Below are positions 1 to 54,430 of a stretch of DNA of 54,430 nucleotides, piece after piece. A program made the translations under genes and the position numbers. Numbering within the stretch: position 1 is the first letter of the stretch; each line of letters starts with the position of its first letter. The DNA is from a virus (Duplodnaviria; Caudoviricetes). The notes under the pieces were generated by a model. The model saw nothing but the letters and a program-made list of their open reading frames with translations, had not been told where the DNA came from and did no database searches. Location of the stretch: IMG/VR virus record IMGVR_UViG_3300050011_000409, positions 1-54,430 of that record; one strand, given 5' to 3'.

Positions 1-33
1 AGCCAACGTAAGTTAAATTTGCAAACGACATCG
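1..33. repeat. Terminal direct repeat (33 bp), copy 1; circular assembly overlap
   Basis: agccaacgtaagttaaatttgcaaacgacatcg is identical to 54398-54430. Confidence 0.97.
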
Positions 34-493
34 TCGTCAGCGAGGCCATCGTGCTTGGTTGAAAAGCCCCGCCAATGTAGATTAATTCCGGTGCTGCAAG
101 GCGGGTTAAATTGGCCGCTGTCTGGGGGGAGAAACTGACTGCGCCCATCAGGCCGGCAAGGTTGTCAAAACTTAACGTGGTCAGTGAGCCGAAAGGGTCG
201 GTAAATGTAATTGGAGTTTGGCTGCAATACCCGGTGAACACTGTAATCGGCATAGGCACGCCAGAGGCTCCCGTGGCTGCAATGCCCGATGTTTGATCAA
301 CTTCGATGATTGGCGGAAACGTCGGTGGCAATGTTCCGGCATAGGTAATTGTAACCCCTGCTGGAAAAGTAAGATTGATGACGTCGTTGAGCGTCTCTTT
401 GAATGAGTTCCCCGCGCCATCGTCAACCTCGATCAAATCGGTCAGCGCCGGAGCGGGATTCGGCGTCAATTGTGCTATGGTTTTCGTTGGCAT
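1..493 (-). CDS. 5' part of a junction-spanning 382-aa leucine-rich-repeat (L-domain-like) protein; continues at 54397..53742
   Basis: ATG at 493 (MPTKTIAQLTPNPAPALTDLIEVDDG...) is open to base 1 and in frame with ORF 53742..54428 through the 33-bp overlap; missing from the ORF track. Confidence 0.85.
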   Translation of the reverse strand, partial: MPTKTIAQLTPNPAPALTDLIEVDDGAGNSFKETLNDVINLTFPAGVTITYAGTLPPTFPPIIEVDQTSGIAATGASGVPMPITVFTGYCSQTPITFTDPFGSLTTLSFDNLAGLMGAVSFSPQTAANLTRLAAPELIYIGGAFQPSTMASLTTMSFANLTYVG

Positions 494-497
494 AAAT

Positions 498-698
498 TTA
501 GTTGATTATTCTTGTGTAGCCCGCCTCGGTTCTCCGCGTTTCACCGGCCTCGGTTATCCGAATCGTTTCCCCCGGCGGCACTGGGCTGTTCAAAATCTCA
601 TCCGCCAGATAAATCAGCGCGGCCAATTGATCGCCCGGCGGAATGCACTTGCCGTAGCACTTAGCGGCGTTCACCAAAACCTGTGGGTCGGTGGCCAT
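498..698 (-). CDS. Small Cys-motif protein, probable virion accessory (one TDPxxL..CxxxCIPPGDQL repeat)
   Basis: Paralogous to 700..930; tightly packed downstream of the capsid gene. Confidence 0.7.
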   Translation of the reverse strand: MATDPQVLVNAAKCYGKCIPPGDQLAALIYLADEILNSPVPPGETIRITEAGETRRTEAGYTRIIN

Positions 699-699
699 T

Positions 700-930
700 T
701 CACGAATTGGCTATGGCATCGGCCAGATAAATCAGGACGGGCAACTGATCGCCCGGAGCGATGCACTTTGAATAGCATCGCGCTCCGGCAACCAAAGAAG
801 CCGGGTCGGTGCTCACACCGGCAAATTGTGCAAAGAGCGAAATCAAGACAGGCAGTTGGTCGCCGGGCGGGATGCACCTGGCGATGCACTGCGCGTTTGC
901 TTCAAGCGTCGTTGGGTCGGTGGCAGGCAT
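700..930 (-). CDS. Small Cys-motif protein with two TDPxxL..CxxxCI(P/A)PGDQL repeats
   Basis: Internal tandem duplication visible in the translation; operon packing. Confidence 0.75.
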   Translation of the reverse strand: MPATDPTTLEANAQCIARCIPPGDQLPVLISLFAQFAGVSTDPASLVAGARCYSKCIAPGDQLPVLIYLADAIANS

Positions 931-933
931 TGG

Positions 934-1263
934 TTATTCTTCGGTTGCCGCCGGCTCTGCCATCTTGTCGAAGGTGTCGTCCACGTCATCCATCGTTGAG
1001 CGTTTGCCCTTCGACGGGCCGTTTTCGTCCCCGTCCTTTTCCCAAGACAATTCGACTTCGTTCTCCCAGATGTGCTGGCACTTGAACCGGCACTCCTGGC
1101 CGACATCGGGGATTTTCGAGCCGAAAATGGATTTTGGCACCAACGCGGTGTTACCTTCCATTTCGTCTTCGTTGTCGCCCTGGGGTTTGGATGGTTTGAC
1201 ATCGCCTACGTCACCGGGCGAGGCGGAAGCGGATTCCGGCGCGCTGTAATAGTCATCAGCCAT
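934..1263 (-). CDS. Acidic 109-aa protein (MADDYYSAPES...), possible internal head protein
   Basis: ATG at 1263 is preceded by aaacgatttatttt, resembling the capsid start context; C-terminal helix resembles the scaffold C-terminus. Confidence 0.7.
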   Translation of the reverse strand: MADDYYSAPESASASPGDVGDVKPSKPQGDNEDEMEGNTALVPKSIFGSKIPDVGQECRFKCQHIWENEVELSWEKDGDENGPSKGKRSTMDDVDDTFDKMAEPAATEE

Positions 1264-1288
1264 AAAATAAATCGTTTTTGTTTGGTGA

Positions 1289-1326
1289 AGCCCTGGGCGT
1301 CCGAACCACCAGAACGCCCAGGGGCT
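1289..1326 (-). other. Strong stem-loop 3' of the capsid gene (stabiliser/processing site or weak terminator)
   Basis: gccctgggcgt ... acgcccaggggc inverted repeat; no U-tract on the minus strand. Confidence 0.5.
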
Positions 1327-1345
1327 ACCACCGCTTGCAGACGGG

Positions 1346-3010
1346 TTATGACAGAATCCACGGAACCGTGATCGTGGAGCAGGAACCCGTAATCGTGATG
1401 CTGTCGCCGCTGACGGCCCAGGTGCCGAGCACGCCGACCAAATGGTTGAGTTGTGTGACCAGGCCGGCCAGCGTTGTCTGTCCGCTGATAGCCTCGTGTT
1501 CGACCGGCACGCCATTGCACATGATGGTGTTCGCCTCGACCTGGTATTGGCCAGTCGTGGCATTGAGATGCCCCGCGACAGTGACGGTGTATGGCGCGCT
1601 CGTGTTGGTGCAGAATGCGCTCGTGTTCGACTCGTAATTCTGGGCCGGGTAGCCGGGATCGGCATTGCAGGTGTCAATCTGAATGATGCACTGCGGCTCG
1701 GCCTTGTGGAAAATCAATTCCAAGAATTCCGTGTAGAGCGGGCGGATGGCCATTTTGAAATCCGCGATGAACTGGCCCTTGTTGCGCCGCTTGTTCTCAA
1801 TCGGATTCCCGTTCTGGTCCGCGCCGAGGTTGTCCATGACGAACTGCCAGCGCCCGCCGAAGTTGCGCGAGCTGTAGGGCATTTCGGGATTGACCGGCGT
1901 GGCATCGGCCACGAGGCATTGCAGAGCCTTCCGGTGCCAGACGTAGCTCCAACGATACTGCGCGTTGTCGAAAGCGGCATTCGGCAGATCCTTGGTGCCC
2001 GGCGCGCCGCCCGCGCCACTGGACGGCACGTTGACGAACGGGAGGACCACCTGATACCGATAGGGCAGCCCGGGCGTGGTGCCAACCGCGCCCAGATAGT
2101 TGAAACGCAGGTTGAACGGGTCCGCGCGCACAACGTAATTGCCGACGGTGCCCGAAAAGGCGTATTTCCAATACTTGCTGGTCGCATCCCATTCGGTGAA
2201 GCGCCAGTTGCCGGTGATGGACGGAACGCCGCCGATGCCCTGCTGCCCGCCGAGACGGTCCAGTTCCCAGACGGTATCCATGTCCGTCACCAACTCGATG
2301 TTGGGCGGCAGATCCTTGAACGGCTGCTTGCCGAAATAGCCAACGCGGCACAACGGCTGAAACCGGGATTGCAACATTTGCGGCGTGAGTTTGAAAATGT
2401 GCGACGCCGGAACGTTGGTATCAATATACCATTCCTCGTCGTTGTGCGTGCCCGCCAACACCCACTGGTATTGGAACGTGCCATTCGCCGAACTCGGATT
2501 GCCGAAACTGCTGTTGGCGACCCAGGCGTAATTGGCGAACTGCGCCGCGCGTTTGCGCAGGAAATTCGAGTTGATCGCGCTGGTGGCCGGCTTCAGAATG
2601 TCAGTGATGATCTGCCGGAAATGTTCCTTCGCGTGCGTGACGTGCATCTCCTGGTCGTAGCACAGCAAGGGCGTCGCCCAAGACTGCTCTTCCAGAAAAT
2701 AAGTCAGCCGCGTGGCACCCCAGGTGATGTAATGCTCCGTCTTGTCGCAGGGCGTCCCCAAACAGTTTCCAGCCTGCGTGGGCCGCCACGTCTTGGTGAC
2801 GTTGGGCCAGACGTGATTGAAGCGATCCAGCGTGTGCTGAACGCCGCTGTAGGCCGGGAACTCGCCGGTGTCAACGTGTAAAATCCAACCATCCTCCGGC
2901 CTAATGTCCTCAAGTATGAGTTTGTCATACACAGGTTCTTGACTGACAAGCTGTTGCGTGAATTGGCAGCCGGTGACAAGGCCGGGTGTCGGGCAGGGTC
3001 CAAAAGCCAT
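1346..3010 (-). CDS. Probable major capsid protein (554 aa) with a C-terminal beta-rich extension
   Basis: Size, strong codon bias (long antisense shadow ORF), long structured leader, 3' hairpin, and no other capsid candidate in the genome; fold not verified. Confidence 0.65.
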   Translation of the reverse strand: MAFGPCPTPGLVTGCQFTQQLVSQEPVYDKLILEDIRPEDGWILHVDTGEFPAYSGVQHTLDRFNHVWPNVTKTWRPTQAGNCLGTPCDKTEHYITWGATRLTYFLEEQSWATPLLCYDQEMHVTHAKEHFRQIITDILKPATSAINSNFLRKRAAQFANYAWVANSSFGNPSSANGTFQYQWVLAGTHNDEEWYIDTNVPASHIFKLTPQMLQSRFQPLCRVGYFGKQPFKDLPPNIELVTDMDTVWELDRLGGQQGIGGVPSITGNWRFTEWDATSKYWKYAFSGTVGNYVVRADPFNLRFNYLGAVGTTPGLPYRYQVVLPFVNVPSSGAGGAPGTKDLPNAAFDNAQYRWSYVWHRKALQCLVADATPVNPEMPYSSRNFGGRWQFVMDNLGADQNGNPIENKRRNKGQFIADFKMAIRPLYTEFLELIFHKAEPQCIIQIDTCNADPGYPAQNYESNTSAFCTNTSAPYTVTVAGHLNATTGQYQVEANTIMCNGVPVEHEAISGQTTLAGLVTQLNHLVGVLGTWAVSGDSITITGSCSTITVPWILS

Positions 3011-3256
3011 AAAATCGTTTTTCTTTCTTTGCGGCGGTCAATGACCGGCGCGTGTTGTTGTTGTTTGCTCGCGAGCCGCACAAAGCGACACCGAGACTTA
3101 CGACTTTATGGAAGCCATCCCACGACCGGCAGAGAGCTGCGGAGTCTTGCCCGCGTTTACGGGCGCTGGCATCCGTCCGAGATGCCGACCGCTTGGACTG
3201 ACGGAATTGGCTGACCGCTGGCAGGGTCTTGTCCAAGGACCAATTTACGGACAAGG
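3011..3256 (-). ncRNA. Candidate structured 5' leader RNA of the capsid gene
   Basis: About 245 nt non-coding with stems cttgtcc/ggacaag, ggcatc/gatgcc, gcccg/cgggc, gcag/ctgc and long-range gcggtca/tgaccgc. Confidence 0.45.
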
Positions 3257-3259
3257 CAA

Positions 3260-3275
3260 CGTTCCATGTGGAACA
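3260..3275. promoter_or_regulatory. parS-like palindrome overlapping the putative capsid promoter (TTGACA at 3286-3281, minus strand)
   Basis: cGTTCCAtgTGGAACa matches 14/16 to the parS variant TGTTCCACGTGGAACA. Confidence 0.55.
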
Positions 3276-3343
3276 AAATCTGTCAATAGAGAATTTTGAA
3301 GATTTTATTTGACTTAAAAGGACGGATGAGGGATACTTAATAC

Positions 3344-4078
3344 ATGCCAAATCTGATTGATCTAACCGGCCAAAAATTCGGCCGCCTCACCGTGATTGGC
3401 CGTTCTGAAAAAAACAATTACAACCGGCCAATGTGGCTGTGTCGTTGCGAGTGTGGGAAAGAGGCAACAGTTGCTGGTCAGCCGCTCAGGCTTGGATTGA
3501 CAAAAAGCTGCGGGTGTCTCCACGACTCGTTTCACTTAAAAGACATGACCGGGCAAACATTTGGCCGACTGACGGTGCTTGAGCGCGCGGGAAGCAAAGG
3601 TAATGGCGCGGCATGGAAATGCAAGTGCGTTTGTGGAAAGGAGCTAATTGTTTCCCGCCACTGTCTGATTCATCATAATACTCAAAGCTGCGGATGCCTT
3701 CAGCGCGACAGACACCTCGAAGCAGTCGTCACTCACGGCTTGCGCAAACATCCACTCTACCAGACGTGGGCCACAATGAAGGGTCGCTGTGAAAATCCAC
3801 ACGCGACCGGCTACGAAAATTATGGCGGTCGTGGCATCAAGGTTTACGAGCGATGGAGACACAGCTTCCCCAATTTTCTCAGCGACATGGGGGAGAGGCC
3901 GGACGGCATGACGCTCGACAGGAAGAATGTGAACGGGGACTATTCACCCGAAAACTGCAAGTGGGCGACACACAAGGAACAGCATCACAACAAGCAGTCC
4001 GACCAGAAGATGATTGACCTCCAATCCGAGGTTTCCCGCCTCCGCTCGCTGTGCTTGGCTGCTGGTCTAAAAGTCTGA
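3344..4078 (+). CDS. HNH-type homing endonuclease with two DLTGxxFGRLTV..WxCxCxCG..SCGC repeats
   Basis: Repeated N-terminal modules, YGGRGI, TLDRKNVNGDYSPENCKWAT; own promoter TTGACT-17-GATACT. Confidence 0.9.
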   Translation: MPNLIDLTGQKFGRLTVIGRSEKNNYNRPMWLCRCECGKEATVAGQPLRLGLTKSCGCLHDSFHLKDMTGQTFGRLTVLERAGSKGNGAAWKCKCVCGKELIVSRHCLIHHNTQSCGCLQRDRHLEAVVTHGLRKHPLYQTWATMKGRCENPHATGYENYGGRGIKVYERWRHSFPNFLSDMGERPDGMTLDRKNVNGDYSPENCKWATHKEQHHNKQSDQKMIDLQSEVSRLRSLCLAAGLKV

Positions 4079-4118
4079 ATTCTTGCCAACGCTGGCTTCC
4101 GGGTTTAACTTGCCCGTG

Positions 4119-5666
4119 ATGGCGATAGCATTTTCACTTCCTCCGCAGCCGATACCGGCTCCGGTCTTGTGGCAATACGTTCAGAACGTCTCGATCTGGG
4201 CAAAAGAGGCGCACAACCTGATGGGGACACTTGTGACGGCGATCAATGCCGGTGGCGGCGGAGGGATTCCAGACGCGCCGATCAACGGAACTCTTTACGG
4301 CAGGATAAACGCGACGTGGGCCGCCGCGCAGCCGGCCGGAAGTTATCAGCCGGCGGGCAGTTACCTGACGGATGCTGCATCAGACGGGAACACCTACGGC
4401 AGAAAGAATGGGGCATGGAGCGCCATTGCCGGTGGCTCGACGGGCAACCTGACGGAAAATACGTCCAGCATTTTGACGATCACGGGCGGGACCGGGGCGG
4501 TGAACGGCTCGGGCACGAGCATCAAAGTCACCAAGGCCGATGCCAGCCACAGCGGGTATCTATCCTCGACCGATTGGGGCATATTCAACGGGAAGCAAAA
4601 CGCCGGTTCGTATATCACCGATGCAGCGTCAGACGGAAACATTTACGGACGCAAAAATGCGGCGTGGGTGGTTGTCCCGAGCGCGCCTGCTTCCGGGAAT
4701 CTGACGGAAGCCACTTCAAGCATCCTGACAATTACCAGCGGGACCGGAGCGGTTTTGGGATCGGGCACGACAATTCAGGTAACGAAGGCGGACACTTCCC
4801 ACGACGGATACCTTTCCTCGACGGATTGGACTGCGTTCAACGGAAAACCCAACGGCGGCGTTCCGGTAGGCGGCACCACCGGGCAAGTCCTGGCAAAAAA
4901 TTCCGGCACGAATTACGACACCGGCTGGGTCAACCAGTCCGGGGGCGGCGGCTGGCCGGCCAATCCGTATCGGATTTTGTTCCGGTGGAAAGGAAACGGA
5001 GACAGCACGGATTCAATGCCATCAATCAACGACGGCTACATTTTTGGCGGCGTCACTTACGTTGCCGGTCTGGTGGGTCAGGCGTTTAGCTTCAACGGTT
5101 CGACTGGATTTGTGGCTACTTACGGAGTCCGGGGGTTAGGCTACACCCCGTATTGCGTCGCCGGCAATAACACCAGCTCAAGCTTCTTTTTCTCGATTTC
5201 CATGTGGTTCAAAACTTCGACCACTTCGGGCGGTTCAATGATCAGTTTTAACATCACACCGGAATACACCAGCGCGACCAGGGACTTCCCAATTTTTATG
5301 ACCAACGCGGGGTTGGTAGGGTTTGGTTTTTACAGCAGCGGCGTCCGCCTGGCTACAAGTTCTTCTGCCTACAACGATGGCAACTGGCATAATGTGATTG
5401 CCGTGCTGACGGATGCCGGCGGTTCAACGCTGTATGTGGACGGGGCAAGCAAGGCGACCAATACCCAGTCGGGAGGGATTATAGGCGGCTGGACTGGGGC
5501 CAACCTTGGATTTTGGAGAATCGGCAATGGGGATTTTGCTTCGGCTTGGAGCATATCCATGACCAGCGCCTTCTTTGCCGGCCTGATTCAAGACGTTCAA
5601 ATAATGCGGTCGGCCTTGACTTCAACCCAAGTATCGGCGATATACGCCGCCGGGCCGAACGCCTGA
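4119..5666 (+). CDS. Tail/head fibre with foldon-like repeats and a C-terminal LamG/concanavalin-like domain
   Basis: Three DAxxxGxxYGRxNxxW motifs, duplicated shaft block (GYLSSTDW..FNGK), LamG motifs (ISMWFKT, NDGNWHNV, LYVDG, GLIQDVQI..ALTSTQVSAIY); start taken at ATG 4119 behind TTGCCA-17-TAACTT. Confidence 0.8.
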   Translation: MAIAFSLPPQPIPAPVLWQYVQNVSIWAKEAHNLMGTLVTAINAGGGGGIPDAPINGTLYGRINATWAAAQPAGSYQPAGSYLTDAASDGNTYGRKNGAWSAIAGGSTGNLTENTSSILTITGGTGAVNGSGTSIKVTKADASHSGYLSSTDWGIFNGKQNAGSYITDAASDGNIYGRKNAAWVVVPSAPASGNLTEATSSILTITSGTGAVLGSGTTIQVTKADTSHDGYLSSTDWTAFNGKPNGGVPVGGTTGQVLAKNSGTNYDTGWVNQSGGGGWPANPYRILFRWKGNGDSTDSMPSINDGYIFGGVTYVAGLVGQAFSFNGSTGFVATYGVRGLGYTPYCVAGNNTSSSFFFSISMWFKTSTTSGGSMISFNITPEYTSATRDFPIFMTNAGLVGFGFYSSGVRLATSSSAYNDGNWHNVIAVLTDAGGSTLYVDGASKATNTQSGGIIGGWTGANLGFWRIGNGDFASAWSISMTSAFFAGLIQDVQIMRSALTSTQVSAIYAAGPNA

Positions 5667-5669
5667 TTT

Positions 5670-5873
5670 ATGACCATCAAACTCGAACTAACCGGAGAAG
5701 AAGCCGACCAGCTTGCAAAGTTGATTGACGCCGCGATCAAAGCCAACGGGATTCCAGCCGCCGTGGAGGGCGTGCCGCTGTTCCAAAAGCTCAAGCAGGC
5801 GGCAGACGCCGCGGCGAAGGTGGAAATGCCGTCACCGATGCCACCGCCCGGATCGCCCCAGAATCCGCTTTGA
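5670..5873 (+). CDS. Small helical protein, possible fibre chaperone
   Basis: Starts 3 nt after the fibre stop; amphipathic 67 aa. Confidence 0.6.
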   Translation: MTIKLELTGEEADQLAKLIDAAIKANGIPAAVEGVPLFQKLKQAADAAAKVEMPSPMPPPGSPQNPL

Positions 5874-5874
5874 C

Positions 5875-8800
5875 TCAGGGCGGAGGCGACCAAGCGGGGT
5901 TGGCGGCGCGGGGCTTGGGCTTGTTCCAATCCTCGGCCATTCTTCCGCCCGTGCCGGCCATGATAAGCGTGATGGCAAACGCCCTCAACAAAGTGTTCTG
6001 GGCTGCTTTGGTTTGACCAAGATCGTAGTAGTGGAACACTTCGTTTGCGCCTTCCTCGAACGGGATTGGAAGGACAATTCCGGTGCCGAATTCCTTCCAG
6101 GTGTAGGGCTTGACGCCTTCCGCCGCCAGGCGCTTTGGAACGGGCTGGGGCTTCCCGTAGCCGGGCATTTGCGGCAACGGCCTGTCCGCGTAATCACCCT
6201 TTGTGATTACCGAAATCACGGGACTGATAAACGGGCTGGCCTGCGTTCTCAAATAGGAGCCGCCGGTTTTATACATGGATTCGTCCGGGTAGATCAGATA
6301 CTTCGTTTTCCCACCGCTGCCCGCGCCGATCTGGTAAATTCGCAACGGCAGCCGGGTCATGGTCAGGAACGGACTGCCCCAGGCGAAAGTCATTCCAGCG
6401 ACGCGGAACTTTCCAAAATCGCTCTGCATCGGGTTCCAGCCGCCGCCGCCAAGAGCGACGGGAACGCCATTGAGCTTCTTTTTGTCCCCGAACAACTCGT
6501 TCAACTGTTGGTTGGCCAGCATCAGTCCGGTGAACACGGCAAAGATGCTCGCCTTTTCCTTGAACTGATTCGTGGCGAACCATTTTTCCGCCTCCGTCAT
6601 GTTCTTCATCTTGAGCAGGCTGTTGACGGCTCGAACTGGGTCTGTGGCTATCACCGCGACGCGAGAGGCTTCCAGCTTTGGCGCGAACAGAGCGTAGTGC
6701 GCGTATTTGCCGACCACGCCGCCGCCGGTCTTGGTGACGCCGGTAATGTGGTTGACGGAATCGGCGATGGCCTTCGCCAACTCTGGTGATTTTTCCGATT
6801 CGGCCAGTTTGTTCCAAGCGTTGTCGAACAAATCCTGCCGCAGAATTTTCAGAACGGAATAGCCGCGCGTGCCCATGCCGACGACTCTCCCCAAATGCGC
6901 CTTGTCGAGCTTGGCTTTGAACCACGCGGCCATTTTTGGAAATCCCTGCGCCAGCTTCGGGTCGCTGAAATCCTCCATCTTGCTCATGTCATTCACCAAA
7001 CCGGCGCGCTGGGCAACGGTGTAATTCGGTCGCCGGGCTATCTCGTGCTGCTGCATCTCGTAGTATTCGGGACTGAGCACTAGATGATACATCCTGCCGA
7101 AATTGTTTTTGAAAAGGATGGGATGCGTGGCGACGACGAGCGGCGCGTGCGTGCCCAGTGCAACGGTGCCGTGCAACCCGGTTTTGAGCGTGAACAATGT
7201 CCGCGCCACGGTGGGCAGCGACTTTTGCAGCCACGTTTCTGTGGCATGATTGACCCAGTTTTTGGCAAATTCTTTCAACATCCGGGCTTGGCGCTGTCTC
7301 TGCCAAACATCGTCGGCGGCGCGGCGGACTGGCTTCGTCTGCTCAAGCCCGCGCATGATGTCTTTGACTGGCAGCCCCAAATCAATCGCCAGCTTGTGAA
7401 CGATGTCAGGCCGGCTGTCGTTGCCTTTGTCAATGTATTCGGTCTTGGCGCGCGTCCAGAGCGTTTTGACCTGAAGCGGGGTCATCGGCTTGCCGGATTC
7501 GTAATCACCGAACGCTTTGCGCTGGCTTTCCAGATCGGCGGCGACCTTGACCGGCGTTCCCTTCTCGGCAATCCCGTCAATGGCGGTCTGCAAGCCAGCC
7601 TTTGCCGGTTCCGTGGCTTTGTCCGCCTCATTGACATCGGCGGCAAGTTTTCTGGCGGTCTTGGCCTCGGCGGGATTCAGGTCGCGCCCGGAGATTTCCC
7701 GGAAAGCGCGGTTGATGCCGGTGAAGGAGCCGGTGTCAATGTCCGTCTCGCCTTGCTGCGCCATGCCCTGCTTGTGCCATTCAGTTTGAATTGGCTTAGT
7801 GCGCGTGTCCCAGTCGGACAGGGCTTTTTGAGCGGTGCGATATTGGATTGAATCTGTGCCGAACTTTTCCTCGACGGAACGCGCGGATTTGGCCAATTGC
7901 TCGCCATAGGCGCGCGTGAACGAAATCAAATCGAATGAGGTTGCCCGCGTGCGCTCGAATTCACGCATGGAAACTTCCGGGTCAGCGCCCATAGCAATCA
8001 GGTCTTGACCCCATTTGACCGCTTCCTCTGCGCTGACTCCCTGGCCGGTTGGCACGGGAGCCACCTGTCCGGCGGCGGCGCGGGCCTTGCGCACGCGCTC
8101 GGCCACGCCGTAGATGTCTTGTGGTGCTCCCGTCGTTCCAAAATCCTGAGGTCGCGGATGCGGAACATCGCCGCCCATTGCGACCATTTCCGGCTGCGCT
8201 GCCGCCTTCGGTTTCGTCAACTGCTCCAAAGCGTCAATCGTTGAGGCGTTGACCGACGCGGACGGCTTTCCTTTCTGCCGCCATTGGCCTTCGGTGTTTT
8301 TGTAGAAGGCTTTTCCAAAGGCGGACATCGGGGATTTGATGGTCGGCTCGGTCGGGGCTGGGGTTTCTGCGGTGCGTTCGTTCAGCAGGTTCAAGACTTC
8401 CTGCAATCGCGCCTTTTGCTTCTTGTCGAAACTCTTATAGGATTCGGGATCTTTGGCCATGACTGAAAGTTGTCTTTGGATGGTCTTGGCTGCCTGTGCT
8501 GAACCGCCATACATTTTTTCCGCTGCGTTGGCAGATTTGAACGGGTCAACCTCCTGCACAATGTCGCGGATGGCGAACAAATCGTTTTGGGTCAGCTTCT
8601 CGCCTCCAAAAGCCGTCTCGGTTTTTGTCGGCTCGACAAACTTGGCTTTCTCGCCAGCAAGGTTGAAAGGCGTTTCGGCGGCGGTCAAAAGTTCACCGGG
8701 CGCAGATTTTGGAGCGACACGAGCAGTAGGCTTCGGTGTCGGTTTTAATTTTCCCCCCACTTCGGTCACAAGGTCTGGATGCAACGGCCAGTTTTGCCAG

Positions 8801-10932
8801 CGTTGCAAATCGGCCTTCAATTCATTGACCCGGTTCAAAACACCAGCCGGATCTTTCACGTCCACGCCTAGTTTGGAGGCGGCTTCGGGTCGTTTGGCCG
8901 CGCCTTGAACGGAACGGATTTGATCTGTGATTTCCGTTTGGCGTGCGGACGCTTTCGAGGCCATTGCTTCGGCCTGTTTGATGGCGGTTTCGTCGCGGCC
9001 AAATAAATCAACTTGCTCGGCGGTGCCGCCGGTCTGTATCTGGACGGCCTTGATGAAGTTCTCGATTTCGGCTGGAGATCGGCCCTTGAGCGCCTGCTTG
9101 ATGCCCATGCCCTGAAGATCCGCGTTGCCGGGCGCGGCGCGGGCGATGGCTACGGCTTTTTCGGTGGTGATTTTACCGTCCCGCCAAAGGGCATAGACAT
9201 CATCGCTGGAGTCTTTGCCAAGTCGCCAGCCGTTCTCGCCCTTAGAGCGCGAGAGTAATCCCCGCGATCTAGCATCGGCCTCCGTGAGCGAAGGGGTGTT
9301 TTTGAAGTAGTGCGCATAATCTTCTACACTGCCTTGAGCATCGCGTATATTTGCTTCGGCGTCAAACGTTAAAGCCTGCTCCTTGGTGAAGCCATCGGCT
9401 TCACGCATGATTTGCGCCGGTATAGTTTTCTCGCCCGTGCGCCGGGCCAGATCGAGGCGATGTCGTCCGGTGATGATTTCTTTTTGTCCATTCAACCGCT
9501 CCCAAAGGACAATCGGCGCGGTGCCGACGCGCTGATAAGCGCCGCCGAGACGTTCGGAAGCCACGATGCCGGTCTTTGGGTCGGCTTCAAACTTGAAATT
9601 GGGAACGTCCTTGGAAAGTTGGACTTCGGAGACGGGAACTTCGACGACCGGATGCCGTTCGGTATCCGCAATGTAAGTTGTCGAACCGGGACCGGCGACT
9701 GCCGCTGCGATTGGCTCGGGTTTGGCTGGCGTTTCAGTTGGCGCGGCTTGAGTTGGAGGTTTTGCGGCTCGAAACACCTCGGCTTTATCGTTGGCAAGCT
9801 TCAGGACTTCTTCCGGGGTTGCTCCTTGTTTTGCATAAAAACTTGCGCCATAAGCGGGGTCGCTTTTGGGCAGATTTCGGAACGTGAATTGATGCAGTTT
9901 TATGTCACCAGATTCAAAATCAGCGTCGTAAGTGAATCCGTGTTTGTCGCCTATATTCTTGATGGTGGGCGCTGCGCCGGACGGAGCCGCAGTTTCCGGC
10001 GGAGCGGTAGTTCCAATGTTTTGATCTTTGACCGGTTCCGAAGGCGTTTCGGGCGTCAGTGCCAATGCACCGGCTTGGGCTTCTTGTGGGGCTTCACTCG
10101 TTCCGGCAGTTTCCCCTTGTTGTCGAAGTGGTGCTTGCGTGCCCACTCCGGCCCCTTGTTCGCGTAAATCCACGCCCTCTCCGCTTGCGATTTTGCTGGC
10201 ATTTTGTGACTCACTTTCTGTTGTTGGTTTGATTTTTCCTTTGAAAGCTCTCCCGGCCATTCCCGTTCCGATTAGTGCTTGGCCGATGTTCTCGACCAAC
10301 TGGCCGGGGGTCATGTTCGGGTTGTTGATATTCTGCCGCACGGCATCGACAACCATCTTCACGCCCTGTGCCCTGAATCCCAAATCCATCAGTTTCTTGG
10401 CGACGGGAGCCATTTTCGCGGCGAACTGTTCTTCTGCGGTGGCCACTGCCGAGCCTCCGCCAGTGGCAGCCATCAAAGCAATTCCGCCGGGGCTTGCGAT
10501 AGAATCAGCAATTTCAGATGCCAAATTCTGAACTCCCTGCATCACCGTTTTGGGCTGGTCAACGCGCGGAATGATCTGTTTCTTGTTCGTGAACAGCCCC
10601 ATTGCCCCGGCGTCACTGGTTGTCGGAGCGGATTGCAGAGCAGGAACGGCCGCCTTCTCCGCGTCAGTCCGGCCAAGCAGTGTCTCGACCGGCTGTGACG
10701 TGCGCAGGGCGTGAAAGGCGTCTGACGCGCGCTGGCGCAGCGTGGGCGTGTAGGCCGACATTTGTGCCGTGTCGAAGCGCGGCGGTGGCGTGGCGGTGGC
10801 CGATTTCGTCTCGGCGGGTGCCTTGCTGTAAAGATCCCACGGCTTTTTCTGGGCGAACTGCTCCCACGGCTTCTGTTTCGTGGAATCCTCGGCGTCAACC
10901 GCATCCGGGAGTGTGGCAATGTCGTCCGCCAT
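5875..10932 (-). CDS. Giant internal virion (ejection/polyvalent) protein containing a ParB-like CTPase + HTH region
   Basis: About 1685 aa from ATG 10932; N-terminal KPWEQF/KPWDLY motifs; PIVLWE..EIITGRHRLDLA (ParB GxxRxxA) and SRSKGENGWRL..DGKITTEKAVAIA; last gene of the tail/ejection operon. Confidence 0.8.
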   Translation of the reverse strand: MADDIATLPDAVDAEDSTKQKPWEQFAQKKPWDLYSKAPAETKSATATPPPRFDTAQMSAYTPTLRQRASDAFHALRTSQPVETLLGRTDAEKAAVPALQSAPTTSDAGAMGLFTNKKQIIPRVDQPKTVMQGVQNLASEIADSIASPGGIALMAATGGGSAVATAEEQFAAKMAPVAKKLMDLGFRAQGVKMVVDAVRQNINNPNMTPGQLVENIGQALIGTGMAGRAFKGKIKPTTESESQNASKIASGEGVDLREQGAGVGTQAPLRQQGETAGTSEAPQEAQAGALALTPETPSEPVKDQNIGTTAPPETAAPSGAAPTIKNIGDKHGFTYDADFESGDIKLHQFTFRNLPKSDPAYGASFYAKQGATPEEVLKLANDKAEVFRAAKPPTQAAPTETPAKPEPIAAAVAGPGSTTYIADTERHPVVEVPVSEVQLSKDVPNFKFEADPKTGIVASERLGGAYQRVGTAPIVLWERLNGQKEIITGRHRLDLARRTGEKTIPAQIMREADGFTKEQALTFDAEANIRDAQGSVEDYAHYFKNTPSLTEADARSRGLLSRSKGENGWRLGKDSSDDVYALWRDGKITTEKAVAIARAAPGNADLQGMGIKQALKGRSPAEIENFIKAVQIQTGGTAEQVDLFGRDETAIKQAEAMASKASARQTEITDQIRSVQGAAKRPEAASKLGVDVKDPAGVLNRVNELKADLQRWQNWPLHPDLVTEVGGKLKPTPKPTARVAPKSAPGELLTAAETPFNLAGEKAKFVEPTKTETAFGGEKLTQNDLFAIRDIVQEVDPFKSANAAEKMYGGSAQAAKTIQRQLSVMAKDPESYKSFDKKQKARLQEVLNLLNERTAETPAPTEPTIKSPMSAFGKAFYKNTEGQWRQKGKPSASVNASTIDALEQLTKPKAAAQPEMVAMGGDVPHPRPQDFGTTGAPQDIYGVAERVRKARAAAGQVAPVPTGQGVSAEEAVKWGQDLIAMGADPEVSMREFERTRATSFDLISFTRAYGEQLAKSARSVEEKFGTDSIQYRTAQKALSDWDTRTKPIQTEWHKQGMAQQGETDIDTGSFTGINRAFREISGRDLNPAEAKTARKLAADVNEADKATEPAKAGLQTAIDGIAEKGTPVKVAADLESQRKAFGDYESGKPMTPLQVKTLWTRAKTEYIDKGNDSRPDIVHKLAIDLGLPVKDIMRGLEQTKPVRRAADDVWQRQRQARMLKEFAKNWVNHATETWLQKSLPTVARTLFTLKTGLHGTVALGTHAPLVVATHPILFKNNFGRMYHLVLSPEYYEMQQHEIARRPNYTVAQRAGLVNDMSKMEDFSDPKLAQGFPKMAAWFKAKLDKAHLGRVVGMGTRGYSVLKILRQDLFDNAWNKLAESEKSPELAKAIADSVNHITGVTKTGGGVVGKYAHYALFAPKLEASRVAVIATDPVRAVNSLLKMKNMTEAEKWFATNQFKEKASIFAVFTGLMLANQQLNELFGDKKKLNGVPVALGGGGWNPMQSDFGKFRVAGMTFAWGSPFLTMTRLPLRIYQIGAGSGGKTKYLIYPDESMYKTGGSYLRTQASPFISPVISVITKGDYADRPLPQMPGYGKPQPVPKRLAAEGVKPYTWKEFGTGIVLPIPFEEGANEVFHYYDLGQTKAAQNTLLRAFAITLIMAGTGGRMAEDWNKPKPRAANPAWSPPP

Positions 10933-10936
10933 AAAA

Positions 10937-11893
10937 TCACTGCACTGGACTTGGCTGCGAGGGAGCTTCCATCCAATTTTTCTGGTCGGCTGGATCGCCG
11001 CCTTTGAAGACGTAACCATTTATCACGTCTCCTTGTTTGGGCAAACCCGGCGAGGACGGCGCGGCGGGAGCAGGACCTCCGGCGGCGGGTGTTGGTGCTG
11101 GCGCGCCGGGCGCGGCGGCGTGGAAAGCATCGGCAAGTGATGCTCTAATCGGAATTTTTTGAGTCACGGAATAAGCAGGATGCGCGGGGACTGCCGGGAC
11201 ATCTGGAACGGCAGCCACGTTTTTATCACCAAACCAACTCTTAGGATTCAACAAGCTGCGGGAGTAAGCCGGAGATCCCGGAACCGCCGGGATTTCATCG
11301 GCTTTCTCAAATCGTTCCGTGACGGTTTTTTCCGGTCCCGGTCTTGCCGTGGCTTGTGCCAATGCCGGTGTCCATGCGCGAGGATATTTGGCGAGAGCTT
11401 CGGCGGGCGTCATGCCGCCGGCAACCGCCATTGAGTAATTCTGGCGGTCGGCCAAAGCCTGGGCTTTTTCCGCCGTATCCTGCTGAACCTTTTTCGCCGT
11501 CTGGTCTATCCGTTGCTGGCCAAGGCCGATTTGCGCCTGTTTATAGGCGTTGGCCACGGCGTCCTGGGTCTGGCGGAGCATGAAATTCTGCTTGGCCGTT
11601 TCCTGCCCGGCCTGAAATTCCATCGCGGTCTGCTTTTGCTGCGCTTCGAGCCTCTGCTTTGCAAGACCAAGCTGCTGCGCGGCCTCTGCCGCACTTTGCG
11701 CCAGTCGCGCGCCTTCCATCTGGCCTTGTTGTGAAATTCGCGCGCCTTCCAAATCGCGTTCTTGTGCCAGTCGCGCGCGTTCCAAATCGCCTTGTTGTCC
11801 CAGTTGCGCGTTTTCTTGCCCCGCGCGGACGCCCGCTTCGCGCGCTTGCACGAACTGCGACGGTGAGACATCGAGCCAGGGAGGAATTTGCAT
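10937..11893 (-). CDS. Probable DNA ejection protein (Gln/Ala-rich coiled coil)
   Basis: Q/A-rich helical repeats, C-terminal GDVINGYVFKGGDP..NW motif; position in the operon. Confidence 0.65.
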   Translation of the reverse strand: MQIPPWLDVSPSQFVQAREAGVRAGQENAQLGQQGDLERARLAQERDLEGARISQQGQMEGARLAQSAAEAAQQLGLAKQRLEAQQKQTAMEFQAGQETAKQNFMLRQTQDAVANAYKQAQIGLGQQRIDQTAKKVQQDTAEKAQALADRQNYSMAVAGGMTPAEALAKYPRAWTPALAQATARPGPEKTVTERFEKADEIPAVPGSPAYSRSLLNPKSWFGDKNVAAVPDVPAVPAHPAYSVTQKIPIRASLADAFHAAAPGAPAPTPAAGGPAPAAPSSPGLPKQGDVINGYVFKGGDPADQKNWMEAPSQPSPVQ

Positions 11894-11900
11894 AAATCAA

Positions 11901-12551
11901 TTATCCGGGTGGGTTTCCGGGGTGTGTTTGTCCCAATGCGTCAGTCCACGAATTTGTTACCGTGGGGGCTGTGCTTGTCTTCGTTCCGGCGCCTGGATTC
12001 GTAAGCTGCCGATAAAGATTCGATGCCCCTGCTTCCTGACTGACGAATGCCGGGTCCAAAAATTGCAGGTAGTCCTGCATCTGCTGGTCGGCGGCTGCCT
12101 GTGGATTCGGCGCGGCGGCCATCGTGGCATTGTATTGACCGAGACTGGTCAATAGGCTGGGATCAAGTTGTAGCCCACCCAGCCCGCTCGCGGTGTTGAG
12201 ATAGTTGTTCTGGCCGGTCTGTTGCTCCTGCATGGAAGTCAGGCCAAGATTGCGCAAACTCATATTTTGGGAAAGTCCACTGCCGGGCATTCCCGAACTG
12301 ACGCCCCACGATGCCGCCTGATCTTGGATCTGCTTGATGACATCCGTGGGCACGACGCCCGACATTTGCTGGCCGATTAGATTCGCATTCTGGTTGGTGA
12401 GCGAGGACAACTGGGGCAGGACGCCCGAAAGCTGCTCGTAAGTTGACGGCGGGGTTGCCACAGCACCGGGCACGGCACCGTATGCGCCGGAGCCGGCTTG
12501 GGTTGTCGGATTGGCCGAGTAATTGGCGAGGACTGGATTTTGGATAGCCAT
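11901..12551 (-). CDS. Probable DNA ejection/pilot protein
   Basis: G/S/Q-rich, low charge; lies between tail and ejection genes. Confidence 0.55.
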   Translation of the reverse strand: MAIQNPVLANYSANPTTQAGSGAYGAVPGAVATPPSTYEQLSGVLPQLSSLTNQNANLIGQQMSGVVPTDVIKQIQDQAASWGVSSGMPGSGLSQNMSLRNLGLTSMQEQQTGQNNYLNTASGLGGLQLDPSLLTSLGQYNATMAAAPNPQAAADQQMQDYLQFLDPAFVSQEAGASNLYRQLTNPGAGTKTSTAPTVTNSWTDALGQTHPGNPPG

Positions 12552-12552
12552 A

Positions 12553-13572
12553 TTAAATCATTCCTAAGGTTTTGCGGTTTAGACTTTCTCTACCGAACGG
12601 GCGGAAGGTGACGACGAATTGTTCATCTGGCACGCGGTCACGAAGCTCGTAGTTCAATTCTCTGAAAGCGTCTTTCTCCCACTGAAGGGAACGGTCGGCA
12701 TCTCCCTTTTCGCGGTAACGGATGCTCTGAATCATGTTGGAGATGGCGTCCTGATTTTCGATCAAAACCAAATCGTTATCGTTAAAGACAGGGATAAATG
12801 CCAATTTTACGAGCGCGGTGATTTGCCGGACACAGCCGCAGGGGCCGACGCCTCCAAGTATTTTGCTGTGTTGATAATCCGGGGAGGTTTCCGATGGGTC
12901 ATATTGGGCCAAATCGAAAACGTTTGGGGTGAGATCGGGATTCAGGTTGACGCCATCCCATTGATAGAGCCGGACGACGCCTTGCGTGCGATCCTTCAGC
13001 ACGCGCGTAATTTTCTGAAACTTCATCGGCGACTGGACGTAGGGCAGCGCGAGCGTGAGGGTAATGCCATCGCTCCACATGCCGTTTATTTTTTGGCGCA
13101 CGTCTTGGCCGTTGGAGTCCACGCCAAACAGGGTGATGGTCTTGACGAGATCGGCTTGGACGCTGGGATAAACCAGAACGTAACGCGACTGGCCGCACGG
13201 GATGGGGTTGAAAACTGGTGTGGTGCCGTCAAAGACGGTGGTGTTTGGAAAGTCATGCCGATGGCCCGGAGTCAGGCCGAAGCTGCCCAGATCAATGCCG
13301 GACCAGTCCATGAATTGAAACCAGCGGTTGGCCAGTTCGGAATAGTGGCCGTTCCGGTTCACCGCGAGCACGGTGCCAACATAACGCGGCCAGGTGATGC
13401 AATTGTCATAGACGCAGCCTCGCATGGGTTGGACGGTGCCCCACCAATTGCCGCGCCGCATCAACTGGCGCACGGCTTGGTTGACGTAGCCCGTGAAGTC
13501 CGGGCTGGTCACGCAGAAACCCGCAATCTTGCTGCAAGGTCCTTCTTTGAGTTGGCCGTATGTGAGTAACAT
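12553..13572 (-). CDS. Probable head-tail adaptor/tail tubular protein
   Basis: N-terminal helix (YVNQAVRQLMRRGNW), beta core and C-terminal helices typical of podoviral adaptors; context. Confidence 0.5.
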   Translation of the reverse strand: MLLTYGQLKEGPCSKIAGFCVTSPDFTGYVNQAVRQLMRRGNWWGTVQPMRGCVYDNCITWPRYVGTVLAVNRNGHYSELANRWFQFMDWSGIDLGSFGLTPGHRHDFPNTTVFDGTTPVFNPIPCGQSRYVLVYPSVQADLVKTITLFGVDSNGQDVRQKINGMWSDGITLTLALPYVQSPMKFQKITRVLKDRTQGVVRLYQWDGVNLNPDLTPNVFDLAQYDPSETSPDYQHSKILGGVGPCGCVRQITALVKLAFIPVFNDNDLVLIENQDAISNMIQSIRYREKGDADRSLQWEKDAFRELNYELRDRVPDEQFVVTFRPFGRESLNRKTLGMI

Positions 13573-13616
13573 CTTCTTTTCCTATCGTATTGAATTTCGA
13601 TTTTGGCAATAGGAAA

Positions 13617-16172
13617 TCAAACGGCGATGAAAGTTCCTCCTTGCTGGAAGCAGACGCTTTTGAGCGGGCCTTGGGGAGCGGCGGGTGAAAAATAGCCCCA
13701 ATTGACGCCGTTGGTGGAGTAAAAATAAACAAGCTGGCCGTTTGGCACGCCCAATATGCCCTGGCTCGGAGTGCCGATAGAAAGAGAAGCTGCCCCTATA
13801 AAGAGCTTCGTGTCCGAATAATAGGTCACAGACAAAAGCGTGCCACCGGGAAAAGAATGCGAGCCACCAACCGAAAGATGCGTAGTCCCGACGAAAACCC
13901 TTCCGAAGAATGAACCGCTGCCGCGGACAAAAACAGAACCGCCGCCCAAGGGCGAAACGGTTGCATACTGTCCCATTGTCACCCCAGGCGCAGAGTCTCC
14001 CAACGCATGTAAAAAACGAAGGAGCACTGTTCCGTATGGATTGGTGAAGCTGCGCGAAACCACGGTGAAAGTGCCAACGTGAACGCCATCGCTGATGACC
14101 ACGCTTCTGCCGGGGACCAAGGACATCCGATTTGAATCATACACTTGAACGGTGACAGTGGCATTTGCGGCGGGAACGACAAAGCCTCCGAGTTGATTGA
14201 CTTGTTCAAACGAACCGTTGTTGTCCTCGCCCGTCCACTTCATCTGGCCGTAACACATGATCTGTGTCCAGTTGATTCCGTCCGATGAGCGATAGACATT
14301 TCCAAGCCCGGTTACGACGACAAACACAAAGACTCCAAAGGCAATGGAAACAAAATTCTCAAGTGATGGAAAAGAATGTGAGTGCCATGTTTTTAGATCG
14401 GGCGACGTGTAAATAAAACCGACGCCTACGACGACATACTGGAATCCCCCGAAGGCAATGTCGTAGGCGGTAAGATTTTGGGGGATGCTGGTATGGGCCG
14501 TCCACGTCGCGCAATCTGAACTGGAAGCGACCTCTCCGAACTTGGAGACAATCAGAAAAAGATTGTTGGCGAATCGCGGCTGCGTCGAGGGCGACAAGGT
14601 TGTGACTGGCAGCCACGTCGTTCCATTACTGGAATAAAAACTGGTTCCGCTTCCGTTCTGGTTGGTTTGGCAGACGAGAAATACCCCGCCGCTGGCGCTG
14701 CCAAAAACGACAGAGTTCAAATCGCCGTTGTTTTCAGTCAGGGGCAGGTCGACTTCCGTCCAGGCAATCGCATTAGAGGAAGAATAAATTGTCGCCTGTC
14801 CGGTGAGGCGGTGTTTGGAAGTCACGACGAACTTGCCGTTGCCGTAGGCAATGTCGGTGAGGCCGGCGGCGTTGGCGATGGTGGAAACGACCGACCAAGT
14901 ATAACCATCCGTGGAGGCATAGACATTATTGCTGCCGTCCCGCGTCATGTAAAACGTGCCGTTCAGGCCGTGGACATCGGCATTGAGATAGCGGATAAAG
15001 TTGAATTTGTAGGCAAATGGGTCTTGAATTGGGGGGCCTGGCTCAAGAACTTTGGCGTGAGACGAATCGCTATATTCCTGATTCGGTAGAAGAACCATGT
15101 TGACTTGAGCGAAGATTCCAATGACCGGCGCCTGGTCTTGCTCTAACACGGTGATACTAATGCCAAAGAGGTATGGTTCGACATGCCAGGTTCCCTTGGC
15201 TGGCATGTTGGTGCTCCCCGCCCCAAATTCGGGGAAATCCGCATAGACTGTATGTGGTGGACTGCTTCCAGTGACAAGTTTGTAGGTGCCTTCCGGCGTG
15301 TAACCGCCCAACTTATACCAGCAGCCGGCCTGACCCCCAGGATTACCTCCAAATTCAGAATTGATCTCAAGAAGCCAAACGAGAATGCCGTTAACGCAAC
15401 GGACGGTGAACTGGAACATTCCTGGCGGCTGACCTCCTACGCTTGGTACGGCATAAGCTTGTTCTGTTTCAGCGACATAAGCTGCGGGGGTTACGGCAAA
15501 GCGCATGACTCGGCCGAGACGGCAAAAAACAGGGTAACAAAGGTCGGCCCGCCAAATATAGGCCCCACCTATAGGGTTGGCTATGCTGGAAGGACTGGTC
15601 CCATAGGTTGGGAAAGCGCCGTCCCACCAAGGATCGCTCGCGCCGCCATACGTGAGTATAGGGTTGGTGCGTGTTGATCCCGCCGCCGCGACTGCGAGCC
15701 AAGCCGCTTGGACCAGACTGGTTGGAATACTTGATCCACGCTTCCAGTCTTTGCCTGCGCCGTTTGGACCAAACCCATAGCCGTCGTAGAAATTGGCAAT
15801 TTCCACGCCAGGCGCGGGCAACCATTGATTTGCTGGCATGATGGCCGTCAGAATAGTCGGGCAATCGCAAACCAATGTTCCGTTCAAAAAAGCAGCCTGA
15901 ACAAATGAGTCGAGCGCCTTTTGGGCGACGGCGTTGGCGGCGTCCTTATCGGTCCCCCGATAAATCCCCGCCGCCCCTTCAAAAGTGGAACCGTCCCAAG
16001 TTATCCAGCCGGGCAGCGCGGCTGAAGAAATGGGCGTGACTCCGGGCGGACACAAATCGCCAGACGAAACCGCATCATTCGTGTAAGGGAGTGGTTCGTT
16101 TGAAGATTGATTTACGACGGCTACGGGCGCGCAAGAAAGTTCCGGGCACGGCGATTCAGGGTTTGCGTTCAT
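13617..16172 (-). CDS. Tail/receptor-binding protein with Asp-box (SxDGxxW) beta-propeller repeats
   Basis: STDGYTW, SSNGTTW, SPDLKTW, SSDGINW, STNGVNW; N-terminal module shared with 16180..19830; start taken at ATG 16172. Confidence 0.65.
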   Translation of the reverse strand: MNANPESPCPELSCAPVAVVNQSSNEPLPYTNDAVSSGDLCPPGVTPISSAALPGWITWDGSTFEGAAGIYRGTDKDAANAVAQKALDSFVQAAFLNGTLVCDCPTILTAIMPANQWLPAPGVEIANFYDGYGFGPNGAGKDWKRGSSIPTSLVQAAWLAVAAAGSTRTNPILTYGGASDPWWDGAFPTYGTSPSSIANPIGGAYIWRADLCYPVFCRLGRVMRFAVTPAAYVAETEQAYAVPSVGGQPPGMFQFTVRCVNGILVWLLEINSEFGGNPGGQAGCWYKLGGYTPEGTYKLVTGSSPPHTVYADFPEFGAGSTNMPAKGTWHVEPYLFGISITVLEQDQAPVIGIFAQVNMVLLPNQEYSDSSHAKVLEPGPPIQDPFAYKFNFIRYLNADVHGLNGTFYMTRDGSNNVYASTDGYTWSVVSTIANAAGLTDIAYGNGKFVVTSKHRLTGQATIYSSSNAIAWTEVDLPLTENNGDLNSVVFGSASGGVFLVCQTNQNGSGTSFYSSNGTTWLPVTTLSPSTQPRFANNLFLIVSKFGEVASSSDCATWTAHTSIPQNLTAYDIAFGGFQYVVVGVGFIYTSPDLKTWHSHSFPSLENFVSIAFGVFVFVVVTGLGNVYRSSDGINWTQIMCYGQMKWTGEDNNGSFEQVNQLGGFVVPAANATVTVQVYDSNRMSLVPGRSVVISDGVHVGTFTVVSRSFTNPYGTVLLRFLHALGDSAPGVTMGQYATVSPLGGGSVFVRGSGSFFGRVFVGTTHLSVGGSHSFPGGTLLSVTYYSDTKLFIGAASLSIGTPSQGILGVPNGQLVYFYSTNGVNWGYFSPAAPQGPLKSVCFQQGGTFIAV

Positions 16173-16179
16173 CGGGTTG

Positions 16180-19100
16180 TTACCAGAGCGTCCCTTCGGC
16201 GGTGATGATGGCGGCTTGGCCATCGGTGACAATGTTGTTCAAGGCGGCGGCGGCGGTGGTCGAGCCGGGAATCCAAGCATTGCCGTTGCTAGAAAAATAG
16301 ACGTTCCCGGATTGCCCGCAAGCGACAAAGCTTCCGTTGGCAAACACCACGCCGACCAGAGCGCTTTCGGCGACACCTAAAGTCCCCCCCACCGTCCACG
16401 AAATTCCATCAGAAGAAACGGCAGTCCAAGAATGGTTGCCGCCGCTTGAATAAAATCCGACCGCGACATAGGTGTTGTTGCCAAACGCGATGTCGCGGCA
16501 TTCATAGCCGGCGGGAAAGGCACCTTGCGTCCAAACTCCGGCAGGATTGCTTGCGGACCAAACGTTGTCTGCAAAACAGGCGTAGAATTTGCCGTTGAGA
16601 TACTGCACTTTGCGGCAGGACGTTGAACCTTGAACCGATCCATAGGCCGTCCAATTCACCCCGTCAGCCGAAACAACTGGGTGCCCAAAATTATCAAACC
16701 GGCAAAACGACCCGCCGCCAAAGCAGACTGAATAGGACGGAAAAACGGTAACAAGATCGTCATGCTCGGTCCATGCGATTCCATCGAGGGATTTATAGAC
16801 GATGCACCTGAAAGGCACGGTCAGTTGCGCTCCAACGGCAACATAAAAGCCGCTTCCGTAGGCAACGTCGTAAATCAAGCCCGACGCGCCCGCCAGCGGG
16901 TTGGTCCAAGTGAGGCCGTCCGTGGATGAAAAGATTCCGTTGACGGAGGATCGGGTTAAGAAATACTTTCCGTTCAGATAGCGCAACTGCATCGCGTCGG
17001 TCCCCAGCAGGCTTGTTTGTTCGTCGTCCTTGAGAATGTTGTAAGGCGACAGGCAGACAAAGTAACCTGCGGCGACTGCTTGATTGGCCCATAAATCCAA
17101 CGTCTTTTGGGCGACAGTATTGGCGGCAGCCTTGCTATCTCCCCGGAAAAGCCCGGCGTTCCCAACGAGTTGATTATTGGAAAAATCGTAATAAATCCAG
17201 TTCGGTCTTGGCAGGACGCCAAAAATTGGAGCCGGGGTTCCGACTGGACAACTGATTTGGAAAAACACCAGATCGTTAAAAACAACTGGCGTTGTGATCG
17301 GACCAGATTCGCCGGTCTTGTTGCACAGCGGCGGTTCAAACTCGTATTCGGGCACGAGCACGGCTCCGAGTTTTGCACCCTGAAAAACACAATGGCCAGT
17401 GAAGGTGAGACGCAACTGGAAGAAACGGGCTTCGCGAGCGGGCTTGTTGTTGAACTGGACGCACTGCGACGCGCTGGGTTCGCCGAGGCCGATGCGGGAA
17501 CGGTATTGGTTCTCCAAACCAGGGCCGACGGCCGAGCACACATAAAAACTCGCCCACGGATACCAGCAGGGGGACCAGTCGGGCCGATATTCAACGGTGA
17601 CATCCACGCGCCCTTCAATGTCGGACAGATAAATTTCACCATCCACAAGCCGCGCAAGGTCGAACAGACCCTTTTGTTTGCTGCCCATGAAAATGGTTGG
17701 CGACTCAAACTGCCAGGTGATCGGGAGAATTCCACTATCCAAGTGCTCGTCGCCGGTGGGCAGCAACTCCCACAGTTCAATGATGCCGCTGCCGGTGTCG
17801 GAACAAAAGGCAAAGGCGCGATTCGAGCCAGAAAACCTGACGAGTTGGAAAATTTTCAATCCGCCCCATACGCCATCATAAACGGACGCTGATTTGTTTT
17901 GCAGCGAACTGATTTCATCGAAGTTCAGCGCAAAGAGATTCGACCAAACGACGCCTTGAGCCGTCTGGACTGGATTGGCCGTGCTCAAGCGCCGGTTGTC
18001 GAAGACAATTCCTGAATCAAAATTCATCAGGGCCAGATTCTCTTGTTCCGTGACGCGCAACAGCTCAAGACTGATGGGCGTGTCGCCCCAGCGGTTGAAG
18101 TCGAGGCGGCTTAGAATCAAAGACCGGATTTGGCCGTCCGGTGAACGAAAGAGAACATCGGCATTTGAATTGGTCAGTGTGTATTGGCCGGCGCCACCAG
18201 CGCCTTTCAACGCCTCGGTGAGAATCGGGTTGGTAAGACTCTGCCAAGTGGTGCGGTCCACGGGTGCTTGGCAACTGAACACGTTTCGTGAAGTGAATAC
18301 TTGAAGCGGTCCTTGGCCAAGCGAGACATCGAGTGTGGCGGTGAAGATCAAGCCGCGGATTTCTCCGACACTGCCAGGCACTCGAAATAATCCACCGCCG
18401 GCGAGATAAAGATTTTCTGTGATTTTGAGAACAGCGTCGCGGAAATTCAGGTTGGGAGATCCGCTACTGCCCCCCACAATGTCGCCTGCAAGGAAACTAA
18501 TGCTGTCGGTCATCACTTCCCAGACGCGGCCCATGCCGTAGGCGAGCATCCGGCCCGCCGGCAGTTCAGGGATGCTGTAGATGCTTGCTGGCGCGGTAAT
18601 TGATGGTGGCGTGGTGCCAGGCGTTCCCACAGTGTCATTGATGTTGAGCAGTATGATCGAATTTGTCGGAGTGCCGGAGCCGGCGGCGGTGATGATGTAG
18701 TGATCCCCGTTAATGCTTAAGATGGCGGGCAGCGGGCCGGTGTATTGATTGACGAATGACAGCGTGCCGTTTCCATCCACGGGCGGGGCTGTAAATGGGG
18801 TGCTCAAGGTTCCGACATTTTGCAACGGCGCTCCGCCCGGCTTGAAAACCATCAAAGTGTTTTTGGCGACACCCGTTGGCGCGGTAAGGGTTCCGCCGGG
18901 ACTGGAAAAAAGATTCAACTTCAAACTAATGCTGGTCGTGTCCGCGCCCATGACCTTCCAGTTGTAAAATGCGGAATCTTGCGGTGGCCAGTTCACAGTG
19001 GCTCCGATAGGGCCGGTATAGGGAGGGGAGACGGAAATCAAACCGAGCGCAAAAACGGTTCCGTCGGGAATGGAGATCGGACCGACTGGTGGCGTAGTAT

Positions 19101-19830
19101 AGACGGCGGCAATGTTTGGGTCGTAATAAACCACCGTTCCGCCGGGGTAAATGGTTCCGCTGGCGGCGTCAATGTTCTGAACAGCCGGCAGATTGGAGTT
19201 GGGCGGAGCGATCACCTGATACGTCGCGCCACCAATGAGAACTGTTTCGCCGAAATAACCGAGGAACGGTCCGATCAATGTGGCCGTGCCCTCAGCGCCA
19301 ATAGCCGGGACCAGGAAATTCAGGCTTGTCGTCCCCAGAATTATTTCTTGGCCGCCGATTGAACGCCGGGTAGTTGAGCCGTCATATAACAACGGCAGGC
19401 TCGCGCCGTCGTTGACGATCATGAAATTCTCCGCCTGTTTCAGCCAAGCTTGAGGCTGGTTGACCGGGTTCGGGTCGCCCGGAATGGAAATGTTAGCCAC
19501 GGTTGCGTTGCCCTTCGCGTCCGGGATGATATTGAACAGTTGTCCGCCGATGGAACAAATCAGCGATTCGAGGCCAACGTCGGGCTGATAATTCTCGGCA
19601 CCCTGCCAGAGAGCGTTTTCAAAAAGTGTTTGCAGTCCCAAATCGCCGCCGAAGTTAAGTCCGATTCTGCGCCAAGCTGGCCGGTCGGTCGCAAAGCCGC
19701 CGCGCACGGTGACGTTGGCGGCGTAGCCCATCTGGTTTTTCGGCAGCAACGTCGGCGCAACGCCGGAGTCCATGCCGGCCGCGAAATCGCCGAAGCCATC
19801 ATAGATTACGTTGGAGACTGGGGTAGCCAC
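16180..19830 (-). CDS. Tail tube/packaged-DNA stabilisation protein with a C-terminal Asp-box propeller extension
   Basis: N-terminus FAAGMDSGVAPTLLPKNQ..AANVTVRGG typical of podoviral tube B/gp10-like proteins; EARFFQLRLTFTG; SxDGxxW repeats. Confidence 0.65.
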   Translation of the reverse strand: MATPVSNVIYDGFGDFAAGMDSGVAPTLLPKNQMGYAANVTVRGGFATDRPAWRRIGLNFGGDLGLQTLFENALWQGAENYQPDVGLESLICSIGGQLFNIIPDAKGNATVANISIPGDPNPVNQPQAWLKQAENFMIVNDGASLPLLYDGSTTRRSIGGQEIILGTTSLNFLVPAIGAEGTATLIGPFLGYFGETVLIGGATYQVIAPPNSNLPAVQNIDAASGTIYPGGTVVYYDPNIAAVYTTPPVGPISIPDGTVFALGLISVSPPYTGPIGATVNWPPQDSAFYNWKVMGADTTSISLKLNLFSSPGGTLTAPTGVAKNTLMVFKPGGAPLQNVGTLSTPFTAPPVDGNGTLSFVNQYTGPLPAILSINGDHYIITAAGSGTPTNSIILLNINDTVGTPGTTPPSITAPASIYSIPELPAGRMLAYGMGRVWEVMTDSISFLAGDIVGGSSGSPNLNFRDAVLKITENLYLAGGGLFRVPGSVGEIRGLIFTATLDVSLGQGPLQVFTSRNVFSCQAPVDRTTWQSLTNPILTEALKGAGGAGQYTLTNSNADVLFRSPDGQIRSLILSRLDFNRWGDTPISLELLRVTEQENLALMNFDSGIVFDNRRLSTANPVQTAQGVVWSNLFALNFDEISSLQNKSASVYDGVWGGLKIFQLVRFSGSNRAFAFCSDTGSGIIELWELLPTGDEHLDSGILPITWQFESPTIFMGSKQKGLFDLARLVDGEIYLSDIEGRVDVTVEYRPDWSPCWYPWASFYVCSAVGPGLENQYRSRIGLGEPSASQCVQFNNKPAREARFFQLRLTFTGHCVFQGAKLGAVLVPEYEFEPPLCNKTGESGPITTPVVFNDLVFFQISCPVGTPAPIFGVLPRPNWIYYDFSNNQLVGNAGLFRGDSKAAANTVAQKTLDLWANQAVAAGYFVCLSPYNILKDDEQTSLLGTDAMQLRYLNGKYFLTRSSVNGIFSSTDGLTWTNPLAGASGLIYDVAYGSGFYVAVGAQLTVPFRCIVYKSLDGIAWTEHDDLVTVFPSYSVCFGGGSFCRFDNFGHPVVSADGVNWTAYGSVQGSTSCRKVQYLNGKFYACFADNVWSASNPAGVWTQGAFPAGYECRDIAFGNNTYVAVGFYSSGGNHSWTAVSSDGISWTVGGTLGVAESALVGVVFANGSFVACGQSGNVYFSSNGNAWIPGSTTAAAALNNIVTDGQAAIITAEGTLW

Positions 19831-19836
19831 ATCAGC

Positions 19837-20646
19837 TTAGGTCAGTTCGACAGCCGAGAGTGAGCATTCAATCGCCTCGATGCTGCCGGAATAGGGCAGG
19901 TTAGAGATGGAAGCCATCGCCTGAAGAATATCTGAAACGCCTTGGCCGGTGTAGGGCACACTCAAAATGGTAATCTCTCCAATGGTGTTGGTCTGGCCGC
20001 TGACGACGGCGGTTTGAAGATTTCCGACAGCGTTTGGAATGTCGCCTGCCGTGTTGTTGGTCCGTCGGATTTTGAAATTGATGGCCTCGTTGCCAATCGT
20101 TGCGCCGACATAATCGAACCGGCAGCGCGCGAACAGAAGATATTTTTTACCACTGGTCGCGGACAGGGTGAGAGTGATGCTGCCAACTTGAGTGTTTGGC
20201 GTGGTGGTCAACGCCTGGGAGAGTCCAACGGCGGCGCTGATCGTGCCCAAGACGGTGAAGCCGGATGTGCCATTGGCTCCAATCAAGCCCGAAGGCGATA
20301 CACCGGCCCCGGAATTGATGGTTGCGCCGGTGCTCGAATCGCCCGTGTAATCCAGATATTCGAGAACAACGGAATTGCTGGACGGAATCGAGACGACGGT
20401 AAAATTGGCGAGGTTTGAGCCGTCCGAGATGAACACATTTTGACCCGGAGTCATCCAAGTTGAATTGGTCACGGACACGGTGACGTTGGCCGCAGCGGAT
20501 GGCAGGCTGAAAGGGGCTGTGGTGATCGTGAAGGCATTAACGCCATCGGCACCCGCCACGCCGTTCGTGCCGCCCGAACCCTCCGGCCCAGGGACGTTGA
20601 CCGGCGGTGTTGGACAGGGCTGGCAACAATCGTTGAGTATTGACAT
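19837..20646 (-). CDS. Virion structural protein with a short Gly-X-Y stretch
   Basis: GPEGSGGTNGVAGADG; beta-rich S/T composition; first gene of the tail operon. Confidence 0.6.
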   Translation of the reverse strand: MSILNDCCQPCPTPPVNVPGPEGSGGTNGVAGADGVNAFTITTAPFSLPSAAANVTVSVTNSTWMTPGQNVFISDGSNLANFTVVSIPSSNSVVLEYLDYTGDSSTGATINSGAGVSPSGLIGANGTSGFTVLGTISAAVGLSQALTTTPNTQVGSITLTLSATSGKKYLLFARCRFDYVGATIGNEAINFKIRRTNNTAGDIPNAVGNLQTAVVSGQTNTIGEITILSVPYTGQGVSDILQAMASISNLPYSGSIEAIECSLSAVELT

Positions 20647-20652
20647 GCTTTA

Positions 20653-20690
20653 ATGTTACCGTTGCCAAGCTTTCTGTCTAGTGGCAAATT
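20653..20690. promoter_or_regulatory. Overlapping divergent sigma70-type promoters (tail operon and TerL)
   Basis: Minus: TAGACA-16-TAACAT-6-ATG(20646). Plus: TTGCCA-17-CAAATT-7-GTG(20698). Confidence 0.45.
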
Positions 20691-20697
20691 GTCAAAA

Positions 20698-22494
20698 GTG
20701 ATTTACTCCGACCAATACGGCGCTCAGTGGCCGCGCAAGCCTGACGACCTGAAAATCGAGTTTCATCAGATTCAACTCAAATGGAAACAACATCTGGCCG
20801 GCACTGATTGCGCCGATGTCCTGCTGAAACATTATCTTGCCGCGCGCAAACTCATCTGGCCCGACCGTTATTGCCATCGCTGGACGGAATTGATCTATGA
20901 GCAGGTGATCAAAAACGCCATCGTGATCCTCATGGGCAGTGCCTCGTCTCAAAAAACGGCGCACGCCTCCGAATTCAACCTGATTGATTACTGGCTTTAT
21001 CCGAACGAAACCGCCGTATTGGTTAGCAGCACGACGCGCGACAAATTGGAAGATGCGGTCTGGGGGGAAATCAAGCACCTCTGGAAGGCGGGAAGGGAAC
21101 GGTTCCCGTGGCTGGCCGGACACATGATTGACTATAAGCAGCGCATTTCGACCGACGAGCGCGGAGCCGATTCCGATGATGCGCGCGATTTGAGAAAGGG
21201 AATTTTTTGCAAAGCTCTGTTCGTAGGAAAACAATATGTCGGGCTTGGCGGCTTTTCCGGCATCAAGCAAAAGCGCATCCGATTACAGGCAGACGAATTA
21301 CAATTTTGCGCACCGACGTTCCTCGCCTGCCTGCCCAATCTTCGGAGCAACACGCGCGCTGGCGGTTTGAAGGTGATCGGCAGCGGCAATCCACGTCACG
21401 ACCCGAATGATCAACTCGGCATGGCGGCAGAGCCGCTGGAAGGCTGGCCAGCCATGGACGGCATCGAGAAAACGACCGTCTGGCCGATCAAGTTGCTGGG
21501 CGGCGTCTGCGTGAACTTGATCGGAACGGACAGCCCTAACTTTGACCAAGACTTTGACAAATATCCCGGACTGATCGGGCACGAATATGAGAAAATAATC
21601 GCGCACGATTACGGCAAGGATTCGCCCGAATACGAAACTCAAATCCGTGGCCGGATGCGGATCGGCCTGGAACATTCTCGGGTCATCACGCGGCAGCTTT
21701 GCCGGTTGCATCATGCCGGTGAAAAGGCGGTCTGGGGCGGCAAACCTCGAACCCGGATTTACGGCGTTGACCCAGCCTATGGCGGCGGCGACCGCTGTAT
21801 AGGCGGATGGATTGAATTTGGAGAGGGGGCCAGCGGCCTGCAAATCCTGCGGGTGAATCCGCCGCGCATCTTAAAAATCGTCGTCAACCCGGATTACCCG
21901 CCCGAAGAACAGATTGCCGATCTGGTGAAACTGGACTTGGAACAAAACGGCATCCCGCCGGAGAACTGTTTTTACGACTCATTCGGTAAGGGCACCATCG
22001 GTTTTGCCTTCGCGCGCAAATTCGGGGCGAATCCTCCGGTGCCCGTGGACGCGGGCGCGCGGCCCACAGAGCGCCCGGTGCGCTACGACCTGTGGCTGAC
22101 TGAACGCGACGGTCGGCGGCGGCTCAAGCGGTGCGATGAGCACTATTCCAAGTTCATCACAGAGATGTGGTTTTCGGTTCGCGAGACGATTGAAAGTGAG
22201 CAGATGTGCGAACTGCCGGAAGATGTGATGCTGGAAGGCTGCTGGCGTGAATACAAGACCGTGGCCGGCGACCGCATCGAGGTCGAGCCGAAGGACGAAT
22301 TGAAGGAGCGCATGGGGAAAAGCCCTGACCTTTTTGACCATCTTGCGATTTGCTGCGAAGGCGCGCGGCGACTCGGTTTCAAAATCAAACGGCTGGGCAT
22401 GGATGTTCCCGTCGAAGATTCAACCTGGGACTGGTTTTGGAAGCGGCAAGACCAGTTGAAGGAGCAGAGAGCGAAGCACGCTCTTACTTTTTGA
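20698..22494 (+). CDS. terL: Terminase large subunit
   Basis: Walker A MGSASSQKT, Walker B LQADE, GSGNP coupling motif, nuclease IYGVDPAYGGGD and KSPDLFD; start may be GTG 20698 or ATG 20653. Confidence 0.88.
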   Translation: MIYSDQYGAQWPRKPDDLKIEFHQIQLKWKQHLAGTDCADVLLKHYLAARKLIWPDRYCHRWTELIYEQVIKNAIVILMGSASSQKTAHASEFNLIDYWLYPNETAVLVSSTTRDKLEDAVWGEIKHLWKAGRERFPWLAGHMIDYKQRISTDERGADSDDARDLRKGIFCKALFVGKQYVGLGGFSGIKQKRIRLQADELQFCAPTFLACLPNLRSNTRAGGLKVIGSGNPRHDPNDQLGMAAEPLEGWPAMDGIEKTTVWPIKLLGGVCVNLIGTDSPNFDQDFDKYPGLIGHEYEKIIAHDYGKDSPEYETQIRGRMRIGLEHSRVITRQLCRLHHAGEKAVWGGKPRTRIYGVDPAYGGGDRCIGGWIEFGEGASGLQILRVNPPRILKIVVNPDYPPEEQIADLVKLDLEQNGIPPENCFYDSFGKGTIGFAFARKFGANPPVPVDAGARPTERPVRYDLWLTERDGRRRLKRCDEHYSKFITEMWFSVRETIESEQMCELPEDVMLEGCWREYKTVAGDRIEVEPKDELKERMGKSPDLFDHLAICCEGARRLGFKIKRLGMDVPVEDSTWDWFWKRQDQLKEQRAKHALTF

Positions 22495-22786
22495 TGATGC
22501 AGTTGATTTCGTGCTCGTGGACCATGCGTAATTCGACGCCGTTGAAATCAATTTGGCTGGCACTGTAAAAGTTGAACACGACTTCATCGCCGACTGCGAC
22601 GGTCATGGGGATGCGGACGCCCTGCTCAGACCAACGGCCCGGCCCGATGGCGACTACGATGCCTCGCGTCGGCTTGTCCTTGGCCAGTTCTGGCACAAAG
22701 ATTGCGCCGATTTTTTCCGGGGCTTTAATTGGTTCGATTATCACCCTGTCCGTCACTGGGAACAGGCTGCTGTAAGGGGATGACAT
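22484..22786 (-). CDS. groES: Co-chaperonin GroES
   Basis: PVTDRVII..GAIFVPELAKDKPTRGIVVAIGPGR..IPMTVAVGDEVVF. Confidence 0.95.
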   Translation of the reverse strand: MSSPYSSLFPVTDRVIIEPIKAPEKIGAIFVPELAKDKPTRGIVVAIGPGRWSEQGVRIPMTVAVGDEVVFNFYSASQIDFNGVELRMVHEHEINCIIKK

Positions 22787-23018
22787 TTTTGGGTTCCTCG
22801 GTTTTAGGTTTCGATTTCAAAACGGTTTCGGCGGTCTTGGCAAGAGCGACTTGTTCGGCAATTTGCGCGCCGCGTTTGATGGAATAGAGAACGTCCTGGG
22901 CGATGCCGGCCAGAACGGTATAAACGATGGCGGGATGCACGTCGTTCTTCGCAGCGTCGGTGACGATGGCGGCGATTTCTTTTTGGAATTGTTCAGCGGG
23001 ATTTGTTGATTTGCTCAT
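22725..23018 (-). CDS. Hypothetical protein
   Basis: ATG 3 nt after the scaffold stop; helical 97 aa. Confidence 0.6.
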   Translation of the reverse strand: MSKSTNPAEQFQKEIAAIVTDAAKNDVHPAIVYTVLAGIAQDVLYSIKRGAQIAEQVALAKTAETVLKSKPKTEEPKNVIPLQQPVPSDGQGDNRTN

Positions 23019-23021
23019 AAA

Positions 23022-24341
23022 TTATCCATTTCCAGCCGCCAAGCGGTCAAACTCGGCGTCAATGTCGTCCAGCGTGGTTGCGCCTTTTTTCTTGCCGCCA
23101 GCTTCCACCCTGCGCGTCTCGCCGCGTCCGGGTGCGGACTGCTCGTAGCCGGCGAGTTGTTCGCGCAATTCCTTCAACTCGGTGTCCTTCTGGTTCAGGC
23201 GATACACCAGCCGGTCATGGGCGGCGGCGCGGTTGCGAATGGCACTATGCAACAGAGTCATTTCCGCCTGGGGCAACTGGCCATTCACCAGCTTGTCTTT
23301 CAGCGAGGCCGGCAGCTTGACAATTTCAGAGGGGTCAAGGATGCCGAACGCGAGGTCGGTCAGGCGCGTGCCGTAGGCCAGCAAGTCGTTGCCCTTGGTG
23401 TCGGCTGGATCGGTGCCGAACAATTGTGGATATTTTTCCGCAGCCAGTTTGTTCGCCGCGTGCCAACGCTCGCTCGCCTCCTTCTGCGATTTTGTCTGTA
23501 ATTCCCGAAACTGGGTTTCCCTCGTGCCGGCTTGTTTGCGGAAATCCTCGATGGCCGTCCGCATCTGTGTGTGATGATCGAGCACCTTGTCGCGCTGCAT
23601 GGTGATGCGCGCGGCGTTATAGCCGAAATGGTCGGCGATGAATTTGTTGGCCGTGTCCTCGTCCTGAATGGCCATGAGCGCATCCCAGTCAGCCTCGCTG
23701 CCCTTGCGGGTTTTGCCGGGTTCGAGCACCGCGCCGAATTCATCCGATTTGTCCGGGTCCTTGAAATTCAGAGTGGCGAGAAGCTTCTGGCCCTGCTCGT
23801 AGGCTTTCAAAAACGGCTGCTGGTATTTTTCCTTATATTCGGTGCTGCGCTCATAGTTTGAAAACTTGAGTTCGTTTTCCAGTTCGTCACGCCGTTTGTT
23901 CCAAGAGTCGCGATCTTTTAGCAACTGTTCCTTTTCCGTGTCGGCCTTGGGCTTGGAGGATTCGGATTGGAGCGTTTCGTATTTGCTTTTCCAGTCGGCG
24001 GCCTCGGTGCGAGTGCGGTCGAGTTCATCGCGCAAGGTGGATGCCTTGACCTTGGGCGGCAACTCGCCGGGCTTTGCTTGAGTCCCTTTGACTTCGGCAG
24101 GCGATTTGATTTCGTCTGGCTTCGTTTCAGGAGCGAGTTTGGTGTCTGGCGCTGGTTTTGTGTCGGCAGCTGGCTTGGCGTCGGGTTTAGGTTCGGGCGG
24201 GGCTGAAATCAGGGCGTCAAAACCGGCATAGGCGGAATCCATGTTCGGCCCGGACGATTGGGGCGAATGCGGGTTCGGCCCGGCGGGGGCTGCGGGGGCC
24301 GGGGCTGGTGCGGGAGGGGCGGCTGGTGCTTCGGCAGGCAT
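23022..24341 (-). CDS. Probable capsid scaffolding protein
   Basis: Pro/Ala-rich disordered N-terminus (KPAxDT-like repeats), long charged coiled coil, short C-terminal amphipathic helix. Confidence 0.65.
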   Translation of the reverse strand: MPAEAPAAPPAPAPAPAAPAGPNPHSPQSSGPNMDSAYAGFDALISAPPEPKPDAKPAADTKPAPDTKLAPETKPDEIKSPAEVKGTQAKPGELPPKVKASTLRDELDRTRTEAADWKSKYETLQSESSKPKADTEKEQLLKDRDSWNKRRDELENELKFSNYERSTEYKEKYQQPFLKAYEQGQKLLATLNFKDPDKSDEFGAVLEPGKTRKGSEADWDALMAIQDEDTANKFIADHFGYNAARITMQRDKVLDHHTQMRTAIEDFRKQAGTRETQFRELQTKSQKEASERWHAANKLAAEKYPQLFGTDPADTKGNDLLAYGTRLTDLAFGILDPSEIVKLPASLKDKLVNGQLPQAEMTLLHSAIRNRAAAHDRLVYRLNQKDTELKELREQLAGYEQSAPGRGETRRVEAGGKKKGATTLDDIDAEFDRLAAGNG

Positions 24342-24345
24342 AAAT

Positions 24346-24615
24346 TTACGCTTTGGGATTCAGTTGTCCCATGGTTGTCGGTTTGGAGGCGGGGGAATCC
24401 TCATTCAACTTTTCGAGTGTGCGGCGGAAGGCGTCCGCGCCTTCCTTGCGCCAGCGATTGGCCGCAGCGGTTGCCACGTCGGCGGCAATGGATAGACACT
24501 GGTCATATTCCAGCGTGGCGGTATCGAGCGCGGTCTGCATCTGGTTGCTGTAAATCAAATCATTATAGCCGCGCGTCAGCGAGCGGTTCGTGCGGAATTT
24601 TTCGCGGGGACTCAT
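24346..24615 (-). CDS. Hypothetical head-operon protein
   Basis: Immediately upstream of the scaffold, with a short overlap to the preceding ORF. Confidence 0.6.
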   Translation of the reverse strand: MSPREKFRTNRSLTRGYNDLIYSNQMQTALDTATLEYDQCLSIAADVATAAANRWRKEGADAFRRTLEKLNEDSPASKPTTMGQLNPKA

Positions 24616-24770
24616 AGGAATTTCGGCTTGCTCGCGCCGCCCTTTTTCTTGCGCGGACGATGGACTTTCAGCTTCCGATCAAAAACTGGCTCTTGATTTA
24701 CGAGGCGTTGGCCGAAACGCTGTCCGCTGGTCGCTGGACGATTACCGGAAGATGGAGCGGGGGAGTTCAT
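24612..24770 (-). CDS. Small basic protein (52 aa, ..HRPRKKKGGASKPKFL)
   Basis: ATGA coupling to 24767..25018; K/R-rich tail. Confidence 0.5.
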   Translation of the reverse strand: MNSPAPSSGNRPATSGQRFGQRLVNQEPVFDRKLKVHRPRKKKGGASKPKFL

Positions 24771-25018
24771 TTCTTCGCGCCTCCAACGGCTTTGCCGCCG
24801 GCGCGGGCACCACGCCCGCCGCGCCCGCCGCGCGAGCTTCCGCGTTTGCCGCCCATTTTGTCCGGGGCTTTGATGGCGGTGCTGTGGAGGTTTTGATTGG
24901 TGGCGTGGCTGCGGATGGCCTTCGTCAGAATCTTCTGCATGGCGAATGGCGCAACGGGAATGCCGCGCGGCAAAAAAGTCGGCAACGCGGGCAGGCTGGC
25001 GGCGGTCGGTTCGTTCAT
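24767..25018 (-). CDS. Small basic protein with an RGG/GGK-rich tail
   Basis: ATG 25018 downstream of TTGACA-17-TTTACT; C-terminus GGKRGSSRGGRGGRGARAGGKAVGGAKK. Confidence 0.55.
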   Translation of the reverse strand: MNEPTAASLPALPTFLPRGIPVAPFAMQKILTKAIRSHATNQNLHSTAIKAPDKMGGKRGSSRGGRGGRGARAGGKAVGGAKK

Positions 25019-25128
25019 GGTTCGCAATGTCAGTAAAACACTGAAAGCGGGGGTTGTCAAGCGGCAACTGAAAAATAATGTTATTTTTCTCTTGACTAAA
25101 ACACCAAATGTTGTCAATTCTCTTAAAG

Positions 25129-25326
25129 ATGAAAACGAAGCTCAACATGACCGAGAAAATGAAAGCAAAAATCTTCGCGCTTGCCCCCGACTCGAAAGAC
25201 TCTTTTGTTGTCAAGAGCCACCGCGAGATGACCGCGTGTTATCGCGCCGCCGAAACGCTTGGCCTGAAAATCGGACGCCAAGTTGATTGGGCGCGTGGCG
25301 GGTGGCGGGTGATTCGATTCACATAA
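25129..25326 (+). CDS. Small basic protein, possible DNA-binding regulator
   Basis: First gene of the rightward operon after the divergent promoter region; ends GGWRVIRF. Confidence 0.55.
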   Translation: MKTKLNMTEKMKAKIFALAPDSKDSFVVKSHREMTACYRAAETLGLKIGRQVDWARGGWRVIRFT

Positions 25327-25356
25327 CCCGAAGAACGTCACGACCAAACCCTGATT

Positions 25357-25578
25357 ATGAACACCCACAAATTATGTGTATCATGCCGATGGTTCGCTCT
25401 GGCACCAGCCAGCCAAGACGCCGAAAACGCGAACTGCAAACAACCGACCCTGCAAAAGACTTCGCCTGTGACGGGCAAGATTGAAATGCGATTTTGCGGC
25501 AACGAACGCCAGGGCATGGGCGCCTGCGGGCCGGACGCAAACCTGTTCGAGCAGAAACCGGAAACGACAAATTTATGA
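25357..25578 (+). CDS. Small Cys-rich protein
   Basis: CVSCRWF..C..FC..CGPDANLFE; ATGA overlap with the next gene. Confidence 0.65.
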   Translation: MNTHKLCVSCRWFALAPASQDAENANCKQPTLQKTSPVTGKIEMRFCGNERQGMGACGPDANLFEQKPETTNL

Positions 25579-26594
25579 GCTTTGAAATTCACGCAGCATC
25601 GCGGCAGGGAATCAAACCGCTTGTCGGTTTTTACGGCAAGTCAGGCAGCGGGAAAACAATGTCAGCACTTTTGCTGGCGCGCGGCATCGCCGGGCCGACC
25701 AGAAAAATCACACTGATTGACAGTGAGAATGGTCGAGGGTCAATCTTCGCCGACCTGATCCCGGGCGGATACGGGGTGTTGAATCTCGATGCCCCATTTT
25801 CCCCGGCGCGTTACGAAGAAGCCATTGCCGAGGCCGAGAAATCGTCCGATGTGGTTTTGGTAGATTCGATGTCCCATGAATGGAGCGGGGAAGGCGGCGT
25901 TCTGGATTGGGCGGAAGAAGAATTGCAGCGCATGGGCGGCGGGGACAACAACAAGATGCGGTCGTGGGTCAAGCCTAAAATGGCGCACAAGAAGATGGTT
26001 CAACGCCTACTACGAAGCAAGTGCGCCCTGATATGCTGTCTGCGTGGTGAAGAAAAGACGCACATCACAAAGCCGGAGGCCGGACAAAAAGCAAAAGTCA
26101 TCACCGACGAATTTTCAACACCGCTTTTTGACCCGCGCTTTATTTACGAATTGCTTCTCAACTTTGAAACGGTCGCGCACAGCGGCGTTGGCGGGTTTAT
26201 TGTGCCGCGCAAGATAACGCATCCTTCGATTGCGGCGATTCTCCCGCGTGAGAATGAGCAAATCAGCATCAAGCACGGCGAAGCGTTGGCCGCATGGTGC
26301 GCGTCGGCGGGGTCGCCAGCAGGCGTTTCGTCACTATCGGCTACCGTGACAGCCCCTAAATCGTCTGGGGACGCGTCAGATGAGAAGCAAAAGCTGGAAT
26401 TGGAGCTTTGGGGAGTCCTTAAATCAATCAGGACGCCGGGGAAAAAGGGATTTGCCGAAGTAAATGCGTGGCTCTGGCGCGAGGAAATTCTTGACGCCGC
26501 CATTGAACCGCCTCAAACAGTGGAAAGTTTGACGCCTGCAAAACTCCGTGAAGTCATTTCAAAGGCAAAGGCAAAACTTGGACAACTGGTTTGA
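25575..26594 (+). CDS. P-loop ATPase, Sak4/AAA_24-like recombination protein
   Basis: GKSGSGKT, LIDSENG, VLVDSMSHEW; adjacent to an exonuclease. Confidence 0.85.
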   Translation: MSFEIHAASRQGIKPLVGFYGKSGSGKTMSALLLARGIAGPTRKITLIDSENGRGSIFADLIPGGYGVLNLDAPFSPARYEEAIAEAEKSSDVVLVDSMSHEWSGEGGVLDWAEEELQRMGGGDNNKMRSWVKPKMAHKKMVQRLLRSKCALICCLRGEEKTHITKPEAGQKAKVITDEFSTPLFDPRFIYELLLNFETVAHSGVGGFIVPRKITHPSIAAILPRENEQISIKHGEALAAWCASAGSPAGVSSLSATVTAPKSSGDASDEKQKLELELWGVLKSIRTPGKKGFAEVNAWLWREEILDAAIEPPQTVESLTPAKLREVISKAKAKLGQLV

Positions 26595-26597
26595 AGT

Positions 26598-26780
26598 ATG
26601 ACAATAGATCACGCGCCAACAATCCGGGCTTTCGTCGAGGAACGATTGAATCAACTCCGCGCCCGGACTTCATATTATGAGGGAAAAGAAAATGTGATCG
26701 AGGAATTGGAGAATGTTCTAACGCTCATTGATGGCCTGAACAAGCAAAACGAACTTCTGACAAAGGCGCTGGGGATTTGA
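26598..26780 (+). CDS. Hypothetical protein (60 aa)
   Basis: Operon packing. Confidence 0.55.
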   Translation: MTIDHAPTIRAFVEERLNQLRARTSYYEGKENVIEELENVLTLIDGLNKQNELLTKALGI

Positions 26781-26922
26781 CAAAACTCCAATTTGATTTA
26801 TGCTTTCCTTGTGCAACGACAATCAAACTCTGCTCTCGCCCGCGAAGCCGTCAAACCGGCTGACTTCGCCTTTATCGGCATCGTTGCACACGCGGGCGGG
26901 AGCGTTCAAAGGTGCAACGATG
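26777..26922 (+). ncRNA. Promoter plus pseudoknot/antisense-type leader RNA of an HNH gene
   Basis: TTGACA-16-TATGCT; 26810-19 pairs with 26881-90, 26832-44 with 26891-903, and 26879-89 with the start-codon region 26912-22. Confidence 0.55.
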
Positions 26923-27339
26923 AAAAAATGTTCTATAAAAGGATGTAACGGAAAACATCAGGCCAAGGGTTTTTGCTCTCCACACTATCACCGATGGAAA
27001 AGAACTCGAAATCCAAATCCTGATAAACCAGTCGGGGCTAGGACTGGAAAATTTAACAGTTGTTGGAGGGGTGGTGAAATTAATTTGATCAGTGGGCGCG
27101 TTCTTATTTATTCGCCCAATCACCCACATCCAAATACGGGTGGTGTTTATGTTTTTAGGTCTCGATTAGTCGTGGAAAAGCGACTTGGACGTTTTTTGCT
27201 GCCAAGTGAAATAGTTCATCATAAAAACGGAATCCGTAGCGATGATCGAGACGAAAACTTGGAATACATGACGCAATCAAGGCACGCAAAAATTCACAAC
27301 GTGAATGGCAAATTCAGCCATGAAACAATATGTTCATAA
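26920..27339 (+). CDS. HNH homing endonuclease
   Basis: CSIKGC..KGFCSPHY zinc motif; EIVHHKNGIRSDDRDENLE. Confidence 0.88.
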   Translation: MKKCSIKGCNGKHQAKGFCSPHYHRWKRTRNPNPDKPVGARTGKFNSCWRGGEINLISGRVLIYSPNHPHPNTGGVYVFRSRLVVEKRLGRFLLPSEIVHHKNGIRSDDRDENLEYMTQSRHAKIHNVNGKFSHETICS

Positions 27340-28328
27340 ATGCAAAAGTAATTGGAGCAAACCAAAAAAGAGGCGGCGCGAATCAACCTCCAAGGGGAGA
27401 TAAATCTTTTATCATGTCCCGCACGCAGCTTGTGGCTTTCGCCTTGAATCCCGCCAAGTGGATTGACGGTGGAGAAGTCGAAGAGGAGTCCAAGGCGATG
27501 AGGTTTGGTAGTGTGCTGGATTGTCTGGCGACCACGCCGGACGAACTGCTGAAAAAGTTTGCCGTGACGCCCGAACTCTATCCGGCCACGCCGAAGAAAA
27601 AAGGCGACGAACCGGAAATGAAAAAGTGGCATTCATCTACATATTGCGACAAATGGAAGGCGGACAAAGAGGCCGAAGGATTCACCGTCGTCTCGCCAAG
27701 TCTTTTTGAGGATGCAAAAAAAGCTCATGCTGCCCTACACGCCAACAGTGCTGCTGCCGAGCTTATCGAATGCTCGGAAAAGCAGGTTTTAATCTCGGCG
27801 GATTGGAAGGACTCAAAAACTCGGCTGATGATTCCTTTCAGCGGACTGATTGATCTTGTGCCGCCACCGAATCACCCCGTCTGGGGCAAGAGCCTTGGGG
27901 ACATAAAAACTACCGCTAACGCCAACCCTGCTCTTTGGGCTAGAAAAATTGACGATTCAGGATACGACGTTCAAGGTGCGCTTTACTTTGACATCTACCG
28001 AGCTGCTCGACCAAACGAGGACAGAACTGACTTTGTGCATTTGGTGCAGGAGAGTGTTTTTCCGTTCCATGTTGTCAATCCTATTCCCGCCCTAACCTCC
28101 GAATTTTTGTCGTGGGGTCAGGAAAAGTATCAGTCAGCCTTGGCGAGATACGCTCAATGTCTGGCGACGAGCGTGTGGCCGTCCTACGCTGTTGCCGGAC
28201 TTCGATTCGGCCCGACGCAGTTAATCGGCCCGGACGAGCTTTGGAATTATCGAAAAGCCGGTGGAGTTGAAATGGCCAAGCGAATTGAATATCAACCCAA
28301 ACTTGAGTCTGAAGATGTCCCGTCTTGA
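27330..28328 (+). CDS. PD-(D/E)XK exonuclease, RecE/ExoVIII-like
   Basis: AMRFGSVLD, SGLIDLV..GDIKTT, GYDVQGALY. Confidence 0.82.
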   Translation: MFINAKVIGANQKRGGANQPPRGDKSFIMSRTQLVAFALNPAKWIDGGEVEEESKAMRFGSVLDCLATTPDELLKKFAVTPELYPATPKKKGDEPEMKKWHSSTYCDKWKADKEAEGFTVVSPSLFEDAKKAHAALHANSAAAELIECSEKQVLISADWKDSKTRLMIPFSGLIDLVPPPNHPVWGKSLGDIKTTANANPALWARKIDDSGYDVQGALYFDIYRAARPNEDRTDFVHLVQESVFPFHVVNPIPALTSEFLSWGQEKYQSALARYAQCLATSVWPSYAVAGLRFGPTQLIGPDELWNYRKAGGVEMAKRIEYQPKLESEDVPS

Positions 28329-28338
28329 AACAAATTCC

Positions 28339-28614
28339 ATGAGCACATTCAAGCGCGGGAATACTCGGCGTCGTCTTCAGCGACTTGTCGGGGCGTATCC
28401 AGAAGGAACCGCACTAATGAGAATGCGCAAAGGGAAAGAATTATTTGACTGGGCGGTGGCCGCCGCAGCCGATGACAACGAAGAAACATTGAAGGCACAT
28501 GCTGGGCGTTGGATGCCCTTTGCCGAACTCATGGCCGTCGCCTTCAATCGCCCTAACGAATCAAGCTCTGCCACGAGTGGTGGGCAGGGCGTAACCAATG
28601 CAAACAAACCGTAA
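28339..28614 (+). CDS. Cassette-like ORF 1 (hypothetical), reading into attC-like site 1
   Basis: Spans a degenerate attC 3' half (RRRLQRLVG) at its start and attC1 at its end. Confidence 0.45.
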   Translation: MSTFKRGNTRRRLQRLVGAYPEGTALMRMRKGKELFDWAVAAAADDNEETLKAHAGRWMPFAELMAVAFNRPNESSSATSGGQGVTNANKP

Positions 28615-28677
28615 AATTAACGCGATGCCGCCAACCTCAAGGGACACCACTCGTTGTGCAGCAGCGCGTTGTTAGGC
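28551..28677 (+). mobile_element. Integron attC-like recombination site 1 (127 bp)
   Basis: CCCTAAC ... GTTAGGC ends; arms gct-ctgc-c-acgagtggtg / caccactcgt-tgt-gcag-c-agc with bulged bases. Confidence 0.7.
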
Positions 28678-28681
28678 GTGT

Positions 28682-28906
28682 ATGAACGAACAAACCGAAG
28701 CCCGACTGCATGAAATAATGAGCATCGCCAGAAAGCTGTCATGGCTCTACAAAAATCCAACTGGCTACCCAATGATGCAGGGCAGCGAAGTGGAAAAATG
28801 TATCCTGATGGCACTGGATGACCGCGAACTCGAACGCTTCCGAGAGGCGGTGAAGGATGCTGATGTCATCACCATCAACCGCAACATAAACCCTCAACAC
28901 GCCTAA
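28682..28906 (+). CDS. Cassette ORF 2 (hypothetical, 74 aa)
   Basis: ATG 4 nt after GTTAGGC; stop TAA lies inside GCCTAAC of attC2. Confidence 0.7.
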   Translation: MNEQTEARLHEIMSIARKLSWLYKNPTGYPMMQGSEVEKCILMALDDRELERFREAVKDADVITINRNINPQHA

Positions 28907-28990
28907 CGCCACAAGCTGAGGCACAGCGGACTAGGCGCGTGGATTGCAATGACGGCGCTAACCGCTGTTGCCTCCAGCGCGTTGTTAAAC
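28901..28990 (+). mobile_element. Integron attC-like recombination site 2 (90 bp)
   Basis: GCCTAAC ... GTTAAAC; arms gctg-aggca-cagcgg / ccgctg-T-tgcct-C-cagc with two extrahelical bases. Confidence 0.78.
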
Positions 28991-29001
28991 GGCCCAAAAA
29001 C

Positions 29002-29217
29002 GTGACGGCCAACGCACAGAAAACATGCTGCAACTGGCTGGCTTTCTGCCTGACGCTAGGATGGAAGAAAGATTCACTGGATGCGCTCGAACAAATGTGG
29101 TGGGACTACCATGACCGAACCGGAAAACTCGTCAGGCCGCACGCCGCTGATGAGCCGCGTGGCGCGCGTGAAAGTCACGCGGGCGCAAGCACGATTTCAG
29201 GTGGTGGCATTTTATGA
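29002..29217 (+). CDS. Cassette-like ORF 3 (hypothetical)
   Basis: GTG shortly after attC2; WLAFCLTLGW..LEQMWWDYH; runs into a decayed attC 5' half at about 29136. Confidence 0.5.
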   Translation: MTANAQKTCCNWLAFCLTLGWKKDSLDALEQMWWDYHDRTGKLVRPHAADEPRGARESHAGASTISGGGIL

Positions 29218-30476
29218 TCAGTGAACTTGATGCCAGCTTCTTCCTCCGTTTCGATATTCCTTAAAATATCGGCCAGAGATTCAACGCAGGCGTCCGCGCC
29301 GTCCGGCAACAGGTCGGCGAGCCTGTTCATTTCCTCCGCGACTTCGGTTGGAGTGTCGCCCACAGCCAGCAGCCAGCCGATTTCCTCAATGGACGGCCCG
29401 TCCGCTGGAAACCAAATCTTTCCGTCGAGTTCACAGCAGTCACAAACCTTCAGCCAAGGCTTGAGTTCATCCGGGAGAACGATGGAAGCCCAGGAATCTG
29501 ACTCGCCCTTTATCTTGACCATGCACTCGGCGGAAAACTTGAAGCCGTAATCAGTGTCGACCAGTTCGCCATCCGCGCCGTGCCATAGTATTTCCGGCAC
29601 GTTCGCGGCGGCTAAGAAGGAGGCGGTGGACGGCATACCGCCGCGCGCTGTGGCGTCAATGAAGTAGGCTTCGGCTCCGGTGACGCGGACTTCCATTGAC
29701 CACTGGCAACTATATTCACTTTCGGCGAGAAACGGCGAGAACGCATCCATGATATGGGTAAGTTCATCGGGCATTTCCCGTTTGAGTGTGACGGCGGAGA
29801 AATAGGCTTCATCTTTTTGTTCAATTCCGTGGAGCATAGTGGCTGGCCACTGGCCATGCACGCAAAATGTGTCCGCGCCGATTTCGAGTTTGGTGTCAAT
29901 CTTGTCGAAAACGAGGAATGGGACGTGTTCTTTCAAGCCGCCAAGCTTCACTGCCCAGAGGTCGAGATTTTCTGCGTCCTCGCGCCAACTGCGCCAGTGT
30001 TTGGTTTCCAAGCTTCCTCTCCAAAATGAAACCTTGATGAATTGATCCTTTTTGTCTTTGAGATAATCGGCCAAAGCCGAAAGACCGACAAGGCTACGAT
30101 GGGGTGCGATTGCCAGACCAAGCTCGCCGAGTTTTTGGAAAAAGAATTCTCGGTTGGTTTCCAGTCTCATGCCGGCCCCGGCCCCCCAGACGCGGCAGCC
30201 TTGGGCGCGCAAATCAGCTTGCAGGCCTTGGTGGTAAATGTCCGGGAAAACCCATAGGTCAATTTTGTTTTTTATAGCCCACGGGTCATTACAGCGAATG
30301 ATGTCATCGAAACCCGCGCCTATGATGCCTTCGTTCAGTGTCGGAAACGCCTTTTCAAAAGGCGTGTGGTAATAGACCTTTCCGAATCCACCGGGTTCGG
30401 CTAGTCGCCGGGCCAGCGGGAGAAAAAATCCGTGGTCAAAAACCAAGACCGTGCGGTTTGAAAAATCCTCGCTCAC
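29175..30476 (-). CDS. ATP-grasp ligase, PurD (GARS)-like
   Basis: VWGAGAGMRLETNREFF, FIKVS, WSMEVRV..YFIDATARGGMP follow the GARS ATP-grasp layout. Confidence 0.75.
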   Translation of the reverse strand: MSEDFSNRTVLVFDHGFFLPLARRLAEPGGFGKVYYHTPFEKAFPTLNEGIIGAGFDDIIRCNDPWAIKNKIDLWVFPDIYHQGLQADLRAQGCRVWGAGAGMRLETNREFFFQKLGELGLAIAPHRSLVGLSALADYLKDKKDQFIKVSFWRGSLETKHWRSWREDAENLDLWAVKLGGLKEHVPFLVFDKIDTKLEIGADTFCVHGQWPATMLHGIEQKDEAYFSAVTLKREMPDELTHIMDAFSPFLAESEYSCQWSMEVRVTGAEAYFIDATARGGMPSTASFLAAANVPEILWHGADGELVDTDYGFKFSAECMVKIKGESDSWASIVLPDELKPWLKVCDCCELDGKIWFPADGPSIEEIGWLLAVGDTPTEVAEEMNRLADLLPDGADACVESLADILRNIETEEEAGIKFTDHKMPPPEIVLAPA

Positions 30477-30886
30477 AAATTCAATTCGCCATAGGTGCCA
30501 TAATTGACGGTGAGTTCTTCGCCTTCGGCAATCTCCCGTAGCGTGAAGAAGTCTCCATCCCGTTCTTCCATATTAGGAGTCTTGCTGTGGTTCAAAAACC
30601 ATGCCACCCCACACGAGTTGAGACTGTGATTCGGGATGTCAAAAACGCCGTCATTTTCGGGGCACAAATCTACCACCAATTGCATGATGGATTTGGGAAG
30701 TTGGGCGGATTCAATAGCGGCTCTGGTGCAAGTTTCAAACACGCACGGCCTGTCCTCTTGCATCGGATTGATGCCCTTGGGGATTGGCCGGACGGCGATG
30801 ACGCCTACGCCTTGGATTTTGCTCGCGCCGATGCGGCAGAACACTTTTGTTTTGAGGTCGTTTATGAATTCAGTTGCGGTGATCAT
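30473..30886 (-). CDS. SET-domain lysine methyltransferase
   Basis: SKIQGVGVIA, FLNHSKTPN, REIAEGEELTVNY. Confidence 0.92.
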   Translation of the reverse strand: MITATEFINDLKTKVFCRIGASKIQGVGVIAVRPIPKGINPMQEDRPCVFETCTRAAIESAQLPKSIMQLVVDLCPENDGVFDIPNHSLNSCGVAWFLNHSKTPNMEERDGDFFTLREIAEGEELTVNYGTYGELNL

Positions 30887-30893
30887 AGTATTT

Positions 30894-31094
30894 TTATTGC
30901 TCCATTATTTTTTTGGTTTCTCTGGCCTGGCCATCCATGAAAGTGAAAACACCGATGCCAACCATCACGCTTATAACCGCGATGAGTAAAACTCCAAGCC
31001 AGTATCGGCCATGATCAAGTTCAAGGCCGGCCCACACACCCGTTGGCATTTCGAGGGCGTAAAGCACGGCGGAAATATATTTGGATAGATTCAT
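30894..31094 (-). CDS. Small membrane protein
   Basis: Hydrophobic segment YWLGVLLIAVISVMVGIGVFTFM; ATGA overlap. Confidence 0.6.
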   Translation of the reverse strand: MNLSKYISAVLYALEMPTGVWAGLELDHGRYWLGVLLIAVISVMVGIGVFTFMDGQARETKKIMEQ

Positions 31095-31321
31095 GGAAGG
31101 ACGTGTTTTTTAATTCTTGGCTGGCGGCGTTTGATCACTTCAACCTGAACTTGCCGGACCGTTTCCGACACCGGCTCGGTCTTACGCAAGACGGGCGGGT
31201 GTTTGGCGAGCGCGTCTTTTTCGATTTCGTCCCAAAACGGCGAAACCATCGTCCGGCGGAGATGGGAGTCAATCGCGGCGCGCGTGTTCCGTTCGTCAAT
31301 TTCCTTTGGATTCAGTTCCAT
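31091..31321 (-). CDS. Hypothetical protein
   Basis: Overlaps the portal 3' end and is coupled to the next gene. Confidence 0.5.
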   Translation of the reverse strand: MELNPKEIDERNTRAAIDSHLRRTMVSPFWDEIEKDALAKHPPVLRKTEPVSETVRQVQVEVIKRRQPRIKKHVLP

Positions 31322-33677
31322 GGTCGAAAAAGTCTTTCATCCGGTTGTGGGCGAGTTCCTGCAAATGCTCCTGGTCTTTTTGACGGGACTCCTGCTCAAA
31401 TGTAATCTGACGCTGTGCTGTTCTTTGAGCATGGGACTCTCTGGCATTATCAGCTTTCAGTTTGGCCATCATCATGGTGCTTTGCAGTTTGGCCGCAGCC
31501 TCTGGGTCCATTCCGCCGTTTCCCTTCTGCTGTTTCTTCATGGCCTCTTGTGCGCGCTGGGCGAAGCCCTTGACAGCGTTCATCAACTGAGCGAGCGCGT
31601 CCGTGTAGTGTTTGGCCTTTTCCTTTACCGTATCATCGGGCGGAACCCCTTTGACGTGCATCGGCTTTTCGTCTTCGGAAAATAGTTTGATGTGGCTGGC
31701 GATGCCATTGCCCGGGACTGGCTGGCCCTGGATCGTCTCGCCGGCGAGGTTTTGGAGGCCGTTGATTTCGTCCGGGGTGCCCACGCCGCCCCGCTGGGTG
31801 ATTTGCTGGACCTTGGCGGCCATAGTTGCCAGCAGCGCCTCGATATATTCGGAATGATTTACGCCTTCCTTCAGGGCGACCGGCAAGCCTTGCAGCATGA
31901 CGCCGGCGGCCAGTTGCGCGTCGTGGATTGAGTCGCTGATCACCGGCTGGTCGGGCACGGCCTGCCGCGCGAGTTCGTAATCGTCGGTGAGTGAGGCGAG
32001 GCCCAGGCGCATGAAATTGCGCTGCGCGGTCGGGTCGAGCTTGTTGTAATACAGCAGCATGATTTTGTCGAAGATGGCATTTTGCAGCATCTTGTTGCCG
32101 CCGCCCATGACCCGCACCGGCTGCACATTCCAGCGTTCGATTTCCAGCATTTCCTCCGGGACACCCGATTTGAGGACCGCCAGACGGAACTGGCGCACGT
32201 CGGCATCGCGGCTGTTCTGGATGCAAAAGCGACGGCAGATTTCGTCATACTGGAATTTCTGATAATTGTAAGCCTGGTTGAGCAGGCCACTGACCAGCGC
32301 GGCGCTGGTGTTGACCTTGGCCATGGTGCGCGTGGCGGTTTCATTCTCGCCGGCCTCCTGGTCGAAGTCCTGGGTGAATGAGGCGGAATTGTCGGACATG
32401 ATCTGTCGGTTTTTTGCCAACGCCATTTTGATAAGTTCGCCGTCCACTTCCCAACGCTCATCCCGTTTTACAAATTGCAGACCGTCCGGCAGTGCCTTTT
32501 TGTCCGTGAGATCCACTTTCCACGCGCGCTCGGAGTCAACGGAATTTGTGACACGAAAATACTGCATCAACTGCTCGAACGTGCTTTCGTCGAACTTGCA
32601 GTTGAGGCGGTTTTGGACGTGACAGATCGAGTAGAGTAGGAAGCCGAGCGAGCGGACGGTGTGATAGCGGAACGGCGCCACGCAGGAACAATCCGCAAAC
32701 TGGAAATGGACTGTCTCGCTCAACTTGTCGCAAAATACGGGGTTGCGGCGTTCTTCGGAATCGTAGAGGAAATCGCTTTTGTCGAAATTCCATTGGCCGT
32801 ATTTGCCAGATTGTTTGCTGGGTTTTACGTTCAATGACATACCGCCCGCGCCGCCGATCCCAGGCTCGCCCCAAGCATCGAGGATGATCTTTTTTCGCCA
32901 GCCGGACCTCTTGCCGTCATCGTTCCAATAGATAAACTCGAAACAGTCTATGGTTGGGACACAATCAGAGGCGTAGTAGCCGCCGTCCTGTTTGATACGT
33001 TCCTCCATTTTTTCTGGCGACCAGACTGGAAGGTAAGCCGCCGAAGACAGGGCATGTGTTTGGTCGTTGACCCACTTTACGCACTTTTCAGCCTTTTCAA
33101 TGTTCCAGCCGGGATCAACTTGGGGCTTGTGTGTATTCTCCCAAAGTTCTCGGGCGCTGTATTGGCGGTAACGGGCGAGGAACGGGAGGTTGCTCAGCGA
33201 GAGCAGCGTGTTGGATGGGACCAAAATATCCTCGATGCCATCGGATTCCGGGCACCACGCATGCGCGTCCGGCCAGCTTGACGGCCCGATGCCGTGCATG
33301 ACCAACTGCGCAAAGATACTGCGGCGAGTTTCGAGATAGCGCAGCGAGCCTTTGATCTTTTTGTTCACCTTGTCTTGGAGGCTGGCGGCCCAGTCGCGGC
33401 GCTTCCAGACGGGACCGGAATCGAGTTCGACGGTGAACAACGGATCAGGCGCGAGAAACGCATTCGACAATTGACGGCGCGCGTTGTGCGCGATGTTGGA
33501 CATGGACAGGTCGTTGTAATTGACGGCGATCTGGCCGGCCGCAACTTCATCCTCGCTGTAAGGAGGCCAGCCGTTTGCCAATTCGTTGATCCGTGTCCGG
33601 TTTTTTGCGCGCGGCCAATCCGCCAAACGGAGTTCTGAAACAATCTCTTCTACTAGTTGTGGGTTTGAAAAATTCAT
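31296..33677 (-). CDS. Probable portal protein (P22-like, with a C-terminal coiled-coil barrel)
   Basis: 793 aa; N-terminal R..INELANGWPPY..NYN, ETATRT motif, Q/K-rich helical C-terminus. Confidence 0.72.
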   Translation of the reverse strand: MNFSNPQLVEEIVSELRLADWPRAKNRTRINELANGWPPYSEDEVAAGQIAVNYNDLSMSNIAHNARRQLSNAFLAPDPLFTVELDSGPVWKRRDWAASLQDKVNKKIKGSLRYLETRRSIFAQLVMHGIGPSSWPDAHAWCPESDGIEDILVPSNTLLSLSNLPFLARYRQYSARELWENTHKPQVDPGWNIEKAEKCVKWVNDQTHALSSAAYLPVWSPEKMEERIKQDGGYYASDCVPTIDCFEFIYWNDDGKRSGWRKKIILDAWGEPGIGGAGGMSLNVKPSKQSGKYGQWNFDKSDFLYDSEERRNPVFCDKLSETVHFQFADCSCVAPFRYHTVRSLGFLLYSICHVQNRLNCKFDESTFEQLMQYFRVTNSVDSERAWKVDLTDKKALPDGLQFVKRDERWEVDGELIKMALAKNRQIMSDNSASFTQDFDQEAGENETATRTMAKVNTSAALVSGLLNQAYNYQKFQYDEICRRFCIQNSRDADVRQFRLAVLKSGVPEEMLEIERWNVQPVRVMGGGNKMLQNAIFDKIMLLYYNKLDPTAQRNFMRLGLASLTDDYELARQAVPDQPVISDSIHDAQLAAGVMLQGLPVALKEGVNHSEYIEALLATMAAKVQQITQRGGVGTPDEINGLQNLAGETIQGQPVPGNGIASHIKLFSEDEKPMHVKGVPPDDTVKEKAKHYTDALAQLMNAVKGFAQRAQEAMKKQQKGNGGMDPEAAAKLQSTMMMAKLKADNARESHAQRTAQRQITFEQESRQKDQEHLQELAHNRMKDFFDHGTESKGN

Positions 33678-33680
33678 TGC

Positions 33681-33700
33681 TATCGTTAACTTTAACGATA
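33681..33700. promoter_or_regulatory. Perfect 9-bp inverted repeat immediately upstream of the portal ATG
   Basis: tatcgttaa-ct-ttaacgata. Confidence 0.45.
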
Positions 33701-33745
33701 ACGTGAAACTTCAAAAGCGCAAGATACTAAAATAGTAGGGTTAAA

Positions 33746-33940
33746 TCAGCGTTTTTTGGGTTTGAGCAGGCAGCCGCAACTTCTGGTATTTCCTTGAATC
33801 AGGTGGTGGCTGGTGACATCCTTCTCCTTGCCACAGTCGCAGCGGCAAATCCAAGATGCCCCGAATCCTTTTTTTGTGCCCCGTCGGATCACCAAGAGTC
33901 GGCCGAAGCGTTGACCCTCCAAATTTTTGACTGCTGGCAT
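33746..33940 (-). CDS. Stand-alone homing-endonuclease N-terminal Cys module (truncated HNH)
   Basis: NLEGQRFGRLLV..WICRCDCG..RSCGCL, the same module as 3344..4078 but without a nuclease domain. Confidence 0.7.
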   Translation of the reverse strand: MPAVKNLEGQRFGRLLVIRRGTKKGFGASWICRCDCGKEKDVTSHHLIQGNTRSCGCLLKPKKR

Positions 33941-33956
33941 TGCTCGCCGTTCAGTG

Positions 33957-34376
33957 TTATTGAGGGTTGATTTGCAGCCGGAAGAAAACCGGCGTGTTGC
34001 TCCACACAACCAAGTTGGTGCTGCTCTGGACGGTGATGAGATACGTCGGCGGCGCGGGAACCTGCAAGTAGGTAAAGTTGCTAAACTGGCTTTCTACACC
34101 CGCCGCATCAATCGCCGTCGCTGCAAATGTATAGTTCGCCGATACAATTTGGTTCAAAGTCGCATTGGTGACATTTCCGATGGTTACAACCTGAACCGCA
34201 TTTGTAGCAAAGCAGTTGGTGTCTGGCGAGTTCGTCCATGCGTAGATTTTATACGCGATGACGTTGGTGCTGATGGATGGCTTCCAAGCCAGCGTCACGC
34301 CAGAAGCAGGACAGGACAAGACGACGAACAGGGCGACAGCGAGTATCACCGCGATTTTGAAAAATGAGTTTTTCAT
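33957..34376 (-). CDS. Secreted fibronectin type III protein with a Verrucomicrobia-style C-terminal motif
   Basis: Signal peptide, VTLAW..YKIY..YTFAATAIDAAGVESQFSN, then QSSTNLVVW..FFRL. Confidence 0.78.
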   Translation of the reverse strand: MKNSFFKIAVILAVALFVVLSCPASGVTLAWKPSISTNVIAYKIYAWTNSPDTNCFATNAVQVVTIGNVTNATLNQIVSANYTFAATAIDAAGVESQFSNFTYLQVPAPPTYLITVQSSTNLVVWSNTPVFFRLQINPQ

Positions 34377-34385
34377 AATTACATT

Positions 34386-35027
34386 TCAAACGTCAACCGA
34401 ACGGAACGGCCACGAATTTTTAGCAAGGATAGGGTCATCCTTATCCCACGCCCAGTTTTGGTCAACCCGGTCCTCGTGCTGCGGATGAAAAACGACGCGC
34501 GAGCCGGTCAGGTCGTAACAATAGTTACCGAACTCGGACATGAAGAAATTTACAAGCCAGTTGTCAAAGACGATGCGGCCCAGCCTGAAATCGGCGGGTA
34601 TTTTTTCGGCAACCTTTTTCCAAATCATGGGTGTGGCGGCGAAGAAGTCGAGGCCGTAGTCTACGAGCCGCGCCTTGCTGGTGTCGCCATCTTCGAGCAC
34701 GGTCCAGCGGCGGGACACGGCGCAGCCGGCGAGATTGCTCCGCAATGCTTCTTCCACGCGGCGAAAGTTTGGCGGGATGATGATGTCCGCATTCACGATG
34801 CAGGACCAGTCATTTAGGCCGCCGCAAAATCCGGCGATGGCTTTGATCGTCGGCTTTTCTTTGCACGGCAGAAAAACGGTCTTGACCGAGTGCATCCGTT
34901 GGTCGCGGTCATTGAAATAAAAAATCTGCTTGGCGATGCGCTCCCAAGAGCGGTTGGCGGTGATTTGGTGCTGCCAAATTTTTGCAGGGCAGCCGTCGAA
35001 GGGTTTGAAAGACGAGCAGAATATCAT
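34386..35027 (-). CDS. Glycosyltransferase-like protein (GT-A)
   Basis: IVNADIII, GLDFF, LGRIVFDNWL, FHPQH. Confidence 0.6.
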   Translation of the reverse strand: MIFCSSFKPFDGCPAKIWQHQITANRSWERIAKQIFYFNDRDQRMHSVKTVFLPCKEKPTIKAIAGFCGGLNDWSCIVNADIIIPPNFRRVEEALRSNLAGCAVSRRWTVLEDGDTSKARLVDYGLDFFAATPMIWKKVAEKIPADFRLGRIVFDNWLVNFFMSEFGNYCYDLTGSRVVFHPQHEDRVDQNWAWDKDDPILAKNSWPFRSVDV

Positions 35028-35061
35028 AATGCAGACATTAAATCAGGTGGTGGTGGTAAAG

Positions 35062-35721
35062 TCAACTACAAAACGGGGTCGCCAGTTTTGATTGCACACG
35101 CGCGATCATCAGCGCGGCAGCGGCATCCCATTCCCGGCACATATCCGTCCAATCCCGCCCCGCATGAAGATACATGGCCTCTCTCTCGGAACCCGGCTCT
35201 AAGGGCCTCAAGTGGTGGGCGACGTTCACCGGAGCCATCACGCCGCGCCCTGACAGCCGCGCGTAGGCGTCGAATATCCTGTCAATGGTGCCCGTGCCTG
35301 CGCAGAACTGGCCGCACGCCTCGCATAAATCCCGCCGAACCATCGGCAACGCCCAATCATACCGATCCGCCGTGCCCTGATGAATGGCCGCGCCAGCCAC
35401 CCCGAATGGCGTGTTTTTAAGAGCCTCGATGTAAAGTTCATCCCAGCGCGGCGTCACCATTTCCGCGTCATCGTTCCAGGCCAGCAACAGGTCGCCCGTT
35501 GACCGGCGGTAACATTCCTCGTAGTAAATGTGATTCCCGGTGTAACCCAACGATGGCCCCAGAATTGCCGAGGGGAAAACCATGGCGCCTGGATCATCGT
35601 CGTCCATCCTCAGCAGGATCTCGATTTCCTTCGGGTTGGCCGCCCTTGACAACAAAAAGTGAATTGATTCGGCCAGTAGATGCGCGTTACCACGGCTCGG
35701 AATGAGGACGCTGATGTTCAT
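35062..35721 (-). CDS. Glycosyltransferase family 2
   Basis: ISVLIPSRG, LLRMDDDD, TGDLLLAWNDD. Confidence 0.85.
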   Translation of the reverse strand: MNISVLIPSRGNAHLLAESIHFLLSRAANPKEIEILLRMDDDDPGAMVFPSAILGPSLGYTGNHIYYEECYRRSTGDLLLAWNDDAEMVTPRWDELYIEALKNTPFGVAGAAIHQGTADRYDWALPMVRRDLCEACGQFCAGTGTIDRIFDAYARLSGRGVMAPVNVAHHLRPLEPGSEREAMYLHAGRDWTDMCREWDAAAALMIARVQSKLATPFCS

Positions 35722-35926
35722 TTAGTTGTTGTGGGGGTGAAGTATCGGCTGGCGTGGGATTGGTTTCGAGTTTCGGCAGAACGCGCTGGATGAAGTCGTT
35801 CAAGTCCTTCAAGTCATCGAAAGTGGCGGCTGACCGGCCGTAGTTCCAAGTAACCGAATAGCGGAAGTCAGGTAGGATTTTCACCGTGGCACCTTTACGA
35901 GGAACGAATGGTAGTGGGTCGTTCAT
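35687..35926 (-). CDS. Hypothetical protein
   Basis: Fills the gap within the GT cluster. Confidence 0.45.
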   Translation of the reverse strand: MNDPLPFVPRKGATVKILPDFRYSVTWNYGRSAATFDDLKDLNDFIQRVLPKLETNPTPADTSPPQQLNEHQRPHSEPW

Positions 35927-35940
35927 TTTTGAAATAAAGT

Positions 35941-36600
35941 TCAGGCGCCAATGATTTGCGGATCGTCCAAGTGCGCTTGGCACTCTTTTAAAATCTGTTG
36001 TTCAGTCCTAAGCTGGTGAATCCCCCAGCCTTTGCTGATGTTCTCCTGGCTTAACCGCTGGCCCCGGTCGCGCGTGCCCCGGTCAATCCAGAAGCAGGAG
36101 TCCGCGTTCGCCCAGTGCGCGCCGCCCCAAGGCTTGCCCCATTTGTAATGCGCCGGGAAGTTCGCGTTATGGTTCCCCGCCCCCAGCATCACGCCTTGTG
36201 GCCGAAATATGGCTGGCTTCTTGTGGTCAGGCTGGCCGTGCAACCGTTGCAGGAGGGGCGGTTTCAGCCGATCAATGTCCCCGTCCGTGCGATGCCGCCA
36301 CACGCGGGACATTTCGCACATGATGATCGAACCCTGTTCCTGCTCAAGCGCCAGGCGCGGGTCGGTTCCGAGCGGCAGCGGGAAGACAAACTCATCCAGG
36401 TCAACAACGATCACCCAGTCGGCGTCCGAGCGGGCGATGGCGCGGTTGATCCAGTTCATCTTTGGAACATCGTCAAACTTGCCGTCGGGAAACCTGTCTG
36501 TCAGCAGGCTGATCCGGTCAACAAAACTTTCGTAGTGCATCAAAAAAAGAGGCGCGAGAAATTCTTCCCGGTAGTAAGTCACAATCAGTTCGACTTTCAT
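35941..36600 (-). CDS. Glycosyltransferase (GT2-like)
   Basis: EEFLAPLFLMHY, ADWVIVVDLDEFV, KPAIF..GAGNH. Confidence 0.8.
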   Translation of the reverse strand: MKVELIVTYYREEFLAPLFLMHYESFVDRISLLTDRFPDGKFDDVPKMNWINRAIARSDADWVIVVDLDEFVFPLPLGTDPRLALEQEQGSIIMCEMSRVWRHRTDGDIDRLKPPLLQRLHGQPDHKKPAIFRPQGVMLGAGNHNANFPAHYKWGKPWGGAHWANADSCFWIDRGTRDRGQRLSQENISKGWGIHQLRTEQQILKECQAHLDDPQIIGA

Positions 36601-37220
36601 TTTTCCTTGCGAATTATACACAAATCTTTTGAAATCATCATTTCGTCTATGTCGTTTCCAAAGACAACTGGTTTTATAAAATCCTCTACGAATTGAATCT
36701 GATCCGGGAATCCGGGCGTGTGGCTGTCCGGGTTTCTGACCTCGGTGATGTCCTCGACGATGTAATATCCGCCGGATTTGACGCGTGGCCAGAGGCATTT
36801 GAACGCGGCGTGAATCGGGCCGGAGAAGTGGCAGCCATCGTCAATGACGACATGGAATCGAGGCAGTAAATCAAAATTATTATTCCAGAAGATTTCATCA
36901 GACTGATCGCCTTGCAGGAAGATAAATCGCTCAAGATTTTCAATGCCAGCTTCATTCTTAAATTCGTTTATGTCCACGCCATAAACCGTTGCGCGCGTGA
37001 AATACTCAAGCCACAGTTTTACCGACGCGCCTTTGTTCAGTCCTATCTCCAAGAAGCAGATTGGTTCGTCGCGCCACTTGGAAAGTTCGCGCTCATAAAA
37101 CCGAAGGTAATCGTGACAGACATAACCGCCGGGCGTGAAAGATTTTTTGTCCGTCCACAGTTCGGGGACTTTCTCGCGGTGCGCGATCTCGTCCAAAGTG
37201 GGTCTTGGTTTTTCGTTCAT
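36597..37220 (-). CDS. Class I SAM-dependent methyltransferase (sugar O-methyltransferase-like)
   Basis: TDK..HDYLRFYE, FLEIGLNKGAS, YGVDI, GDQSD, VIDDGCH, GGYYIVED. Confidence 0.88.
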   Translation of the reverse strand: MNEKPRPTLDEIAHREKVPELWTDKKSFTPGGYVCHDYLRFYERELSKWRDEPICFLEIGLNKGASVKLWLEYFTRATVYGVDINEFKNEAGIENLERFIFLQGDQSDEIFWNNNFDLLPRFHVVIDDGCHFSGPIHAAFKCLWPRVKSGGYYIVEDITEVRNPDSHTPGFPDQIQFVEDFIKPVVFGNDIDEMMISKDLCIIRKEK

Positions 37221-37879
37221 CGGTTGTTCATGCTCAAATCCGGCCAGCCTGGATAAAAGTCTTTCACGCGCGGTCTTCGTGGACCGCTTCCTATCCATCG
37301 TTCTGCTGCATATCTGTTCGGCCATGTTGCTTCGGGAAGTGGTGGTAGTGTAGCTAAGAATTGTGCCGTCGTCCAGAAAAATGTCCCGCCGAAAAACGGA
37401 CTGGCCACGGCCCCTGGATTTGTTTCCGGTGTCAGCCAGTGGCAGCCGCAGGCGTCCTGCCCGTTCTCAAGTTCCCTGACGCAGTTGCGCCAGTTCCAGA
37501 TGCAGGCTTGCCCCATGCGCTCGCGCCATGCCATGTCGGAAGGAAGCCAGGGGTGAGTCACCCCCTTAAAATGTAAATAAAACACCTTCCAATCTTTGTG
37601 AGTTGGCAGCCATTGCCTGATGAGATTCATGGTGGGAATTTCGGTCGTGGCACCGACGCCATGTGAAATAATTTTGGCTTTGGCCGGCGCGAACAGACGC
37701 GCAATGTCCGCATCTTCTTTACCGCCGTTGACGCCGACGATCATTTCGTCGGTTGCCACCAGCAGCCCGCTTTTCTTCATCGCGTCCATCTGTTCGGCCA
37801 TGATATGGCAGGCGTAGCCGGTGTCAATCCAGCGTGAACCGTCCGAAAATATCGTATGCCAGAAAATTGCAATTTTCAT
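37217..37879 (-). CDS. Glycosyltransferase-like protein (YxHxKG..GxFFW..R..AERWIG family)
   Basis: EIPTM, VFYLHFKGV, FFGGTFFWT, RYAAERWIG. Confidence 0.65.
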   Translation of the reverse strand: MKIAIFWHTIFSDGSRWIDTGYACHIMAEQMDAMKKSGLLVATDEMIVGVNGGKEDADIARLFAPAKAKIISHGVGATTEIPTMNLIRQWLPTHKDWKVFYLHFKGVTHPWLPSDMAWRERMGQACIWNWRNCVRELENGQDACGCHWLTPETNPGAVASPFFGGTFFWTTAQFLATLPPLPEATWPNRYAAERWIGSGPRRPRVKDFYPGWPDLSMNNR

Positions 37880-38583
37880 TTGAACGGCTGGTTGGTCGCC
37901 TGTTCCCAGTTCCTGCGTCTCTCGGGCGGCACAGCGAAGTAGTGGTCGGAATGGTTTGCCCACAAAACGCAGTTGCTTTGGTCGCCCTTCCAGAGGATGT
38001 TTTCAGGTTTGCGCCAATCGAGCGGCCCCCATTCGCCATCCCATGTCACCAAACGGACGGGCAATCCCTTCGCCCATGCCCGGCGCCACAGAGAATTTAA
38101 TCCGTGCTCGAACTCGTAGCGTTGTGGATGCTGAGTCACCAGCGGATACTCGCGTAGCAGTTGCGGCGGACACATGAAAGCCGTGGTATTGAGATGACCG
38201 CGCACTGAATTAGACGAGAATGGCCCGTAGAATCCAGACCCATTCCTTTCCCAACTGTCCGCCAGCCTTTGCAACCAGCCGGCCCGGTGGAAATAAACCG
38301 ACTCGCCCAAGCACAAGACCGCCATCGCATCCTTAGCCGGCCCGCGCGCCGCCTCCAAGTAGCCGGACACGTCCCGGCCTTCATCGTTTCTGCGCGGAAA
38401 GAAATGCGCTTTGATGCCCATGAAAATTGTGGCGGTTTCCACATTCGGCGGCCCGCCATTGCAAATGACTGTCAACCGATATTCGGCGTGCGGGGGGAAT
38501 TCGTGCCACGTTGCCACAAACCTTGCGGCCAGATCCAAAGTCCTTGGAGCGCCGATGACAGATGTGTAAAGAACGTCAATCAA
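37876..38583 (-). CDS. Glycosyltransferase-like protein
   Basis: VICNGG, NDEGRDVSGY, HLNTTAF, RYEFEHG; cluster context. Confidence 0.55.
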   Translation of the reverse strand: MIDVLYTSVIGAPRTLDLAARFVATWHEFPPHAEYRLTVICNGGPPNVETATIFMGIKAHFFPRRNDEGRDVSGYLEAARGPAKDAMAVLCLGESVYFHRAGWLQRLADSWERNGSGFYGPFSSNSVRGHLNTTAFMCPPQLLREYPLVTQHPQRYEFEHGLNSLWRRAWAKGLPVRLVTWDGEWGPLDWRKPENILWKGDQSNCVLWANHSDHYFAVPPERRRNWEQATNQPFK

Positions 38584-39310
38584 TGGCCTCCTGTGCGGTT
38601 GCGGTCTTGGCGGAGTCCTGAAGCTGTTGCCGCTCTGTCAGCATCCAGCAGCGCGGATCGAGCCGGTCCCACACATCGGCCTTCGTGTGATCCACAATAT
38701 GTTCAATCGGGCACCACACTTTCAGCCTCAAGAGGCACAAACAAGCAGCGCACGATTGCAACTGCGCGTCGAAGGGTGTTTCGAGCTTTAGGTCGGATCG
38801 GGCCGAGAGTGTTGCGCGGATGGTTTCCGCCGGGGCCACAGTGAACCAACTGCCGACGACGTTTTTTGGACAGAGCGAACATACTGCCGCCCGCGCGGAA
38901 GCCAAGTTTGGATCAACGGGTTTTCCGCCGCTCAACAGCCAGTCCAACACGACAGCGGTTCCGGCCGCAGCCGTCCTAATGTCCCCCGCAGCAGCCAAGA
39001 CGCGGTGCGGCAGGTTTGAGAAGTCCACTTTTTTTGACGGCTGGGATAGCTCCGGCCCTCCTTTCCCAAGGACATAAATATCCGCGCCAGGGATCGCGAG
39101 GCAGCGCAGCGCATTTGACTGGTCAATGAAGTTGGCGATTTTGGCCGGGTCGGTCGGCAGTTTCAAATGCGGGTTGCTGCGCGCAACGCCTTCAAACCAT
39201 GTCACGCCGTCGCCCATAGACCAGAAAATGCGCGTCTGGCTAATTGCCGAAATGGTAACGACGAATCCTCCAGGCGGACATTGTGTTCGTGATTTCAAGC
39301 GGACTGACAT
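38576..39310 (-). CDS. Cys-rich hypothetical protein heading the GT/portal cluster
   Basis: RAAVCSLCPKN..CAACLCLLRLKVW..CW; promoter TTGAAT-16-CATGCT-6-ATG. Confidence 0.7.
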   Translation of the reverse strand: MSVRLKSRTQCPPGGFVVTISAISQTRIFWSMGDGVTWFEGVARSNPHLKLPTDPAKIANFIDQSNALRCLAIPGADIYVLGKGGPELSQPSKKVDFSNLPHRVLAAAGDIRTAAAGTAVVLDWLLSGGKPVDPNLASARAAVCSLCPKNVVGSWFTVAPAETIRATLSARSDLKLETPFDAQLQSCAACLCLLRLKVWCPIEHIVDHTKADVWDRLDPRCWMLTERQQLQDSAKTATAQEAID

Positions 39311-39700
39311 TGCACAAGCATGACACAAGTGCCGCGAAATTCAAGAGAGAACGGGAAAAACAAAAAACAGAAAGAGAAAAGCCCCCCCACCCCCGCACTA
39401 CAAGGGGTTCCTGTTCATTCAGGCAAAAGACCTAGAGCAAAAAGAAAACCGCAATCCTCTGAATGCTGGCGGGGTGTTAGCAAGCAACCCGGCGTCCTAG
39501 GAGTCTCACGCCTTTCACCAGCAGTCAGAGGACTGTTCGTTTTCCTTTTACACCACGAAGGGGAGACTGCTGCCATCGCACATCGTTCACACCAAGAAAC
39601 ACCCGAAGGCGCACCGGCCATGTTGCAGGTTCCCTATGTCCATGCTGCCCGTCAGCAAAGAACACCAGCCGCTCGAAGTCAAAGCTCGAATCGCGGCAGC

Positions 39701-39851
39701 AAAAAGCCCGCCGAGTGTTCAATTCGACGGGCTGTAATGTTTACTTCGAGTTCAGACAACGGCCTGAAAAGACCGCCATCCAATTCTAAAAGACGATTAA
39801 CTTGAATTAACATTACAATGCAAGTGTGCTTCAAATTACCGAAGCTGTCAA
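39701..39851 (-). ncRNA. Candidate small RNA with its own promoter and terminator
   Basis: TTGACA-17-CACACT; tgtaatgtt/aacattaca-closed hairpin; terminator agcccgtcga/tcggcgggct-ttttg. Confidence 0.45.
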
Positions 39852-39907
39852 ACTTTTTTTTTACCGGGTGTCAGGACAGCGGACACCCCTATCAGGACGC
39901 GCCAGCC

Positions 39908-40108
39908 TCAATCGTGGCGCGGTTTTTTTGCGTCTGGACTGGTCGAATCGGCAATATCGCCTTTTGACACGATGCTGGGTTTTCGTCTGCCCTTCGCCCG
40001 TAGCGTCTTCATCGCCGCGCTGCGTTCGGCGGCGGACAGCCCGCTCCACCGTTTTGCGGCAGAGCGAGCCTGAAGTGCCCGCATGTATTCTGAAATGGCT
40101 GGGTTCAT
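39908..40108 (-). CDS. Small basic protein
   Basis: SEYMRAL..AKRWSGLSAAERS; ATGA overlap. Confidence 0.6.
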   Translation of the reverse strand: MNPAISEYMRALQARSAAKRWSGLSAAERSAAMKTLRAKGRRKPSIVSKGDIADSTSPDAKKPRHD

Positions 40109-40341
40109 TGGTTTTTAGGTCCAAAGAATTTGTCCGATTTGTTATCGAAGTTTTGGCCGCCAGCCATGCCCCAAGCCTCGCCGGTTTGCGTGTTGAGAAT
40201 CAGCGCATAGCCGTTACATACCGCAACTTTGTATTTGCCAACGGAGTTTGATGACGATGATTCCGCGCCCATGACAAACATGGCCGCGACGCCGATGACT
40301 ACTCCGCACAGCAGACTTTTCAGACCAATTTTATTTTTCAT
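40105..40341 (-). CDS. Small exported/membrane protein
   Basis: N-terminal hydrophobic helix then VGKYKV..LILNTQTGEAW. Confidence 0.7.
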   Translation of the reverse strand: MKNKIGLKSLLCGVVIGVAAMFVMGAESSSSNSVGKYKVAVCNGYALILNTQTGEAWGMAGGQNFDNKSDKFFGPKNQ

Positions 40342-40408
40342 TTTTGCCTTTCGTTCGTGCGGCTTAATTGCCGCGTGCTGTCCCCTGTCACGGAACAGAC
40401 CGCGAAAA

Positions 40409-40504
40409 TCACAACGCGCAATAAAAGAACAGGACGATTGCAAACCACACCGCAAACCACGCCGCGTCCTTCGCCAGCAAAAGAAAGAATTTTGTCAGGG
40501 TCAT
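40409..40504 (-). CDS. 31-aa hydrophobic peptide (MTLTKFFLLLAKDAAWFAVWFAIVLFFYCAL)
   Basis: ATGA overlap with 40501..40806; below the ORF-track cutoff. Confidence 0.45.
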   Translation of the reverse strand: MTLTKFFLLLAKDAAWFAVWFAIVLFFYCAL

Positions 40505-40806
40505 GGTGTTGCCTTTCCGGTAGCCGTTTTAATCGCGGCGCGGGCTTGCTCTTTCGCCTCACGATAAACCTGCCCGCGCGTCCGGTTGATTGAACCAGTG
40601 GCGAGAATATCTTCAAAACATTTCTGCCCTGCATCCTCCAAGTTTTGCAGCGCCTCCAGAAGCGCGGCGTTATTTGCGGTCAAGCGTGCATTTTCCTCAT
40701 TGATCTCGTGCATGGACAAACCTGTTATCGGGTGAGTGACCGCCGCTGCGCGTGCGCTGTTCGCGGCCTCCTCCGCCCATTTGTTTTTTATTTCAATTTT
40801 CATCAT
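40501..40806 (-). CDS. Hypothetical protein (ALLEAL..ARAAIKTATG motif)
   Basis: Motif common in small phage early proteins. Confidence 0.65.
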   Translation of the reverse strand: MMKIEIKNKWAEEAANSARAAAVTHPITGLSMHEINEENARLTANNAALLEALQNLEDAGQKCFEDILATGSINRTRGQVYREAKEQARAAIKTATGKATP

Positions 40807-40830
40807 AAAGTTTCCTGTTGTTCTTGCGGT

Positions 40831-41016
40831 TCAACTCGTGACTTTGGCCGTGCCAACTTCGTTGCCGTTAATGTCGAGCACGCTGGCTTCAACTGGTGCC
40901 GCTGCCCATTGACCGCGCAATTGTTCAAGCGCCGCCCAGACGGCGCGCTTCGCCTCATCCGTGCCGCCATCTTCAAACGCCGCGTTGTCCATCGTGATTT
41001 CAATTTTCAATTTCAT
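40831..41016 (-). CDS. Hypothetical protein
   Basis: MKLKIEITMDNAAFED..LDINGNEVG, a recurrent small phage protein pattern. Confidence 0.7.
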   Translation of the reverse strand: MKLKIEITMDNAAFEDGGTDEAKRAVWAALEQLRGQWAAAPVEASVLDINGNEVGTAKVTS

Positions 41017-41084
41017 AGTTTTGTTCCTGTCGTTTGTTTCTGGCTTCTGGCCAGACGTTGCCCGCTGCGACAGGCAAGGTCTAA

Positions 41085-41375
41085 TCAGTGACCGCTGCGA
41101 ATTGCGGCGTAGTTGGCGTAAGCATCCCGCAAAACCTTGAGCGAATTTTCATCTCTCAAACCATTAGCCAGCGGACCGGACTGCAAAACGATTAAAGCCG
41201 CGTCTGCCAAGGCCACGAGCGCGGCGTGCTCGACCTTAGCCTCGTGCGCGATTGCATACATAGTCTCGATCTCGGTCACATCATCGCAACCCGTCGCGCT
41301 ATGCCGATAAACTTCAATTACAGTCTTAATAGCTGACGGGATCACCGTCAGCTTGTCTTGATTTTGATTTTTCAT
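41085..41375 (-). CDS. Hypothetical protein
   Basis: First ORF after a minus-strand TTGACG promoter at about 41450. Confidence 0.6.
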   Translation of the reverse strand: MKNQNQDKLTVIPSAIKTVIEVYRHSATGCDDVTEIETMYAIAHEAKVEHAALVALADAALIVLQSGPLANGLRDENSLKVLRDAYANYAAIRSGH

Positions 41376-41599
41376 AATTTCGATTTCGTTTCCTTCTCCG
41401 GCTTACTGGGCCTTGTCTGTCACCAATATATATGACGCAACCGCTACGTCAACAATTATTCATCCTCTTTCACCCTGATTCTGGCGTAGGGGATTCACTT
41501 AGGGGTTTCCCCGATACGGGCGCCGCGCGCGCCGCCCGCGCCTGGCGGAATACAATGCTCGCGCTTGACTCGCGGCCCGGCCTGCGCCAGATTCAACCA

Positions 41600-41992
41600 A
41601 TGACCGAAACCGCAACCGAACCAGCCCCAGCCCGGACCTGCAGCCCGGACAATCAGCCCAGCGCACCAGAGCCGGCCTCTACCGATATTCACCCGATACA
41701 ACTTGTGTCCCCAAAACTGCCGCGCCGCAAAACCTCGCGCGTCCAGCAAACCGTCCAGGCCGCCAACCTTCAACGCTTTACTTACGATTGCGGAATCGCT
41801 CTACGACAAGAGTTGATGAAAGATGGAGAATTGAAGATTACACGCGAAGATGCTCAGGCTCTTGGCCAGCTTGTCAAGGCGTGGGACACCGCGGCAGATC
41901 GCCTGCGCGTGCTTCGCGGCAAGGGTCTACCGGCCAGCGTGCGGTCAAAGCCTGCCAAGAACGCGAGCGTCGAGCCACTGAACCCAGCGTGA
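41600..41992 (+). CDS. Hypothetical protein, terminase small subunit candidate
   Basis: TTGACT-17-CAGATT-6-ATG; helical with a basic C-terminus; followed by a long non-coding region; function is a guess. Confidence 0.4.
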   Translation: MTETATEPAPARTCSPDNQPSAPEPASTDIHPIQLVSPKLPRRKTSRVQQTVQAANLQRFTYDCGIALRQELMKDGELKITREDAQALGQLVKAWDTAADRLRVLRGKGLPASVRSKPAKNASVEPLNPA

Positions 41993-42582
41993 CTTGCAAC
42001 TAAGTGGGATTTTAAAGAGTTTTTGGGTGAGGTTGTCAAGAACAAAAGCATGGACAATCCTACTATCTTGAACCCAGCCTGATCTTGCTCAGGAGTTTAA
42101 GTCCTGTGAGTCTAAACAGAAACCCCAATGTTTAACACTGTTTCATTGAGAAACACTGGCGTTGTGCCACTGTTTGTGCCACTTCGTCGAGTCAAACCAT
42201 CAGAAGTTTAGGGAGTCTCCTTGCGCTCCGGGACCGTCTGGACGGGGTGGCAGCCGGTACCCGCTTCTGGCCGGCCGGGTCCTCATTCCATAAAGGAGGT
42301 GTTCCGAGAGAACGTGCTTCTGAGGTATTTCGTGCCCAAGGCAATGGAATTGGGTGTTTTGTGGGTGGGTAGGGAAACTCCCGGCCTGCCGAGGGTCTGG
42401 CCCGTTATTTATTCGCAATCCCTCCGGTGGAGTGTAAGCGGGCTGAAAGGGTTAGACTGTAAAGCAGCGCGGGATTGTCCTTGCGGTTCAATGTTTAACG
42501 AGCTGCCGCAGACCGTGCTTGCACGCTGTCGTCCCATGCTCGCGTCGTCCTTTGTGAAGGGGCGCCGATTTATGTCGCCGGC

Positions 42583-42918
42583 TCAATATCTGGCGCAGAC
42601 ACTACCGTAAGAAGTCCGGCGCAACCATTTCAGGTTTTCGGGCGGGATTCTTCTGCGAAAGTGAGCCTCGGCCTGCGCCTCGAAGGGCGCATCAATTTTC
42701 TCTTGTTCGTGATGATTTGAATGGCAAATGCCGCAAAGAACTTCCAAGTCGTTCACATCGCAGTCAAGCCAATGCCGCCTGTATCTGAGGTGATGGACTT
42801 CCAGATGATCGGTTCGACCGCAGCGGATGCATTTTCGACTGGCCAATTCGAGTTTCTTGGCTCGAAGCGCCTTCCAGTGGTCGGATTGCAGGTATTGCTT
42901 GTAGCTATGGAAGGCCAT
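42583..42918 (-). CDS. HNH endonuclease
   Basis: YLQSDHWKALR..CIRCG..LEVHHLRY..DLEVLCGICH. Confidence 0.88.
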   Translation of the reverse strand: MAFHSYKQYLQSDHWKALRAKKLELASRKCIRCGRTDHLEVHHLRYRRHWLDCDVNDLEVLCGICHSNHHEQEKIDAPFEAQAEAHFRRRIPPENLKWLRRTSYGSVCARY

Positions 42919-42924
42919 GGCGGG

Positions 42925-43046
42925 AAAAGGAAAAGGCACCGAGCCAAGACGATTGCGGCGACTTGTCCCTTGCGGGAAGCTCGGTGCCAAATTGTTACTC
43001 GCAATCGTCATGGGCAACCATAAATCATCCCGGGCGGAGTTGTCAA
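42925..43046 (-). ncRNA. Promoter plus pseudoknot/attenuator-type leader of an HNH gene
   Basis: TTGACA-18-TATGGT; gacgattgcg/cgcaatcgtc crossing ggcaccgagc/gctcggtgcc; GCAA tetraloop hairpin; U-tract. Confidence 0.55.
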
Positions 43047-43079
43047 GGGGATGATTTTGGTTTATCGTCTGGGGTAGCC

Positions 43080-43271
43080 ATGAACGACTACCCGCCACTT
43101 GACGTTGACTTTGACGATCTTCACGACCGATTGACGAAGAACGTCGGCAGGCCGATCAGTTTGGACGAATGGGGACTCATCATCACGGGGTTGAGAATAG
43201 GCAAATCCATTGTGATTCAGGGAGGAAAAATTTACTTGCGCGAAACCAGCGGTCACGATCTGGCCGCGTAA
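43080..43271 (+). CDS. Hypothetical protein (63 aa)
   Basis: ATG 43080, protein-like composition. Confidence 0.45.
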   Translation: MNDYPPLDVDFDDLHDRLTKNVGRPISLDEWGLIITGLRIGKSIVIQGGKIYLRETSGHDLAA

Positions 43272-43400
43272 AACGCTCCACGGCTCGATTTGCGCTCTGG
43301 GTGGTATCGTCCAGCGACCGGGGGGGTGAAAGTGGCGGGCGCGAAGGCTGGCGCGCGGCGTGCCCGGGCGTGGTCGAAGGTCGGGAGGGTGGGGGAGGGT

Positions 43401-44883
43401 TCATATTCCGGTTTGAATCATGACTCGGATGATTTCTTGCGCCACTTGTGGGACTATCGCGTTTCCCAGCCCGCGCAGGCGGTGTGCCCGATTGGGTATC
43501 CCATCAGCCACTCGTGGTGTTCCTACTTCCCATCCGTCACCCCAAGGTAAAGTTGAGGCATCTTGCCAGCGGGACATTTGCCATGCCTTTTGGCTGTGCT
43601 GTGCCAGAAGTCGTGACAGGGTTTGCAAAGTGTCTGGATATTCTCCGGCGCATTGTTGCTGATGTTTTGATCGAGATGATGCGCGTGAAGGCTTGTGGCC
43701 TGTCCGCAGGCTTCGCACGCCGCCTTTAAGTGTTTCCGCGCCCGATAGTGAAAGGTGCTCCAATGTTGTGCTGTTTTCTTCGAGCTTCCGCAAGAATGAG
43801 AGCAGTATTTCATCCGCAGAAATACGCTCCGATCTTCCAGCCGTCCATTGAACACCTTCCGCTTCAATTCCATTCCGCAAAAGCCGCAGAATTTCTTCGG
43901 GTCTGATTTTCTTTTTCTCCCCATACAATGAAATCATTCTATGGGATTCCACAAGCATTGTCAATCCACGTTTGTCCAACCGGGAGGATAACCCATCAGG
44001 GCGCAAACCCACTCCGGATTCAGGCTCCCACCGATTTCCGCATTCAGCAGTTTCGTGTTCCGCTCCATTTGCGATGGCGCGCCGTTGTTCTTCGCATCCT
44101 GCGCTGTTGGTGTCGGCCACAGCATCACCTCCCGAAGATTGCTCGGCTTGTTTTTTCGGTTGCGTTTGTCCGCTATCATTGCCTTGAGACTTTCTATTGA
44201 GCGCGGCGGCGTGCCGTCCTTCGTGTTCGGAGTCGGCCACAATTTCCCCGGCGCCCAGTTCGTTCGAGCCACTTCCGCTGTGGTCTTCGGCCCGTTGGTG
44301 TTCGCGTTTTTGTTTGGTGCCTGGTTTGAGGTCGGTGTTGGCACCAAGTATCCAAACCCTGTCTCGTCGGTGTCTGGCATCCACGGCGCAAGCCGGAATA
44401 ACAAGCGGCCACGCGGCGTAGCCGAGATTTTCCAAGTCAGAAAGCACACGGTCGAGTTCCATCGTGACGATTCCAGCAACATTCTCACCCAAGACGTAAG
44501 TGGGTTTTGACTCCGCAATAACGCGGCACATTTCAGGCCAGAGATGGCGGTCATCTTCCTTGCCCCTTCGCTTCCCGGCGACACTGAATGGCTGGCAAGG
44601 AAATCCCCCTGTGACAAGGTCGGCAGGGACGTTTCGTATATTTCGGATGTCTCCATAATTTTTGATTTCAGGCCAGTGCTTTTTCAGCACGGCGCATGAG
44701 TAAGGTTCGATTTCACTAAAGCCGATTGTTTTGAATCCGGCGGACGCCGCAGCCAGAGCGAAGCCGCCAATGAATCCCAGAGAACAGGTCTAGGTGAGTA
44801 GGCTTGTTCTCTGGGATTATGGAACCCCCTTTCTCTGTTGACTGTGACGCATTTTGAATTATATTTGTTCTATGGATGCTCAT
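43401..44883 (-). CDS. C5 cytosine DNA methyltransferase alpha subunit; motif I is split by a +1 frame change at 44772
   Basis: HLDLFSGI in the frame from ATG 44883; IGGFALAA, EIEPY, GDIR, GGFPCQPFS, ENV, HRRDRVWI and GNAIVPQ in the next frame. Confidence 0.85.
43523..43924 (-). CDS. HNH endonuclease nested in an alternative frame inside the methyltransferase gene
   Basis: CGFCG, KYCSHSC, CEACG..LHAHHLDQNISNNAPENIQTLCKPCH. Confidence 0.85.
   Translation of the reverse strand: MGRKRKSDPKKFCGFCGMELKRKVFNGRLEDRSVFLRMKYCSHSCGSSKKTAQHWSTFHYRARKHLKAACEACGQATSLHAHHLDQNISNNAPENIQTLCKPCHDFWHSTAKRHGKCPAGKMPQLYLGVTDGK
43936..43964 (-). promoter_or_regulatory. Near-consensus sigma70 promoter for the nested HNH
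   Basis: TTGACA-17-TAGAAT, 11 nt before ATG 43924; the -35 overlaps the beta-subunit stop. Confidence 0.75.
43961..44656 (-). CDS. Methyltransferase beta subunit (PTP repeats + motif IX-like) overlapping alpha in the +1 frame
   Basis: LVPTPT, LWPTPN, LWPTPT, then LNPEWVCALMGYPPGWT; alpha lacks motif IX. Confidence 0.78.
   Translation of the reverse strand: METSEIYETSLPTLSQGDFLASHSVSPGSEGARKMTAISGLKCAALLRSQNPLTSWVRMLLESSRWNSTVCFLTWKISATPRGRLLFRLAPWMPDTDETGFGYLVPTPTSNQAPNKNANTNGPKTTAEVARTNWAPGKLWPTPNTKDGTPPRSIESLKAMIADKRNRKNKPSNLREVMLWPTPTAQDAKNNGAPSQMERNTKLLNAEIGGSLNPEWVCALMGYPPGWTNVD
44773..44818 (-). promoter_or_regulatory. Perfect 14-bp stem-loop ending at the frame-change codon
   Basis: aatcccagagaaca (44773-86) / tgttctctgggatt (44805-18). 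Confidence 0.8.
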
Positions 44884-44884
44884 A

Positions 44885-45586
44885 TTAAACATTGCCGGGT
44901 TTCTGGTTGCCCGGAAAGCGTTTCGATATTTCTTCCAACGCCTCAACCAATTTCTGCTCGCGCAGATCCGCCTTCGCCAAAGCTTCAGCGTAAGCTAATC
45001 GCCAGCCACTTGGGTCTTTGGTTGCCTCGGCAAGTTCGCGCTCAAGTTGGCGGGCGAAATGCGCCCATTGTGTGCTTGGCGTATGGCTTGGTTCGTCAAA
45101 AAAAGCATCCGTCCTTGGCGTCGTCGTCGCAACTTCCCTATTGCTAGGTGGCTTTGGTGGATTTGGCGGCCCTGGAGGACGGTCATTTTTTGGTGGAATG
45201 TTTGGATTGACACGAAGCGACCGTATCATCGGCGTCGGTGTCGCGGCGTCGGCGATGTGTTTTACTATTGCAGCAATTCGCGGGTCGCTGCCAGTCATTT
45301 TCATTTCGCGATTGATGAAGGCGCACAGTTCGGCGTTTTCGCGCTGGCTGTAAAACAATTCCTTCTCCAATCCGCAAACGACACAGTTTCGCGCCAGCGT
45401 GCCGTGAATGCAATCGCGCGTCTGTCCCAGCGGGTGAAATTGCTGAACCCATTCGGTCGGTGTTTTGTCGTCGTTTTTCATAATGTTCATTTCATTGTGT
45501 GCTTTCTCGTCGGCGATTTGCTGCGCGCGGTCTTCGTCAACCGGCTCGCGAAGCGGTCCTGAAAACCTTGGCCAGTCCAGGCTCAT
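44885..45586 (-). CDS. Mosaic hypothetical protein
   Basis: CIHGTLARNCVVC, Pro-rich linker, TPRTD..FARQLEREL modules. Confidence 0.65.
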   Translation of the reverse strand: MSLDWPRFSGPLREPVDEDRAQQIADEKAHNEMNIMKNDDKTPTEWVQQFHPLGQTRDCIHGTLARNCVVCGLEKELFYSQRENAELCAFINREMKMTGSDPRIAAIVKHIADAATPTPMIRSLRVNPNIPPKNDRPPGPPNPPKPPSNREVATTTPRTDAFFDEPSHTPSTQWAHFARQLERELAEATKDPSGWRLAYAEALAKADLREQKLVEALEEISKRFPGNQKPGNV

Positions 45587-45807
45587 GTTTGTTCCTCGCA
45601 TTCTTCCAGAAGCGTCAGCATTTTTTCGCGGCTGATTGTGGGCACTGCTTTCTGGAAATACAACCAGAAGCCGTCTGGGTCTTTCTGGTGCGCCTCGACC
45701 GGGTGCGCCGAGCAGAACATTTCAAACGCGATTTGTTTGCACTGGTCTTCAGTTTCGTTGCCTGTCATTTCGATGAACATGGCCGTGCCTGATTGTTTCG
45801 AGCTCAT
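45583..45807 (-). CDS. Hypothetical protein
   Basis: Short stop/start overlaps on both sides. Confidence 0.6.
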   Translation of the reverse strand: MSSKQSGTAMFIEMTGNETEDQCKQIAFEMFCSAHPVEAHQKDPDGFWLYFQKAVPTISREKMLTLLEECEEQT

Positions 45808-46226
45808 TTTATTTGATCCAGGAATTCTTCAAAACTGAACACAACGAAATGTTTGTGGCCAAGTGCGAGCAGGACATGCTTGGTAACGGTCTGTTCTTTG
45901 TTCAGTTTTTCCCCCTCGCGCTTGCACTCCACCCAGAACGTGCGTGGTTGACCTACGTTCCCAGTCGGTGGCGCGGCGATGATAAAGTCCGTTACGCCAA
46001 GCTGTGTTGTGGTTGCCCTGTCCATTCGGCTGTGGACATAATACCATCGGCGCCGTTTCAGTTCGGCCTCAATTTGGTCGTGCAAATCGCTCTCGCGCTC
46101 AACCGGCTCGCCGGCGGACTGGTTGGGTGAGGCTTGAAATGGATTCCTGTCCCAAACGCCGGGACTGGTTTCGACGTAGCCCTTCGCCCGCATTTCCATA
46201 TCGAATGATTGTGGCGACTGGCTCAT
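45804..46226 (-). CDS. VRR-NUC domain nuclease
   Basis: ESDLHDQI, GVTDFII, WVECKREGEKLNKEQ. Confidence 0.85.
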   Translation of the reverse strand: MSQSPQSFDMEMRAKGYVETSPGVWDRNPFQASPNQSAGEPVERESDLHDQIEAELKRRRWYYVHSRMDRATTTQLGVTDFIIAAPPTGNVGQPRTFWVECKREGEKLNKEQTVTKHVLLALGHKHFVVFSFEEFLDQIK

Positions 46227-47998
46227 GTGAAAAATTCATCCGCCGCTCGCAGCGTCTCATTGTTTCGACCCACAATAACGCCGGCCGTTCGCAACGCTCC
46301 CAGGGCATTCTGTGTGCTGCCCGACCATTCGTATCCTGAAGTTTGTAAAAGTTCGTCGCGCGCCAGGCCGTTTGGGTTGTCAATCAAGCAGCGCAGCAAT
46401 GACCGCTCGCATTTCCCAAAGTGCGGGAAGGTAAGCCAGTAATTTCTGAATCCGTCGCCTTCAGGTAGTGGCTGGAAACTCCCGGAAGCCATTCCCGCTT
46501 CGGTGATTCTGATGAGACTGTTGTTTGCGCCTTCGACAAGTCCGAGCGACCGCAATTTTCCGAGCGCGTTTTGTGTGCTGCCGCTCCACGCATAGCCGGC
46601 GAGCAGAATCAATTTGCCGCGCGTGCAGCCTTCTGGATATTTGGCGACCACAGACAAAAGTGAACGCTCGCACTTGCCAAGTGGCGGATCAATGACTGGA
46701 AACTCGCCTCGATAGTCAGTGAATCCGTCGTCGCGTTTAAGTGGCAGGACTGGCCGGGGCGCGGCCGGCGCGATGAGTTTCGCCAGGCGTGTTTGCCCCG
46801 CTTCCTTTTGTGGCAACACCAAAAGTTTTCCGGCCAGCAGGTTCTTAAAAAAAACAAGCTCATCCCGCATTCCGTCCTTCGCAACAGAAAATAAATCCAT
46901 CAGGCTTCTGGCGGAATTGAATGTGGCGATAAATGTTTCGTGGGTGTCAATCAACTTCGTTAACCGCTTACGCTCGGCATCGGTCAACGCGGGAATGGTT
47001 TTTATTTCAACCGCTTGTGCAACTGGTTTTGAAATTTGCGGTTGTGCTTTAAGTTGAGTCTTCAGTGACCGTATCTCTTTCTTTAGCTCTAGGGGGTCGT
47101 TCTCCTTCGCTCTAGCTACTGTTGATTTTATCTGCTCGCCGAGTTTTTCCAAATCCACCAGAGCAACCTCTTTGGGTATCACAACCTGCTTGCCAACTTC
47201 AGGAGTAGAAGATGAATCAAATGTCCGGCGTTTTCGGATTTCAACTCGTTTGAAAATATCAAGCCATCCGGGAGACCAAAACCACGCTGTCCCGATTGGT
47301 AGTGATGCAAGGCTGTCGAAAAACTGTTCCTGCTTTGACTCTGAACCATGAACCTCAATCCACGCTTGCAACGCATCCCTGTCTTGTGGGGAGATGGTTC
47401 TCAATGCCACCAAGACCTCGATTTGTGTGAGCACATTCTTGTTGATGACCGCTGCCCGTTGGGTGATAAGCGTTACCCCCAGCCCGCGCGCTCGACCTCT
47501 GCGAACGATGTCCTCGAAGGCTCCGAGTAATCTTTCCTCACCCTTCATTGGTCGTTGTGGGGCAAATGCGTCAGCCTCGTCCACGAACAGGTGTAGCGGC
47601 TTTCGGTTAAGCCGATACAGTGTCTCCGCGAACGCTGTCATAAAACGAACCTGTGAGTTCTTCCGCAGTAGCGAGATGTCAAGGATGGCCGAGAATCCGT
47701 TTTCGACAACAGCACCGGCAATTATCTCGCCGGAATTTTCCTCAAGTGGAACATCTGCGCGTTCGCCACCAAACACAACAATGGGATAACCCGCACTCTT
47801 TCCATCAGCCGATGAGCGCAATCCCCACCAAACCCCAATTGGATCAGCTACAACGATCTGCTGTGATGCCTCCAGCATTTCCTCGGCCATCACTGCCCCA
47901 GTATAAGTTTTGCCAACCCCACGCTTGGCGAGAATAGCAAAGGTTTGAGTTACTGCCTCAAGTGGCAGGGAAAGAGAATGTGATATTTTTAATTGCAT
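46223..47998 (-). CDS. HerA/FtsK-like P-loop ATPase with two C-terminal winged-helix-like repeats
   Basis: AKRGVGKT, ADPIG, LFVDEAD, RRGRARGLG..ITQR; duplicated GKCERSLL..GYxWSGSTQNALGxLR. Confidence 0.85.
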   Translation of the reverse strand: MQLKISHSLSLPLEAVTQTFAILAKRGVGKTYTGAVMAEEMLEASQQIVVADPIGVWWGLRSSADGKSAGYPIVVFGGERADVPLEENSGEIIAGAVVENGFSAILDISLLRKNSQVRFMTAFAETLYRLNRKPLHLFVDEADAFAPQRPMKGEERLLGAFEDIVRRGRARGLGVTLITQRAAVINKNVLTQIEVLVALRTISPQDRDALQAWIEVHGSESKQEQFFDSLASLPIGTAWFWSPGWLDIFKRVEIRKRRTFDSSSTPEVGKQVVIPKEVALVDLEKLGEQIKSTVARAKENDPLELKKEIRSLKTQLKAQPQISKPVAQAVEIKTIPALTDAERKRLTKLIDTHETFIATFNSARSLMDLFSVAKDGMRDELVFFKNLLAGKLLVLPQKEAGQTRLAKLIAPAAPRPVLPLKRDDGFTDYRGEFPVIDPPLGKCERSLLSVVAKYPEGCTRGKLILLAGYAWSGSTQNALGKLRSLGLVEGANNSLIRITEAGMASGSFQPLPEGDGFRNYWLTFPHFGKCERSLLRCLIDNPNGLARDELLQTSGYEWSGSTQNALGALRTAGVIVGRNNETLRAADEFFT

Positions 47999-48456
47999 TG
48001 ATTCTTTCCCCTCCCGGTAAAATGGATTTTGGCATGTCGCACTCTGTCTGTTAATTGCAGATTGTTTGGTTTGTAATTATTCTTGTCCCCGTCTCTATGG
48101 TGAACAATGTCTTTGGGCGTGAGCCTTCTGCCAAATTTCCGTTCGGCAACAATTCTGTGGGCGTGTCGAGAACCGATTTTAGGATAGGACTTTCTGTGCT
48201 TGTTGTAATACTCCTTCCAACAATTCCAAGAACACCAAGACAATTTCCCGCGACGGGAAACTTCTGAATGACATCGAGAGAATTTTTTTACGCAGTTAGC
48301 ACAAACCAAATTCTCCTGCCGTCGCATTGCAAGCCCACGGCATTTCATTGAGCAATACTTTGTAGCCCCAGAATGCCGCAGCGTCTCTTTTGGCCTTCGC
48401 AAGAAGATTCGCCGGCACTTTTTACAGCGGAATTTTAAGCGCTTGACCCGGTTCAT
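47989..48456 (-). CDS. HNH homing endonuclease
   Basis: Cys motifs, HAHRIVAE..IVHHRDGDKNNYKPNNL; promoter TTGACA-17-TAGCCT-7-ATG. Confidence 0.88.
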   Translation of the reverse strand: MNRVKRLKFRCKKCRRIFLRRPKETLRHSGATKYCSMKCRGLAMRRQENLVCANCVKKFSRCHSEVSRRGKLSWCSWNCWKEYYNKHRKSYPKIGSRHAHRIVAERKFGRRLTPKDIVHHRDGDKNNYKPNNLQLTDRVRHAKIHFTGRGKNQCN

Positions 48457-48520
48457 TTGATTAAGGCTAACAATGAAGGCTTGTATTGTCAACTGCCAAG
48501 AAGGATTCTGTTTTTCATGT

Positions 48521-48604
48521 TCATTGCTGCCTCCAAGTCTTGAAGCCAATCAGGGCCAGCACAATCACTGTGAGCACGATGGCGATTGTTTCGTTGGCGG
48601 TCAT
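48521..48604 (-). CDS. 27-aa membrane peptide (MTANETIAIVLTVIVLALIGFKTWRQQ)
   Basis: Single hydrophobic helix; fills an operon gap. Confidence 0.45.
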   Translation of the reverse strand: MTANETIAIVLTVIVLALIGFKTWRQQ

Positions 48605-48616
48605 ATTTTTATCAAG

Positions 48617-48715
48617 TTAATCGGACGCGACCACGGCGCCGATGGCCGACAACAGGCCGGTCAAGGCTAATCCCGCCGTGCAGCTTTTGAATCTATCGTC
48701 GCGCCCGAAATTCAT
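48617..48715 (-). CDS. 32-aa hydrophobic peptide
   Basis: ATGA overlap with the primase-helicase stop. Confidence 0.4.
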   Translation of the reverse strand: MNFGRDDRFKSCTAGLALTGLLSAIGAVVASD

Positions 48716-50325
48716 ACTGGTTCAGTTGTCCGCTCGGTTATTAACATTTTTGCACCATCGAAATTGCATTTGACCCGCGTTCCGCTTCCGCCCTTTGTGG
48801 ATTTCAAAACCTTCAAGTGCATCAAGGTCGAATCATCCTTGTCGCGCCATGCACCGATAAGCAGCCCGCAGGAATTCTCAATCGAACCGCTTTCCTTTGC
48901 GGAATGCAACGCGATTTCCTTCGAGTCTTCCGTCGGTCTTCGCACCTGTGATGCCGCAATAATGATTGTCCGTGTCGTCTTGGCCAGCACTTTCAAACCC
49001 TCGGCTACATCTGAAATCCGCTCGCGCCGGTTCGCCCCGTCCGCGCCGACAAGTTGGAGGTAATCAATCAGGACGAGTTTCGGCTTGCAGCCCATTTTTA
49101 ATTCGCTTCGTAGGATGTAGTTTTCAAAGTCTGCCAGTGTCAATCTTGATTGCGTGCAAATGAAAAAGTTTCTGAACTCCACTCCAAGCCCTTCCCCGAT
49201 CACTTCGCCGCGCTGGTAGGCGGATTCAACATCTCGGCAATCCAGCCTGTATTGAGCCGCCACGGAACGCTCGAATAAAAGTTCGGGTGGCAGTTCCAAC
49301 TCAAACAGGAGCGTCGGAATTGGGCGTGCGCTCTTGGCGATGGCGGAGAGAATCCCAGTCTTGCCAGCGCCGGTGTCACCAATGAAGAAAACCAGTTCGC
49401 CAGGAATCAGTGGGCGGATGTATCGTCCCAGAGTCGGCAACCATTTCCCAAGATCAAATGAGTTTTGTGCCTGGCTTTGGATGAGCCGAAGATAATTCGG
49501 CTCGATCTCGCCCATTGTGTAAATCGGCAACTTGACGCCCTTGAAGAACGGGTGGGCATTTGAAAACAGTTCCTCGATGGCGGCTTTGGATTCGTTCTCG
49601 GATTTGAAAGAGGCGATGAAATCTGAAATGTCCTTCGTGGTCTTTGGCAGCTTGACGATTCGCACGGACTTCGCTTTGCCGCACACGGATTCAAAAACAA
49701 GGTCAACATGCTTTTGTCCCGGCTCGTCGGTGTCGCCGCAGATTACCACCTCCTTATCGCAAAGCGTTTCCGTGTAGGCGTCCAGCCACTTGCCCGCGCC
49801 GCCGACGTTGCACGTTGCGACAATCCCAAGTTCCGCCAGATTGTCCGCGTCTTTCTCGCCTTCAACGATCCACACAATCGGACTTTTCAAAACTTCGGGC
49901 AGGTGATAAATAAATCGCTCAACTCCGTCCATGCTCCAAATCCAATTCCCGTCCACTTGATGCCGCTGACGGAAGGATTTCGGCTTGAGCCTCACCACTT
50001 GATAGGCTTCCTGACCCGTGTGTTTTTGGTAGGAATAAATCTTTTCGATCACCGGCTTCTCGGTTGTCGCATGTGCGTTGCTGGCCGGGACAGCGAACGG
50101 CCTGGCCGGTTCTTCTGGGAATAGGTCTTTCATTTTCAATCCCAGTGCCGCCACAACGGATTCAGTCGGACAATTCGCAAAGCATTTCAAAAGAATTTTC
50201 CCGTCGCCTGCCCTGCGAACTTGGAGCGATGGGGATGAGTCGTCGTGGGCTGGACATCTTACCAGCCATCCGACGGCGGTTTTCTGCCGCTTCTCAAACT
50301 TGGCAATGAAGTCGTCGAAAGTCAT
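48712..50325 (-). CDS. Primase-helicase (Zn finger, TOPRIM, DnaB-like SF4 helicase)
   Basis: CPAHDD..CFANC, IVEGEKD, GDTDEPG, GDTGAGKT, LIDYLQL, ASQVRR, KESGSIE. Confidence 0.93.
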   Translation of the reverse strand: MTFDDFIAKFEKRQKTAVGWLVRCPAHDDSSPSLQVRRAGDGKILLKCFANCPTESVVAALGLKMKDLFPEEPARPFAVPASNAHATTEKPVIEKIYSYQKHTGQEAYQVVRLKPKSFRQRHQVDGNWIWSMDGVERFIYHLPEVLKSPIVWIVEGEKDADNLAELGIVATCNVGGAGKWLDAYTETLCDKEVVICGDTDEPGQKHVDLVFESVCGKAKSVRIVKLPKTTKDISDFIASFKSENESKAAIEELFSNAHPFFKGVKLPIYTMGEIEPNYLRLIQSQAQNSFDLGKWLPTLGRYIRPLIPGELVFFIGDTGAGKTGILSAIAKSARPIPTLLFELELPPELLFERSVAAQYRLDCRDVESAYQRGEVIGEGLGVEFRNFFICTQSRLTLADFENYILRSELKMGCKPKLVLIDYLQLVGADGANRRERISDVAEGLKVLAKTTRTIIIAASQVRRPTEDSKEIALHSAKESGSIENSCGLLIGAWRDKDDSTLMHLKVLKSTKGGSGTRVKCNFDGAKMLITERTTEPV

Positions 50326-50945
50326 GGAGCGCAGCCATGAAGCGGGTTTATGTGTTTAATTCCCGGCCTGCCGTTTTCCTCCCAATGGCGCTTCCAGTTT
50401 GCGCCCGCCGCCGTCCAAGATTTCATTGGATTTTTACCAACCTTCCATCCATTTGATTCGTAATAGTTGAAGAACTTTTCCGCCTCCGTCATTGGCAATC
50501 CTGATTTTGAAAAGAGTAGTTTTATTTCTTCCAGCGAGGGTTTTTGGAACTTGCCGGAAGCATCGGCGGCTTTTTCCCGGTGTCTAGCCACCCTGAGATT
50601 TACATCTGCTTTGGTTCTGATTGAGTCGTATTTTGTCCAGTTCAAAATTCTCCATGCCCAGTCCCGATGTGCGTCGAGCCGCTCAATTCTGCGGCCGTCG
50701 AACTCAGGGTCACGGCTGGCCGGGTCGGGGGCTTCCAGCTTTTCGATGGCGCCGTTCAACGTTTCTATCGGGCAGTTAAGTCGCCTTGAAAGAGCCTGTC
50801 GCGTCATGTCCACAACGCCGGTCTTATGTTCGGCCAGTTTCAAAAAGTCCTCAAACACATGGCGAACGGTGAAATCCTCCGCGATGGAGGAATCCAGTAT
50901 TTGCAGGAACACCCGCGAATATAGTTGGCTCATTTCTTTGTTCAT
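50322..50945 (-). CDS. Phage replication initiator/replisome organiser
   Basis: N-terminal wHTH-like domain (LEAPDPASR..GRRI), RVARHRE, C-terminal KPSLEEI..EKFFNYYESNGWKVGKNPMKSW; coupled to the primase-helicase. Confidence 0.78.
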   Translation of the reverse strand: MNKEMSQLYSRVFLQILDSSIAEDFTVRHVFEDFLKLAEHKTGVVDMTRQALSRRLNCPIETLNGAIEKLEAPDPASRDPEFDGRRIERLDAHRDWAWRILNWTKYDSIRTKADVNLRVARHREKAADASGKFQKPSLEEIKLLFSKSGLPMTEAEKFFNYYESNGWKVGKNPMKSWTAAGANWKRHWEENGRPGIKHINPLHGCAP

Positions 50946-50985
50946 TGTGGCTGAATTTATAACATTACCAACAAAAAAGTTTCAT

Positions 50986-51069
50986 TGTAACGGAATGTAA
51001 CGGGCACCGTTACCCCTCTGTATATGAGTCTGTATCTGTATTTGCTTGGAAAGGGGTGTGGGGAAAACC
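50986..51069. repeat. Putative replication origin (iteron-like repeats)
   Basis: tgtaacgg x2 at 10-bp spacing, inverted ccgttac, tctgta x3, G-rich tail; next to the initiator gene. Confidence 0.5.
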
Positions 51070-51073
51070 TTTT

Positions 51074-51397
51074 TCACGCCATTTCCTCCATTGCCTCACT
51101 GAATAGGCGATTGGCGACGATTTCCAGCCGCAGCGTTGGCACGTTCTTGAGAGAAAGCCGGATTGCGTCAATGATTTTGTCCGTTAATTCCTGACGCTCT
51201 TTGTGGCAGTTCTCGCAGAGAGTTTGATAAACGTCATCAGGATAATCCCATGGGTCGCGCCTGGCGTAAAGCAAGTGATGGACTTGAAGATTCGATTGCG
51301 AATCACCACAGGAACAGCATTGCCAGTTGTCGCGTTCGAGTATTTGAAGCCGTTTTTTTTGCCACTGCGGGCTGCGAAGTTTTTCCGTGTAGGTCAT
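51074..51397 (-). CDS. HNH endonuclease
   Basis: YTEKLRSPQWQKKRLQILERD..CCSCG..LQVHH..TLCENCH. Confidence 0.88.
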   Translation of the reverse strand: MTYTEKLRSPQWQKKRLQILERDNWQCCSCGDSQSNLQVHHLLYARRDPWDYPDDVYQTLCENCHKERQELTDKIIDAIRLSLKNVPTLRLEIVANRLFSEAMEEMA

Positions 51398-51502
51398 AAA
51401 TTATAAAATCATTTCGGGAAGGCTCTCATTTTCCGTGCGCGCTGTCAACAATTTTTTTTGCGCCCGCATTCCCGCCGGGCCTAAAATTTTGTAAAAAAAG
51501 AT

Positions 51503-51531
51503 TTGACACCACCATCGCGGACCGCTATAGT
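51503..51531 (+). promoter_or_regulatory. Strong sigma70 promoter, divergent from the replication-operon promoter (TTGACA at 51448-43, minus)
   Basis: TTGACA-17-TATAGT with an A/T-rich upstream tract. Confidence 0.75.
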
Positions 51532-51540
51532 CTCACCACC

Positions 51541-51693
51541 ATGAAGAATAAAAGCCTCAAATGCCTCCGCTGCGGCGCGACGTGGAAACCCCGCAAGAAG
51601 CGCGGACTGCCCCGGCGTTGTCCGGTCTGTTCGTCTCCCAGTTGGCAAAGCCGGCGCAGGAAACCGAGCAGGAAACTCCCGCGAAAAAAGTAA
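51541..51693 (+). CDS. 50-aa basic zinc-ribbon protein
   Basis: KCLRCGATW..PRRCPVCSSPSW; not in the ORF track. Confidence 0.7.
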   Translation: MKNKSLKCLRCGATWKPRKKRGLPRRCPVCSSPSWQSRRRKPSRKLPRKK

Positions 51694-51717
51694 TCGAACC
51701 ACCATCAACACAAAACC

Positions 51718-51999
51718 ATGAACGAAGAAACCACAAAACCACCAAATGAGAACGGCACGAACCCCAAACCGCGCGCGAGCAGAAAGAAAAAAGGCCCATC
51801 CAAACCTCGCGTGATTGACCCCGGCATCGCCGCCATTCACGCCGAGGCCAAAGCGAAGGTCGTGGAATATCGCAAACTTGGTGCCAGCGGCCGGATCTTG
51901 AAAACGATCCTCGAAAAGCAGCTGGCGCAACTCACGGCGGAGGACAGGCAAAAGCTATTTGACGAACTGCGCGGAAGTTGCACGCCCAAGCTGGTGTAA
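51718..51999 (+). CDS. Basic hypothetical protein
   Basis: 93 aa, follows the zinc ribbon. Confidence 0.6.
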   Translation: MNEETTKPPNENGTNPKPRASRKKKGPSKPRVIDPGIAAIHAEAKAKVVEYRKLGASGRILKTILEKQLAQLTAEDRQKLFDELRGSCTPKLV

Positions 52000-52009
52000 G
52001 ATTCCCCTC

Positions 52010-52093
52010 ATGCTCACCGACGCCGTGATCGTGTTCCTGTTCAGCGCGTCGTTTTTGTGCGTCGTGCTGGCGGTTAAACTTCTGCGGAAGTAA
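52010..52093 (+). CDS. 27-aa membrane peptide (MLTDAVIVFLFSASFLCVVLAVKLLRK)
   Basis: Hydrophobic helix with a basic tail, ending at the terminator. Confidence 0.45.
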   Translation: MLTDAVIVFLFSASFLCVVLAVKLLRK

Positions 52094-52128
52094 AAAAACG
52101 GCCCGGCGCAAGAAGGCTTGCAGCCGGG
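52092..52128 (-). terminator. Intrinsic terminator between convergent operons
   Basis: gcccggc-gcaag/cttgc-a-gccgggc stem with an A-run on plus (U-tract on minus). Confidence 0.6.
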
Positions 52129-52157
52129 CGCGGATTGGAACTCCGGAAATTACTTGA

Positions 52158-52397
52158 TCACCAGTGAATGAACGCGTGGCCGTTGAAGCTCATCACGAAG
52201 TTGCAGAGGATGAGCACGCAAAGCAGAACCAAGACCAGCACCGCCCACTTGCGCATTGGCTCCGGCACATAGTTTTGAATCACCCACCAAAGGAAACTCA
52301 AGACGATAACAGCCACCACCAGTAATATGAGTCCTTGGCCGAGTCCGCCGGAACTTGAAGTCACGGTTACGTCCGAGAGCATTGGAATGATGTTCAT
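52158..52397 (-). CDS. Two-TM membrane protein, holin candidate
   Basis: Two hydrophobic helices separated by NYVPEPMRK. Confidence 0.6.
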   Translation of the reverse strand: MNIIPMLSDVTVTSSSGGLGQGLILLVVAVIVLSFLWWVIQNYVPEPMRKWAVLVLVLLCVLILCNFVMSFNGHAFIHW

Positions 52398-52470
52398 AAT
52401 TTTCCTTTCAGTTGGAGGTTTATATCAGAAACGCGCCAGCGCTGCCGCTAGAGCGTCTTCGCATCCGAGG

Positions 52471-53076
52471 TTATGTCGGCGATGCGGCGGACTGCAAATG
52501 CGTCGCTACGGCAGCCGTGGAGCCGTTGCTGGTCGCTGCGTTCATCGCTGCGGTCACAAGGGCTGGTTGCGCCTGAATGACGCTGGCCATCGCTGCGGCA
52601 GCGGCGGCGTGAGTATCGGCGGCGGCGTTGGCCACGACAAGCTGGTTGTTTTTCTTGTTGGCAACGTAGCTGGCTACCAAGGCCGCCAAGGCTGCAAATC
52701 CTCCCAAAATGGTCCCGTAAGGCGCTGGAAGGAGCGGAGCGGCCTGATTAGCATAGCCGACGGCCTGCATGGTAGTCGCATTCGGCGCGTAGCCGGTGAT
52801 GACAGACTGGCCGGCTGGCGTCACCACGATGTAATTCGTCACCGCGGGCGTCGCGGGCACATACAGATAGTTCGTGACGGCGGGCGATGTCGCTGTCGCA
52901 GGCACAACTTGAGCGACCTGTTGCGCTGGGACTGCTGAGATGACTTGCGCTCCATAGACAGCCGGCGTGCCCGGCTTGCTGATGGGCGTAGCGCAGCCAT
53001 AGATGAGGGAGCCGAACAGCGCGAGAGCCGCGCCAACGGTGAGGTTTCGGAGCCAGTATTTTTGCTTAGTTGTCAT
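52471..53076 (-). CDS. Lipoprotein with an internal hydrophobic segment (lysis/spanin-like candidate)
   Basis: Signal with lipobox LIYGC; PAVTNY repeats; TM-like ILGGFAALAALVASYVA. Confidence 0.6.
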   Translation of the reverse strand: MTTKQKYWLRNLTVGAALALFGSLIYGCATPISKPGTPAVYGAQVISAVPAQQVAQVVPATATSPAVTNYLYVPATPAVTNYIVVTPAGQSVITGYAPNATTMQAVGYANQAAPLLPAPYGTILGGFAALAALVASYVANKKNNQLVVANAAADTHAAAAAAMASVIQAQPALVTAAMNAATSNGSTAAVATHLQSAASPT

Positions 53077-53311
53077 TTTCGTTTTGCTGTTTTTTGTTGT
53101 TGACCGGATTGAAATTCTGGCACAGCGGGCCTTCTTGTTTTTCAGATTCACGTTTCATGGCCCGCCACTCGCGGGCGACCCTCATAATCATGTAAGCCGC
53201 TGTCGCCACTGCCGCGCTGCCCGCGGCTACGGTGGAGAAATTTTGCAGCACGACCGCCGTGCTGACGCCGAGGATGCCTGCAAATGCGTGCCAGTCTATC
53301 CCTGTTTTCAT
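53066..53311 (-). CDS. Small membrane protein, holin candidate
   Basis: Hydrophobic N-terminal half, charged C-terminus. Confidence 0.5.
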   Translation of the reverse strand: MKTGIDWHAFAGILGVSTAVVLQNFSTVAAGSAAVATAAYMIMRVAREWRAMKRESEKQEGPLCQNFNPVNNKKQQNENDN

Positions 53312-53380
53312 CTGTTTGAAATCTTCAAGCACGGCAGATTTGCCCGGCGGTTGTTTGCCGCCGGGCAAGTTGATGCTGCG

Positions 53381-53683
53381 TTATGCCGCCGGGGGTGTTG
53401 GCGTCGGCGCCGGGGCTGGCGGAGTCACCGCCTGATTCAGCCGAGTGGTCTGCGCGGTGATCGTGTCCGCCGCCGCTTGAATCGCGGTGTCGGTCGGAGT
53501 CGCGGTGTTGATGTCGGTCACAGCGGCGTCAACCGCCGTTGTCAGCGCCGTCACTGCGGCGTTCAGATTGTCAATAGCTGCCATAATTGTTTTCTCCAAT
53601 TTCTTCAAGTCGTGTTTGCTCGGGATGTCGGCGAGTGACTCAAGCTTCGCCAGCAACCTTTCGATTTTTTCCTCGAAACTCAT
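53381..53683 (-). CDS. Ala/Thr-rich coiled-coil protein
   Basis: AAIDNLNAAVTALTTAVDAA heptads, Pro-rich tail. Confidence 0.6.
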   Translation of the reverse strand: MSFEEKIERLLAKLESLADIPSKHDLKKLEKTIMAAIDNLNAAVTALTTAVDAAVTDINTATPTDTAIQAAADTITAQTTRLNQAVTPPAPAPTPTPPAA

Positions 53684-53741
53684 TCTGCAAGGTTCGCCCA
53701 GCCTGATCGAAAAAGCAAGAACGAAACATCCAGCGGCGCGT

Positions 53742-54430
53742 TTAATTCGTTGTCACGGTCGCCGTGCGCGCGAGCAGTGTGGCCTTGTCAATGATGCCCT
53801 GGCCGCTCGGTGACGCGCTGGTGCCGCCGGAGAGGTTGACCGTCTTGCCAGCGCCCCAAAGCGTCGTGCCGCCCGTGCCGTCCAGCGATACGAGCAGCGC
53901 GAGGATGCCGTTGACAGAAGCCTGGTCAAGTTTCTGGCCGGAGATGTTGATCGTCGCGCCTACGATGCTTTTGAGTGTGCCAACGGTGCCGAGTGTGACC
54001 GAGGCGAGGTTTCCAAGACCGGTGTTGGCGGTAATTGTTCCATTGTAGCTGATCATCGCCGGCAGTGAGAGTGTGGCCAGGCTGGCCATGCTGGCCACGC
54101 TGAAGCTTCCAAATGGGGAGTAGCCCTGATATTGCAGAGCGGGCAGCGAGATTGTGGTCAAAGCCGCCATGGAGGACGGGGTAAAATTCCCGCCGACAAA
54201 ACTCAAGACTGGAAAACTAAAGGTCGTGAGTGAGGCCATTGCCGAGGCGGTAAAACTTGCCCCCAAGATTTTGAGCGAGGGAAAGGACATCGTCGTCAGC
54301 GAGTCCATCGTGCTTGGTTGAAAATTGCTGTTAACAAACGTGAGTGCGGGAAACGACAAAGTTGTCAGCGAGGCCATAGTGGTCGGCCCAAAGGTTGAGC
54401 CAACGTAAGTTAAATTTGCAAACGACATCG
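53742..54430 (-). CDS. 3' part of the junction-spanning LRR (L-domain-like) protein
   Basis: 23-aa repeats MASLTTxSFPxLxxVGxxFxPxx. Confidence 0.85.
   Translation of the reverse strand, partial: MSFANLTYVGSTFGPTTMASLTTLSFPALTFVNSNFQPSTMDSLTTMSFPSLKILGASFTASAMASLTTFSFPVLSFVGGNFTPSSMAALTTISLPALQYQGYSPFGSFSVASMASLATLSLPAMISYNGTITANTGLGNLASVTLGTVGTLKSIVGATINISGQKLDQASVNGILALLVSLDGTGGTTLWGAGKTVNLSGGTSASPSGQGIIDKATLLARTATVTTN
54398..54430. repeat. Terminal direct repeat (33 bp), copy 2
   Basis: Identical to 1-33. Confidence 0.97.

Follow-up and report, generated by a model that had tools for sequence, protein, structure and literature searches.

Integrons have been studied as gene-capture devices of bacteria, and clusters of attC sites in phages have been reported only recently, from cultured phages. 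The superintegron of Vibrio is the archetype of the sedentary chromosomal integrons. Inverted cassettes of chromosomal integrons are toxin-antitoxin cassettes with promoters of their own, and they form a minority within canonical arrays. Closest to the locus described below are the phage CALINs of Qi et al. (2023, PMC9892861), which number 17 in phage genomes, with IntI1-dependent recombination with attI1 recorded for five of six phage attC sites; phage-borne attC clusters are therefore a known kind of element. IntI also inserts cassettes at GWT sites of genomes (attG), which gives rise to SALINs or small CALINs, as set out by Loot et al. (bioRxiv 10.1101/2022.09.11.507474).

The locus lies in a viral record of 54,430 bases that is complete and carries direct terminal repeats; the record was analysed at its full length and is referred to as the window. 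It holds a real attC cluster that is a new example of this known kind; what distinguishes it is the link to the attC family of a host group and a systematic reversal of polarity. As in the phage CALINs of Qi et al. (PMC9892861), at least two attC sites lie on one strand, the cassettes are small, there is no integrase in the cluster, the phage is without a lysogeny integrase, and DNA methyltransferases are frequent cargo, here in sibling arrays. It departs from those CALINs in that the phage is uncultured and from peat, in that its attC family leads back to IntI-linked arrays of Verrucomicrobia, and in that up to 16 matches to our attC model occur in one complete phage record. Its gene/attC polarity is inverted, unlike that of the one site which our model finds in phage TJE1. 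With the sedentary chromosomal integrons of Verrucomicrobiae MAGs it shares the attC family, with homogeneous classes of 90, 99, 108 and 127 nt, a single polarity per array and a complementarity of the boxes beyond 7 nt, but the phage arrays are small, are without intI, carry their ORFs on the attC bottom strand and have no cargo that was found in common with the bacterial ones. The genes lie on the attC bottom strand as in the inverted cassettes of chromosomal integrons, but what is a minority there (35 of 256 bacterial intervals in our data) is the rule in these phages. Like the attG insertion of Loot et al., the locus would involve the entry of cassettes into DNA without attI, with IntI acting in trans; unlike attG insertion, no GWT-type junction was recognised at either end of the array, and the attG route predicts an ORF followed by its attC, the opposite of the polarity in the window.

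Setting and structure of the two palindromes

The cassette cluster sits where a rightward recombination module and a leftward gene for a 433-aa protein converge (Table 1). Roughly 850 bases separate the two and hold both palindromes together with two to three small ORFs. The 433-aa protein, which the original prediction had labelled ATP-grasp, gave no family match. A blastn search of 27300-30500 against GenBank phages returned no match, and no relatives of the exonuclease were found when the protein was used as a query among viral contigs. Beside the 433-aa gene, upstream of a 793-aa ORF of portal size, lies a gene for a SET-domain protein at 30473-30886 (-) (PF00856, 37.5 bits). Across 1-36 kb the GC skew is positive for the + strand, though the minus strand carries most of the large genes in that region; the cumulative skew has its maximum near 36 kb.

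Table 1. Features of the array and its neighbours, in window coordinates
Feature	Position	Strand	Basis or remark
AAA_24 ATPase	25494-26594	rightward block	Pfam
HNH_3 endonuclease	26800-27339	rightward block	Pfam
DUF3799 PD-(D/E)XK-like exonuclease gene, left neighbour	27330-28328	+	PF12684, 49.2 bits
Possible remnant, attC 3' half (loop end, L', spacer, degenerate R' GTCGGGG)	28342-28394	+	nhmmer
ORF1	28339 (or 28417)-28614	+	91 aa, or 65 aa from ATG 28417
attC W1, 127 nt	28551-28677	+ (bottom-strand equivalent)	covariance model R1, 53.8 bits; fold
ORF2, 74 aa	28682-28906	+	homologues and codon-position pattern
attC W2, 90 nt	28901-28990	+ (bottom-strand equivalent)	R1, 55.4 bits; alignment with bacterial 90-nt sites
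Third interval	28991-29174	+	no convincing ORF; only in the window and L012
433-aa gene, right neighbour, anchor of the variable locus	29175-30476	-	11 related viral loci found through it

The two full palindromes of the original prediction (W1 and W2) are real, and the covariance model described below matches both at exactly the coordinates given in Table 1. Their right ends have in common the exact 13-mer CAGCGCGTTGTTA (28662-28674 and 28975-28987), for which the whole window holds five matches with at most two mismatches, only those two being exact. ORF2 is flanked by an 11-nt perfect inverted pair, GTTAGGCGTGT at 28671 and ACACGCCTAAC at 28897, which contains GTTAGGC and GCCTAAC. As had been claimed, its stop codon (TAA, 28904-28906) falls inside the heptamer GCCTAAC, that is, in the R'' box of W2. 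The end boxes are GCCTAAC (R'') and GTTAAAC (R') in W2 and (G)CCCTAAC and GTTAGGC in W1, and both pairs follow the pattern RYYYAAC / GTTRRRY; W1 has C instead of G at the first R'' position and one extra bulge. In the folds and the model alignments, an L''/L' pair is separated from the R boxes by spacers of 5 nt that are unpaired. The L box has two or three bulged bases (T and C, with a third in W1), and the loop is variable. The bulged bases of the original prediction are present as well, and in DNA folds of the + strand the single-base bulges of the paired stem are all on the 3' arm. The folding energies of the palindromes are unremarkable (z -1.3 to -2.1), Rfam over the whole window gave no match at the gathering score, and no terminator-like site (a GC-rich hairpin with a T run) was found at W1 or W2.

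Because Rfam gave no match, the test of attC identity was built independently of the phage. Our own covariance model, R1, was made from 28 bacterial attC sites only, all non-redundant and from IntI-linked arrays of Verrucomicrobiae MAGs. Its orientation is that of the window's + strand, and it was searched over all 54,430 bases with filters off. The training structure of the 28 sites is 96.3% paired and shows compensatory change at 8 of 21 pairs; its score was reached by none of 500 shuffles, and slid controls had 24-44% pairing. R1 recovers both sites at full length, W2 with an E-value of 4e-13 and W1 with 1.1e-12, and the covariance-model check that had been proposed thus supports both. The third-best match in the window reaches 12.4 bits (E 0.23); it lies at 8835-8898 (-) inside a 1714-aa ORF, has AAC/GTT-like ends and is probably due to chance. 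On the opposite strand of W1 and W2 nothing was found at E<=10. R1 also recovers a paradigm attC site, that of aadA1 on plasmid R100, where the bottom strand scores 38.0 bits and the top strand 6.2. In an alignment with bacterial 90-nt sites W2 belongs to that length class and has loop motifs in common with it, and a site 93.6% identical to W2 is present in an unrelated viral contig, L043. Both W1 and W2 score as high as many of the bacterial sites. By the measure of this model, W1 and W2 can be regarded as established integron attC sites. Two sites on the + strand, 223 nt apart and without an integrase, fit the CALIN definition of Cury et al. (2016, PMC4889954).

Decayed half-sites had been proposed at both edges of the array. 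At the left edge (~28342-28394) the profile HMM gives a weak, local match (10.1 bits, E 0.031) in which 28342-28388 is matched by nhmmer to the model's 3' half; this is the window's third-best match, on the same strand as the full sites. The right half-site (~29136) finds no support from the HMM or the covariance model, and a covariance search for truncated half-sites returned nothing on either side. A contig of run X3 matches 28350-28388 and then goes on differently with a proper GTT box. A truncated third attC at ~28342-28394 is possible.

The original prediction placed one short ORF in each interval, which holds for ORF1 and ORF2 but not for the third interval, where the candidates at 29002-29217 and 29081-29224 are not convincing. 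None of the window's three small ORFs matched Pfam or PHROG. ORF1, whose last 64 nt overlap W1 and whose alternative start is preceded by AAGGA, is an orphan for which a protein search returned only itself. ORF2 has six homologues at 71-100% identity, and it differs from the copy in metagenome contig L190 at 30 nucleotides, of which 20 are third codon positions; 17 of the codon changes are synonymous and 8 non-synonymous. Judged from its homologues and this codon pattern, ORF2 is a real gene for a conserved small protein that is under purifying selection in the + frame. The AF2 model of ORF2 has a pLDDT of 88.9, and a comparison of the fold with the PDB gave no match at E<=0.001, the best E-value being 1.9.

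Bacterial arrays of the same attC family and gene polarity

A pattern derived from the second palindrome was scanned over 185,579 genomes, with one genome for each species, and matched 40 stretches. Of these, 31 are in MAGs whose titles read Verrucomicrobiae, Verrucomicrobiia or Verrucomicrobiota, often with several per contig. Three of five such genomes have an integron integrase above the TIGR02249 cut-off; one intI, from which the array begins at a distance of 1.4 kb, scores 413 bits against a cut-off of 265. A search of candidate host integrons for the same attC family, as originally suggested, thus finds it in IntI-linked arrays of Verrucomicrobiae MAGs. In one contig (G001:C3) intI is at 195119-195958 (-), and sites of the family extend from 197319 to beyond 264 kb in a single orientation. 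The array loci of this contig (L124, L127, L136, L138, L148, L159, L162 and L175) have a site every few hundred bases, in the classes of 90, 99, 108 and 127 nt, and transposases of the IS110, IS1595 and DDE types are inserted in both orientations. One cassette of a G001 array encodes an N_methyl (prepilin-type) motif with a weak DUF1559 match below the cut-off.

The Verrucomicrobiae MAGs are a plausible source of IntI for the phage, and the host would be a peat or soil verrucomicrobium. A sample of 301 genomes from the class to which G001 belongs yielded no relatives of the portal protein, and hence no prophage-based host link, so the attC family is the sole basis of the host link, and the binning of MAGs may err at repeat-rich arrays. 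Cargo common to the phage arrays and about 0.4 Mb of bacterial arrays was not found (no tblastn match from 72 ORFs), and tblastx and tblastn searches of the phage cassette ORFs against the bacterial arrays gave attC-level matches at most.

The original prediction read the locus in the canonical way, with each ORF followed by its own attC. This reading is wrong, as the strand test with R1 and aadA1 identifies the + strand of the window as the bottom strand of the attC sites: on R100 the model matches the strand opposite aadA1, which is consistent with the bulges on the 3' arm. Because the phage ORFs are encoded on the bottom strand of the sites, the window's cassettes are inverted relative to canonical integron cassettes, in which the ORF lies on the attC top strand with its own attC behind it; that arrangement is not found in the window. 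In the bacterial arrays the longest ORF is on the top strand in 220 of 256 inter-site intervals and fills a median of 92% of the interval; in 35 intervals it is on the bottom strand, and several of these ORFs are IS transposases. A greedy ORF set gave 255 top-strand against 71 bottom-strand ORFs, with 33 of 34 loci mostly top strand. Pfam found nothing above the cut-off in 10 bacterial cassette ORFs of L175. Because IS transposases, on either strand, make up the longest ORFs of the arrays, the bacterial polarity is drawn from ORF statistics.

The viral count covered contigs with at least two R1 matches of the same attC family. It left out L205 (a near duplicate of L194), L195 (the contig of L179) and six loci below that number, three having a single site and three lacking any. 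Bottom-strand ORFs prevail in 12 of the 14 contigs, with 56 ORFs (24.4 kb) against 21 (7.4 kb) on the top strand. All phage-array ORFs with a Pfam match above the cut-off are on the attC bottom strand. Five of 10 ORFs tested gave such a match (N6_N4_Mtase, Dam, two MT-A70 and PAPS_reduct), as did two of nine bottom-strand ORFs in a second set (Mom and AAA_25), in which the one top-strand ORF gave none. Several phage ORFs begin within the upstream attC loop or directly after it. In most bacterial sites the bottom strand of the loop carries an RBS-like AAGGNG near the 3' arm (alignment A1, columns ~100-106), with the ORFs on the other strand, and phage sites of L190 and L120 have a similar purine-rich stretch before real start codons inside the loop.

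The reversal is not general to phage CALINs, because in phage TJE1 the single site detected by R1 (23 bits) and the methyltransferase gene stand in the canonical orientation, a comparison that comprises one site. A literature search found no paper on inverted cassettes with attC in integrons, and the text on orientation in the cited passages of PMC9892861 does not discuss gene-versus-attC polarity.

Variation at the locus

Relatives were located through the 433-aa protein, which led to 11 viral loci. Variable content among related phages had been predicted, and the cargo at the locus does differ. The locus with the closest protein (L178, 95% identity) has the same two attC sites as the window, while in a sister phage (L179, 79%) there are eight attC sites at the same locus with unrelated cargo; the other nine loci (48-72%) have no attC in the flanks examined. 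L178 is in the contig of L012, a contig of a second viral record, and L195 is a contig of L179. By blastn the array of L012 is identical to that of the window, and the homology begins at 28325, the left edge of the array. Homology to L179 picks up exactly at 29175, the stop codon of the 433-aa gene, and the variable block is therefore 28325-29174. The recombination module itself also differs between the window (25578-28325, with AAA_24, HNH_3 and DUF3799) and L012 (4570-7482, with RecT at 80.9 bits, a 426-aa ORF and a weak HNH_3) in phages that are otherwise 98-99% identical, with the breakpoint of the swap at 28325.

The homologue of ORF2 in L190 is 89% identical, and the attC sites that flank it differ from those of the window. 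Around ORF2, the nucleotide homology of the window to L190 runs from TTGTTAGGC to GCCTAACG. Neither of the attC sites that flank ORF2 goes along with it between the two, and a simple cassette of an ORF plus its attC therefore fails to explain the exchange. A first, loose viral pattern was rejected, as it gave mostly chance matches, the related ones being only L012 and L043.

Among the matches listed, the stretch is present in 20 runs from 18 studies, nearly all labelled as peat or permafrost metagenomes; the record itself may come from one of these runs. Contigs of four of the runs branch off W1 at 28552/28562 and 28675 and off W2 at 28901/28903 and 28987/28994. An 11.3-kb contig of run X4 covers 28325-30500. 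In run X2 a contig joins 28678 to 28900, possibly with other sequence between the two sides; its depth is 11.5 and that of the neighbouring unitigs 31.5, 19 and 32, contig depths being rough. These endpoints differ from those of bottom-strand excision by IntI, which would be expected to remove 28557-28906, and no IntI-made junction was seen among the run contigs. Parts of 27300-28262 without cover in X2, X4 and X5 were set aside as uninformative, as was a joint in X5 at 28574-28653 (side 23) within the W1 hairpin.

Larger arrays of the family occur elsewhere. The record behind L120 and L121 (G306, 44,650 bases, with direct terminal repeats) has 16 R1 matches, two of which are one site counted at both ends. 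Its minus-strand array wraps the ends of the record between 41501 and 2241, and two further sites are on the plus strand at 10522-10625 and 11612-11701. A basic ORF of ~47 aa, with ~70% amino-acid identity, is found at 1930-2103 in L043 and 700-873 in L121, contigs that are otherwise dissimilar; its end coincides with an attC R'' box in L121 and with a lone R''-like heptamer at the array end in L043.

The missing integrase and competing explanations

As predicted, the complete record encodes no tyrosine recombinase, with no match to TIGR02249 or PF00589 at E<=1. The locus is not a complete integron, in which intI is accompanied by an adjacent attI and Pc, as it has no intI. PF00589 was likewise found in none of 10 other viral records with sites of this attC family, three of which are rated at least 90% complete. 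Most likely W1 and W2, with the possible third site, make up an integrase-less CALIN, the cassettes of which would be exchanged by a host IntI in trans. We infer this action in trans from the identity of the sites, the lack of a phage recombinase and the presence of IntI with the same attC family in candidate hosts, as well as from the variation at cassette level and the breakpoints at the boxes. The original prediction thus stands as regards the attC sites, the absence of an integrase, a supplier of IntI and varying cargo, and gives way on the canonical polarity and the right half-site.

In this mechanism the cassettes would be inserted and exchanged by IntI supplied in trans from the infected host. 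Recombination between attC sites is a possible route, and insertion at a secondary GWT site, as for attG, an alternative one. The ORFs would be transcribed from the rightward early operon. The cargo is likely accessory; sibling arrays mostly carry DNA-modification enzymes of the anti-restriction type.

The main rival, which we consider unlikely, is that the sites are derived from attC but now act as short conserved linkers for homologous recombination by the phage, of the RecT or Sak4 type, with IntI playing no current part. It would explain the exchange of ORF2 with a breakpoint at each of the two boxes and neither attC body attached, as well as the swap at 28325 of the very recombination module that the array adjoins. 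The 28678-28900 joint, unlike an IntI excision from the bottom strand, and the absence of an integrase from all 11 viral records also favour it. It leaves unexplained why structure and strand specificity were retained: the phage sites keep their paired architecture and bulges and score 54-55 bits on one strand only, which a patch of homology does not need. The conserved ends are, moreover, merely 8-16 nt long, and all sites of an array have one polarity, as in integrons.

Decidedly improbable is a passive relic, that is, a piece of an array that was acquired a single time, whether by illegitimate recombination or by IntI in the past, and that is now inert and decaying. The truncated left site, the extra bulge and the C for G at the first R'' position of W1, and the identical array of L012 speak for this reading. 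Against this stand the eight different cassettes at the same locus in the sister phage, the 16 R1 matches in a complete phage record with direct terminal repeats, the population variant at the ORF2 segment, and two full sites that score like many bacterial ones. Ordinary intergenic hairpins (terminators or REP- or MITE-like repeats), or a contig that is a chimera or a bacterial fragment, would suit the modest folding z-scores and the silence of Rfam, but this is close to refuted by the lack of a terminator-like site at W1 and W2, by the full-length matches to a model of IntI arrays that cross-detects the attC of aadA1, by the direct terminal repeats of a record rated complete, and by the recurrence of the arrangement in L012 and in independent runs such as that of the X4 contig.

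Exchange by a host IntI in trans, the explanation preferred here, suggests that phages of this kind trade small accessory genes by means of a host enzyme. A bolder and more tentative proposal is that the phages infecting Verrucomicrobia of peat and soil maintain a separate cassette pool, reversed in polarity and rich in counter-defence genes, which host IntI shuffles among otherwise unrelated virulent phages. In such a pool the gene would lie on the recombinogenic bottom strand, often with its start in the attC loop or just after it, and the cargo would be DNA-modification genes for counter-defence. If this were true, host cassettes that land in a phage array would remain antisense and silent, phage cassettes caught at a host attI would remain unexpressed, and the strand that folds would be the non-template strand of a heavily transcribed operon.

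One attC family ties these uncultured phages to the integrons of an uncultured host group, which offers both a host prediction and a concrete IntI. The consistent reversal of polarity sets the cassette pool of the phages apart from that of the host, and it touches on the coupling between strand choice, expression and the origin of cassettes. With Mom, Dam, N6_N4 and MT-A70 methylases and a PAPS-reductase-like protein among their cargo, sibling arrays point to counter-defence genes that move as cassettes.

Follow-up and report, generated by a model that had tools for sequence, protein, structure and literature searches.

The stretch of phage DNA analysed here, called the window in the following (54,430 nt, IMG/VR record IMGVR_UViG_3300050011_000409), carries on its minus strand the gene for what is very probably a two-polypeptide phage C5 methyltransferase that was invaded by an HNH homing endonuclease gene of the free-standing type, placed between motifs IX and X in a different reading frame. 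A preliminary description of the locus had proposed that the HNH gene became lodged without intron or intein while the host frame was kept open. This core idea is supported by the avoidance of stop codons, the absence of an Rfam match, the patchy distribution of the HNH gene and the mosaic structure of the allele, which were observed along with the anatomy of the locus and a stronger conservation of the HNH frame. All features described below are on the minus strand, and their coordinates refer to the window.

The larger chain, alpha, was recognized by a Pfam match and its open frame as a C5 cytosine methyltransferase (43401..44789). The frame is free of stops from 44789 to 43404, which amounts to 462 codons or 1386 nt and agrees with the more than 1.3 kb claimed before, and it ends with the stop codon at 43401-43403. 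The listed ORF of 429 aa (43401..44690) begins with GTG at 44690, the first ordinary start. PF00145 was the sole Pfam family found in alpha, with an E value of 3.4e-32 and 112.6 bits (cut-off 22) over profile positions 39-197. The stretches GGFPCQPFS, GENVAG, HRRDRVW, and GNAIVPQ are invariant or nearly invariant across 14 homologues, and we take them to be motifs IV (PCQ), VI (ENV), VIII (RxR), and X (GNAxxP) of the C5 methylase literature. After motif VIII, about 270 alpha residues without any methylase motif shadow beta and the HNH, followed by the pre-X segment and by motif X, which is located downstream of the HNH (43446..43466, from the ORF translation and the homologue alignment). Modelled from 14 sequences, alpha reached a mean pLDDT of 48, which is insufficient for a fold search. 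In this prediction, residues 122-238 are disordered, and helices are placed at 243-318 and 355-376 within an otherwise low-confidence insert.

The +1 frame of alpha contains the nested gene for beta, a subunit of 231 aa (43961..44656). It carries a TRD-like region with three PTP repeats, as described before, plus motif IX (LNPEWVCALMGYPPGWT); the conserved TRD-like region is present in beta and not in alpha. Beta matches phrog_1008 'DNA methyltransferase' over residues 13-229 (E 2.3e-34) and has homologues in 73 distinct fetched ORFs. No family was found in a Pfam scan of beta, and its profile gave no match in the PDB at E values up to 1. Considering the PHROG match, the conservation, and its annotation in Paenibacillus larvae phage Shelly, the nested beta gene is judged to be real and conserved. 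When the two chains were folded together, the complex scored 0.78 and the best control 0.00. Of 80 solved complexes, 58 attained this mark, as did 2 of 110 mismatched pairs. The score may reflect likeness to solved enzymes, since solved single-chain C5 methylases exist. The runs share at least 57% of their contacts with a partner pLDDT of at least 60, and the modelled interface is formed by alpha residues 75-123 and 368-428, with none from 124-367. The model supports the view that alpha and beta bind each other.

The HNH gene (43523..43924), identified by its 101 homologous clusters and a PHROG match, specifies 133 aa in the frame of beta and is contained entirely within the alpha frame, as had been claimed. 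The predicted nuclease consists of an N-terminal zinc ribbon (CxxC...CSxxC) and the core CEACG..HAHH..N..NIQTLCxxCHxFWH. Among 30 sequences, C70, C73, H82, H83, N95, C100, H104, and H108 are invariant and C103 is nearly so. The best PHROG HNH family was hit at 3.5e-7, the Pfam HNH family PF01844 scored 18.1 bits and thus below its cut-off of 21.4, and a profile search of the PDB yielded the HNH domain of IscB (E 4.3e-4). The predicted structure has a pLDDT of 86. Among the top ten listed Foldseek matches, all of them with E values of at least 0.024, every one but DotN is an HNH nuclease. Homologues were detected in 101 protein clusters and 130 viral-contig stretches, from phages and prophages of many bacterial groups. 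Among the relatives examined, 74 of 75 distinct loci have the HNH inside methylase genes of the family found in the window, and the free-standing relative L092 (48% identical) adjoins two other methylase genes. Two homologues are named 'McrA' by one JGI source, which is a generic label.

None of 2000 synonymous shuffles of the HNH in the window left the alpha frame without stops, the mean being 6.3. Stop codons of homologues in this frame were also looked for, and the frame of motif X contains none across the HNH in 72 out of 75 distinct related loci, while shuffling predicts a mean of 4.9 stops per locus and a median probability of zero stops of 0.0015. Of the three exceptions, L092 is free-standing, and in L035 and L066 the only stop is that of alpha itself past motif X. 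The remaining frame is open across the HNH in none of the 75 loci. Selection for a read-through frame has left a clear mark in the sequence, namely the lack of T-ending codons before codons starting with AA, AG, or GA: such pairs occur 0 times in 2491 cases in the HNH, compared to 1532 of 6647 (23%) elsewhere. In pairwise comparisons, the HNH frame averages 53% identity and the alpha frame 31%, and the HNH frame is the more identical one in 2626 of 2628 pairs. The shuffles and the counts of stops and codons support the conclusion that the alpha frame is open across the HNH beyond chance and is kept so by selection.

Possible expression signals for the HNH were found at the end of beta. A promoter-like sequence, TTGACA-17-TAGAAT (43936..43964), is present as described before, with 11 of 12 matches; its -35 hexamer TTGACA spans the TGA stop codon of beta (43961-43963) and its -10 hexamer TAGAAT ends 11 nt ahead of the ATG of the HNH. 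It is the best of five promoter-like sites between 42500 and 45700, where shuffled sequences yield 1.5 sites on average. Sites with at least 10 of 12 matches were detected in 7 of 71 related loci, but in none of 213 control windows. A promoter of its own for the HNH, common to a subgroup of relatives, is therefore a plausible candidate. No Shine-Dalgarno sequence precedes the HNH start in the window, and the HNH would probably be made there as a separate product from this internal promoter, if the putative site is used, on a nearly leaderless message. Among the related loci, GGAG or GAGG is located ahead of the HNH start in 27 of 71, and the start is at most 12 nt from the upstream stop codon in 49 of 71. 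In many relatives, the HNH is apparently made by coupling to the beta stop.

The distribution of the HNH among methylase genes is patchy. In two samples of methylase relatives that were fetched blind to the HNH, it was present in 2 of 94 and 1 of 64. On a catalytic-domain tree of 155 rows, HNH presence requires 15 changes compared to a mean of 49 with shuffled labels, a figure that is soft because HNH-bearing loci were fetched by HNH similarity. The conservative measures of mobility are the two blind samples and the at least six gains or losses that are forced by branches with at least 95% support. The window itself belongs to a clade of nine rows with 97% support, eight of which are devoid of the HNH. 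All trees were calculated with FastTree from about 170 columns.

Comparisons along the locus revealed a composite structure. When 120-nt segments were slid along the window and compared by blastn to 199 fetched loci, 44823-44224 and 43563-43444 were closest to HNH-less loci (79-92%). The stretch 44163-43504 was closest to HNH-bearing loci, which were the sole matches between 43923 and 43504. To judge from these matches, the window allele is a mosaic, in which a foreign block of roughly 650 nt is embedded in a gene otherwise nearest to HNH-less ones. The acquired block comprises the last TRD segment, motif IX, the stop codon, and the HNH. The extent of the block was delimited approximately (43504..44163, by sliding blastn), but clean insertion ends were not obtained from the loci L013 and L213. 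These two were rejected as a clean insertion pair, the segment from the TRD to the HNH being swapped between flanks of about 95% identity. Because L013 and L213 exchange whole TRD segments, the patchiness may partly be general TRD swapping and not nuclease-driven homing. With this reservation regarding the cause, the HNH block is regarded as mobile from the comparisons.

Directly behind the HNH stop codon, a relic of a former beta 3' end is present in the beta frame (43454..43522). It was recognized by comparison with L102, a compact allele without HNH, and reads like motif IX (..EWLMGYPIGHT..) followed by a stop, matching the true end of beta in L102. The same bases also encode the pre-X segment of alpha, RVADGIPNRAHRL. 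In L102, the overlap of beta motif IX with alpha pre-X is intact. The preliminary description had noted two related peptides in alpha that flank the HNH; these are real and homologous. In the beta frame, a second motif-IX-like stretch, the relic, is read behind the HNH. A fresh target-site duplication was considered for the flanking copies and rejected, since their DNA shares only the short core CTGATGGG.TA.CC...CGG. They are better described, as far as can be judged from their sequences, as an old or independently derived copy. An overlap of beta motif IX with alpha pre-X was also considered as a general rule. It holds in compact alleles such as L102 and was rejected for the family on account of phage Shelly, in which motif IX of beta does not overlap the pre-X segment.

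The following scenario is proposed for the invaded methyltransferase gene. Beta would have its own start inside alpha in the +1 frame and would contribute the TRD and motif IX to what may be an active methylase. The HNH block would have entered a compact allele in which the 3' end of beta overlapped the alpha codons for pre-X and motif X. The incoming block would have carried its own beta end, motif IX with a stop codon, and therefore beta would end before the HNH and the old beta end would be left behind as a relic. Ribosomes translating alpha would read through the HNH DNA in another frame, so that the presumed read-through protein would gain an extra loop of roughly 135 residues, which would lie away from the alpha-beta interface, a picture drawn mainly from the complex model. 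Selection would remove every stop codon from the alpha frame across the HNH, while the HNH protein would presumably act as a nuclease and promote homing. A further step is more tentative, and we rate it slightly below even: the block could be a self-compensating homing element specialized for doubly coding DNA, which invades the overlap of two subunit genes, brings a beta 3' end, and is purged of alpha-frame stops. Because it has its own beta end and no alpha-frame stops, neither host protein would be lost and splicing would not be needed. If this holds, introns and inteins would be joined by a third, general and widespread means by which homing nucleases reside inside genes. The block occurs in C5 methylases from many phyla, and its layout is distantly related to that of the ShiLan nuclease of N6/N4 methylases.

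For the window itself, the 5' part of alpha raises a different possibility. Alignment with the intact homologues P0007, P0013, P0015, and L102 revealed that a 5' piece of alpha is detached and lies in a different frame (44716..44883). It starts with ATG at 44883, reads ..KPTHLDLFSGI up to the first half of motif I and then runs off-frame to a stop. Four extra bases (at about 44769..44775), defined by the homologue alignment and independent contigs, split motif I, leaving DLFSGI in ORF 44716..44946 and GGFALAA.. in the alpha frame. Motif I (FxGxGG), which binds AdoMet, is consequently not in frame with the rest of alpha. This frameshift had been overlooked in the earlier description. The same four bases are contained, with no differences, in contigs X2 (44438-44960) and X4 (44426-44784) from independent runs, and the frameshift is therefore real and not an assembly slip of one sample. 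As motif I is disrupted, the methylase of this particular phage may be dead. Judged from the disrupted motif, selection for a working read-through alpha cannot act now in this phage unless a frameshift restores it.

The window locus could accordingly be a decaying pseudogene with a dead alpha, in which only the HNH and perhaps beta matter and the open frame is inherited and not maintained, an explanation that has nearly an even chance of being correct. It is favoured by the frameshift, which recurs in the contigs from two or more additional runs, and by the lack of an ordinary start codon in the alpha frame upstream of the remainder of motif I. On the other hand, alpha with its 462 codons, beta, and the HNH are otherwise intact, and a single lesion in such genes indicates that the loss is recent or compensated. 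Moreover, decay would concern the window copy alone and leave the family-wide evidence untouched.

The HNH could also be the working partner of the methylase in a compact restriction-modification-like or anti-host module that cuts unmarked DNA, nesting being a means to keep the genes linked. The near confinement of the HNH to this methylase family (74 of 75 loci), the two methylase genes next to the free-standing L092 and the generic 'McrA' label of two homologues are in line with such a module. Nevertheless, we consider it improbable. The methylase can do without the HNH, which is present in no more than 2 of 94 and 1 of 64 of its close relatives. Like an insertion, the block has foreign flanks, and the HNH of the window is intact while alpha is frameshifted, a situation in which a cutter of unmethylated phage DNA should be harmful. 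Of the two alternatives considered in the earlier description, splicing-free homing is thus favoured, and the restriction-modification-like unit is the weaker one.

HNH genes are common cargo of group I introns in phages. Removal of the block before the protein is made, through a group I or group II intron or through intein-like splicing, would render the open alpha frame irrelevant and would fit a position between two conserved motifs, as seen with introns and inteins, but is very unlikely: no Rfam family matched 42900..45100 on either strand at E values up to 1, the HNH ORF fills 402 nt of the stretch from the beta stop to the pre-X segment, so that a ribozyme core would not fit, the reading frame of the HNH differs from that of alpha, which rules out an intein, and a spliced element needs no stop avoidance, which is nonetheless apparent in 72 of 75 loci.

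The proposed invasion of a nested methylase gene by a homing endonuclease gene has parallels in known systems. An out-of-frame HNH in N6/N4 methylases of mycobacteriophages, the ShiLan domain, was described in 2025 by Arsenault, Gosselin, and Gogarten (PMC11855218; earlier PMC9957025), with Applejack gp54/gp55 as an example of the type (PMC12613952). According to the available excerpts of the first paper, ShiLan resembles the window in several respects: an HNH ORF with flanking zinc fingers occupies a different frame of a phage methylase gene, internal stops are absent from the host frame, neither an intron nor an intein signature was detected, and the disjunct distribution is taken by the authors as homing (PMC11855218). 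Its in-frame product is predicted there to form a loop of poor order that includes a small helical portion (PMC11855218), and the alpha insert of the window is likewise of low confidence with helices. The window HNH and Applejack gp55 are 29% identical over 107 residues (pairwise E 5e-6) and share the zinc-ribbon-plus-HNH layout; a tblastn search with the window HNH in 50,697 phage records did not detect ShiLan-type genes at E values up to 1e-3. There are also clear differences. The ShiLan host is an N6/N4 methylase (PF01555) and its nuclease has 195-208 aa, whereas the window has a C5 methylase (PF00145) and an HNH of 133 aa. Unlike the ShiLan host, the host gene of the window is itself a nested two-subunit gene and its insert brings a replacement beta end, and the same DNA therefore serves three proteins. 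Stop-avoidance statistics and a metagenome-wide survey, given here for the window family, do not appear in the excerpts of the ShiLan paper (PMC11855218). The principle of an out-of-frame HNH in a phage methylase is already published (PMC11855218); the C5 methylase host, the triple coding, and the wide distribution appear to be new.

Regarding the nested subunit, M.EcoHK31I had been named as a precedent. The parallel applies to a beta chain with motif IX encoded wholly within alpha in an alternative frame, alpha containing motifs I-VIII and X, but not to the TRD, which in the excerpts of the source is in alpha with only motif IX in beta (PMC2836561), while the window has the TRD-like region together with motif IX in beta. 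No HNH insert is described for M.EcoHK31I in these excerpts (PMC2836561), and its likeness to the window is one of described gene layout. Homologous to the window in both frames is phage Shelly, where gp56, annotated as 'g55 internal gene', accompanies the methyltransferase gp55. Its beta is 41.5% identical to that of the window over 100% of the length and its alpha 38.8% over residues 1-240; in contrast to the window, there is no HNH, and alpha has 345 aa and ends 149 nt past the beta stop. A literature search on the internal gene of Paenibacillus larvae phage methyltransferases found nothing. Free-standing HNH homing endonucleases of phages are also similar to the window HNH in being small genes with their own start signals, a patchy occurrence and co-moving flanking host sequence. 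Classical free-standing homing genes sit between genes. The window HNH differs from them by its location inside an overlapping coding sequence, the second frame of which must stay open.

These comparisons indicate that the splicing-free hidden HNH is more than a curiosity of a handful of mycobacteriophages and extends to a large C5-methylase family in phages and prophages. The locus is also a naturally occurring example of a single DNA segment that encodes three proteins. Isolated carriers in which read-through, homing and methylation would be accessible to study are Staphylococcus phage CUB-EPI_14 and Komagataeibacter phages phiKX1 and phiKX2. Such loci are missed or wrongly split by gene callers: CUB-EPI_14 has no annotation for its nested HNH, and the methylase of phiKX1 is annotated as three hypothetical proteins.

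A methyltransferase gene harboring a nested beta subunit and a promoter-bearing HNH gene had been proposed in the preliminary description, and all features listed there were found in place. On the minus strand, the alpha frame extends over 462 codons without a stop (44789 to 43404) and matches PF00145, the C5 methylases, with 112.6 bits. Beta (43961..44656, minus strand, 231 aa), nested in the +1 frame, is matched over nearly its full length by PHROG 1008 'DNA methyltransferase' (E 2.3e-34) and by no Pfam family. The HNH gene (43523..43924, minus strand, 133 aa) lies in the frame of beta, two stops being located between them. The promoter-like sequence TTGACA-17-TAGAAT ahead of HNH (43964..43936, minus strand) is present as described and is the top-ranking site of this kind within 42500..45700.

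Many alpha homologues of 420-530 aa share an insert between 'W..EP.VG' and 'RVA.G.P.R..RL.GLGNA' that is absent from others, such as P0007, P0013, and P0015. For HNH, 101 homologous protein clusters were detected, and loci were fetched by HNH similarity, namely 13 from genomes and the best 80 among 130 matching viral stretches. A full-length HNH relative is present at 88 loci including the window, 75 of which are distinct. Stops in the alpha frame of these homologues would speak against the proposed nesting; the frame leading to motif X is free of stops across HNH in 72 of the 75 distinct loci. In L035 and L066, the sole stop is that of alpha itself, after motif X, and L092, with eight stops, carries a free-standing HNH gene. 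The third frame is open across HNH in none of the 75. Synonymous shuffling, by which HNH protein and HNH codon usage are preserved, introduced 4.9 stops on average into the distinct loci, the median chance of obtaining none being 0.0015; for the window HNH the mean was 6.3, and none of 2000 shuffles was stop-free. The mechanism of stop avoidance is directly visible, since HNH codons ending in T never precede codons starting with AA, AG, or GA (0/2491), but do precede other codons (1532/6647, 23%). Thus, the open alpha frame is maintained by selection. Mean pairwise identity encoded by the same bases is 53% in the HNH frame versus 31% in the alpha frame, and higher in the HNH frame in 2626 of 2628 pairs. 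HNH is therefore the conserved frame, and the alpha product should need mainly openness rather than a particular sequence. The structural model of alpha is weak (mean pLDDT 48, residues 122-238 below 30), with helices of moderate confidence predicted at 243-318 and 355-376. The HNH regions of L058 and of L059 and L061 are identical, and the motif X frame of L058 is closed upstream of HNH (250 aa versus 434 aa open); L058 may be a broken alpha copy.

HNH starts no more than 12 nt from the upstream in-frame stop in 49 of 71 distinct loci, and GGAG or GAGG is found at -20 to -3 in 27 of the 71, often within the last codons of beta. A promoter-like site with at least 10 of 12 matches occurs in seven of these 71 loci, including the window, versus none of 213 control windows inside HNH. 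The window HNH has no Shine-Dalgarno sequence, and the -10 hexamer ends 11 nt ahead of its ATG; its message is therefore predicted to be nearly leaderless. Across 30 HNH sequences, neither the zinc-binding Cys nor the His, Asn, and His residues vary. The window protein scores below the cut-off of Pfam HNH, and its profile matches the IscB HNH domain in the PDB (E 4.3e-4). Its model has a pLDDT of 86, and the ten best fold matches listed for it, all with E of at least 0.024, are HNH nucleases (phage T5 SciA, Cas5-HNH, McrA, Cap5) with the exception of DotN. An intron or intein as carrier is very unlikely: no Rfam family matched at the methylase locus, the HNH ORF nearly fills the stretch between the beta stop and the segment preceding motif X, and HNH and alpha are read in different frames. 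The claim that HNH was inserted without either is thus supported.

Sequence comparisons indicate that the acquired block (about 43504..44163: last segment of the target-recognition region (TRD), motif IX, stop, and HNH) is mobile. Among loci fetched irrespective of HNH around the homologues P0007 and P0013, only two of 94 distinct ones carry HNH. Around the catalytic part of L016 it is one of 64 judgeable loci, the contig of L016 itself. A FastTree tree was computed for 155 catalytic domains, of which 63 come with and 92 without HNH. The label requires 15 changes on it, compared to a mean of 49 for shuffled labels, and at least six are forced by well-supported branches. The clade of the window (97% support) contains nine rows, eight without HNH. 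A second tree of 104 rows required eight changes, at least three of them forced. Both are quick trees of about 170 columns with HNH-bearing rows collected through HNH similarity, and consequently the conservative counts are those to trust. Sliding blastn revealed the window allele as a mosaic: 44823-44224 and 43563-43444 are closest to the HNH-less loci L102 and L171-L174 (79-92%), 44163-43984 is closest to the HNH-bearing L041 and L026, and 43923-43504 matches HNH-bearing loci only. A within-gene TRD exchange coupled to presence or absence of HNH was observed between L013 (with HNH) and L213 (without), which are about 95% identical over motifs I-VIII and from motif X onward. The entire segment from TRD to HNH differs, the TRD segments being unrelated; therefore, flanking TRD sequence moves with the nuclease.

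How both host proteins were spared is indicated by the compact HNH-less allele L102, which stems from a metagenome-assembled genome of the Verrucomicrobiota. There, the same bases encode the end of beta, ..LNPEWVEWLMGYPIGHT..SETPS.., and alpha, ..EPGVGRVADGIPNRPHRL..GNAIVPQ. In the window, 43454..43522, right after the HNH stop, reads ..EWLMGYPIGHT.. followed by a stop in the beta frame and RVADGIPNRAHRL in the alpha frame, and the working motif IX of beta is located ahead of HNH, within the foreign block. The block thus provided a new end of beta, the old one remaining as a relic. This explains the two related peptides bracketing HNH, which were noted in the preliminary description and confirmed here, as new and relic beta ends. 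A recent duplication is ruled out as their origin, since likeness at the DNA level is limited to a short core.

Beta is conserved beyond the window. By tblastn, 72 phage records were matched over the full length with about 41% identity, 54 of them Paenibacillus phages, and alpha matched the same places in another frame; the record of phage Shelly annotates the pair as gp55 and 'g55 internal gene' gp56. Among the fetched loci, 73 distinct beta-like ORFs were found, with or without HNH. Co-folding of alpha and beta, which had been proposed as a check, gave a complex model scoring 0.78, whereas the best of three controls scored 0.00. Of the solved complexes, 58 of 80 attained this mark, as did two of 110 mismatched pairs; as single-chain C5 methylases have solved structures, the high score of the model may reflect likeness rather than binding. 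The runs share at least 57% of contacts, with a partner pLDDT of at least 60. Contacts are predicted for alpha 75-123 and 368-428 with beta 51-107 and 208-231, and none for alpha 124-367. In M.EcoHK31I, the TRD belongs to alpha, and beta carries motif IX only (PMC2836561), whereas in the window a TRD-like region is also present in beta.

HNH was found in two host architectures, always between motifs IX and X and in constant frame relation to motif X. In the window type, one frame specifies motifs I-VIII and X, with a nested beta. The other type has two chains in different frames, a distinct alpha' (I-VIII) and a longer chain with the order TRD, IX, insert (the HNH shadow), and X, whose start shares 535 nt with alpha'. 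This type is represented by L016:2057-3473 and about 20 similar loci and belongs to a large family, at least 597 viral-contig stretches being matched. The host gene of Staphylococcus phage CUB-EPI_14 is annotated as a C5 methylase of 601 aa. Unannotated nested HNH homologues are contained in isolated phages, CUB-EPI_14 gp45 (L214:642-2447) and Komagataeibacter phage phiKX1 (L002:1501-2874), the methylase region of the latter being recorded as three hypothetical proteins. On an uncultured Rhizobiaceae contig, the free-standing, un-nested relative (L092:2974-3435, 153 aa, 48% identical) lies between a primase gene and two methylase-like genes not of the C5 type; the element may have looked like this prior to gene entry.

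Overall, the interpretation in the preliminary description is supported, and its principle is already published. PMC11855218 (2025) describes the 'ShiLan domain' in methylases of mycobacteriophages as an HNH read out of frame, with the host frame open, without intron or intein features, and with disjunct distribution; the insert had been reported as enigmatic before (PMC9957025). Applejack gp54/gp55 is annotated as such an arrangement (PMC12613952). The Applejack host is a PF01555 N6/N4 methylase, whereas the window host is of the C5 class. Both nucleases have a zinc-ribbon-plus-HNH layout, but are only 29% identical (pairwise E 5e-6), and a database search with the window HNH did not recover that of Applejack. 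A literature search of main texts did not turn up an element of this kind in any C5 or two-subunit methylase. The present case differs in methylase class, in the nested organization of the host gene, and in the putative compensating replacement of the beta end. The family is large and cross-phylum, with a clean stop-avoidance signature.

Overlooked in the preliminary description was the initial half of motif I (..HLDLFSGI), which lies in a separate frame (ORF 44716..44946). Compared to intact homologues, four extra bases are present at about 44769-44775 between it and GGFALAA.. in the alpha frame. An assembly slip is excluded, since contigs from two further runs of other studies, X2 (44438-44960) and X4 (44426-44784), are identical without any difference; the phage lineage thus carries a genuine frameshift lesion, and the window's own alpha may be dead.

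The record is complete (54,430 bp, direct terminal repeats), and the methylase locus is part of a minus-strand cluster of DNA-metabolism genes comprising a primase/helicase (48712..50325), an ATPase (46223..47998), a resolvase-like nuclease (45804..46226), and a gene of unknown function (44885..45601). At least three further HNH-type genes, all on the minus strand, are present besides the nested one, the first two within this cluster: 47989..48549, adjoining the ATPase gene (PHROG HNH 1.3e-10), 42583..43098, directly downstream of the methylase (PF01844 20.5 bits, PHROG HNH 1e-10), and 51200..51490, which contains a TAA and matches weakly. Within the ORF of the HNH gene downstream of the methylase, a second promoter-like site is located (TTGACA-18-TATGGT, 43046..43017, minus strand, 10/12 matches), and the true start of this gene may thus be an internal ATG. 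In run X4, one contig of low depth (2.9) joins window position 43556, in the stretch preceding motif X, to 44913, at the 3' end of the gene upstream. It skips 1356 nt, nearly the entire methylase locus, and continues into unlike sequence, and may represent a methylase-less relative or a chimeric contig.
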